Assembly (NCBI GenBank): GCA_040387315.1
Contig: JAZKEA010000338.1
Location: 1-39,454, forward strand
From: Armatimonadota bacterium
GTDB lineage: Bacteria; Armatimonadota; Armatimonadia; Armatimonadales; Armatimonadaceae
Direction of reading: 5' to 3'
Length of the DNA stretch: 39,454 nt
The notes under the pieces were generated by a model that was given only the letters and a program-made list of their open reading frames with translations, made no database searches and was not told where the DNA came from. The position numbers and the translations under genes are program-made. Below are positions 1-39,454 of this stretch, piece by piece. Every line of letters starts with the position of its first letter. Within the stretch, counting starts at the first letter, position 1.

Positions 1-366
1 GGTGCCGATCAGAAAGAGCAACGCAACAGGAACGATGACGAGCAGCGTCGCGGTGGGCTTCACGCATGAGGTTGTTCTCGCTCTGGCCACGGAGACTAAG
101 AGCTTTAGCAGCTCGAGAATCGCTGCGGTTCCAAGCCTGTGCAGCGCTGGAAAACGAAGGGGTTCTCACACCAGCGCTCAAGGCGCAGAAAAAAAACCCT
201 GGCCACTCACGATGGGAGCGACAATGACAGCCCACAGCACCAGACTGTCCGAGGCCGGCGTGGTCGTCGGAGCGGCCGTAGTGTTCGAATTGGTGGAGTT
301 TGACATGACACCCCCGTCGTCGCAACGTCAAATCGGTTTCTTGTTTACATCAGTGCCTGGCGCGCT

Positions 367-1122
367 TTGACTCGGGCTCACCCGCAGGCGGCGGAGGCGG
401 CGGAGGAGGCGGCGGATGCTGCGGAGGCGGCGGCGGCGGAGCGGAAGAGGGCGGCGGTGGGGGCGGCGGCGGTCGCGACGACGGCGGCGGAGGCGGCGGA
501 GGCGGATTGGGTCGCAAGTTGGTGGGAGGGGGCACTCCGTAGGCGGGCGGATGAGGCTGCTGCAGAGGAGCGGGGCCAGAAAAAGGACGAGCAGCGGGCG
601 GCAATAACGCTGAGTAATCTGGCAAACCTGGCGACGCACCAGCGACACTTTGAGGCCGCGATTCGCTGGCATGAGGAGTGCCTGACGCTGTTACGTCGCC
701 TGGGAGAGACACATGACCTGACTCTCGCGCTGAATAACTTTGCACATACGTTGTTTCTGGCAAATCAGGACGCGGATGTCCTCCGCGTCCTGGCGGAGGT
801 TTTTCGCGTGAGCGGCACCATGGGGAGCCGGCGTGCACTGGTTCAGGGAATGAGTATTGCCGCGGCACTGGCAGCGCGAATTAGTGACGCGGGTCGCGCC
901 GCACTCCTGCTGGGATTTCAGGATGCGCAGCGCGAGGAGGCGCAGATCCCCCTACCGGAAAGTGCCCGCGAAAGCGATCTCCAGTTACGGAGTGACCTTA
1001 TCGAAACGCTGGGGACGAGGGGGTACAGCGAGGCGCTGACGGCGGGACGAGGACTGGAGACGGAGGAGGCGATTGCTCTGGCGGCGCACTACTCGCTGCC
1101 GGAGGTACGGACGGAGGGGTGA
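367..1122 (+). CDS. TPR-like C-terminal fragment of a large STAND/AfsR-LuxR-type regulator; the true start is uncertain
   Basis: From ~nt 590 the frame reads ITLSNLANLATHQRHFEAAIRWHEECLTLLRRLGETHDL...LLLGFQDAQREEAQIPLPESARESDL...GRGLETEEAIALAAHYS. This is the typical last TPRs plus C-terminal tail of NB-ARC/TPR regulators. The N-terminal ~70 codons are Ala/Glu low complexity encoded by a GGC repeat tract. No NTPase or DNA-binding domain is present. Confidence 0.5.
   Translation: MTRAHPQAAEAAEEAADAAEAAAAERKRAAVGAAAVATTAAEAAEADWVASWWEGALRRRADEAAAEERGQKKDEQRAAITLSNLANLATHQRHFEAAIRWHEECLTLLRRLGETHDLTLALNNFAHTLFLANQDADVLRVLAEVFRVSGTMGSRRALVQGMSIAAALAARISDAGRAALLLGFQDAQREEAQIPLPESARESDLQLRSDLIETLGTRGYSEALTAGRGLETEEAIALAAHYSLPEVRTEG
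385..507. repeat. GGC/GGA trinucleotide low-complexity tract
   Basis: The direct reading is gcaggcggcggaggcggcggaggaggcggcggatgctgcggaggcggcggcggcgg...ggcggcggaggcggcggaggcgg. It is open in several frames: poly-Ala/Glu on +, poly-Arg on +, poly-Pro on -. Confidence 0.9.
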
Positions 1123-1159
1123 CAAACGGATACGAAGGGATGACAGACGAAGAGGGAAC

Positions 1160-1209
1160 TGTAAAAGAAACGGAAGACAAACTGGGGCCGGCAGGAGAAC
1201 CGGCCCCAG
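1160..1209 (-). terminator. Rho-independent terminator of the 1215..1520 gene
   Basis: A perfect 10-bp stem, CTGGGGCCGG (1182-1191) pairing with CCGGCCCCAG (1200-1209), has an 8-nt loop. It begins 6 nt after the minus-strand stop and is followed on the minus strand by the T-rich TTTGTCTTCCGTTTCTTTT. Confidence 0.65.
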
Positions 1210-1214
1210 ACTGC

Positions 1215-1520
1215 CTACGGCACGGCGAGATAACCGATCTCGTTATCCTCATCGTCCCGAACCACGGCTCCGTCGATCCCGTCTCGATACCCGATCGGAT
1301 CGGGCTGGGTTACCGAATAGACATGGTTTTCGGAGTAGGAACAGGCATCGGAACAGTCGATGACCGTGTCATCCGCGAACAGATACACGTGATACGCAGG
1401 TTCCTCGGTCGCACGCGCCTGCGGGATGCTGCGATTCAGAAACGGAGCCATCATCAGCAGGAGAACTGCTATTACGATGATGCCCGAACGCGGATGCCCA
1501 CAGAATTTATGGGTTTGCAT
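1215..1520 (-). CDS. Small secreted protein (about 101 aa), unknown function
   Basis: The internal ATG at 1520 gives MQTHKFCGHPRSGIIVIAVLLLMMAPFLNRSIPQARA/TEEP, a signal-peptide-like N-terminus. A purine-rich GGAAGGGAAAA lies upstream and a terminator hairpin lies directly downstream. The longer 152-aa track ORF has an Arg/Pro-rich extension that looks non-coding. Confidence 0.5.
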   Translation of the reverse strand: MQTHKFCGHPRSGIIVIAVLLLMMAPFLNRSIPQARATEEPAYHVYLFADDTVIDCSDACSYSENHVYSVTQPDPIGYRDGIDGAVVRDDEDNEIGYLAVP

Positions 1521-1854
1521 GGTGGTTTTCCCTTCCGCCCCGTCACGCCCGTTACGACGAACAGGGGCAATACGGGCGGCGCCTACCGGAATTCGGTACG
1601 ATGCCGCAGGTTGTCGGTCCGGAAGGGAGCTGATACGATTCAGCCGGGCCTCCCGGGGTCTGGGGCCATCCACCTTGCATCTCTTGCCGGAGGAAGGGGT
1701 GGATGGCTGTCCTGAAAATGCCAGGGAGCCGAAGCGCTGGCGGCGTGCCTCCTTTCTGAATCGCGAAGAACGGGAAGACTTGATCCGTCCGGTGGTTTGC
1801 CCGGTGGCTGTTCAACCTTCCGTAAGAACAAGCGGTTTCATTGCCCATCCTGAC

Positions 1855-1903
1855 AAAAAAAATCCGTCTATCGCACGAAAGACCATTCGTGCGATAGACG
1901 GAT
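1855..1903 (-). terminator. Strong rho-independent terminator of the 1947..3754 operon
   Basis: A perfect 18-bp stem, ATCCGTCTATCGCACGAA (1862-1879) pairing with TTCGTGCGATAGACGGAT (1886-1903), has a 6-nt loop. An A8 run at 1855-1862 on + gives a U8 tail on the minus-strand transcript. Confidence 0.85.
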
Positions 1904-1946
1904 CGGGGCATGCATTAGATGGGGGATCGTGCGGGTAGGATGGTTT

Positions 1947-2660
1947 CTAGGCGCAGGGGCGTCGTCGGAACCGGGCGCGGTAACGGCTGACATACTGTTC
2001 GATGGCGGCTAGGCGCAGGACGGGTGGTCCTGTACGAAACCAGGCATGGACACTTGCCCATTCCGGTAGGGGCAGGCTTCCCCGAATTCGGGTCCATTTC
2101 TCGTCGGGAAAATCGAGGGGCGGGGCTTCGAGCAGCGCGAGAATCTGCTGGTAGGTATAGCCGGCGGTATCGGTCAGAAGGCAGAGGACTACGAACTTTC
2201 GGATACCGATATCGTCCGTTTTGCACAGGGCCTGGATGACCAGGGAAGCATCGGTCGATGCGATGGAATCGACTCCCCGGGGTTCCGGGGCACCAGTGAT
2301 ATCCAGGGACGTCCAACCCCGTTCCCGCGCGAGACGACGCAGGGGGTGGGCCGAGGCGGCGACGCAATAGCGGATCGTCGCCGTATTCCCCTGGTAGCGA
2401 AAATAGGTCGTCAGCAATACCTCACGCACGGTCGCCTGCATGTCATCGCGGGTCGCCGCATCCGCCGTTGCCCAGGTACCGGTAATATCCTGGAAGCGGC
2501 TGTCGCGCAGACAACATACCAGCGTATAATAGGCGACGCGATCCAGCTCCTTACCGTCCAATCGTTCGGAAACCGGCGAACCAGGCGTGCGGTCAGCCAG
2601 CAGCAGCAAGACCCGTTTCAGAAGCGCTTCCCAATTTTCGGGTTGAGCGTTTGTTTTCAT
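1947..2660 (-). CDS. Hypothetical protein (237 aa), second gene of an ATGA-coupled pair
   Basis: The start MKTNAQPENWEALLKR at 2660 overlaps the upstream stop (ATGA at 2657-2660), and a strong terminator follows. No family was recognised. The segment ASLVIQALCKTDDIGIRKFVVLCLLTDTAGYTYQQILALL only weakly resembles an HTH or sigma region 4. Confidence 0.6.
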   Translation of the reverse strand: MKTNAQPENWEALLKRVLLLLADRTPGSPVSERLDGKELDRVAYYTLVCCLRDSRFQDITGTWATADAATRDDMQATVREVLLTTYFRYQGNTATIRYCVAASAHPLRRLARERGWTSLDITGAPEPRGVDSIASTDASLVIQALCKTDDIGIRKFVVLCLLTDTAGYTYQQILALLEAPPLDFPDEKWTRIRGSLPLPEWASVHAWFRTGPPVLRLAAIEQYVSRYRARFRRRPCA

Positions 2661-3754
2661 GGCTGCCTCCGCGCCGCAGTCGCAATGACACGCAATGTGA
2701 TGGGGCCACCAGCGCTTTCCATTTCCCACCAGTCGTCCAACGAGAGGAATACCTGCTCCCCGCCGTACGGATTCAGCTTGCTGTCAAAGGTGCGATGGCT
2801 GTTGCCGCTGGTAAACTCCAGTCGAAACGGTTCTGATCGTTCTGATGGCTGCCTCGCGTCGTACAGACGCCAGAAGAGTAATCCGTCCGTCTCCGCTAAG
2901 ACTTCAAACTGATACTCAGCCACGATCAACGTCAGTCCCGCGCGGAGGTGCTGCGTCAGGAGGTCCGCTTCTTTCTGCGAGTCCCGGGTTTGTTGAGGCG
3001 TCCGATCTGCGCCGCGCGACGTCTGAAGGGGAAGGAACGAGACGGCCGGGTCTTTATCGAAGACGGCTCTGAACCCGGCGACAAAGGTTGTGACTAAGCG
3101 GTCGAGAGTTGATTCCAGGGTCTTCGGGAGGAGAGGAATCTCCAGCAGCAGGCGTTTTACCGGTACCGGGGCCTTTTCGGGCTGGGGTATTGTCTGCCGA
3201 TAACCCAGGCGTTCGGAAAGGGCACGTTCGAAGGCGAGCCGAAACAGTGGGGAGTCTGTCAGCGAGCGCCGGACGACGCTGTTGGGCCGATCGCGCTCCG
3301 GAGTGGAAAAGCGCAGATCGCTGGCCTCCAGTTTCCAGGTCGGCTCGGTGATACGGCGAAGGTAATCCGGATGGACGTCTTCTGCAGCGCGTTCCGCCTC
3401 TCCGTGATCCGAACGAAGCGTTCTTTCCACGAATGGCAGGAGGTGTGAAGCGTCGATCCATTCATCGAAATACGCGATGACATCATCGCGCGGGGGGCTG
3501 TCGGTTTGGCGGCGGAAGAGCAGCACAGGACTCGGTAGTATGCCTGTCCGCACTGCCTGATCGTCCGCCCAGGGGGTGAAAGTTGCCTGTTCCTCCTCCG
3601 ACACGATCAGCAGAGGCGGAGAACCCTCCGGTGTCAGAGGAAGTCCCACATCTGGGAGACCCCCAAGTTCCACGAGAGACACGTCGGGGGCGCTGCGTCT
3701 CAAAAGGGCTACTTCCTCGGGTGAGAGTTTCCAGGCGAAGACGTGTGTTTCCAT
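2657..3754 (-). CDS. Hypothetical protein (365 aa), first gene of the pair
   Basis: A long ORF with non-repetitive, balanced composition. The start is taken at METHVFAWKLSPEE (3754); an alternative ATG lies at 3775. Its stop overlaps the next start. No family was recognised. Confidence 0.6.
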   Translation of the reverse strand: METHVFAWKLSPEEVALLRRSAPDVSLVELGGLPDVGLPLTPEGSPPLLIVSEEEQATFTPWADDQAVRTGILPSPVLLFRRQTDSPPRDDVIAYFDEWIDASHLLPFVERTLRSDHGEAERAAEDVHPDYLRRITEPTWKLEASDLRFSTPERDRPNSVVRRSLTDSPLFRLAFERALSERLGYRQTIPQPEKAPVPVKRLLLEIPLLPKTLESTLDRLVTTFVAGFRAVFDKDPAVSFLPLQTSRGADRTPQQTRDSQKEADLLTQHLRAGLTLIVAEYQFEVLAETDGLLFWRLYDARQPSERSEPFRLEFTSGNSHRTFDSKLNPYGGEQVFLSLDDWWEMESAGGPITLRVIATAARRQP

Positions 3755-4334
3755 AATTAACCATGCCTTTCTCAATTTTTTGTGTAATCCTCTTCTGAAA
3801 TCGGCCCGTCCTGCGTGGCCTTACCCGTCCCAGCCATCCTTGCCGGTCTTATGCGTGATTTGTGTTTTCTATCGCCGGACAGCGGCGACGGACGGTAATG
3901 GTGGCGGGCAACCGGAGCAACCGGATGTTCTCGTTCATACGTCGTTCCTCAGGCAGCGAATCAACCTTTTTTAAGTATGCCTTGCGACGCGTGATTGGAA
4001 CGTGACTCGGGTTCGATTCTTTGAGTACGAAACCTGGGCGCCATTGTGTCGATTTCGCTGCCACGGCCGATACACAAGTGGCAGCTTTCACGCGTCCATA
4101 ATTGGGTGAACGCGTCTTTGGAGGTATTTTCGTTCCGTCTGTTAATTTCCGCGTTCGAAGGCACGGGACTGCGGACGCGGTTCAGACTGCTGGTGATGGC
4201 ACTTGCCTTCGACCCGCTGTGCCGGGCACGGGAACAGCGCACGGGCAATTTTTTGTTTCACATTGGCTGCCTGATGCGGCAATGCACCGGCAAACCCGGC
4301 GGAAGCGGTGAAGCCAGCGGCAAAATCACGCCAT

Positions 4335-4373
4335 CAAGAAAATCCTGCACCCGTTCTTTAATGAGTGCAGGAT
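4335..4373 (-). terminator. Possible terminator after the 4379..4801 gene
   Basis: A 9-bp stem, ATCCTGCAC (4342-4350) pairing with GTGCAGGAT (4365-4373), starts 6 nt past the stop and is followed on the minus strand by TTTTCTT. The 14-nt loop is larger than usual. Confidence 0.4.
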
Positions 4374-4378
4374 AAAGA

Positions 4379-4801
4379 TTATCGAGGAGAATCTCCAGGT
4401 CGGGGATCTCCTCCTGGCGTTGACAGCGGTTGTCCGAGAATCTCCTCGGCCTGCGCCTTCGTCAGGGACGTCCACTTCGGGTCAATGGCTCCTTGGCATC
4501 GTGTCCAGGTTAGCATCACCAGGTCGAACGTTTCCTTGAATAGTGGCCTGCCGCCGACAAACGCCCGGTCCTCGTAGTGCTCGATGATCGTGATGCCGTT
4601 ATCCGGCCGCTCCAGAAGCCGGTACATTTCAGTGGCGATGACCTCGATCCTGTTGGTGACCGAGGTGCCGGGATTACTCTCGCACTCCGTCGCGATGACC
4701 ACGGGCGGCTTGCCTTCTCCCTCGTACACGCGGATGCGGCACAGCGAGGCGCAGCCGTGGTAGCCGTGGTAGCGGAGGATGCCCTCCATCGTCTTCTGCA
4801 A
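4379..4801 (-). CDS. Hypothetical small protein (140 aa), co-oriented 15 nt downstream of the ParB-like fusion gene
   Basis: A clean ORF (…VVIATECESNPGTSVTNRIEVIATEMYRLLERP…IIEHYEDRAF…) with globular-looking composition. It sits tightly against the upstream gene. No family was assigned. Confidence 0.55.
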   Translation of the reverse strand: MQKTMEGILRYHGYHGCASLCRIRVYEGEGKPPVVIATECESNPGTSVTNRIEVIATEMYRLLERPDNGITIIEHYEDRAFVGGRPLFKETFDLVMLTWTRCQGAIDPKWTSLTKAQAEEILGQPLSTPGGDPRPGDSPR

Positions 4802-4816
4802 TTTTCACGTCCCCTC

Positions 4817-5632
4817 TCAGTACTCTTCCGGCAGCAGAATAGTCGTTGCCGAGCGGTCCGCTTCCGTGATGATCCAGATCTCCTCGCCGGTTCGGAGCCG
4901 GTACGAGGACAGTATCCTCGTGCCCTCCTTCAGGGCCCGCTCGTTTCCCGTCCGGTCGTCGGGGCACAGGTCGCCCCAGTCGCCCGTGAGATGGCGCGAC
5001 AGGAACCGGGCCGCGCTGTTGGCGGGATTCAGGACGAGGGCCGCGCCCGCGCCGGGCGTGACGCACAGCCGCCCCGGCGCGAACCGCCAGGGTGCCGACG
5101 CCACCGTTTTTCCTTCGCCGTCTCCCACTGTCTCCTCGGGTATCTCGCCCGGGGGAAGCCGGATCTGCTCCGCCTCCTCCCGCGTGAGTGCCCAGGCGGG
5201 CAGCGTTTCCCCCCCTTCCGTCACCGCGCGAAAGAGTCGGTGCCACCCATCTATAAGTATGGCCGTCGCCTCCTCGGGTTTCGGATGGAGAACGAACAGC
5301 AGCGGGCGGGACAGGTCGGTCGTGTGGGCGTACGCCTCGTCGATGTCGGGATACCGCGCGCGGATGTGCTCGGCGGTGATGCCGAAGTCCCGCGGGCAGA
5401 AATCGAGCACCTCGCCGCGCATCCGGGCGATCCGGATGCCCTCGGTCACGTCGTAACGGTATACCGCGCCGTCCACGTCCTGCATTTCGTAGACCTGTCC
5501 TAAAACAAACCTCGCTCCAGGTGCGACGCGGTTTTCGCCTCCCGCCTTTTCAGCGTTATTAGCACTGCAGACACTGCTATCCGATTTTGTACTCTCCGCA
5601 CTGTCGGTCACCAGGTTTTTCTTGCCGCTCAT
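4817..5632 (-). CDS. Fusion of a ParB/Srx-like N-terminal domain with a small conserved plasmid-related C-terminal domain
   Basis: The N-terminal half carries ILIDGWHRLFRAV, a ParB-type DGxHR motif. The C-terminal ~75 aa read RFLSRHLTGDWGDLCPDDRTGNERALKEGTRILSSYRLRTGEEIWIITEADRSATTILLPEEY. From memory this matches the widespread ~100-aa plasmid/ICE protein family often annotated as plasmid related protein. Confidence 0.7.
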   Translation of the reverse strand: MSGKKNLVTDSAESTKSDSSVCSANNAEKAGGENRVAPGARFVLGQVYEMQDVDGAVYRYDVTEGIRIARMRGEVLDFCPRDFGITAEHIRARYPDIDEAYAHTTDLSRPLLFVLHPKPEEATAILIDGWHRLFRAVTEGGETLPAWALTREEAEQIRLPPGEIPEETVGDGEGKTVASAPWRFAPGRLCVTPGAGAALVLNPANSAARFLSRHLTGDWGDLCPDDRTGNERALKEGTRILSSYRLRTGEEIWIITEADRSATTILLPEEY

Positions 5633-5808
5633 GGGATGCGGCCTCCTTTCGGTCGTGGGAAATATCCCTATATCAACGAGCGCGAGGCGGGGCGGGAGAC
5701 GCCGCGATCACGTGGGAGCGCCTGTCCCGTGCCGCCGCCTCGCGAGAGTAACAGTAACCCTGCAAGCCCGGAAACCCAACCAGCGTTGCGCAGCCGATGG
5801 GGAACAAG

Positions 5809-5836
5809 AAAAAGGCGAGGCCTGTAGGGCCTCGCC
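5809..5836 (-). terminator. Rho-independent terminator of the DUF932 gene
   Basis: A 9-bp stem, GGCGAGGCC (5814-5822) pairing with GGCCTCGCC (5828-5836), has a 5-nt loop. An A5 run at 5809-5813 on + gives the U tail on the minus transcript. It lies 15 nt after the stop at 5851. Confidence 0.8.
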
Positions 5837-5850
5837 TCGAAATGAGCGAA

Positions 5851-7098
5851 TTACTTTACGGGCGACAGTGGTGACAGTGGTGACAGTGGTGACACGGGTG
5901 ACAGTGGTGACACGGGTGACACGGGTGACAGGATGCGCTGCCGCAGGGCAGAGTATCCTCCCCTCGAAGCGACCGTGTCGATCAGGGCACCCGCCCGGGT
6001 TTCGAGTTCGACGCGGTCCTCGATTCTCGCAAGCCGCTGGCTTGCCTGGGTCAGCGCGTTCACCAGGCCGTACAGCGTCTCCTGCTGGCCGGTCTCGCCG
6101 TGCAGGGAGAACTTCACCATGTCCGCCGTTTGCCGGGGAAGTTCCCACGCTTCCGCCACCAGATCTATGGCGTGGTCAGGGTCGGGAACCGGCGTTCGCG
6201 TCGCGAGCGCCATCTGCTCGATGAAACCCGCCGCGACGGTAACCGCTTCCCGGAGCGCCTCCCCGAGCATCTCCCGGAACCGGGGCTCAGAGATGTGGAT
6301 GTGGCGCTGTTTGAGCAGGCTCCGGTTGTTCACGCGTCGGATCAGGCCGTTCGTGCAGACGACCCGGAACACGAGGGCGTCCACCGTCACCGCCCGCAGG
6401 CCCACCTCGCTGTTGGCGACGTGGATGCCGACGAGCAGGCGGTCGCCGGGAAGCACGTCGCGGGCGATGGTCGGATCGACGAGCCGCAGGTGGAAGCTTT
6501 CGCCGTTCAGGTGCGCCAGCCCCACTTGATAGCGGCTTTCTTGGACGAGCGGCAACAGAGCGTCCATCAGCTGCCGGTTGTCGAGTCTGGCGTAGCGCGG
6601 GGACAGGATGCCCCGAACCGCCTGCCCTTTCGCCCGGAGGAGCCAGTTGCTGTCTCGCTCGGATTCCCGGTCGCCCTTGGTCAGGCCACTGACCATCTCG
6701 TTGTACCGGGTCCAGTGGTTGAACTGGTTGTCCTGCAGGTCCGGCGGGCACTTGCGGAAGTAAGCAGATGGGATGCCAAGCTTCTGGCACGCCTGGGCCA
6801 TCGCCCACGGCGACAGAGCAAGGCCACCATCGTAACCCTCATTTGCAGCCTGCGCGAAGTGGAGCCTGCCACTACGCAAGGTGATATCACGGGCACGGAC
6901 GACCGTGTCCCACTTGCCCCTATCGTCCCCGGTGACCTGATCACGAACGTCGATGAGCGTGCGCCTCCCGGTCGGAATGGAAAAAGCGTCATGTCCGGCA
7001 GGGGACGGAACGGACGGAAGGGCCAGCGATTGCTGCAAAGACGCTGAAGGTGCAGCGGCCGCGGTGGGCCCAGAAGGCGCGGTGACAACAGAAGCCAT
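5851..7098 (-). CDS. DUF932-family protein (phage/plasmid-like) with a C-terminal (SPx)8 repeat tail
   Basis: The core contains ILSPRYARLDNRQLMDALLP…LVGIHVANSEVGLRAVTVDALVFRVVCTNGLI…, the DUF932/DUF945 pattern. The protein ends in LSPVSPVSPLSPVSPLSPLSPLSPVK. Confidence 0.8.
   Translation of the reverse strand: MASVVTAPSGPTAAAAPSASLQQSLALPSVPSPAGHDAFSIPTGRRTLIDVRDQVTGDDRGKWDTVVRARDITLRSGRLHFAQAANEGYDGGLALSPWAMAQACQKLGIPSAYFRKCPPDLQDNQFNHWTRYNEMVSGLTKGDRESERDSNWLLRAKGQAVRGILSPRYARLDNRQLMDALLPLVQESRYQVGLAHLNGESFHLRLVDPTIARDVLPGDRLLVGIHVANSEVGLRAVTVDALVFRVVCTNGLIRRVNNRSLLKQRHIHISEPRFREMLGEALREAVTVAAGFIEQMALATRTPVPDPDHAIDLVAEAWELPRQTADMVKFSLHGETGQQETLYGLVNALTQASQRLARIEDRVELETRAGALIDTVASRGGYSALRQRILSPVSPVSPLSPVSPLSPLSPLSPVK
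5861..5932. repeat. Eight tandem copies of a 9-nt unit (GGTGACAGT / GGTGACACG)
   Basis: The direct reading is ggcgacagt ggtgacagt ggtgacagt ggtgacacg ggtgacagt ggtgacacg ggtgacacg ggtgacagg. It is in frame and encodes the SPV/SPL tail of the DUF932 protein. Confidence 0.95.
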
Positions 7099-7459
7099 GA
7101 GAATAATATCCTTTCAGCGAACAAGGGAAGTTGATGTCAAAGAGCGCGGAGACGTCTCAGAGGGAGGCGTCACTCTTCGCGGGACAAAGCGTAACGGGGT
7201 GGGAACTGGGTGGCAACGAGCGTTGCGCGAGCCACTTCCTGTCCTGACCGGTTCGTGACATCAGACGGCAGCAAGTTTGGCGGTGCGGAAACAACCGGAA
7301 CGGGCTGCTGGAGCGGACGCGCAACCCTGGTTGCAGGAGAGCGATCTTATACCCAAACTAAGGAAGTGCCGCAAGCAAACAAAGACCGAACATGAACGAA
7401 TAATTAAACAGGAAATCAGGAAAGCAATCGCAGAAACATCCGAGCCATAAGTCGCGCCA

Positions 7460-7945
7460 ATGCCTCCACCATCGTTACAGTCACCACTGTCACCAGCGCT
7501 GCGGTTAAGTCCGTCAGAGGTACCAGATCCGACATCTCTGCCTTCTGCGTCTTCATGCGTAATCCGTAACCGCCTTCGCGCCGTGCTGCTTCACATTCCC
7601 TGGTACAGCATCGAGGGGCAGGCACGGCTTGCCGCCGACGTCCGCGTGTCGCGCTCGACGATCAGCCGCCTGATCAACGGCAGGATCACCCCGTCCTATT
7701 CGCTGGTGATGAAAGTGACCGACGCGGTATCCCGGCGGCTTGGCAAGCCCATCGACGCTCGCGACCTGTTCACCACTGACGGCTCGTATCCAACTTCGTC
7801 AGCCTGCGCGCTCTGCGACTGCGATGGCTGCCTCCCTCCCTGGGCCTGGGATGAGCGGCGAGACCGTCTGCGGCCCGAGTGGCAGACCGCCCGCCCCGGC
7901 GACTGGTCCCGCTCGCCCGAGAGGGAAGTAGAGGAGAAAACGTAG
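7460..7945 (+). CDS. XRE/Cro-C1-type HTH transcriptional regulator, possibly the controller of the downstream nuclease-methylase cassette
   Basis: The HTH core reads IEGQARLAADVRVSRSTISRLINGRITPSYSLVMKVTDAVSRRLGKPIDARDLF. The N-terminus is Ser/Pro rich (QSPLSPALRLSPS) and the C-terminus is Cys rich (CALCDCDGC). The start is uncertain. Confidence 0.7.
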   Translation: MPPPSLQSPLSPALRLSPSEVPDPTSLPSASSCVIRNRLRAVLLHIPWYSIEGQARLAADVRVSRSTISRLINGRITPSYSLVMKVTDAVSRRLGKPIDARDLFTTDGSYPTSSACALCDCDGCLPPWAWDERRDRLRPEWQTARPGDWSRSPEREVEEKT

Positions 7946-7947
7946 AA

Positions 7948-8067
7948 ATGTCTCCGCCGCCCGATGATGGTTCTCGCACCGACCAGACCAGTTCAGCCAC
8001 AGCAGCCACAGCCTCAACAGCAATAACCACTGGAATCGTCATAAGCGAAGTAACTGAAGCAGTATGA
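7948..8067 (+). CDS. 39-codon leader-like ORF overlapping the nuclease start
   Basis: The ATG at 7948 lies 2 nt after the XRE stop, with GAGGAG at 7931-7936. It ends in ATGA on the nuclease ATG (8064-8067). The product, MSPPPDDGSRTDQTSSATAATASTAITTGIVISEVTEAV, is low complexity, so coding status is unproven. Confidence 0.3.
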   Translation: MSPPPDDGSRTDQTSSATAATASTAITTGIVISEVTEAV

Positions 8068-8879
8068 GCAACATGAGCATGACCCGCAACATCGATACTT
8101 ACAGGGATACCAGGCGCAGGACTCGCCGCGACGGGGCTGAGGCCATCGGACGCGGCTTGCCAGATCCCCTTCCACGGGAGACAGCGGAGACACATTTCGC
8201 GACGCGCCTGCGGTCGCTGGCGTTTGCCGACTTCGCCCGCTGCGTCGCCGAACTCCTGACCGCGCTCGGCTACGAGGACGTCCAGCTTGCCGGGCGGACC
8301 GGCTACAAGGGGCGCAACAAAGACGGCGGCTACGACCTTGCGGCGACCTCGCGCGCGGGGCTGTCGCGTCGGCGCGTGGTCGTGCAGCTCAAGCAGTTCG
8401 GCGTGGGCGAACGCGTCTACCAGCGCAGCGTGGACGAACTTCGGGGCGTCGCCCTTCGTGCGGGCGCGGACGAAGCCATCCTCGTCACGACCGGCATCTT
8501 CTCCAGTATCTTGCAGAACAACGACGCTGCGATCCTCAACCGTGCCTACGCCGTGGCGGAACTCACCGGGCCGACAGTGGCATCGGTTCTGCCAGTTCAC
8601 CTGCTTGACGGCGCGGCGCTCTGCACCCTGCTCCTCCAGAGAGGCATCAGGGTGCCGGAAAAGGCGGACACTGCCGCCGCCTATATCGATAAAGGCGTGG
8701 GCAGAGCCGCGAGCGCCGCCGCTGCCGTCCTCCCGCCCGCCGCAAGATCAGGCATTGACGCAGGCTCTGCTCCCACTCCCGGTTCGTCCCAGGCATCCGT
8801 GACCCTGATCGTCCGGATAAATCCCGGCAATGACAACGCGGCGATGACGGGAAGGACGGGTTTGACGAGCGACCGGTGA
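8064..8879 (+). CDS. Mrr_cat-type PD-(D/E)xK restriction endonuclease-like protein (nuclease module only)
   Basis: FADFARCVAELLTALGYEDVQLAGRTG…DGGYDLAA…RRVVVQLKQF…VDELRGVALRAGADEAILVTTGIFSS…VHLLDGAALCTLLLQRGI parallels the C-terminal catalytic domain of Mrr (D…QxK, then the ITT…F block and the LIDG…L tail). Its stop overlaps the methyltransferase start (GTGA at 8876-8879). Confidence 0.7.
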   Translation: MSNMSMTRNIDTYRDTRRRTRRDGAEAIGRGLPDPLPRETAETHFATRLRSLAFADFARCVAELLTALGYEDVQLAGRTGYKGRNKDGGYDLAATSRAGLSRRRVVVQLKQFGVGERVYQRSVDELRGVALRAGADEAILVTTGIFSSILQNNDAAILNRAYAVAELTGPTVASVLPVHLLDGAALCTLLLQRGIRVPEKADTAAAYIDKGVGRAASAAAAVLPPAARSGIDAGSAPTPGSSQASVTLIVRINPGNDNAAMTGRTGLTSDR

Positions 8880-10039
8880 CAGCGCGGAGAGAGCGGCAAA
8901 ATGCCTCTACTGCGCCGCCGTCATTGCAGGGGCGTTCGCTGCGCTACTTCAGCGCGTTCTCGGGCATCGGCGGATTCGAGCTAGGTATCCGGCAGGCGGC
9001 GCCGCATTGGCAATGCGCTGGGTTCAGCGAGATCGACAAATCTGCTCTGGCTGTCTATAACAGGCACTTTCCCTATCACACCAACTATGGCGACATCATC
9101 CAAATTCATACCGATCACGTTCCGGACTTCGACCTGCTCGTCGGCGGTTTCCCCTGCCAGCCCTTCAGCCAGGCAGGACGCCGGCGCGGCCTCGACGATT
9201 CGCGCGGCGGACCGGTCCTTGCCGCGCTGTTCCGGCTCATCAAGGCGAAGAATCCAGCCCTCCTACTGCTGGAGAACGTTAAGGGACTGCTCAGCCAGGA
9301 TGGAGGGCGCACCTTTCGAAACATCCTCCAGAGGCTCGACACCCTCGGCTACGACACCGAGTGGCAGATCCTCGACAGCCAGATCCACGGCGGCGTTCCC
9401 CAGCGGCGGGAACGCGTCTACCTGTTCGCTCGGCTTCGAAGCAGTTCTGGACGGCCCTGTGGAAGAACAGGAACAGCGGGGAATGACGGACCTGCTCCTT
9501 CGGGAAGTGGAGGCGAAATATTTCCTCTCGCGGGAGTACGCACGGAAGATCAAAGCCTCGCTTCGAGTGCCGCGGGTACATCGGGTACATCGGGTACATC
9601 GGGCGCGACGAGCGGGAGTCACGCCGCACTCTCCCTTCATGCGCGGCGGACGGAGCGAAACAAGGTAGGGGAGAAGCCGGAAACACTAAAGCGCCTGGGT
9701 TTATCGCAGCGGCACTTTTTCACGCTGACGACACGGCCCGATGCCGCTCTCCTCCTCGGCTGCGGCGACTTATCTCGCTTTGAGGAAGGAAAGCATCTGT
9801 CCGAAGTGATCGAACCGAAAACCTTCTATTCACTTCCGATACGCCGCCTGACGCCTTTGGAGTGGGAAAGGCTGCAGGGCTTCCCCGATGGCTGGACCGC
9901 AGGGGCGGGCCTGTCGGATGCCCAGCGGTACCGCTGCCTGGGCAATGCCGTGACTGTCGGTGTGGTACGGACGGTCGTCGCCAGGATACAGGATAGAGTA
10001 TGTAACCGGCGGCAGGGAAAGTTCCCTGTGAAACCGTGA
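8876..10039 (+). CDS. DNA (cytosine-5)-methyltransferase. The ORF is open but carries an internal segment apparently out of its ancestral frame.
   Basis: Motifs seen are FSGIGGFELG (I), GGFPCQPFSQAG (IV), ENVKGLL (VI), QRRERVYLF (VIII), RLTPLEWERLQGFPDGW (IX) and GNAVTVGVV (X). Between VIII and IX the ORF frame is low complexity, while the +1 frame carries the conserved VEAKYFLS block (see findings). Confidence 0.8.
   Translation: MTARRERQNASTAPPSLQGRSLRYFSAFSGIGGFELGIRQAAPHWQCAGFSEIDKSALAVYNRHFPYHTNYGDIIQIHTDHVPDFDLLVGGFPCQPFSQAGRRRGLDDSRGGPVLAALFRLIKAKNPALLLLENVKGLLSQDGGRTFRNILQRLDTLGYDTEWQILDSQIHGGVPQRRERVYLFARLRSSSGRPCGRTGTAGNDGPAPSGSGGEIFPLAGVRTEDQSLASSAAGTSGTSGTSGATSGSHAALSLHARRTERNKVGEKPETLKRLGLSQRHFFTLTTRPDAALLLGCGDLSRFEEGKHLSEVIEPKTFYSLPIRRLTPLEWERLQGFPDGWTAGAGLSDAQRYRCLGNAVTVGVVRTVVARIQDRVCNRRQGKFPVKP
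9574..9603. repeat. Three tandem copies of GGGTACATC (plus a partial copy) inside the methyltransferase gene
   Basis: The direct reading is gggtacatc gggtacatc gggtacatc ggg. It encodes GTSGTSGTSG in the ORF frame. Confidence 0.95.
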
Positions 10040-10062
10040 AGCCACGGTTGAGCCGTCTTTTT
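10032..10062 (+). terminator. Possible weak terminator after the methyltransferase
   Basis: A 7-bp stem, AACCGTG (10032-10038) pairing with CACGGTT (10043-10049), overlaps the stop codon. A T5 run at 10058-10062 lies 8 nt beyond the stem, so the geometry is imperfect. Confidence 0.3.
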
Positions 10063-10085
10063 GTACCGGGTTAACCTTCTGGATC

Positions 10086-11147
10086 ATGCAAATTACTCCC
10101 AACCAGAACATGCTACGTCATTCAGGGCTGAGGGACGCCGCGGACGCTGTCCAACCAGCCGACTCAGGAGCGCCGTTCGTGATCGAGCACGGGCGGCGGA
10201 ACGTGGACCGCGGGGGCTACTTCACGCCAGCCGCCCGATTGGTCGTGACGCCGACTCTCCGCACTTCGGGTCTGCTCGCGGCGCTATCCGACCGGGAGGT
10301 CAAGTCACTGCTTCTGCTGCTGACGTATCTGACGCCCAACGGGAGGATCGAGCCGACGACCGCTCAGATCGCAAGGGCGCTCCACGTGCCGGAGATTGTC
10401 GTCCGCTCCCGGATGGGGCGGCTCACGGCCTTCCGCTGGCGCGGAGAGCGGATCGTCCGTTACCTCGTCCACGAGAACGGACTCGACGGCTACCGCGTCT
10501 CCCACACTATCCTGGCGGAACGATCGGAGTTGGAAGCCGGGGAGGAAGCAGGAACGGGTCCTGCCGTGGTTTCTTCCTCAAGCCGGGACGCGGTGATCGC
10601 CTTCAACCGCGCCGCTTATGCCCGTCCGCGCGAGGAGGTGGAGCGTGACATCGAGCGGCGGCTCGGCTATTTCCGGGATGAGGAGGCAGGAGAAACGGAC
10701 GTTGTGTCTTCCGAGTCACCCGAAGCGAGGGAGGTGCGGCGAAGGCTACAGGCGCTTGGCGTGGCACCGGCACAGGTGGAGCGCCTGCTGGCTGAGCATT
10801 CCCTCCACGAAGTACGGGAGCAGCTCGACTGGCTGCCCCATCGCGCCGCCCGGTCGCCCGCGCGCTACGTGGTTGCCGCCATCGAGGGGCGGTACGAGGC
10901 GCCCGCGCGGGTGAGGCTGGAGCTAGCCATCGCGGAGGAAGAAGGCAAAATGGCGGAAGAAACGGCCGGCAGCCAAGGGAGCAGGGATGGCGTCACGACT
11001 CAGAATGCGGTCAGGGTGCTGCCCGGTCTGCCAAGCCTTTCGGATTTGCCGGAACCGATTTTGCTCTACGATTCGGAGGCGGAAGCCGGTGCAACCGGCG
11101 AAGCCAAAGCCGAAGATGCGGATCACGCGGTGGGAAAAGGTATATGA
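10086..11147 (+). CDS. Winged-helix DNA-binding protein, replication-initiator-like
   Basis: The N-terminal wHTH-like block reads LSDREVKSLLLLLTYLTPNGRIEPTTAQIARALHVPEIVVRSRMGRL. The C-terminal block LGVAPAQVERLLAEHSLHEVREQLDWLPHRAARSPARYVVAAIEGRYEAP resembles the tail seen in many plasmid/phage replication-associated proteins. The stop overlaps the next start (ATGA at 11144-11147). Confidence 0.55.
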   Translation: MQITPNQNMLRHSGLRDAADAVQPADSGAPFVIEHGRRNVDRGGYFTPAARLVVTPTLRTSGLLAALSDREVKSLLLLLTYLTPNGRIEPTTAQIARALHVPEIVVRSRMGRLTAFRWRGERIVRYLVHENGLDGYRVSHTILAERSELEAGEEAGTGPAVVSSSSRDAVIAFNRAAYARPREEVERDIERRLGYFRDEEAGETDVVSSESPEAREVRRRLQALGVAPAQVERLLAEHSLHEVREQLDWLPHRAARSPARYVVAAIEGRYEAPARVRLELAIAEEEGKMAEETAGSQGSRDGVTTQNAVRVLPGLPSLSDLPEPILLYDSEAEAGATGEAKAEDADHAVGKGI

Positions 11148-11830
11148 GGAGCGGTACATGGCGACCGCCCCATCGGAAGCCTCTGCAGGCCCCGCTTCAG
11201 CTTTCCGTAGATTATCCCTTCGTACCGGTCCCGACGGCTTTCTTTAATGTCTTGCCGTCTCTGTCCGGTTCAGAGGCGAAGGTACTGCTCTGCGTCCTCC
11301 GCCAGACGGCCGGATGGCGCACTCGGAGCGGAGAACGCAAGACGTCGGACTGGATCAGCCAGAGCCAGTTCAAGGCGAAGACGGGCCTCGCCAGCGCCGC
11401 GATCAGCCGCGCCATCGACGTACTCGTGCGCCAGGGTCTCCTCGTCGCCGAGGATGGCAGCGGCAACCTGCTCAGCACCGCTGCGGATCGGAGAAGGCTT
11501 CGGGGCAGGGTCTTTTTCGGCGTACCTCCCGGCCCGTTGCCCGCAGGCGTTGTCGGAACTGGCGCTTCGGAAACCGGAATTCGCAAAACGAATAGGACAA
11601 AAGAAAGCTCTCCGACAAAAGAGCTTTCGCATCCACCGATGGGACGAGGACGGGAGAAGAGCGCCACCCCGCGCGCTCCTTCTCCTCGTCTCCCTGGGAA
11701 CGACTGCTCCGGAATGCCAGGGGAGAGTACCGTCACGGAAGACCCGCCCACGAAGGAGCAGGAAGAACGTCTGCTTCGTGCGGCCAAGGACCGGTGTCGA
11801 CGAACCTTGCGAGAAATTCGCAAGGATTGA
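11144..11830 (+). CDS. Phage replication protein O N-terminal-domain-like protein
   Basis: FVPVPTAFFNVLPSLSGSEAKVLLCVLRQTAGWRTRSGERKTSDWISQSQFKAKTGLASAAISRAIDVLVRQGLLV follows the lambda O N-domain pattern (KVLLAILRKTYGW…D.I..SQ…T.L). The C-terminal third is low complexity and may be altered by the adjacent transposase junction. Confidence 0.6.
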   Translation: MRSGTWRPPHRKPLQAPLQLSVDYPFVPVPTAFFNVLPSLSGSEAKVLLCVLRQTAGWRTRSGERKTSDWISQSQFKAKTGLASAAISRAIDVLVRQGLLVAEDGSGNLLSTAADRRRLRGRVFFGVPPGPLPAGVVGTGASETGIRKTNRTKESSPTKELSHPPMGRGREKSATPRAPSPRLPGNDCSGMPGESTVTEDPPTKEQEERLLRAAKDRCRRTLREIRKD

Positions 11831-12505
11831 AGCCAAAACCGACCTTGCCAGAAACACGATCCACCGCTTTGTGCGCCCCGGTAAATTTCCCGAGATTACG
11901 CAACATCCGGCCCGTCACCGAAAGACGACACCGTTTGTGGACCGTATGCGCTTGCGTTGAACAGAAGGTCGCTACAACGCCGTGGAACTGTATCAGGAGA
12001 TTGTCGCCAAAGGGTTCACCGGCAGCCTTGATCTGGTCCAGCGGTTCGTCGGTACCTGGCGCGAGCAACCCCGGGTCGAATCAATGGTCGGCACCCGCCG
12101 CCTCTCGTACCGACGAGCAATAATCTGGCGTTCTTTTTGACAAACCCTACGCACCCCAGATTGACCGTGGACGGTAAGACATTCATGGAGCGGCTTACCC
12201 GGAAGCATACGACGTTTTTGTCTGCGCAGTCGTTTTGTCTGGAGTTCTGCCGTTTGATTCGAGAACGCGATTTGAAGGGCTTTCCCGGTTGGCTGGGAAC
12301 GGCTTCCGGCAGCGAAGTGACCGAACTTCAATGCTTCGACAGCCGCACTGTCTTGTCCTGGTCCAATGGTCAGGTTGAAGGGCAAGTCAACCGCCTCAAG
12401 TTTATCAAGCGGTCCATTTATGGAAGCGCTTCCTTCAATTTGCTTAAAGCGCGGCTCCTGCACCAACCAAGAGATACGAAACAGCTTAACCCGGGGGTCG
12501 CCTGA
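11818..12505 (+). pseudogene. ISL3-like transposase relic: the 3-prime part only, with an in-frame stop and a frameshift
   Basis: The pieces read …ARNTIHRFVRPGKFPE…PFVDRMRLR*TEGRYNAVELYQEIVAKGFTGSLDLVQRFVGTWRE…LSYRRAIIW, then a shift, then FFLTNPTHPRLTVDGKTFMERL…GWLGTASGSEVTELQCF…WSNGQVEGQVNRLKFIKRSIYGSASFNLLKARLL. The TGA at 11958-11960 sits where these transposases have Trp (RW.EG..N). A frameshift lies near 12126-12131. The HTH and DDE parts are absent. Confidence 0.7.
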
Positions 12506-12639
12506 GATCCGACAGCGGGAAACCGGTCACTGCCGGTTCGGGAATGGTCACGACAACTGCCCACCAAATTCACGGGGGATCTCAATCTACCTTCTACCTT
12601 CGGTTTGACATGGCAGGGATCGAATACACATAATTACCT

Positions 12640-13002
12640 TTAGACCCTATCCTCACGACGCAACGAAGATTTCACGTCCACACGGGTTACTTTATCTAGG
12701 GTGAAATCGAAAAGTCCCCAATCGGCCTTATACAGTGAAACAATGCCTTCGATATAACAGTATTTTTTGTTCTTCTCACGAACGAATTTATCGTCTATTC
12801 TCAGAGAGCGGTCTAGCATGAAGTTAACCTTAGTATCTAGACCATATTTATAATCGATATGCGTGGGATAAATCGCACTAGACTCTTCGACATATTTGGA
12901 GACGACGAAAAAAGCGGTGATGAGCACCTTTTTTCCGACGAACTCTTTCTTTCGAGCAAAGAGTTCGTAAAGAGTAATCGAGATAGGGGTGTCGTTTGCC
13001 AT
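12640..13002 (-). CDS. Putative immunity protein for the upstream RHS toxin
   Basis: A 120-aa (ATG 13002) to 130-aa (GTG 13032) ORF on the same strand, immediately downstream of the RHS toxin gene. It is visibly AT-rich compared with the RHS repeat region. No family was recognised; the call rests on position. Confidence 0.5.
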   Translation of the reverse strand: MANDTPISITLYELFARKKEFVGKKVLITAFFVVSKYVEESSAIYPTHIDYKYGLDTKVNFMLDRSLRIDDKFVREKNKKYCYIEGIVSLYKADWGLFDFTLDKVTRVDVKSSLRREDRV

Positions 13003-13170
13003 AGTAGATGCCTTTACAGTTATTGGTGTCACTCAAGACAAATCCCTAAGGATACGCCGAGACGATTTGCGGAGTCTTAGGTATCACCTGCAGAGAGTTC
13101 GCAGTCAGCTTTCCCAAACGATTCATGCCAGAGTTCGCCTTACACAGCAGTTACTTCTCTATAATTCTGC

Positions 13171-13203
13171 GATCCCAGCAGAGATTAATTCTCTGCTGGG
13201 ATC
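13171..13203. other. Perfect 13-bp hairpin between the RHS toxin and its putative immunity gene
   Basis: GATCCCAGCAGAG (13171-13183) pairs with CTCTGCTGGGATC (13191-13203) around the 7-nt loop ATTAATT. There is no flanking T-run on either strand. Confidence 0.6.
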
Positions 13204-13300
13204 AGCATACGGATGCTAAAGGTATAAAAGACTGAGGAGCGGTGTTTCTAGCCTCTTAGATTGTCGATATGATTTTCCCTGAATCCATGCCTTATGACTT

Positions 13301-16300
13301 CTAAGGATGCCATCTTTTTCCTTTATCCATATCCTTTTCCTCAGGCAGAAAATGGCCATTAGCACTTCCACCCGGAGTATTTTCTAGTACATCAAGCTCC
13401 GACAATCCTCGATTATAAACTAGCCACAATTTGGGGACTTTAGCCTTTTTAGCCGAGTCGACATCATAACCGCTGAATCTACCTGGATTACCCCACATTG
13501 CACCGGGAGGTCTGTCCGGCATGGGGTCACCTTTGTCATAAGGGTGAGTATGTATATAACCTGCTGCCCCAGGTGCAAAGGTTGGATTTGGGATCACGCT
13601 TTCAGTGCCAATATCTATGGGGCCAACAGTGAAATCATTTATCGGCTTTCCGTTCCCGTCCTTGTTTCCCGTATCATGAGGAACAATAGATGCCCCCCAT
13701 TCCTTGTCCTTTTTAGATTTATCCCAGGCATAATCCGCAAAAGCTTTTACCGCTTCATAAGTTGACGGATAAACTTTGCCTTTAAAGTGGGCATCTGCGT
13801 CTGATTTCGCATCCAACCCTTCCGGATCAATCGCATTGATCGGATCGTTCTCGCAGTAAGCGTACCAGTTCTTTCCCGCTTGAATGGGATCACGGCTGAT
13901 AAATCTTCCCGTACTGTTATCGTAGTATCGATGCCCAAGCCGCATCAGTCCGCTGTCCGTATCACTCTGGTAACCGTTTCCGCCGCCGAATCCAAACGGC
14001 GTCCCCGTTCCTGAACCAAATACGGTCATTCCAAAGGCATCTGTTTCCAGACTCGCGGAAGTGTTGCCACTCGCATCGGATAGGGTTCTTGTGGTTCCCA
14101 GGCTGTCGGCGTGGTAGACGCGGGTGTTGCCACCTCTGACCTCGGAAATAAGCCCCATTCCATACTGATAGGTCGCCGCGCCATCGGCAAGCACATTAGC
14201 ATCAATGGCATCGTCGGCGAGTTTGTAGGAGAAGGTGCCTGTGCTGTCAGACTTTCCGACTCTTTGCCCGAGTCCGTTGTAGGTGAAGGAGTTCGTCGCG
14301 CTTGACGGATACGTGATTCCGGTCAGTCGGCTTGCCCCGTCCCAGTTCAGAGTCGTCGTATTCGATCCCGTAGTCACACTCGTCGTGTTACCCGCGCCGT
14401 CATACGTATAGGTCTTCGCTCCCGCCGACTGTAGTTTGTTGGCAGAGTCGTAGCTGTAATACTCGGTCGTGCTTCCCAGCGTCTTCGTCAGTCTGTTTCC
14501 CGCATTGTCATAAGAATAACCGACCGTGTATCCAAGACCGCCTGTTCTGATTTCATCAGTCAACTGCCCCGCGTTGTCATAGGTGAACGACCGGACCGAA
14601 CTGTCCGCAAGCGTTTCCGTTGCTTTCCTGCCCAGGCTATCGAATGTGTAGGTCTGCCTGGAGATCACCGCGTTTGTGGTCGTGTTCTTCGTCTCAATCT
14701 GGAGAAGATCACCCGTTGCAGAATCGTAGGAGCGCGTTTCTCCCGTGCTGTTGGGGAATGCCGTGGTGGACAGGCGACCAAGCGTGTCGCAAGAATATGT
14801 CGTTGTACCTGCGCCTGTCACTGCCGTACTCAGCCGTCCCGCACTATCGTAAGTGTAGGAAGTAGTCTGACCGCTCACGGTTCGGCTCGTCTTCTGGCCC
14901 GCCGCGTTGTAAGCATACGCGACACTGCCCTGCGGACTCGTTCGCCCCGTCATCCGACCGGCGTTGTCATAAGAATAGGACGTGGTTCCTGTACCATCGA
15001 CCATGCTCGTTTTGCGATTTTCCACATCGTAGCCAAATGACACGGATGCAGTTACTCCGTCATCATAGGAGATCGCCGTTGCCCGACCCGCATCATCATA
15101 GGAAAGGTATTGCGTAACAGACCTACCATCCGTCGTGCTGGCGAGATTTCCTCGGGCATCATAACTGTAACTTTCACCGTTGTAGTCGGGATAGGAGAGA
15201 CTCGTTAGGTGGCTGCGACCGTCATAGACATAATACGTCGTGTTTCCGTTGCCATCGGTGAAGGATGTTTTGTTCCCGCTGGCATCGTAGCCGTAATAGA
15301 CCACGCGGCTCAAAGCGTCCGTGTGACTGGTCAGTTTCCCTGCCGCATCGTAAACGAAGGTATTCGTCTGCGAGAGGGCATTGGTCTGTGTTAGCTTGTT
15401 GCCGCCGAGATCATAGGTAAAGGAGGTAGTGCGACCTCCTGGCGCGGTGACGCTTGCCACATTACCGGTGCTGTCATAAACCGTCGTCGTTGTCAGCGCA
15501 CTGGTTCCCGAACCCGCAGTTGCTGTCAAGGGGCGTCCCAAAGCGTCAAAGGTCGCTGTGGAAACGCGGCTGGTCGGGTCCGTGGTGCTAACCTTGTTGC
15601 CGTCGAGATCATATTGAAACGTCGTCGTGTGGCTGAGGGCGTCCGTCGCCGAGGTAGGCAATCCATAGCTGCCATACGTGCCCGAATACGCAAGGGTTGT
15701 TGTCTCAGAGTTCGGATTCGTCACACTCGTCGGATTGCCGTTTGTGTCATACGTATACGTGGTGACGCGGCTTCCCGCTGTCGTAATCGTGAGTGGCTGG
15801 TTCAGCGCGTTGTACGTCGTTGTTGTCGTGTGCGAGAGCGGGTCCGTCGCCGTGAGCTGGTTGCCTGCGCCGTCATAGGTGAACGTCCATACCTTGCTCG
15901 CCGCGTCCGTTACCTGCGTCTTGTTGAAGTTCGAGTCGTAGGAGTAAGAGGTCGTGTAGTTCTGCTGATCGACGACGCTCGAAAGCTTTCCGCCGCTGTA
16001 GTTGTGGCGGATCGCGTAGCTGCGCGGATCAGTGATGGTTGTGTAGCCGCTCGTATAGCCGTAGCTCGTGGTCTGCGAGAGCGGGTTCGTCTCGGTTAGA
16101 ACCGCGTTGTTGCTCGAATACGTGAACGTCCAGTTCTGGCTCCGGGCATCGGTCAGCGTCGTGACGCAGTGGTTGGCGTTATAGGCAAGCGTGGCAGTGG
16201 GATTGAGGCCGCTTGCGGGAATGGCGGAGGGATAAATGACCTGGTAGAGATCGCCCCCGGTGTTATAGGACAGGAGGAAGCTGCGTCCCAGCGGGTCCGT

Positions 16301-17050
16301 TATCTCCGTTAGCTTGTTGCCCGTGCCATAGGTGAAGGTGAGGGCGCGGCCCGAGGGATCGGTCACTGCCGTTACGAAGTCGCCGCTGTTGTGGGCGATG
16401 GTGATCGTGTTGCTGTTCCTGTCACTGATCGACACGCAGTTCCAGCGGTTGCCCGTGCCGCCGCTGAACAGGTAGGTGACGCCAGATTTCGTGGTCAGGG
16501 CGAAGCTTGTCGGATTGTTGTTTGTGTCCCAGGCGGCAACCAGGCTGTCATGGATGCCCGTGGGTGCAAAGTAGTCGCCCGATACCCCGTCGAAGGCGAA
16601 AGGGTAGGCGAGGCCGTCGCCCCAGTGAATACTTGCCGTGCCTGTCACGGGGTCCGTCACAAGGTAGATATCGTAGCTATGGCTCCACTTTGCACCCATT
16701 TCGCTCGTGCCCTCGCCCTGCGAGTTGTGGAACAGTGAGAGCGAGACGGGCAGACCTCCCCGTGCGGTCCAGCCGACGATGGGGAGGGTGGTCATCTTGT
16801 TGCCGTTGCCGGTGTTGGTGCCCGTTCCCGACTGCCCTTCCCAGGGATAAGCGGAACCAGGTTCTTCTGTCAACGAGAATTGAAGTTCGTCGATCCCTCC
16901 AGGTCCTCCCCCGCCGTCAACGGCATAGGCGATAGGAGAGGGAAGGAGAAAGAGAGAAAGGAAGACGGAAAGAGGAAGGAGCCTGCGAAGGCAGGAGGGA
17001 CGGGCATCTGCGTGACCATCCTTGTGACGACGAGAAACAGCGACAACCAT
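13301..17050 (-). CDS. RHS/YD-repeat polymorphic toxin with a Sec-type signal peptide and a ~170-aa C-terminal toxin domain
   Basis: Many YD repeats are present (…YTYDxxGNxxS…). The RHS core end reads GHRYYDNSTGRFISRDPIQAGKNWYAYCENDPINAIDPEGL. The start is preferred at 17050 (MVVAVSRRHK…RRLLPLSVFLSLFLLPSPIAYA) because GAGGAG lies 9 nt upstream. The track ORF extends to 17179. Confidence 0.9.
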   Translation of the reverse strand: MVVAVSRRHKDGHADARPSCLRRLLPLSVFLSLFLLPSPIAYAVDGGGGPGGIDELQFSLTEEPGSAYPWEGQSGTGTNTGNGNKMTTLPIVGWTARGGLPVSLSLFHNSQGEGTSEMGAKWSHSYDIYLVTDPVTGTASIHWGDGLAYPFAFDGVSGDYFAPTGIHDSLVAAWDTNNNPTSFALTTKSGVTYLFSGGTGNRWNCVSISDRNSNTITIAHNSGDFVTAVTDPSGRALTFTYGTGNKLTEITDPLGRSFLLSYNTGGDLYQVIYPSAIPASGLNPTATLAYNANHCVTTLTDARSQNWTFTYSSNNAVLTETNPLSQTTSYGYTSGYTTITDPRSYAIRHNYSGGKLSSVVDQQNYTTSYSYDSNFNKTQVTDAASKVWTFTYDGAGNQLTATDPLSHTTTTTYNALNQPLTITTAGSRVTTYTYDTNGNPTSVTNPNSETTTLAYSGTYGSYGLPTSATDALSHTTTFQYDLDGNKVSTTDPTSRVSTATFDALGRPLTATAGSGTSALTTTTVYDSTGNVASVTAPGGRTTSFTYDLGGNKLTQTNALSQTNTFVYDAAGKLTSHTDALSRVVYYGYDASGNKTSFTDGNGNTTYYVYDGRSHLTSLSYPDYNGESYSYDARGNLASTTDGRSVTQYLSYDDAGRATAISYDDGVTASVSFGYDVENRKTSMVDGTGTTSYSYDNAGRMTGRTSPQGSVAYAYNAAGQKTSRTVSGQTTSYTYDSAGRLSTAVTGAGTTTYSCDTLGRLSTTAFPNSTGETRSYDSATGDLLQIETKNTTTNAVISRQTYTFDSLGRKATETLADSSVRSFTYDNAGQLTDEIRTGGLGYTVGYSYDNAGNRLTKTLGSTTEYYSYDSANKLQSAGAKTYTYDGAGNTTSVTTGSNTTTLNWDGASRLTGITYPSSATNSFTYNGLGQRVGKSDSTGTFSYKLADDAIDANVLADGAATYQYGMGLISEVRGGNTRVYHADSLGTTRTLSDASGNTSASLETDAFGMTVFGSGTGTPFGFGGGNGYQSDTDSGLMRLGHRYYDNSTGRFISRDPIQAGKNWYAYCENDPINAIDPEGLDAKSDADAHFKGKVYPSTYEAVKAFADYAWDKSKKDKEWGASIVPHDTGNKDGNGKPINDFTVGPIDIGTESVIPNPTFAPGAAGYIHTHPYDKGDPMPDRPPGAMWGNPGRFSGYDVDSAKKAKVPKLWLVYNRGLSELDVLENTPGGSANGHFLPEEKDMDKGKRWHP

Positions 17051-17242
17051 GAACGCGATCTCCTCAGTCAAACAATGACGCCAAAAGGCTTTGAGGAGTG
17101 ATCCAAACTTGCGCTTGAAGGTCCTGGAGGTCTTTGAGCGGTTTGGCGGAAGCGTTCCCGCATTAAAGCAGCGGAACATGCCCGAACGCCAGAGTGTACG
17201 AGAGAGCGAAGCCGTTGCTCTAGCGCAGCGGGTGTTATCGCG

Positions 17243-17266
17243 GTTATCACTATATTGAGTGATAAC
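17243..17266. promoter_or_regulatory. Candidate operator palindrome upstream of the RHS gene
   Basis: GTTATCACT (17243-17251) and AGTGATAAC (17258-17266) form a perfect 9-bp inverted repeat with a 6-bp spacer. An extra GTTATC half-site lies at 17234-17239. The site is ~190 nt upstream of the preferred RHS start. Confidence 0.35.
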
Positions 17267-17853
17267 GGTGGCTGCCTTCCCGTCGTCAGCACGGTCGCAT
17301 TAGGGATTTCGTAACGAAACAGGGACACTATTCCACGACATCTGTATACCTGTCAAGAGGTATTTTTCAGTTGAACAATGGTTCTGAACACGCGGCGAAA
17401 ATAATGCCGTTTGCAGGCAGGCTTTAGGAGTCTCCTCGGTGGTGTCTGATACGTTCCGACACAGATAAGTATCGGAGCAGTTTTCAACCAGTACATGATA
17501 AATCGGCAAAATGAAAACACCGAAAGGACAGAACATTACGAAATCAGCCAAGGGACCTCAATATCTGCTGGCGTTAGAGCAATCCGCCCAGTAAATTACA
17601 TAGATTTGCCGATCTGCTCTTCCCCATCCCTTGCCCCTCCTGAACAACAGGAATCTTTTGCATCGGTATCCGCGGCTACTTGGTTTCTTCTGGGATATAG
17701 TGTGACGCAAATGTCACCGTTGAAACGCCTGAAACTAACGTGGTTGCCATAAGGAAATTGGGCAAGATGGCGCATTATTCTCCATAGTATTCCGTCAGGT
17801 AGCGCGGCTTGGCAGCGCCCTTTCTGCTGATCTTTGGAGGGAGACCGATTATT

Positions 17854-18651
17854 ATGCAGGAAAATCACGAGCTTCTACGGTCTAAACAGGACCGGGTTCG
17901 CCGCCATGAAATGTTTGCGCTGCTGCTGAAGTACGGGACCGCCGCAGGGGTCGCGCTGACTTCTGCCGGGGCTAGTGACGGCGTTTCCGGCGGAGCGGGG
18001 CTGCAGGAACAGAAGGCGGTTTCGGCGGTCTCACCCGTAATGGCAGGGCAAGCCGCCCCCCTGTTTACGCTCCAGGATGCGGGAAGCCTCAAGCCCGTTT
18101 CCTTGAAAAGCGTGCGGGGACGACCGGTCACGCTTTTCTTCTTCTGCGGATGCACTGAGTGCTTTGGCGTCGCGAAAGCGTGGGCATATCTTCAGCGCAG
18201 TGGTGCGCTCGCGTCGCGGGGAACGGCACCTGCTGAACGGACAGGTACTGCTAAGAAACCCGCCAAGCCGTCAAAGTCGGTATTCCCGTCCGGCTTATCC
18301 CTGCCAGCCGTTACCGTCGTCGTGTACTCCGGGGGCGCGAGCGGGGCCAAGGACCTTTCCGCCCGCGCGGGTCTGGACACGGACTCGGGAAAGACGGTCC
18401 TGCTGACCGATCCCGACCTGCGCGTCACCGATAGTCTCTACCATGTGGAGTCGTGTCCGCGTTCCGTCGTCCTCGACGCTGCGGGTATCGTTCGGTACGC
18501 GGACGGGCAGAAAGAGGGCGGGTCCTCGCCCGAATCCGCCGACGTCATCGTCGCGAAAACCTTCGAGGCACTCCGGCACGTCCAGGTCCAGGGGTTTCCC
18601 CGGCGCGCGGATGGTGTTCCTGCACGGCCCACGCCGAAAAAAGTTAACTGA
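17854..18651 (+). CDS. TlpA/redoxin-like thioredoxin-fold protein, exported
   Basis: AAPLFTLQDAGSLKPVSLKSVRGRPVTLFFFCGCTEC…LLTDPDLRVTDSLYHVESCPRSVVLDAAGIVRY follows the redoxin pattern with a CTEC active-site motif. The start is preferred at 17854 (GGAGGGAG upstream). A hydrophobic N-terminal segment is present. Confidence 0.65.
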   Translation: MQENHELLRSKQDRVRRHEMFALLLKYGTAAGVALTSAGASDGVSGGAGLQEQKAVSAVSPVMAGQAAPLFTLQDAGSLKPVSLKSVRGRPVTLFFFCGCTECFGVAKAWAYLQRSGALASRGTAPAERTGTAKKPAKPSKSVFPSGLSLPAVTVVVYSGGASGAKDLSARAGLDTDSGKTVLLTDPDLRVTDSLYHVESCPRSVVLDAAGIVRYADGQKEGGSSPESADVIVAKTFEALRHVQVQGFPRRADGVPARPTPKKVN

Positions 18652-18685
18652 CAACGAAGACCATAGCCTTTGCTATCGACGGCGG

Positions 18686-19663
18686 CTATTGCGTTTTCCG
18701 AGCTCGTCGCGAGCCGCGACCAAACAAAAGCCGGTCGATCCGATTCTCCAGAAACCGGCGGAGGGGATCGAAGGAGAACGCGATCACCAGCACGCCGAAC
18801 CGGGTGAGCGTGGTAGATCCCTCCCCCGTAAAGCGGTCGGTCGCCAGCAGAACGAAGGCGCTGTAGGCGGCAAGCGCAAACGACAGGAGCAGCCCCAGCA
18901 CAAGCGTCCGGCGGACGAACAAGCGGAAGTCGAAGAGCCGATGCCTCGCCACGGCGTAGGCGACGGCGAGCAGGAACAGGAGCGTGGAAAGCGGCCCGAC
19001 GTCGGTGTAGCGGAAGTCGCCGAAGACGTAGGGGAGGAGGGCGTTCGTCACCAGGGACACCAACCCGGTCGCGAGGGTCCCGATCCCGATCAGGAGCAGT
19101 TGGTCCCGTACCGGACCCGGCACGCTCTCGCGCCGGGTCCGGAAAGCGAGCAGGACCGCCGCCACGAGAAAGCCGACGACATGGGCGAGGTAGAGGGGGA
19201 ACAGTGGCCCATAGACGGTGGTATGGCGCAGGACCGCATCCCCATGAACGATCTCCGCCCGGTCCACCAGCGGCGTCAGCAGGGTGACCGCCGTGAGGCA
19301 GATGACCCAGGCCGCTTCCCAACCTCGTTGCTGCGCGGGGAAAGGGTTGCCGCCTTTCTGGTTTCCTCCACCGGTGACCGCTTGGACGAAGCGGTAGGCG
19401 AAAAAGACGGCGGGCGCCATCGCCGCGAAGTTGAGGCGTCCCAGCCAGAGGGCGAGGCTAGGATCATTGGTGCGGTCGAAGAGGAAGAGGGTAGCGAGCC
19501 AGAGCAGCAGCGACAGCGCGGTCAGGGCGAAGTGGGAGTGCAGCCGGGAGCGCGGGTTCTTCAGCCAGATCAGTAGGGCCGACCCGAAGAGCAGCAGCGA
19601 GCTTGCCCCGTACAGGAAGTCCGTCGTCGAGGCGCGGGAAACGGGGGCAAGGTCGAGCGCCAC
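18686..19663 (-). CDS. Polytopic membrane protein resembling the 7TM N-terminal sensor module of histidine kinases, without an output domain
   Basis: About seven hydrophobic helices are visible. The protein ends in …FSFDPLRRFLENRIDRLLFGRGSRRARKTQ, the junction region that in full-length sensors precedes GAF/HisKA domains. Overlapping ORFs in other frames are Arg/Pro-rich shadows. Confidence 0.65.
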   Translation of the reverse strand: MALDLAPVSRASTTDFLYGASSLLLFGSALLIWLKNPRSRLHSHFALTALSLLLWLATLFLFDRTNDPSLALWLGRLNFAAMAPAVFFAYRFVQAVTGGGNQKGGNPFPAQQRGWEAAWVICLTAVTLLTPLVDRAEIVHGDAVLRHTTVYGPLFPLYLAHVVGFLVAAVLLAFRTRRESVPGPVRDQLLLIGIGTLATGLVSLVTNALLPYVFGDFRYTDVGPLSTLLFLLAVAYAVARHRLFDFRLFVRRTLVLGLLLSFALAAYSAFVLLATDRFTGEGSTTLTRFGVLVIAFSFDPLRRFLENRIDRLLFGRGSRRARKTQ

Positions 19664-19741
19664 AGGAAAGGCTTTAGTGTCGTACTGACCGCGGAATCGT
19701 TTTCATGCTCGCCCTTATGGTCGCCCGTTCGCTGTCATCCG

Positions 19742-20479
19742 TCAAGGGATGGCACCTGGTGACATATCCTGAGGGTTCGCCTTTTGCACCGTAGCCGGAC
19801 TCTTGTTTAGCGCGGTCTCGACGATCTGACGGTAGGTGCGGGAGCGCAGGGCTTTCTCGACCAGGGCACCGGCGGTTTCCCGGAGGGACAATGAACAGGG
19901 ATAACAGTCCTCTCCCCAGTGGGAGCGGAGCGGTCCGCGTACCTCCAAGGGCCACCCCAGCAGGCGGTAGCAGCGCATCATGGTCGGGGTAACCTCCAGC
20001 CACAGGTGGGTAATGCCACTGTCCATGCAGTGCCGCCACAGGGCGCCGGTGAGCGTCCAAAAACACGCGGCTGCAGTATTTCCTTTACCATCTTTCTTGC
20101 CGCGCCATTCCCTGCGAACCGCCAAGACCGCGACGTAGGCGGCACCGGCACCGCTTCCGATATCGATCTCCGGCCATAACTTCTGACACGGCAGCATGCC
20201 CGCGTCATCCGGTCGGACGAGCTGAAGTCCCCCCACGAGTTCTTTGGCAGCATTCGCGCCGCCCGCTCGAAAGCCCTTGCGGACAGCCCATAACCCGAAG
20301 TAGGCGGAGCGTTCCGAATGGGCGCGCAATTCGCCGCCGTGCCGCCACCCCTCACTTGCGGCGATCTCTTCGAAGACTCCGACAAGCATTCCCACATCTT
20401 CGCAGGCCAGGAGCCGCTCCACCCGTACGGGTTCTACGGGGGCCACTACCAGGTCCCCCTCAAGCTCCAGTATCGCCAC
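19742..20479 (-). CDS. GNAT-fold acyltransferase-like protein
   Basis: GTG start with GAGAGGGG upstream. The segment VAVLAVRREWRGKKDGKG…LWLEVTPTMMRCYRLLGWPLEVRGPLRSHWGEDCYPCSL resembles the acyl-CoA-binding strand-helix and C-terminal half of GNAT / N-acyl amino acid synthase-like proteins. The family was not verified. Confidence 0.5.
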   Translation of the reverse strand: MAILELEGDLVVAPVEPVRVERLLACEDVGMLVGVFEEIAASEGWRHGGELRAHSERSAYFGLWAVRKGFRAGGANAAKELVGGLQLVRPDDAGMLPCQKLWPEIDIGSGAGAAYVAVLAVRREWRGKKDGKGNTAAACFWTLTGALWRHCMDSGITHLWLEVTPTMMRCYRLLGWPLEVRGPLRSHWGEDCYPCSLSLRETAGALVEKALRSRTYRQIVETALNKSPATVQKANPQDMSPGAIP

Positions 20480-20567
20480 GATGATGCCCCTCTCTTCTCA
20501 GTAATCCGGAATCCGAAATCCGCTCCAAAGTTTCCGATGCAGAACCATTACAGTGGCAACCAACTAA

Positions 20568-20613
20568 GTGTGCCCGATCACACATTATACGCCGAATATG
20601 TGATGAGGCACAC
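20568..20613. promoter_or_regulatory. Imperfect 19-bp inverted repeat in the divergent GNAT/XRE intergenic region (candidate operator)
   Basis: GTGTGCCcgATCACAcATT (20568-20586) pairs with AATaTGTGATgaGGCACAC (20595-20613); 16 of 19 positions are complementary around an 8-bp centre. Confidence 0.45.
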
Positions 20614-20689
20614 TTTTTGGGACGGCGATCTTGCGACAATGGGCCATTTCCGCTAGTCGCTGGAGGATGGTAGGCGGCTAGGAAGTGGA

Positions 20690-20962
20690 GTGAAACCGCC
20701 CATGCCTCGGGGAGATCGGCTCAAAGCCAAAAACGGGAAGCTGAATACGGTAGGGGGCCGGGTGCGAGAGCGCAGACGTTCCCTCCGCCTGACGCAGGAT
20801 GAGCTGCAGGGGCGACTCGGTTTTGTAACGGACGGCGAATGGGCGGTGTCGGGTCAGGAGGTGCTCAACATCGAGCGGGGTCTGCGTACGGTTCTGGACG
20901 TGGAATTGCTCGCCCTGGCCCGGGCACTGGAATGCGACGTGCTATGGCTGCTTACCGGTTAG
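20690..20962 (+). CDS. XRE-family HTH regulator
   Basis: VGGRVRERRRSLRLTQDELQGRLGF…VLNIERGLRTVLDVELLALARALECDVLWLL is the HTH_3 pattern. The start is GTG at 20690 or ATG at 20702. Confidence 0.7.
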   Translation: MKPPMPRGDRLKAKNGKLNTVGGRVRERRRSLRLTQDELQGRLGFVTDGEWAVSGQEVLNIERGLRTVLDVELLALARALECDVLWLLTG

Positions 20963-21174
20963 GACGGGCGAACTAACGGTGACTGATAGTCGACTTGCAA
21001 TGTCTTGACATGGACAGGAAGCCGGAACAAACCTGGGCACTTCAACTGCTACTCGAGCGGCTGAGACGCAACGCCAGCTTGGCTGCTCAGGAATATCCTG
21101 CTCTTTGCAATCATCCATAGTTTGAACAGACGTCCTTGATTCTGGTTATGGCAGGAAAAACGCGGCATATATTT

Positions 21175-21843
21175 CTACCGTTCGGCTTTCTCAGGTTTGT
21201 CCGGAACATCGGATCGGTCTATGTGGCAGCCAGAGGTGGGAGAAACAGGTACCAGTACCTTTTTTCCTGCCAGGGCGCGCTCCAGGGCGCTTGCCAGGTA
21301 GCGGCGGGTGATGCGCTCGCGGCCCGTCTTAACCAGCTGCTCGGCGGAGTCATCGGGATCGCCACGGAACACGACGCGGCCTCTGGGGTCGATCAGGAAG
21401 GTTTCGGGGGTGTTCGTGGCGTGAAGCGCGTCGGCGATCTTGTGGTGTGCATCGACCAGAATCGGGAAGGGAGGTTTCTCACTCTTTTCCATCGGACCGG
21501 GAAGATCAAGTACCGCTGTCTCCGCACTTGGATTTCCGCTGCTTGCAGAAGGGGTAGGCTGAACATACCGGACGTTGGCAGCGTTCGAGGCAACGGCGTA
21601 GAAGCGGACGCCTTTGTTTTTGTACTTTCGGGACAGGGGGAAGAGCGTGTCCTGCTCGCAGCGGCGTACGCAAGGACAGGAAGTAGACCAGAAGTACAAC
21701 ACCCGCCAGGAGTGATCCTCCGTACCAGCTATGGTACCGACCAAAGTATCATTCACATCGATGCTTCTTACTTTTCCTGTTAAGCCAGTAATTTGTACAA
21801 GAATCAGTAGAAGCACAACCGTGCACTTTTCAGCGGGGGGCAT
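21175..21843 (-). CDS. Thioredoxin-fold (TlpA/redoxin-like) protein with an N-terminal signal or anchor
   Basis: WRVLYFWSTSCPCVRRCE…GVRFYAVASNA…PFPILVDAHHKIADALHATNTPETFLIDPRGRVVFRGDPDD follows the redoxin pattern, with SCPC in place of the usual WCxxC. It lies 61 nt downstream of the GT2 gene on the same strand. Confidence 0.6.
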   Translation of the reverse strand: MPPAEKCTVVLLLILVQITGLTGKVRSIDVNDTLVGTIAGTEDHSWRVLYFWSTSCPCVRRCEQDTLFPLSRKYKNKGVRFYAVASNAANVRYVQPTPSASSGNPSAETAVLDLPGPMEKSEKPPFPILVDAHHKIADALHATNTPETFLIDPRGRVVFRGDPDDSAEQLVKTGRERITRRYLASALERALAGKKVLVPVSPTSGCHIDRSDVPDKPEKAER

Positions 21844-21904
21844 TTATCTTCTCGTTCATTTCTCGTCTGGCGGAGGATACAAATAGTTCGGATATTGCAT
21901 GTGG

Positions 21905-22738
21905 CTAGAAATCTGCCGAGGCTCGCTCGGAATAATTGCCTTCAGGATCAGTAACCGAATCTAAAGCTTTTCCAAAGTCATGCTTCTGGCAGGGGCTCCT
22001 AATCACGCTAAGACGAATCTTTACCAGAGTCCAGGCTGCTATCATGCCATCAACCCAGGTGATCTTTTTCCCTTCGGAGCGCGTTCTTGGTAAATACCGG
22101 ATGGGTACTTCCGCTATCGTCAGGTTGTTGAGGATTATCAGCGCAGTCACTTCCGGATCAAAGTCGAAGTGCTGACAATTCAACTTCAATCCCTTGAGAA
22201 AGGGCGTCTCAAACGCTTTGTAGCACGTCGCCTCATCGGTTATCTTTACGCCGTAGAGCACCCGGACAAGCCACACCAACAAACGGTTCGCCAGAAGGCT
22301 GAGCAGTGGCATGTCCGGCCGACCCTCCAGAAAGCGAGACCCGAACACCACATCAATGCCCTCGGTGCGCAGCTTACCAATGATGGGGACGTAGTCCATT
22401 GGATTCAGTTCTAGATCCGCATCCTGAATGATCGTGTATTTGCCGCGCGCGTGCGGGATCGCCGTGCGTATTGCAGCCCCTTTCCCCCTATTGCGCTTGT
22501 GCGAAAAGACTCGCAGGGATCGGCCCGCCAGTTTCTCTGCCTTTTGAAGAATCGCGTAAGAACCGTCCGTCGAACCATCATCGACGACTATTATTTCCAG
22601 GTCGATAGGTACGGATAAGACCCGCGTGAGGACTTCCTCAACAGTGGAAGCTTCGTTGAAGACGGGAATAAGCACGGATAACTCCGGGGAGAAGGAACCC
22701 CGAGCAATGAGCTTTGAAGGCAGTGGGAGGCCACACAT
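21905..22738 (-). CDS. Family 2 glycosyltransferase (polyprenyl-phosphate sugar transferase type)
   Basis: LSVLIPVFNEASTVEEVL…IIVVDDGSTDGS…KRNRGKGAAIRTAI…YTIIQDADLE is the classic GT2 N-terminal signature, including DxD. Confidence 0.85.
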   Translation of the reverse strand: MCGLPLPSKLIARGSFSPELSVLIPVFNEASTVEEVLTRVLSVPIDLEIIVVDDGSTDGSYAILQKAEKLAGRSLRVFSHKRNRGKGAAIRTAIPHARGKYTIIQDADLELNPMDYVPIIGKLRTEGIDVVFGSRFLEGRPDMPLLSLLANRLLVWLVRVLYGVKITDEATCYKAFETPFLKGLKLNCQHFDFDPEVTALIILNNLTIAEVPIRYLPRTRSEGKKITWVDGMIAAWTLVKIRLSVIRSPCQKHDFGKALDSVTDPEGNYSERASADF

Positions 22739-22918
22739 AACAATACTCCTCCTGACGCCATCGACGAGAGCGATGGCAATCCTACAGTCCTGGTGAGTCC
22801 CGCGTATACTTTACACATCTAGACATTCCGCATACTCAGTAAGGTCTCTGTTTCGTGGCGATATTTGGCTGCTGAGCCTTGGCTTCATGGGCTATAAAGC
22901 GCCGCCAAATCTCTCACT

Positions 22919-24628
22919 CTATCTGTAGGAAAATGCCTTTTCTTCCTGCGGAACAGGGTTACTTACGCCTCCGTCTGCAAAAAAGATGGCATCATCGCCA
23001 TCGGAATAAACCATGGGCATGTGCAGGTCCGATTGCAGTAGAGTGAATAATCCGGGGTTCTGTTTCCTCTGTACGAAGACATAGGAGGCATGGAAGTCGT
23101 GCTGCAGAACCCTTGGGATGTCTTGTAGCTGATGATTATCAACGGGTAAAGTCGCCCTGTTTCCTGCCGCCGACTGTTGCAATTTATACAAACTTCGCAT
23201 AAAGCCGTACAGATGGGGGTCATAGGAGTAGAGGAAGATAGGATCGAATCCTCCCGGGTACCGGTTGTGTTTATTCCAAAAAAATAGTTCGTGAAACTGA
23301 GACCAGTCCGCGTGATAGACGAGGCTGCCCGCAGGCGTGTTCTCCTGCAGCCATTTTGTAGACCTCGCCATTCGATAGGGCGGAATGCCCGACCGCTGCA
23401 TCGAGATGGTTACGCGTGGCCACGTATAGGCCGCGGAGAGTATTAGCAGAAAAATCATCAGGGCGGGAACATCCAGCCGGACCAGCAACGCTTTGTGTGC
23501 AATGAGCGACTTTAAGTGGGGGTTCTCCCTGATAAAATCACGAACCACAAGGGCCATGAAGTAAACGGCAAACACCGCCCATAGATCGGTCCCGCGGGCG
23601 GATTGGAAAACCGACAAGGCACTGAAAAACACGCTCAGCGTGAGGGCAGTTTGCTTGAGGGTAGTTTCTCTAAGTGCTGGCGGAGCACCGCTGTCTTTTC
23701 TCTTCGGTTGCCGCTGCTGTGTCCGGTGTATCCTGTATATCCGCTGCATCCAAAACAATCCGATGACGCAAAACCATAAGAAGAACAGCGGTCCGAACTT
23801 CGTAACGAACGGCATCAGTCCGAGCGGCCCGAGTTCGCCTGGGGTATCTACTGGCTGACGCGTCAGATGGGCAATGGCAAGGCCCGCGCTTTGAACATAT
23901 AAGGAACGTATTGCGCCGATGGGATTTGGATGGAGCGCAATACCCGCTGCGACTCCCAGCACCGAGGCTTCCAGCGGCTTCAGGCGCCACTTTCTGGTTT
24001 GCAGATATTCCATGAATAGAAAGACGCCCGTAATCAGAGGGCATATCCAAAAAATGGTCTCGTGAACGAAGGTCAAGGCAAGCGTACAAAGGAACACATA
24101 CCGCAGCTTTCCTTTTCCTAAGAAAGAAAGGAGCAGGGCACATAGCCCCATCGAAATGACCTGCGGCCGTATCATGAGACATCTATAGGTTTCCGAGGGC
24201 GCGGAAACAAAGAGCAGGAGAGGCCACAAGTAAGGAAGCGGTACCTTTTCTCGATGCATTGCCCAGGCAAAGAGAACCATCATGAGCACGGGAAGAAAAA
24301 CGCCGCAAAGCTTCATTCCTGCTACGGCGTCGCTTGTGCTGGCTAGGGGCAGCAACAAACAGTGGAAACCATACCAGAGATCGGCGTTGTTGGTGCGAAG
24401 GACGGAATAAGCAGCCCACGGGAACGATTGATCCAGAATCCCCCGTTGTGCATACAGCTGGGCATGGGCAAAATGATAGAACGAGTCACGACCTGCAATA
24501 TTGGGCGATACGCCTTGAAACGTGTCAGCAATAGAATGAGCTGAAAGAAGGAATATTAGAAACGCACAGCTTCGTAGAGTTCGTCGGTTTCTGAGTTGAG
24601 AAAATTCATTTTGGTAGTGGATCTTCAT
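22919..24628 (-). CDS. Large polytopic membrane protein, probable GT-C-type (ArnT/PMT-like) glycosyltransferase
   Basis: A 569-aa protein with more than ten hydrophobic segments followed by a soluble C-terminal region. It sits directly upstream of a GT2 gene, the common lipid-carrier GT2 plus GT-C pairing. The family is inferred from architecture only. Confidence 0.55.
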   Translation of the reverse strand: MKIHYQNEFSQLRNRRTLRSCAFLIFLLSAHSIADTFQGVSPNIAGRDSFYHFAHAQLYAQRGILDQSFPWAAYSVLRTNNADLWYGFHCLLLPLASTSDAVAGMKLCGVFLPVLMMVLFAWAMHREKVPLPYLWPLLLFVSAPSETYRCLMIRPQVISMGLCALLLSFLGKGKLRYVFLCTLALTFVHETIFWICPLITGVFLFMEYLQTRKWRLKPLEASVLGVAAGIALHPNPIGAIRSLYVQSAGLAIAHLTRQPVDTPGELGPLGLMPFVTKFGPLFFLWFCVIGLFWMQRIYRIHRTQQRQPKRKDSGAPPALRETTLKQTALTLSVFFSALSVFQSARGTDLWAVFAVYFMALVVRDFIRENPHLKSLIAHKALLVRLDVPALMIFLLILSAAYTWPRVTISMQRSGIPPYRMARSTKWLQENTPAGSLVYHADWSQFHELFFWNKHNRYPGGFDPIFLYSYDPHLYGFMRSLYKLQQSAAGNRATLPVDNHQLQDIPRVLQHDFHASYVFVQRKQNPGLFTLLQSDLHMPMVYSDGDDAIFFADGGVSNPVPQEEKAFSYR

Positions 24629-25107
24629 ATTTTTGCAAAAGAGGCTGTAATTTTATACTGTCGGGTGTTTCAGAGTAGGCGCGTGTTCCACTTCAATCTT
24701 CCCCAAATAGGTAACCTTTGCTTTCGCTACTAATACTGCAAAAACACTGTTTATTAAAAGCGCAGAACTTGGGCGCACACCAATTCCCTCACGAAACAGG
24801 CTCTTAATAGCTTTACAAGAACAATGCGCCAAAGGAGGTTGATTTGCACTGGTTAACGTGTTAGCCGCATCCTTGAAGTTAGCAGACTCAGTTTATTTGT
24901 GACCGCAGTGTCAGGTATAGAGAAGCAAAAGACTATTCGTCATCGTCAACATCCGTGGGATACGGTTTGCGGGATTGGGAAGAAACACAAGCCTTCATGC
25001 CCTGATTTTTCGGTTTGGCACCATTGTCAGCAAAATGCATAACACGCTGAACCGCAACCTTAATAAGCCCATGGCCAACTCTAGATCCATCTACGCTGAA
25101 CATTGTG

Positions 25108-25611
25108 TTAAATATCAGATAAACGTGCTCGGGTCTTATCCAAATAGTCCTTCCAGTTCTCCATCATCTTGTTTTGGTTCTCAGATAATGTGTGCGATGT
25201 AGTGTCATAACCGTTACTTGGCCCCATAAAGTTTACGAACGCAACAATTTCTTCTGGATAGTCAAAATTGGCATATACCTCCTCTACTTTTCGCAGTGAA
25301 CCTTCTATCGAATCTTGGTTTTCATACAGCCATAACAACGTAAGAAATAACCATTTTTCTTTGCTAACGAGCTTTGGGATAGCTTCCTTTCTCGATAACT
25401 CTTCGATTATTTGCCCCACCTTCCAATCTTGGTCCTTTTGAACCCCAGCGAGTTCAAATTCGAGCAGATCGAATGATGTATCAGTCTTAAGCCTCACATT
25501 CGCTATCTCAATAGGCACTCTCCAACCAATGAGTTGTTTTTCGTAGCCCCAGAGTACATCTGACCAGGTGAGTGGGATATTTTTTGTTATAAAGTCGGTT
25601 GAATACGTCAT
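25108..25611 (-). CDS. Putative immunity protein of the C39-RHS toxin (DUF2247-like pattern)
   Basis: Its ATG overlaps the toxin stop (ATGA at 25608-25611). It is visibly AT-rich. …KEKWLFLTLLWLYENQDSIEGSLRKVEEVYANFDYPEEIVAFVNFM… recalls, from memory, DUF2247-type proteins found next to polymorphic toxins. Confidence 0.65.
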   Translation of the reverse strand: MTYSTDFITKNIPLTWSDVLWGYEKQLIGWRVPIEIANVRLKTDTSFDLLEFELAGVQKDQDWKVGQIIEELSRKEAIPKLVSKEKWLFLTLLWLYENQDSIEGSLRKVEEVYANFDYPEEIVAFVNFMGPSNGYDTTSHTLSENQNKMMENWKDYLDKTRARLSDI

Positions 25612-28600
25612 CTTCTTGGTTTTTGGTTCGGACTTCCGGAAACGATTCCCCCAGGTATAAATATTTGGTGCGTCAAGTCGCCATTCGAATCGACAATATA
25701 TTCATATATTCCTGTTTTGTCATTTAATCCACCGGGTATTTGAGTCAACGTTACATCTGTACCATCTCCATTTCTCCAAGGAAAATGTTGCCCATTTTCT
25801 GCAGCCTCGCCACGCATGAAGGTTGATGCCCTATGAAATGTATCGTCTTTGAGAGCAGATCCTTTAGGTTCGGCGCTCAGAAGAGCTAAACCCTGAGGGG
25901 GGCAATTTATATTAGGCCCAGAAGAAGCAGGCGAGGGAGCCGGCCTAGGTCCGGGAGGGGGAAACATACCGGGGCTGGGTATGTATGAAAAACCTCTCCC
26001 ACCGCTACTTCCACTAGGGGCACCGCCAACCCAACCACTGCCCGTGCTGCCAGCATCAGGAGTTTGCCCCGGTGGAATTCCGTTTCCGTTCGAATTTGAC
26101 GAATTATCATTCTCGTCCGGAACTCCGACAGGCGCATCCGGGCCTTTGTTTTCGTCCTCAGTACCTGTCCAGTCACTTCTATTAACAGCGTTGTTCTGGC
26201 AGTAACTATAGAGATTGATACCGCCGCTGTAACCAATAGGATCTCGGTTCAACCATCTACCGGTTCCGGGATCGTAGTAACGGAGGGTGCAGAGAATAAG
26301 TCCCGTTTCGTGGTCCCTATAGTAACCGGACTGTGCCCCAAATCCAGAGTAAGGGTCATTGGTCGCACTACTCGAAACCGTCACCCCAAAGGCGTCGGAG
26401 ATGTGGCTGGTGATCACACCGCCGGAACTATTGAGTCTCTGGGTTGTGTTGCCGCGCTCGTCGAAGGTATAGAAAACAGAGGCACTGCTACTCCGGCGCG
26501 AGATGAGTCCATTTGCCCCAAACGTGTTGACCGCCGATACACTGCCGCTGCCGTCAAGTTCTACGATAGGCCTCCCAGAGTCGTAGAGGAAGTAGGTCCG
26601 GTTGCTGGAAGCGTCTTGCTTCCAGGCTCTGACACCTTCAATCGTATAGTCGGCTGCCAGGGCACTGCCAAATGTGGTGGCTTTGTCGTTTTCGTCGAAA
26701 GCCAGGCTCGTGCCAGCGTACGTTGTTGGGTTGCCGTTCCCGTCGTAGACGTAACTGCTTCCGCTCGTTAGCTGATTCTTGCTGTTGTAGGAGCGGCCCA
26801 CCCCCTTGAACGTCGTCGGATTGCCTGCAGAGTCATAACCAAATCCGAACGTGTAACCGCTGTTTCGTGTGCTTGTCTCACCCGTTAGCTGATCCTTGAT
26901 GTCATAGCTATAGCCCGTGGTACCCGAGAGAGCAGAGACCGAGGGAACGCTCGCCGCGACACTGAGTCGGTTGCCGACGCCATCGTGGGTAATGCTGCCG
27001 AACTGCGAAAGCGTCGTGCTGCCCAGGGAATTCAACAGGTCCGTGGTCTGGCCGAGAGCGTTGTAGGTGTAGGCAGACACGACCCCATTTGCCATGACCT
27101 GCGCCGATAGCCAGTTATTGTTGGCGTAGCTCCAGCTGGTGGTCTCGCTGAAGGGGTTGGTCAGACTCGCGGGTCGACCTGCCGCATCAAAGGAGTAAGA
27201 GAATGACCCGCCCGGCGTGGTCATACCGGACCGGCTGCCGTTAGCATAGTAACTGTAGCTAATTGTCTGCGATGACAAGCCGGTATACGTCGTAGACCTG
27301 GTCAGGAGTTGATCCAGGTTACCGTAGGTGTAACTCTCACTGCCGGTCCCATCGGTTTTGCTGGTGCGCCTTCCGTAGCCGTCGTAGCTGAACTGAGCGT
27401 TGCGTGCTGTATGAGCCGGGTACTTGATGTCGGTCAGTGCACCGGCCGAGTCGTTGTACTCGTAGTTAGTGACGACTCCCCGACCATCGATTCTCTGAAG
27501 CAGATGTCCGGCAACGTCGTAGGAGGTGAACTGCGTTGTGTCACTGCCCGGCAGCACGATGCTCGATACATACCCCGCCGTGTTGTAGTTGTAGGTGGTG
27601 ACGTTGCTGTTGCCGTCCGCGAGCGTCTTGACGCGGTACAGGGCGTCATAGGTGTTGGTTACGGGTTCAGTGCTGCCGGTCGTGGTCAGCATTTCCCCTT
27701 CCAGCCCGTAGGTATAACTGACCTGGCGAATCTGTGCGCCATTTTCGTCGTAAAGACGGGTGCTGCTGAGCGGGCCACCGGGATACTGATAAACATTAGA
27801 CAGAGAGGAATTTCCCGTGCCTGTCTGCCCTGTGGCAGGAGAGAGTACCGTCAGGAGTTGATCCGCAATGTTGTATGTCGTGCTGGTTGTATTTCCGAGA
27901 GCGTCCCAGGCAACCGTCATCATCCCTCGATTACTGTACCGGGCATGGGATGTGTGACCCAGACTATCGGTAACCGTAAGCGGTCTTCCGATGGCAGCAC
28001 TCTGGGAATAGGTTCCGTCGGTGGTGTAGTTGAACGTCGTCGTGATCGTCGAGGCGGCGTTGTTGCCGGGCCCGGTGGCGGTCAGGACATTCCCGAGCGA
28101 ATCGTAGGTGAATGAGGCGGAAACAGTGCCAGAACCCGTGGGAGAGGGACCGGTTGCGGTGTTAAGTAGGCCGCTTGGTTCAAAGTAGGTGTAGGTTGTC
28201 GAGGGCTTGGTTCCCTGTTCCACCTCGGTCAGGCGTCCAAGCGCGAAGTTGGTATAGTCCCAGGTATAGGTCGTGAGCAATCCCCGGGTACTGGTAGATG
28301 AAAGAGGGTTCCCGAAAGAATCCCAGGTGTAGTAAGCTGTGCGACTCTGACTGTCGGTAACACTCGAAGGCTTAAACGGCGTGTTTGGATCACCATATGT
28401 TTTGGTATAGAGAACGTTGTTGTTGCCGTCAGTCTTAGAGACAGCGCTCATCTCGTTATTGAACTGTCCGGTATAACTAAACTCGACCTGTGACTGCGGG
28501 TTGGTAACCGTGACTTTCGTGTGGGTTCCGTTGACGACAGTAAAGGTATGCGTGTTACCGTTGGCATCGACAAGGCTGGTGACGTAGAGGGATGACGGGT

Positions 28601-30947
28601 CGTAGTTGATGGTTGAGCTACTGGTACCGGTTCCTGTGGGAGATGGAACGGTGATGGTATGCAAGAAAGGAGCCAGCGTTCCGTCGCCGTCGTAGACTAA
28701 CGATTGGTAACCGAATGTAAAGCGGGCGGGCGGATTCGTAGTTCCGGTGGGGACGATCTGAGAAACTTGGGTCAAACATGCGATAGAGGTATCCGTTTCA
28801 TAGTACACACTGCGGTTATAGCGATCCTCTACACTGGTTACATTGCTCTCAAAAGGACCGGATGCTCTGTTCACCGTTAAGAGCACCTGGTTCGCGTCAT
28901 CGGTGATCGTTCCTAAGACAGAATCAAAGACGATAGAGGTGACGTAGTTAAAGTTGATTCCCTGGCCCGTTCGGTTTTCTATACGATTCAGTGCATAAAG
29001 ACTCGAGTTTGTTGGAGTGTTATAGGTAAGATTCTTGGCTAGTTTCCACTTCGTGCCATCCTTCCACGTGACCAGAAAATAGTAATTTCCGGTCGCGCTG
29101 CTGTTCAGGTTTGGATCATATCCCCAGTCAATTGTGCAGGGAGCCCCCGCCTGAACAGAGCAATGAACCAGCGGCACGGAACTTGTGGGCGCACTTGATG
29201 AATAGAATGGTATGCCTGCACCGTTAGCGAGACTCAGGGACAGTTGTGACACGCCAGTTGTCGGGTTTTTCACCCGGTAAACGCAAACGTTGTAATTGTT
29301 TGACCAGCCTCTTCCAAAGTCTGACTTCACGTAGAATGAGGTCGGGCCGCCACTCGAAGTCGTCTCACGAGGCGCCCGCAGGCTGTTGTAGATTCGTTGC
29401 CACACAACAGCCGGGCCATTGGGGTTGTAAACTACGAGATCTGGCTCTGGCGTGTATTCCTCTTCCAACGTTGCAAGGTTAACCGGATCGCCGCACGCGG
29501 GGCCTCCGGGTAACCCCCCGAGGTTGTTGAGCAGGCATTCGATAAAACCTGCGCAGTGGAGCGAGAAGGTAAGTCCGCAACCAATACCGGGGAAATTGAA
29601 CCCGCTACCTGCCATCACTACATGCTGTGCAATCGCGGCGACCGCTGAGTCTATCCCATTGCCAAGCGGTCCGACAGGGGCAGAGGACGCCACCTGAATG
29701 CCTCTCTTAAGCCTCGTTGCGAGTGCGGTTTTTTCTGTGGAATTTGCCGCTAGTGCCAGTGCCTTGGTGAGCAAGGCATCGTCGCTGCTCCCTTTTTTCA
29801 CAACAGAAAGATAAAGGCGTGGTTCCATTTTGTGCCACTGTTTCCAGGTGAGTTTCACCTCGCCGCCGGGCCATTCCCCGCAGTCCGAACAGACGTAGGT
29901 AACGCCCAGGTTGTCTGCCCTGGTTACCGCGACAAAGTGATCGTGCTCAACGTAGGCCACGGCGGGAAGCGGAAGCGCCTTCAGTCCGGCATCGTCCGCG
30001 GAAACCACACGCCCGGTGACCCAGCGACCGCCCCCCAGCTTGTCACAGGCACTCATGAGGTCCTGCATGTTGCTGCCAAGACCGGTTACACGCGTGCTGG
30101 CAAGAAGTACCTTTTTGTCGTAAGGAAATTTCAGCGCCTTCAGACAGACTGCGAGCCCCGCTGCGCCGCATTCTGGGTCTAGTTTGGGAGGCTCGGGAAT
30201 GCCGAATTTGCTACGCTCTTCATGGTAGCCCGAACAGGCGAGGGCATGGCGCAGGAAGAGCGCACACTCCGCAGGGCTGTAGCCTGTGACACCTCTTTTT
30301 TGGCGAGTGTACAACAGAGATTTGAACTCAGCGGCCGCCTGCCTGTAGGCACCTTGGCGGAAATGCGTGACCGCGATCTCGTACAGAGCAAGGCCGTGTT
30401 GCGGGGAAGTAACGGGAGCGAGGTGCGCGGCTGTGCGGAAGTGGTAGAGCGCGGCACCAGGTTCCTCGTGCCCGGCAAGTTCCCACTCCCCGAGGCGAAG
30501 GTGGAGGCGAGCCGCCTGCAGACCTGGCGCCTTTCCAGCGTGAAGCTCGGCTTTCCACGCAGCTATCTGAGTTCCGGAAACAGATTCGGCAAGATGTCCC
30601 ACCTCATCCAGCAGAGAGCGATTAGAGGAATCAGGAACTTTTTGAAGGCGCGGCGCGGCCTGCGGTAAAGCCGATGAAGTCGCGGCTGAAGGTGCAACAG
30701 ATCGGCGTTCAGGGGACGTCGTCTTCGCAACAGGTCGAATCAACGCAGAATTCGGTGCAGCGGTCGGTCGATCTGGGGCCTGTGTTCGCGCGAGGAATGG
30801 TACCTGTGCAGCCATTCCGGGAAGACCCCGCAACGTCGCGAATGCCATGATAAGAAGTGGAGCCGTGAGCCAAGCGAGGCGGCGTTGACTCCGCAAACGA
30901 TTCTCGGGCGAATGCGCAGCTTCGTCTGAAAAAGAGGGCCTTCTCAT
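25608..30947 (-). CDS. Giant RHS/YD-repeat polymorphic toxin with an N-terminal signal peptide, TPR-like helices and a C39-like peptidase domain
   Basis: The signal/anchor is RRLAWLTAPLLIMAFATL. The C39-like block is PECGAAGLAVCLKALKF…LPAVAYVEHDHFVAVTRAD…LTWKQWHKM. A long run of YD repeats follows. The RHS core end reads LRYYDPGTGRWLNRDPIGYSGGINLYSYCQNNAVNRSDWTG. Then come a Gly/Ser/Pro/Asn linker and a ~95-aa C-terminal domain. Confidence 0.9.
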   Translation of the reverse strand: MRRPSFSDEAAHSPENRLRSQRRLAWLTAPLLIMAFATLRGLPGMAAQVPFLARTQAPDRPTAAPNSALIRPVAKTTSPERRSVAPSAATSSALPQAAPRLQKVPDSSNRSLLDEVGHLAESVSGTQIAAWKAELHAGKAPGLQAARLHLRLGEWELAGHEEPGAALYHFRTAAHLAPVTSPQHGLALYEIAVTHFRQGAYRQAAAEFKSLLYTRQKRGVTGYSPAECALFLRHALACSGYHEERSKFGIPEPPKLDPECGAAGLAVCLKALKFPYDKKVLLASTRVTGLGSNMQDLMSACDKLGGGRWVTGRVVSADDAGLKALPLPAVAYVEHDHFVAVTRADNLGVTYVCSDCGEWPGGEVKLTWKQWHKMEPRLYLSVVKKGSSDDALLTKALALAANSTEKTALATRLKRGIQVASSAPVGPLGNGIDSAVAAIAQHVVMAGSGFNFPGIGCGLTFSLHCAGFIECLLNNLGGLPGGPACGDPVNLATLEEEYTPEPDLVVYNPNGPAVVWQRIYNSLRAPRETTSSGGPTSFYVKSDFGRGWSNNYNVCVYRVKNPTTGVSQLSLSLANGAGIPFYSSSAPTSSVPLVHCSVQAGAPCTIDWGYDPNLNSSATGNYYFLVTWKDGTKWKLAKNLTYNTPTNSSLYALNRIENRTGQGINFNYVTSIVFDSVLGTITDDANQVLLTVNRASGPFESNVTSVEDRYNRSVYYETDTSIACLTQVSQIVPTGTTNPPARFTFGYQSLVYDGDGTLAPFLHTITVPSPTGTGTSSSTINYDPSSLYVTSLVDANGNTHTFTVVNGTHTKVTVTNPQSQVEFSYTGQFNNEMSAVSKTDGNNNVLYTKTYGDPNTPFKPSSVTDSQSRTAYYTWDSFGNPLSSTSTRGLLTTYTWDYTNFALGRLTEVEQGTKPSTTYTYFEPSGLLNTATGPSPTGSGTVSASFTYDSLGNVLTATGPGNNAASTITTTFNYTTDGTYSQSAAIGRPLTVTDSLGHTSHARYSNRGMMTVAWDALGNTTSTTYNIADQLLTVLSPATGQTGTGNSSLSNVYQYPGGPLSSTRLYDENGAQIRQVSYTYGLEGEMLTTTGSTEPVTNTYDALYRVKTLADGNSNVTTYNYNTAGYVSSIVLPGSDTTQFTSYDVAGHLLQRIDGRGVVTNYEYNDSAGALTDIKYPAHTARNAQFSYDGYGRRTSKTDGTGSESYTYGNLDQLLTRSTTYTGLSSQTISYSYYANGSRSGMTTPGGSFSYSFDAAGRPASLTNPFSETTSWSYANNNWLSAQVMANGVVSAYTYNALGQTTDLLNSLGSTTLSQFGSITHDGVGNRLSVAASVPSVSALSGTTGYSYDIKDQLTGETSTRNSGYTFGFGYDSAGNPTTFKGVGRSYNSKNQLTSGSSYVYDGNGNPTTYAGTSLAFDENDKATTFGSALAADYTIEGVRAWKQDASSNRTYFLYDSGRPIVELDGSGSVSAVNTFGANGLISRRSSSASVFYTFDERGNTTQRLNSSGGVITSHISDAFGVTVSSSATNDPYSGFGAQSGYYRDHETGLILCTLRYYDPGTGRWLNRDPIGYSGGINLYSYCQNNAVNRSDWTGTEDENKGPDAPVGVPDENDNSSNSNGNGIPPGQTPDAGSTGSGWVGGAPSGSSGGRGFSYIPSPGMFPPPGPRPAPSPASSGPNINCPPQGLALLSAEPKGSALKDDTFHRASTFMRGEAAENGQHFPWRNGDGTDVTLTQIPGGLNDKTGIYEYIVDSNGDLTHQIFIPGGIVSGSPNQKPRR

Positions 30948-31184
30948 CTATCGTACCTTTCCGGCGCAACGCCGATGCCGATGTATGACCGAAACGACGG
31001 TATTGCGACGCCGGGCTTATGCGCGAGGAGCGCATGCCGAGAACGGTCTCGGCACCTGTTTCAGCGAAGTGGCTGCATCATACAATAAAAGGGGGCTCTT
31101 CAACTCATACTAAAGAATGAATTCTTATAGCTGACTTCTTTTTTTGCACCAGGTAGATTAGCTACGGAATAGCTATCTGAGTTT

Positions 31185-32114
31185 TTACGCTTCGTCAGAC
31201 CCATTGTCAGGAGGAAGCATCTTTGAGGCAGTGAACAGCGTAAAGAGCTGGCTTCGGCGTTTGACATCCGTTTTCTTGAAGGCGCTTTGCAGGTGCGATT
31301 TAACGGTGGCAACCGTTGTGCAGAGGTGTTCAGCAATTTCTCTATTGGAAAGCCCTTTTGCGGCTAGTTGAGCTGTCTGTGCCTCGCGAGCGGTCAAATA
31401 ACGATACTGGTACCGCAACTTCAGGCTTTCAGTGGTGCTAGTGAGAAGCCCTGAAATGCGTTTTGGCACAGGCAATGGACAGAGGCTACTTGTGCTACCT
31501 CCTTTTCGCAGGATCTGTGCCGAAGAGGAAAGGTCGAAGTTTTGCTCCCTCCCCCGGTCGTTTGAGGTTGTAGTGGATATCTTAAGTGCCGCAGCAACGG
31601 CTTCGCGAAGTTCCGCCTCGCTTGCGTCCAGAGGGACGTGGGCATGTACACGCTCTCTGTAAAAAGAAGGGATAACCAGCGCCAGGTCAATACTTGGCGA
31701 CACGAGAACGATGCTAATCGGTTCTTCCTTCTTTTGATTTATGGCGAGAAGTGAAGATACCGATGAGGAAGTGAGCAGCGACTGCAAATCGTCACGGCTG
31801 CAGCAAATCAAGACAAAAACCGTCACATTAGAAATACAAAACCTCACCTGATCGTGTTTCGACTGGATCGAACACTCCTCATCCCCTAGACACACTGTCG
31901 AAAAAGTAGGATTTGCCGCGCTTCGGATCGTGTTCGCGAGAGAGGAGCAAAGCAGGCGCGGTCCAGCCAGGAAAACGCGAATGAGCTCTTTAGTCTCACG
32001 GGACTCCTCCAGGCTATGAGGGTGAGGCATCGGGTATACAGAATCCGTTAATGCGGGTGAGACCTGCTCTGATTCCTCGTCGGGATGCATCGGGCCGTTC
32101 TCCTGTGAGAGCAT
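31185..32114 (-). CDS. LuxR/GerE-type transcriptional regulator with a degenerate receiver-like N-terminal domain
   Basis: The C-terminal HTH reads LTAREAQTAQLAAKGLSNREIAEHLCTTVATVKSHLQSAFKKTDVKRRSQL. The N-terminal region has receiver-like strand/helix periodicity but lacks the acidic pocket (IRVFLAGPRLL, VFVLICCS). Confidence 0.7.
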   Translation of the reverse strand: MLSQENGPMHPDEESEQVSPALTDSVYPMPHPHSLEESRETKELIRVFLAGPRLLCSSLANTIRSAANPTFSTVCLGDEECSIQSKHDQVRFCISNVTVFVLICCSRDDLQSLLTSSSVSSLLAINQKKEEPISIVLVSPSIDLALVIPSFYRERVHAHVPLDASEAELREAVAAALKISTTTSNDRGREQNFDLSSSAQILRKGGSTSSLCPLPVPKRISGLLTSTTESLKLRYQYRYLTAREAQTAQLAAKGLSNREIAEHLCTTVATVKSHLQSAFKKTDVKRRSQLFTLFTASKMLPPDNGSDEA

Positions 32115-32307
32115 CCTAACAACCGCCGATTACAGAAGCCTTACAAACCCAAAGAAAAGTGCAGAGAATTACAGGTATTTTTCATTTGTTGGTCGTGAGC
32201 GCGCGCCTTCCGGGAGCACGCAGCTCAGAGTGGAGCCTGCCTGGTATGTATAACCATGTTAGTATCCTGACGGTATCCTGAGTCAGCAGGGGAGAATCAG
32301 CAGTGAC

Positions 32308-32624
32308 ATGAGCAGTAGCGGTAGCAGCCACCTAGGAGTTCAGGATGCCGGAAGCACACGGGCAACCGGACCAGAGCCTGCGGATTTGCTGACCGCCGAG
32401 CAAGCGGCTGACCACCTTCAATTATGCACTTCGTTCAGCTTTCTTCTTCGTCGATAGGGTCATATATCCGCCAGGGCAAACTCAAAGCGTTCCGCATCGC
32501 GGGCCTGCGCAAGGTATTCACACCAAGGGCGCGCATCCTACTCCTCAAGAGCAGGCAGCGGTCACAACGCCCAGCAACTTTCCCACCTCGCGTCTCGGCA
32601 CTCGAAACCTTCTCAGTAGATTGA
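32308..32624 (+). pseudogene. Excisionase/MerR-type small HTH gene split across two frames
   Basis: Frame 1 starts at ATG 32308 (GGGGAGAA upstream) and reads …PADLLTAEQAADHLQLCTSFSFLLRR*. Frame 0 reads …VQLSSSSIGSYIRQGKLKAFRIAGLRKVFTPRARILLLKS…. Together they reconstitute the LLT.eeAA..L…Y..I..G.L.a.rigg pattern. Alternatively only the 66-aa ORF 32424..32624 is expressed. Confidence 0.4.
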
Positions 32625-32693
32625 ATACAACGGATGGCACCACCGCATGGAGGCTGATATAGCGACCAGTTTTGAGGAGTCTCTCGATTTTTC

Positions 32694-33029
32694 GTGCGAA
32701 GGCAGCAGCAACCTCCTATGATTTACCCTCCGGTTCTGCCATATCCATCTAGTTCGTCACGTGGTGTGTATGGCCGGATGACATCGGAACGGCCTGTTCC
32801 GACAGGGCAAGTGCACAAAGGCAAGCACTCGTTTATTCCTGCGTGCAGCTGCCGTAAAGGGCGGACCGTCATCCAGTTAGACGGAGTTATGAATCTGTTT
32901 CAGCCCAAACACGAAGCTTTTGGGCTGAAGAAGGAACAAAAAGTCGCCAAAACCAAAAATATTCAAGGAGAATTGGAGAAGGTTACCGCGACGACGTGGA
33001 AGATTCTCGAGAATTATACCTCAACCTAA
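32694..33029 (+). CDS. Hypothetical ORF; perhaps only the 46-aa distal part from ATG 32889
   Basis: The ORF is followed directly by a terminator-like hairpin. The N-terminal half is Pro/Ser/Arg rich and unconvincing. No homology was recognised. Confidence 0.25.
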   Translation: MRRQQQPPMIYPPVLPYPSSSSRGVYGRMTSERPVPTGQVHKGKHSFIPACSCRKGRTVIQLDGVMNLFQPKHEAFGLKKEQKVAKTKNIQGELEKVTATTWKILENYTST

Positions 33030-33034
33030 GATTT

Positions 33035-33068
33035 CCCCGTCCGTCCCACAGGACGGGGTTATCTCATT
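33035..33068 (+). terminator. Hairpin terminator between convergent genes
   Basis: CCCCGTCC (33035-33042) pairs with GGACGGGG (33051-33058) around an 8-nt loop, followed on + by TTATCTCATTT. On the minus strand no T-run follows, so it mainly fits the + transcript. Confidence 0.5.
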
Positions 33069-33085
33069 TGGTTCAATCTCACGTT

Positions 33086-34198
33086 TTATAACGCCAAACT
33101 GGCACGGAGTACCTCAGTCCTCAGCTGCTGAATACCTGCTGAATTATCACGACTGGGATGAACTCTATTTGTTAGGAGGATAACAAACATGTCGAGGGAA
33201 GGGACGAGCCAAATAGCAGTTCCTGTATAGCCTTTATGCCCATAAACTGCTAATGTTGTGCCCCGAGAACTCGTTTCTTCCGCGGCCACCCATGCGTAGC
33301 CTCTTGACTCGCTGAGCCCTTCGGTTTGGTTGCAGAGAGAATTTTGAATGATCTGATTCTCGAGAACCGCTCCGTCCTTACGGATACCTCCGGCCATAAT
33401 CATGGCACAGAACGCCGCGAGATCCTGGGATGTGGAGAAAACGCCTGCATGCCCCGCTACTCCTCCCATCCACGCGGCATTTTCATCATGTACAATTCCC
33501 AGTTGGCAAGCATTCAATGCAGCTCTGTACTCGGTTGGAGCAACTCGGTGGAAAAAACTAGGATGTGGATTAAAGCAGGTTTCCGTCATGCCTGCGGGAC
33601 GCCAAATCTGTTCGAAAACGTACTGGTCTAGGGTTTGTTTGCTGACAGCCTCAATAATAGCGCCCAAAAGGATAAAGCCGCGGTTGCTATAGACCACTCT
33701 CTTTCCTGGTTCATACTCCAAGGGAGAGCTGCAAATACCCGATACGATTGCCTGATTTGATGAGCCGAATTGTTGAACGAAGGTACTTGCGGGCAGACCC
33801 GCAGTGTGTGTAAGCAGCTGCCGAATAGAGACTTGTGCTGCCGGGGACATCGATGTTCCGTCGATATAGTCCGCTACTCGTCCCTCAAGCCGGAGGATGT
33901 CGCTTGCTAACAAGCGGCAAATTGCGGGCCAAGTTGCAATTACCTTTGTTAGAGATGCCAGATCGAAAATGGTGTCCCGTGTCATCCCTATGTCTTTTGG
34001 AACCTGCTGTCGCTTGCCGACGGCTTCGTGCAGAATGATTTCTCCCTGCTTTGCGATAAGTATCACAGCCCCTGGTATCAAACTCTCGTCTACCACTTCC
34101 TGAAGATTTGATCGCATATGGTTCAGGACCTTGCTATGCGAACTGGGTAAGTGGTCGGGGGCAAAAGATCGCCAATACGTATAATTTTTTAGGGACAT
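33086..34198 (-). CDS. Serine hydrolase of the class C beta-lactamase / PBP (transpeptidase-fold) family
   Basis: FDLASLTKV gives the SxxK motif, VYSNRGF gives YxN, and GHKGYTGTAIW gives a KTG-like box. The length of 370 aa is typical. Confidence 0.8.
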   Translation of the reverse strand: MSLKNYTYWRSFAPDHLPSSHSKVLNHMRSNLQEVVDESLIPGAVILIAKQGEIILHEAVGKRQQVPKDIGMTRDTIFDLASLTKVIATWPAICRLLASDILRLEGRVADYIDGTSMSPAAQVSIRQLLTHTAGLPASTFVQQFGSSNQAIVSGICSSPLEYEPGKRVVYSNRGFILLGAIIEAVSKQTLDQYVFEQIWRPAGMTETCFNPHPSFFHRVAPTEYRAALNACQLGIVHDENAAWMGGVAGHAGVFSTSQDLAAFCAMIMAGGIRKDGAVLENQIIQNSLCNQTEGLSESRGYAWVAAEETSSRGTTLAVYGHKGYTGTAIWLVPSLDMFVILLTNRVHPSRDNSAGIQQLRTEVLRASLAL

Positions 34199-34368
34199 TG
34201 CATCGGGCTCTTAGGACGTAGGCAAAAGATTATAGGCACTACATCCAAAATACGGTGGACTCAAAAATCTGGATTTTGACCGGTGTTCATAGTGCTCCTT
34301 CGCTTAACAAGCCTTAAACTGCTAAATGGGAACACCGTTTATGTAACGTCAGGAGTTGACTCGAAACC

Positions 34369-35658
34369 TTAACATCGCTTCCTATCATAGCAAAATACCT
34401 TCGCTCCGAGTGCAGCGAGCTTTTCATACAAACGCGCGTGCCCCCTCTCAAGGTGGTACGTTCCTCTCAGACGTGTCTCCCCCTGTGCAGCCAGAGCGGC
34501 AATAAGAAGCGCGGCGCCGCCTCGGATATCGTGCGCCTCTACGTCTGTGCCCCGAAGATGTGTAATTCCCTCCACGGTGGCGCTCTGTCCATCAATCTCT
34601 AAGGCGCCTCCCATGCGTTGCAGATAGGGAACCTGGCGAAACCTGTTGGTATAGAGGGTTTCTCGGATATGACTTCTGCCAGACGCCTGGGTCATCAGAG
34701 CCATGAACTGTGGCTGCAAATCTGTCGGAAATTCTGGATATGGTCCGGTCTTGATGCTCTGTGCGAGTAACCGGTCCGGCGCCTGCGCCGTAACTTCGTT
34801 CTCCGTCCTCAAAAAGGTGCATCCCGCTGCTTCTAGAAGATTACAAAGCAAGGATAGATGTTTCAGATCCTCCCTTGGCAGTGTTATACTTCCGCAAGTT
34901 GCCATGGCAGCCATGAGAAGTGTCCCGGCCTCTAATCGATCCGGCATTATCCTAAGCGCAGCCCCACCGAGCGGATTAGCCCCCTGTATTTCGATTTGGG
35001 GGGTGCCGACGCCCTCTATGGCTACCCCCATCTGTTTGAGTAAAAGCGCCAAATCGATCAGTTCCGGTTCTTTAGCCGCGTTGTTGATGAGCGTCACCTC
35101 CGGTATTGTAGAAGCCAGCAACATTGCGAACCCGGTGCCCGTGAAACTGGGAAAAGGGAGGTTCAGGATTTTCGCCTTCAGACGACTGGCAGTAAACGTT
35201 AAGCCTGCTTCATCAGACGTGACAGTGCCACCGAGTTCATGGATAATGTAAAAATGGGTGTCTAGGGGACGAGCGCCTATTCGGTCTCCGCCTGGATGCG
35301 GGATTGATGCTTGACCGAACCGCGACAGCAGACCGGGCACGAACAGCAATGTCGACCGCAATCTACTGCCCAAATCAAAAGGTACATGAGTGCTTTTCAG
35401 TTTCTTTGCACATAACGTTATACGCTCTTGGTCCTTCTCTAATTTGGTTTCGCAGTTCAACGCCTGCAGAATTTCAGCAAGAGCAAAAACGTCCTGGATA
35501 AGGGGCAGTCCTGATAATTCCACGACATGGTCTGTCAACAGAGCGGCAGTCACCAAAAACTGCATCGAATTTTTAGCGCCGCTAGATTTCGCCGTGCCGT
35601 GAAGGGCAGTACCCCCAACGATTTTTAACAGGTCCGACTGTGGTTCAATAAGATTCAT
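34369..35658 (-). CDS. murA: UDP-N-acetylglucosamine 1-carboxyvinyltransferase (MurA family) with Asp at the fosfomycin-target position
   Basis: GGTALHGTAKSSGAKNS…, HPGGDRIGARPLDTH (Asp where E. coli has Cys115), YPEFPTDLQPQFMAL and HLERGHARLYEKLAALGAKV. The start is set at MNLIEPQ (35658), overlapping the murB stop (ATGA). The 80-codon upstream extension of the track ORF overlaps murB and was rejected. Confidence 0.85.
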   Translation of the reverse strand: MNLIEPQSDLLKIVGGTALHGTAKSSGAKNSMQFLVTAALLTDHVVELSGLPLIQDVFALAEILQALNCETKLEKDQERITLCAKKLKSTHVPFDLGSRLRSTLLFVPGLLSRFGQASIPHPGGDRIGARPLDTHFYIIHELGGTVTSDEAGLTFTASRLKAKILNLPFPSFTGTGFAMLLASTIPEVTLINNAAKEPELIDLALLLKQMGVAIEGVGTPQIEIQGANPLGGAALRIMPDRLEAGTLLMAAMATCGSITLPREDLKHLSLLCNLLEAAGCTFLRTENEVTAQAPDRLLAQSIKTGPYPEFPTDLQPQFMALMTQASGRSHIRETLYTNRFRQVPYLQRMGGALEIDGQSATVEGITHLRGTDVEAHDIRGGAALLIAALAAQGETRLRGTYHLERGHARLYEKLAALGAKVFCYDRKRC

Positions 35659-36554
35659 TGAAGAGGGAAAAGACCTCCGTGTGTATCGACCCAGAGCTTG
35701 ATCTCTAACTCCAGTAGAATACCAAAGCATTTTTGGACACATGAGCGGGCGTGAGCGATCAGCGTCACTACGTCTTGCCATGTGGCACTGCCGGAGTTCA
35801 TGATGAAGTTCGCATGAACCTCCGATATTTTTGCCCCTCCCACGCTGAAGCCTTTCAGCTGGCACTGATCCAAGTAGTATCCGGCCGAAACCCAGCATTG
35901 ATTCTTGCTGTCGTAGTGTCTTTTGAAGGTAGATCCCAGTGTTCGGCCGCGAGGTTGCGTTCTAAATCGATAGTCGCGAAACGAGCGCATCAGCGACCCG
36001 ATTCGTTCTCGGTCGCCCGCGGTTAGCTGAAGGCACGCTCCCAGCACTATGTATTTCGACGGGTCAATATTCGTCCAGCGATGGCTGGCCTCGATGTCTT
36101 GATGAAAAAGTGTAACGGCCTCGCCGTTGTGCGTCATTGCCCGGACATAGAGTAACCTATCTATGATCTCTTCCGCGAAAGCGCCAGCGTTCATCACTAT
36201 GGACCCGCCCAGTGTTCCCGGCACATTGACTGCCCACTCAAGTCCCGATAATCCGTAATGCAATGCAGCCTTTGCCAGTGCAGGAAGATAGGTGCCCGCT
36301 TGAGCGTACATCTTTGTGCCGTCCGTTTGTAGGTTGGTTCCAGTTATCTTAAGCACAAGTGCGTCGTCGGGTAGATCGCCGATCAGCGTGTTGCTGCCAG
36401 CACCCAGGCACAGAATCCGGTGAGACGAAGCTCGAGCCGTTTCTATAATCTCCTTCACTTCGTATTCCGTTTCGATGGCTGCAAAATACGGAGCAATACC
36501 ACCGATCTTTAATGTCGAACATCCCGCAAGCGAGTGGTTCTGGTAAAGTGTCAT
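35655..36554 (-). CDS. murB: UDP-N-acetylenolpyruvoylglucosamine reductase (short MurB type)
   Basis: SLAGCSTLKIGGIAPYF…ILCLGAGSNTLIGD…NVPGTLGGSIVMNAGAF…SHRWTN…GSTFKR… is the FAD-binding MurB pattern. The length is 299 aa. Confidence 0.85.
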   Translation of the reverse strand: MTLYQNHSLAGCSTLKIGGIAPYFAAIETEYEVKEIIETARASSHRILCLGAGSNTLIGDLPDDALVLKITGTNLQTDGTKMYAQAGTYLPALAKAALHYGLSGLEWAVNVPGTLGGSIVMNAGAFAEEIIDRLLYVRAMTHNGEAVTLFHQDIEASHRWTNIDPSKYIVLGACLQLTAGDRERIGSLMRSFRDYRFRTQPRGRTLGSTFKRHYDSKNQCWVSAGYYLDQCQLKGFSVGGAKISEVHANFIMNSGSATWQDVVTLIAHARSCVQKCFGILLELEIKLWVDTHGGLFPLQ

Positions 36555-36657
36555 TTATTTTTTCCGCGATTGGTCATCTGCGAGCGGCGGCCTTTCAGGA
36601 GCGCCGTTGTCGCTCGAGAGTAGCGACGGACGCAAGGATTTTCCCGGAGGGTTTGAG

Positions 36658-38373
36658 TCATTTCACGATGAGATAATCTTCCATGATTAGTGCGTCCAGT
36701 CCTGTGGAATAAAACGAGGCTATTGCGTCTTTGGGCGTACAGACAATTGGCTCTCCCTTTACGTTAAAGGAGGTGTTAAGGATGGCTGGCACCGAGGTTA
36801 TCCGGGTAAAATTTTCGATCATTTGACGGTACCGGGTGTAGGGCGCCGTATTCGGTAGAATCTGTGGACGAGCAGTTCCATCAACATGTACTGCTGCAGG
36901 GATGAGGTGCTTCGCTGCGTTCTGAACTTCAAAGGCCTGCATCATGAATAAGCTGTCAGAGAAGCCATCAAAGAGGATACTCGCAAATGTATCAGTAAGG
37001 GTGGGAGCGAAGGGCCGCCATGACTCGCGGAATTTAATTCGCTTATTGACAATGTCTTTGGTTTCGATGGAAGCCGGATTAGCTAGAATGGATCGCGCCC
37101 CTAACGCCCGCGCACCAATTTCCATGCAGCCTTGAAACCAACCGATAATTTTGCCCTCAGCCAAATACTGTGCCGCTACGCTTGCGGGATCCGCAACTCG
37201 CGCGTGCTGAACTTTGGCAGTCCTAAGCGCACGCTCGATTTGCTCGTTTGAAAATCCTGGTCCCCAAAACGCATGGACCATTTTGAAGCGCGGATCATAG
37301 CCCGCCTCTTTGCTGGCAATCATAGCGGCTCCTAGGGCCGTTCCGGAGTCCTGACTCGCCGGCTGAATGAAAAGGTTCCGTACCCTGCCTGACCGGGCGA
37401 TAAAGCCGTTTAGGGAGCAGTTCATCGCGACGCCTCCGGCTAAACACAAATTATCAATCATGTCGTCGGGAGAATGGATTTCGAGTAAGTGAAGAGCGGC
37501 TTTCTCCAGAAGATCCTGTGCGATGTAAGCCACATTTTTATAATGGTCGGTAATTGGTTCGTTTCGGTTGCGCGGAGGGCCGAGTTCGGTGACCAGCCTG
37601 TCGGTAAAACGGGTTCCGTACGTATGGTCGCCGAAGAAAATATATGCTGGGTCGACTTGGTAGCCCTTCTTGTTAAGTGAAAGTACCCTAGTCAATACAT
37701 CCCGGGCCTTCGCATCTTCCTGACCGAACGCGGCGAGTCCCATGACAATCCCCTCATGCTGGTTTGGCAGGAATCCAAGGAATTCGGTGACCATGGAGTA
37801 AAACCATCCCAAAGAATGGGGCAACGGGAAGCTTTCTTTGATCCGAATGTCAAGGCCGTCACCTTCAAAAAATGCCGTCGCTATTTCTTCACCTGCTCCG
37901 TCAAGTGTCAGAATGGTAGCTCTTTCAAAACCGGAACTGAAGAATGTGCTGGCAGCATGAGCCAGATGGTGATCGACGAAGTAAAGCGGGGGGAATTTTT
38001 GGCTATAGCCTACCCGACGGAAGCCCTCGCGAATTCTATGAATAACACGGTCCTTATTGAAACGGTCAAACAACATTCGCTCAGTGAGCTTGGTGACGTC
38101 GTCTTTCGCGTACTTTCTGCTAATGCTCCGGTAGAATCGCTGCATGTTGCCGTTATATTTGTCAAGATTCCAGCCGATTGCGATGCACGAGACGTCAGAG
38201 AGAGAGATGCCCTGTTCACGAAGACAGAATGCGCTCGCCTGAAACGGGTACGTATCCGGGGCAGATTTAACGCGTGTGAAACGCTCTTCTTCCGCGAAGT
38301 TCAAGAGATTTCCATTATGGATTAAGCAGGCGGCCGCATTATGGCCCGCCTCAGACATGCCAAGGACATACAT
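36658..38373 (-). CDS. NodU/CmcH-family carbamoyltransferase
   Basis: MYVLGMSEAGHNAAACLIHNGNLLNFAEEERFTRVKSAPDTYPFQASAFCL… and the C-terminal NTSFNVKGEPIVCTPKDAI fit the family signatures. The length is 571 aa. Confidence 0.85.
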   Translation of the reverse strand: MYVLGMSEAGHNAAACLIHNGNLLNFAEEERFTRVKSAPDTYPFQASAFCLREQGISLSDVSCIAIGWNLDKYNGNMQRFYRSISRKYAKDDVTKLTERMLFDRFNKDRVIHRIREGFRRVGYSQKFPPLYFVDHHLAHAASTFFSSGFERATILTLDGAGEEIATAFFEGDGLDIRIKESFPLPHSLGWFYSMVTEFLGFLPNQHEGIVMGLAAFGQEDAKARDVLTRVLSLNKKGYQVDPAYIFFGDHTYGTRFTDRLVTELGPPRNRNEPITDHYKNVAYIAQDLLEKAALHLLEIHSPDDMIDNLCLAGGVAMNCSLNGFIARSGRVRNLFIQPASQDSGTALGAAMIASKEAGYDPRFKMVHAFWGPGFSNEQIERALRTAKVQHARVADPASVAAQYLAEGKIIGWFQGCMEIGARALGARSILANPASIETKDIVNKRIKFRESWRPFAPTLTDTFASILFDGFSDSLFMMQAFEVQNAAKHLIPAAVHVDGTARPQILPNTAPYTRYRQMIENFTRITSVPAILNTSFNVKGEPIVCTPKDAIASFYSTGLDALIMEDYLIVK

Positions 38374-38585
38374 TTAAGTTTCCTGAACTCTCCAGTGACT
38401 GCGTCGCGTCCGATTCCTCAGGGAACCTGGTGGAAAATGCGATAAATCTTTTACTGTACGCTGAGGATCACGATCAAATCGATGTTGCCGCCCCCGACGT
38501 CAATATGGTATATCGCTAGGACGCACTTTGATCTGGGGGCCTGGAACCCCGAGTTTTACCGGGATCATTCGCTAGGCTACTTCCG

Positions 38586-39454
38586 ATGAGTTCTCACTCC
38601 ATAAAACGACGGCCTCCTTCCGCGTACCCAGATCTTGTTTCCCGCTTCGGCAGGCACAGCGACTTTGCAGGGATGTACGCTAATTGCTTCGCGCAAGCTC
38701 CCCAAGACCCACGTGACCTGACCTACCGCCAGATCAAGCACGAGTGGGACGTGTTCACCCGGAACCCCGCCACGGTGACTTTCGTCGTCGAGGACCGCTC
38801 GCGGGTCGAACTGGAACGGGTATGCGGTTGCGGGCAGATGGTGTTTGTCCAGCAGGACTTTGCCGATTGGGTGCATGAGACAAGGAAGCCAGGGATAAAC
38901 GGGGAAGCGGCGCGGCAGGACAAGCAACACCTTCTTGATTTCCGCCAAATGCGGAGCGCAAACAGCTCTAAGGGAGTTATAGGCCTCGTCACCCGATGGC
39001 ACTCCGGAACGGAGGGAAGTTTTCCCGAAAGTTTCCGGGCAGGGGTACGGGCAGTGCTTTACCGCGGGATGATGGATTTTTTCCTGGGTTTCAAATTCCG
39101 CGAGATTATCGGCGAAACCAACGGACACCAAGCGTTCCAGTATGCACAGGACGCAGGGTTTCGAGTACTAAACCGTTTTTCCGACTATTATTCCGTGCCG
39201 AATACGCCAGAGCCGCGGTATGGATTGGTCCACATCACACGTGAGCAGGCACTTCAAAACGACGCGACCCGTATCAGCCAGCTTTTTGTCGACTATCGTG
39301 CGCCGCGACTTCACTTGAACGAAACCAGCCGTGAGCTGCTCCAGCTCGCTATGCTCGGATACGGTGACTCCGAGATCGCTAGACTCACGGGCTGCTCCCT
39401 TAAGGGTATCCAGAAACGATGGTATGTGCTCAGCGCCTTAGAGCGGAGCAACCC
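38586..39454 (+). CDS. LuxR-type HTH protein with an unknown ~230-aa N-terminal domain. It is partial, runs off the window end, and is not in the ORF track.
   Basis: My own translation of phase 0 from ATG 38586 is open to the window end: MSSHSIKRRPPSAYPDLVSRFG…VTFVVEDRSRVELERVCGCGQMVFVQQDF…GVIGLVTRWHSGTEGSFPESFRAGVRAVLYRGMMDFFLGFKFREIIGETNGHQAFQYAQDAGFRVLNRF…LNETSRELLQLAMLGYGDSEIARLTGCSLKGIQKRW…. The tail is a GerE/LuxR HTH. Confidence 0.6.
   Translation, partial: MSSHSIKRRPPSAYPDLVSRFGRHSDFAGMYANCFAQAPQDPRDLTYRQIKHEWDVFTRNPATVTFVVEDRSRVELERVCGCGQMVFVQQDFADWVHETRKPGINGEAARQDKQHLLDFRQMRSANSSKGVIGLVTRWHSGTEGSFPESFRAGVRAVLYRGMMDFFLGFKFREIIGETNGHQAFQYAQDAGFRVLNRFSDYYSVPNTPEPRYGLVHITREQALQNDATRISQLFVDYRAPRLHLNETSRELLQLAMLGYGDSEIARLTGCSLKGIQKRWYVLSALERSN

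Follow-up and report, generated by a model that had tools for sequence, protein, structure and literature searches.

A polymorphic RHS toxin gene with a putative Ntox19-family tip and a coupled DUF2247 immunity gene on an Armatimonadota contig

Described systems and layout of the locus

Ntox19 was catalogued by Zhang et al. 2012 (PMC3482391) and is predicted to be a metal-independent endoribonuclease of the BECR fold. The domain is of the alpha+beta type and carries two His, the first N-terminal, the other located in the C-terminal strand, where it takes the S/T position of BECR domains; its signature is 'D,H,DxxxR,E,HxxF' and its type member is NMW_1482 of N. meningitidis (gi 254673263). Carriers include RHS, filamentous haemagglutinin, MafB-N and T7SS-type proteins, and in mimivirus Ntox19 is fused to ankyrin repeats. 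Two immunity partners have been described in many lineages, Imm38, which is identical to DUF2247, and Imm40 (PMC3482391). In a literature search we found no report of an experimental activity for either Ntox19 or Imm38. Ntox19 together with Imm38 or Imm40 is the closest known system to the locus presented here, an example being the mafA-mafB-mafI locus of N. gonorrhoeae (NZ_CP119140.1, L060).

Our locus lies in a window of 39,454 nucleotides (the whole stretch of DNA analysed, contig JAZKEA010000338.1) and consists of an RHS gene, RHS-2, and an immunity gene. All features described in a first-pass annotation of this DNA were found, located on the minus strand. The locus shares with Ntox19 systems the pattern and order of conserved residues, the C-terminal position on a polymorphic toxin and an immunity gene of the same family that immediately follows the toxin gene with overlapping start and stop codons. 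The C-terminus of the gonococcal MafB (MafB domain E=1.5e-162, in a Neisseria MafA-MafB-MafI locus) is 48% identical to the RHS-2 tip (E=3e-26), and the MafI following it is 33% identical to the immunity protein. The carrier here is an RHS protein of what is, judged from the names of RHS-core relatives, probably an Armatimonadota-like organism, a phylum outside the published Ntox19 range. In addition Val replaces the Arg of DxxxR and Ile the Arg of HQRF, and the linker is unusually rich in Gly, Ser, Pro and Asn. We consider it likely that the cassette is a standard polymorphic toxin composed of a linker and an Ntox19-family payload with a coupled DUF2247/Imm38 immunity gene. Since the tip falls into a catalogued family and is accompanied by its usual antidote gene, RHS-2 represents an ordinary interbacterial weapon and no new kind of toxin. 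The cassette is probably used in interbacterial competition.

RHS carrier, core end and linker

RHS-2 (25608..30947, minus strand; 1779 aa according to the ORF and its translation) had been described as a polymorphic toxin of the RHS type bearing a tip at its C-terminus. This description stands: RHS repeats and an RHS-associated core are present, and in 148 of 150 homologues the tip-like domain occupies the C-terminus. RHS-2 starts with a hydrophobic segment, followed by a TPR-like stretch, a C39-like peptidase domain and DUF6531; next come YD repeats, the RHS-associated core, the linker and, C-terminally, the toxin tip. Pfam matches were obtained to RHS_repeat (PF05593, E=2.2e-23), Peptidase_C39 (E=1.4e-6) and DUF6531 (E=6e-4); residues 1519-1595 match TIGR03696 (Rhs_assc_core, E=8.8e-20), and TIGR01643 is matched with E=9.8e-14. 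T6SS Rhs effectors, e.g. P. protegens RhsA (PMC8765631), have in common with RHS-2 the YD-repeat shell, the RHS-associated core, a dyad of two Asp and a toxin encoded after the motif. Unlike these effectors RHS-2 shows no PAAR or VgrG domain by Pfam, and instead begins with the hydrophobic, TPR-like and C39-like regions.

The canonical autocleavage site of T6SS Rhs effectors such as RhsA is PxxxxDPxG[L/W/F]; P. protegens RhsA carries its dyad at D1324/D1346 and is cut after W1350 (PMC8765631). The catalytic Asp of this C-terminal autoprotease are about 22-23 residues apart in RHS toxins. The core of RHS-2 terminates in ...NNAVNRSDWTGT, also given as ...RDPIGYSGGINLYSYCQNNAVNRSDWTGT, so that D1592-W-T-G-T1596 (26160-26174, minus strand) occupies the place where DPxGL is expected. 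Together with D1569 in RDPIG this segment constitutes a predicted aspartyl autoprotease dyad with its cleavage site (26160..26243, minus strand). The first-pass annotation had called this core end atypical, which holds for the DWTGT but overstates the difference, both catalytic Asp being kept. Judged from the sequence, AxxxxDWxGT appears to be a modest variant of the canonical site, retaining D and G with three consensus letters changed (A, W, T), and close to the relaxed variation of related RHS cores: the position after Asp is not Pro in 10 of 50 related cores (S/A/R/M/L/Y) and the last motif residue is not Leu in 32 of 50 (T/Y/F/W/H/C/N/E/Q). A Trp at the Pro position, however, occurs in none of the 50 relatives. 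Along with the three replaced letters this would fit a DWTGT end that is no longer autoproteolytic, leaving the toxin unreleased and the cassette decaying or working differently. We regard this as quite improbable, because the two Asp are spaced by 23 residues (counted from the sequence) exactly as in the relative P0270, both motif positions vary among the relatives, RhsA itself is cleaved after a Trp, and the ORF is intact, as are the invariant toxin residues and the coupled immunity gene. In Armatimonadota-type RHS proteins with an N-terminal C39-like peptidase, the AxxxxDWxGT end might also indicate a non-canonical or conditional release.

The core is followed by a low-complexity linker of 84 aa (T1596-N1679; 25911..26162, minus strand) containing 17 G, 17 P, 13 S and 7 N, which is probably disordered. 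An earlier description of about 85 aa rich in Gly, Ser, Pro and Asn is thus confirmed: these residues account for 54 of 84 positions (64%) versus 31.5% in the RHS body, whose richest 84-aa window contains at most 37 of them. A core end could be recognised in 33 other family members; their linkers measure 7-594 aa, mostly about 60-170 aa, and none is comparably rich in G/S/P/N. The tip and the immunity gene are, as had been pointed out, AT-rich, with a GC content of 44.1% and 40.5%, respectively, versus 56% in the RHS body. GC3, about 0.65 in the core, declines to about 0.31 in the tip, with an onset near residues 1560-1600. The base composition of the cassette is foreign from the core end onward, and the toxin-immunity cassette looks acquired.

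Tip family and immunity gene

The tip spans residues 1684-1779 (~96 aa; 25611..25898, minus strand). It had previously been described as an unassigned domain of ~95 aa, of which the compact domain stands but not the lack of an assignment. Neither the tip nor any of the 49 alignment members is matched by a Pfam, NCBIfam, PADLOC or PHROG model. Neither a search of PDB sequences, queried both with the tip and with the family profile, nor a word-indexed protein search based on the tip by itself yielded a match. An exhaustive HMMER search with the tip, in contrast, retrieved 703 clusters (defined at 50% identity) at E<1e-3, of which 322 remain at E<1e-10, and a leave-one-out family profile scores the tip at 126.8 bits. 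Carriers are RHS proteins, RHS proteins with PT-HINT, CdiA/FhaB (Fil_haemagg_2/PT-VENN), Neisseria MafB and, in Bacillus mycoides, a PT-TG protein, and the family spans organisms as diverse as Neisseria, Yersinia, Planctomycetes, Bacillota and giant viruses. It is large, conserved and located at the C-terminus of RHS, CdiA/FhaB, PT-HINT and MafB toxins.

When aligning 149 representatives we found the conserved columns D, H, DxxxR, E and HxxF in this order, matching the Ntox19 signature. D1702, E1749 and H1760 are kept in all 149, Q1736 and F1763 in 148 each, H1705 in 147 and D1728 in 144, while an Arg at +4 from D1728 is found in 112 (75%). Candidate catalytic residues of the tip are D1702, H1705, D1728, E1749 and H1760, with Q1736 and F1763 conserved as well. 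The tip retains all invariant residues of the family and departs from the signature only at V1732, the Arg position. Both semi-conserved arginines are replaced in the tip (V1732, I1762), as they are in 16 other representatives.

From the agreement of motif, immunity partners, carriers and giant-virus homologues with the published description we infer that the tip family is Ntox19 of Zhang et al. 2012. As Pfam, NCBIfam, PADLOC and PHROG models miss the domain, the name rests on that description and not on a model score. By the criterion that the first-pass annotation itself had set, a confident mapping of the tip to a known toxin family, the novelty attributed to it there is largely refuted. 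Several characterised toxins were also considered as identities of the tip and rejected: MafB2 of N. meningitidis B16B6 has an RNase A fold, YPO3609 and YPO3615 of Y. pestis are WHH and restriction-endonuclease-like, and MafB(MGI-1, NEM8013) is an EndoU. An HNH domain like that of NGO1392, the other published partner of Imm38, is ruled out because its CxxC/DH motifs are missing from the tip.

The immunity gene (25108..25611, minus strand; 167 aa) belongs to DUF2247, i.e. Imm38, the suspected likeness to this family being established by Pfam (PF10004, E=1.5e-39) over about 155 of 158 profile positions (2-157). Imm38 proteins are described as mostly alpha, with a Trp near the N-terminus and an aromatic residue near the C-terminus; W16/W21/W30 and W153/Y156 fit the latter two traits. 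The reported 4-nt overlap is an ATGA in which the RHS stop (TGA) and the immunity start (ATG) are joined (25608..25611, minus strand; ...CCAAGAAGATGACGTATTCA), and by which the DUF2247 gene is predicted to be translationally coupled to RHS-2. We scanned genomes for further loci with the narrower subfamily alignment A3. Forty-four loci matched strongly; in 43 of them DUF2247 is located directly downstream of the toxin (39 by phmmer, 4 by Pfam), and the remaining locus is too short to tell. The gap between toxin and DUF2247 is mostly -47 to +31 nt, and the loci span many phyla. In a divergent branch of the family, five downstream ORFs were scanned: two encode Imm40 above the Pfam cut-off (L056, E=1.3e-13; L054, E=2.1e-9), two have weak Imm40 matches and one has no match. 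The immunity protein has no relative in a PDB sequence search, and its single-sequence AlphaFold model (pLDDT 42.6) is unusable.

Fold, proposed action and alternative readings

Structure prediction of the tip, as proposed in the first-pass annotation, yielded an AF2 model of high confidence (pLDDT 92.1, pTM 0.84) with four short helices followed by a 4-stranded sheet. H1705 falls within the helix at 29-36, H1760 within the final strand (83-91), so that in the model the placement of both residues matches the published Ntox19 histidines, and the topology is compatible with the BECR fold. A Foldseek comparison of the model with the PDB, however, returned no significant neighbour (best E=0.078, TM about 0.3, unrelated proteins); faint, non-significant matches included a chain of a Serratia CDI complex (E=0.89) and an RNase-like effector. 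The BECR fold therefore remains a prediction. Against BFVD, giant-virus proteins made up seven of the top 15 matches, five of them named ankyrin-repeat proteins. The best of these matches, Mimiviridae ankyrin-repeat proteins, have a probability of 0.96-1.0 and a TM of 0.46-0.53 at weak E-values of 6.8e-3 to 0.3, and five matches superimpose with an rmsd of 2.6-2.9 Å across 71-74 aligned columns. The BECR-fold RNase toxins colicin E5, colicin D and the EndoU MafB(MGI-1, NEM8013) (PMC4287609) resemble the tip as small C-terminal alpha+beta domains with His-based predicted chemistry, a specific downstream immunity protein and polymorphic toxin carriers. They differ from it in showing neither detectable sequence similarity nor significant Foldseek similarity.

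In the mechanism we propose, RHS-2 would form a YD-repeat shell and everything past the core end would be the payload, namely the presumably disordered 84-aa linker and the Ntox19-family domain of ~96 aa. The D1569/D1592 aspartyl dyad would cut off this payload after DWTGT. The toxin domain may then act as a metal-independent endoribonuclease via H1705 and H1760, with D1702 and E1749, and the DUF2247/Imm38 protein would bind the toxin and so protect the producer. An early guess at a barnase/EndoU/colicin-like RNase agrees with the activity predicted for Ntox19.

A genuinely new toxin family could be argued from the lack of matches in Pfam, NCBIfam and PDB sequences and from the empty word-indexed search, but is very improbable given the 703 related clusters and the accord of motif, both immunity partners, carriers and giant-virus homologues with published Ntox19. 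Unlikely, too, though less so, is a toxin of the Ntox19 family that has another fold class or target (DNA, nucleotides or protein) and is no BECR RNase. The high-confidence model without a significant PDB neighbour would fit such a toxin, as would a literature without a measured activity for the family, and a metal-dependent hydrolase could equally use the invariant D/H/E/H set. Yet the His in the N-terminal helix, the His in the last strand and the core made up of helices and a 4-stranded sheet fit the published BECR prediction, to which the faint CDI and RNase-like matches can be added, and in our judgement Foldseek may miss small BECR domains. With a model this confident and no significant neighbour among solved structures, an unsampled toxin fold is conceivable: the family, including the Arg-poor tip with V1732 and I1762, could have a structurally unsampled fold and an unrecognised activity or substrate. 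That Ntox19 is not a BECR RNase and, as a separate matter, that the AxxxxDWxGT end stands for a non-canonical or conditional release we consider decidedly unlikely. As to the DUF2247 gene, a role other than immunity, such as the anti-CRISPR function once proposed for one Xenorhabdus DUF2247 locus (preprint 10.1101/2024.03.08.584182), is barely credible, because the same preprint acknowledges the Imm38 reading and DUF2247 adjoins the toxin domain at short distance in nearly all strongly matching loci across many phyla.

For an Ntox19-type cassette the window itself offers little news, being a routine RHS toxin-immunity arrangement. The toxin family of the tip, on the other hand, is very common, yet has neither a Pfam model nor a solved structure. 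For these reasons, and for want of a measured activity, annotation pipelines leave it blank, and readers will go on flagging it as new. With a profile derived from the present alignment, in combination with toxicity and RNA-cleavage data, this gap would be closed, and pathogen toxins of the MafB and CdiA types could be annotated too.

The window contains a second RHS gene, RHS-1 (13301-17179, minus strand), which like RHS-2 has RHS repeats and DUF6531 and is followed downstream by an AT-rich region. It differs from RHS-2 in a canonical core end, ...NDPINAIDPEGL, and an unrelated tip, and has no copy of Ntox19 or DUF2247. Likewise no second copy of either and no orphan cassette was detected elsewhere within the window. 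Past the immunity gene, the next 480 bp downstream contain only short ORFs.

Family assignment of the toxin tip

The RHS polymorphic toxin gene RHS-2 (1779 aa; 25608–30947, minus strand) ends in a tip of about 96 aa with ordinary composition (residues 1684–1779; 25611–25898, minus strand). Neither Pfam, NCBIfam and the PDB sequences nor a word-indexed protein search returned a match to it. When 1.84 billion representatives were searched exhaustively with HMMER, 703 related clusters emerged at E<1e-3, 322 of them at E<1e-10, the closest being 53–61% identical. Among the matches listed from these clusters the domain is C-terminal in 148 of 150 relatives, and 149 usable representatives from the same matches served for counting conserved columns (window numbering). 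D1702, G1746, E1749 and H1760 are present in all 149 representatives, G1719, Q1736 and F1763 in 148, H1705 in 147 and D1728 in 144; an arginine at +4 from D1728 is found in 112. In order, the conserved columns reproduce the published motif of Ntox19 (D, H, DxxxR, E, HxxF), a predicted toxin family (Zhang et al. 2012, PMC3482391). Against a family profile built without the window sequence the tip scores 126.8 bits, and it keeps all invariant family residues. It carries Val at position 1732 in place of the 75%-conserved Arg (112/149) and Ile at position 1762 in place of a 66%-conserved Arg (99/149). Both semi-conserved arginines are absent in 16 other representatives of the 149; this double absence might set apart a subgroup that binds its substrate differently.

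The first-pass annotation had called the tip an unassigned toxin. Its kind was recognized correctly; its novelty was not, since the 703 clusters, the motif, the partners and the carriers all fit Ntox19. We are highly confident that the tip is an Ntox19 member, an assignment made by the published family description and not by the type sequence NMW_1482. Ntox19 with Imm38 is an already described pairing, to which the window cassette adds one more member. The tip family is very widespread, yet common profile libraries do not cover it, and neither a solved structure nor a measured activity is on record.

Carriers of the domain are diverse. An N. gonorrhoeae record shows the gene order mafA, a 466-aa MafB (PF06255, E=1.5e-162) and a DUF2247 MafI (E=7e-51); the C-terminus of this MafB shares 48% identity with the tip (E=3e-26), and MafI 33% with the window immunity protein. 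Further carriers are CdiA/FhaB-type proteins (Fil_haemagg_2, PT-VENN, DUF637), RHS and RHS+PT-HINT proteins, and, from Bacillus mycoides, a protein that UniRef names PT-TG. The N. gonorrhoeae record is NZ_CP119140.1 (1296677–1306946, locus L060), in which the mafA-mafB-mafI locus is unannotated. It is entered in PLSDB as a "plasmid" with only 12 annotated features; at 2.17 Mb it is evidently a misfiled chromosome.

Immunity gene and origin of the cassette

The 167-aa immunity ORF (25108–25611, minus strand) matches nearly the whole DUF2247 profile (PF10004, E=1.5e-39), and its ATG overlaps the RHS-2 TGA as ATGA. The DUF2247 similarity of the immunity candidate and its 4-nt overlap with the toxin stop, both proposed earlier, are confirmed. 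DUF2247 corresponds to Imm38, whose toxin partners are Ntox19 and, in β-proteobacteria, NGO1392-like HNH (Zhang et al. 2012, PMC3482391). Scanning genomes with a subfamily alignment yielded 56 loci from many phyla. A homologue of the window DUF2247 lies directly downstream in 39 of the 44 strong-match loci and a divergent DUF2247, detected by Pfam, in four more; the last locus is only 616 bp long. In a divergent branch of the toxin family (L047–L057) the match is confined to the middle of the profile, with E of about 1e-10 to 1e-16, and here the toxin is followed by ORFs of about 100–120 aa. None of the five such ORFs scanned matched DUF2247. Imm40 (PF15569) was above the Pfam cut-off in two (L056, E=1.3e-13; L054, E=2.1e-9), weak in another two and without match in the fifth. 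For Ntox19, Zhang et al. name both Imm38 and Imm40 as immunity partners. One further locus (L059), the 3606-bp Logan contig SRR26324619_2464967 from a public sequencing run, encodes an identical immunity protein sequence among the same neighbouring genes. The sample of that run contains the organism of the window or one very closely related to it.

The immunity ORF and the tip have GC contents of 40.5% and 44.1%, compared to 56% in the RHS body, in line with the AT-richness remarked on before. GC3 falls from about 0.65 to about 0.31 beginning at RHS-2 residues ~1560–1600, and stays low through the immunity gene and 480 bp downstream. Replacement of C-terminal modules by recombination is usual for RHS loci. 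The drop at the core end and onward fits such a swap of the RHS-2 module. The window contains no orphan toxin or immunity copy.

Predicted fold and activity

The AlphaFold model of the tip (97-sequence alignment; pLDDT 92.1, pTM 0.84) runs from four short helices into four strands; H1705 sits in helix 29–36 and H1760 in the final strand. This histidine placement is the arrangement given by Zhang et al. for Ntox19, which they predicted to be a metal-independent BECR-fold endoribonuclease with two histidines (PMC3482391). A 2023 review still enters Ntox19 as uncharacterised (PMC9990079), and our literature search found no paper with an activity for Ntox19 or Imm38. Foldseek against the PDB gave no significant match: the top one (E=0.078, TM 0.3) is unrelated, a Serratia CDI chain reached E=0.89, and a fungal effector resembling RNases E=1.8. 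The earlier guess of an RNase-like tip was right in kind and agrees with the published prediction. As an Ntox19 member, the tip would cleave RNA independently of metal by means of its two histidines. Because of the lack of a significant PDB neighbour we only infer this RNase step and regard it as reasonably probable. Like other immunity proteins, Imm38 would presumably bind the toxin directly and thereby block it.

In BFVD the top matches of the tip model are ankyrin-repeat proteins of the giant viruses Bodo saltans virus, Megavirus, Hyperionvirus and Edafosvirus (probability 0.96–1.0, TM about 0.5), with weak E-values of 6.8e-3 to 0.3; five of these matches superimpose with an rmsd of 2.6–2.9 Å over 71–74 columns. 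Zhang et al. describe Ntox19 fused to ankyrin repeats in mimivirus.

Core end, linker and neighbouring genes

RHS-2 contains RHS repeats (PF05593, E=2.2e-23) and an RHS-associated core (TIGR03696, E=8.8e-20, residues 1519–1595). The core terminus reads ...RYYDPGTGRWLNRDPIGYSGGINLYSYCQNNAVNRSDWTGT, with DWTGT at residues 1592–1596 and the motif AxxxxDWxGT. RhsA of P. protegens cleaves itself after W1350 of PxxxxDPxG[W/L/F], with D1324/D1346 as its autoprotease dyad (PMC8765631). D1569 and D1592 are both kept in RHS-2, 23 residues apart, a spacing counted equally in the relative P0270. We compared 50 parsable core ends of RHS-2-core relatives (P0259–P0343), which by their source names seem to come from Armatimonadota, Fimbriimonadaceae and Pyrinomonadaceae. 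Pro follows the core-end Asp in 40 of them and one of S/A/R/M/L/Y in 10; Trp occurs there in none of the 50. The final motif residue is L in 18, T in 7, Y in 6, F in 3, W in 2, H in 2 and C/N/E/Q in the remainder, and Ala at the first Pro position is found in relatives as well. The core terminus had been described as atypical; judged by these core ends DWTGT is a real but modest variant, and the textbook DPxG[L] motif is too strict for the phyla of this clade. The predicted cut would likely fall after T1596, freeing 183 residues.

The proposed linker of ~85 aa proved to be 84 aa long (T1596–N1679; 25911–26162, minus strand), with 54 G/S/P/N residues (64%) versus 31.5% in the RHS body, whose richest 84-aa window holds at most 37. 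Its length is ordinary: where a core end could be recognised in other family members (33 of them), core and domain are 7–594 aa apart, mostly about 60–170 aa. The highest G/S/P/N share in linkers of the other members examined is 42%, below that of RHS-2. No sign of a further domain was seen within the linker, which is most simply read as a disordered tether within the RHS shell.

The N-terminal head of RHS-2 is unusual for an RHS toxin: residues 258–346 (29910–30176, minus strand) hold a peptidase domain, C39-like and of papain fold (Pfam, E=1.4e-6), which may have a bearing on export or processing. The Cys (..PECGAAGLAVCL..) and the His (..HDHFVAV..) usual for such a domain are both present, and residues ~1–250 ahead of it include TPR-like matches as well as a hydrophobic segment. 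Neither a PAAR nor a VgrG domain was detected in RHS-2.

The second RHS gene, RHS-1 (1292 aa; 13301–17179, minus strand), has a canonical ...DPEGL core end, in contrast to DWTGT in RHS-2. Its tip of about 180 aa differs from that of RHS-2 and contains an HTHP motif. An AT-rich stretch after the gene (12400–13600, GC 0.44–0.48) includes a 130-aa ORF (12640–13032) with no Pfam match; tip and ORF make up a second toxin-immunity cassette, which belongs to another family. Downstream of the RHS-2 cassette (21905–24628, minus strand) are genes for a membrane protein of 569 aa, weakly matching the EpsG type, and for a family-2 glycosyltransferase; they look like a surface-polysaccharide locus without relation to the toxin.
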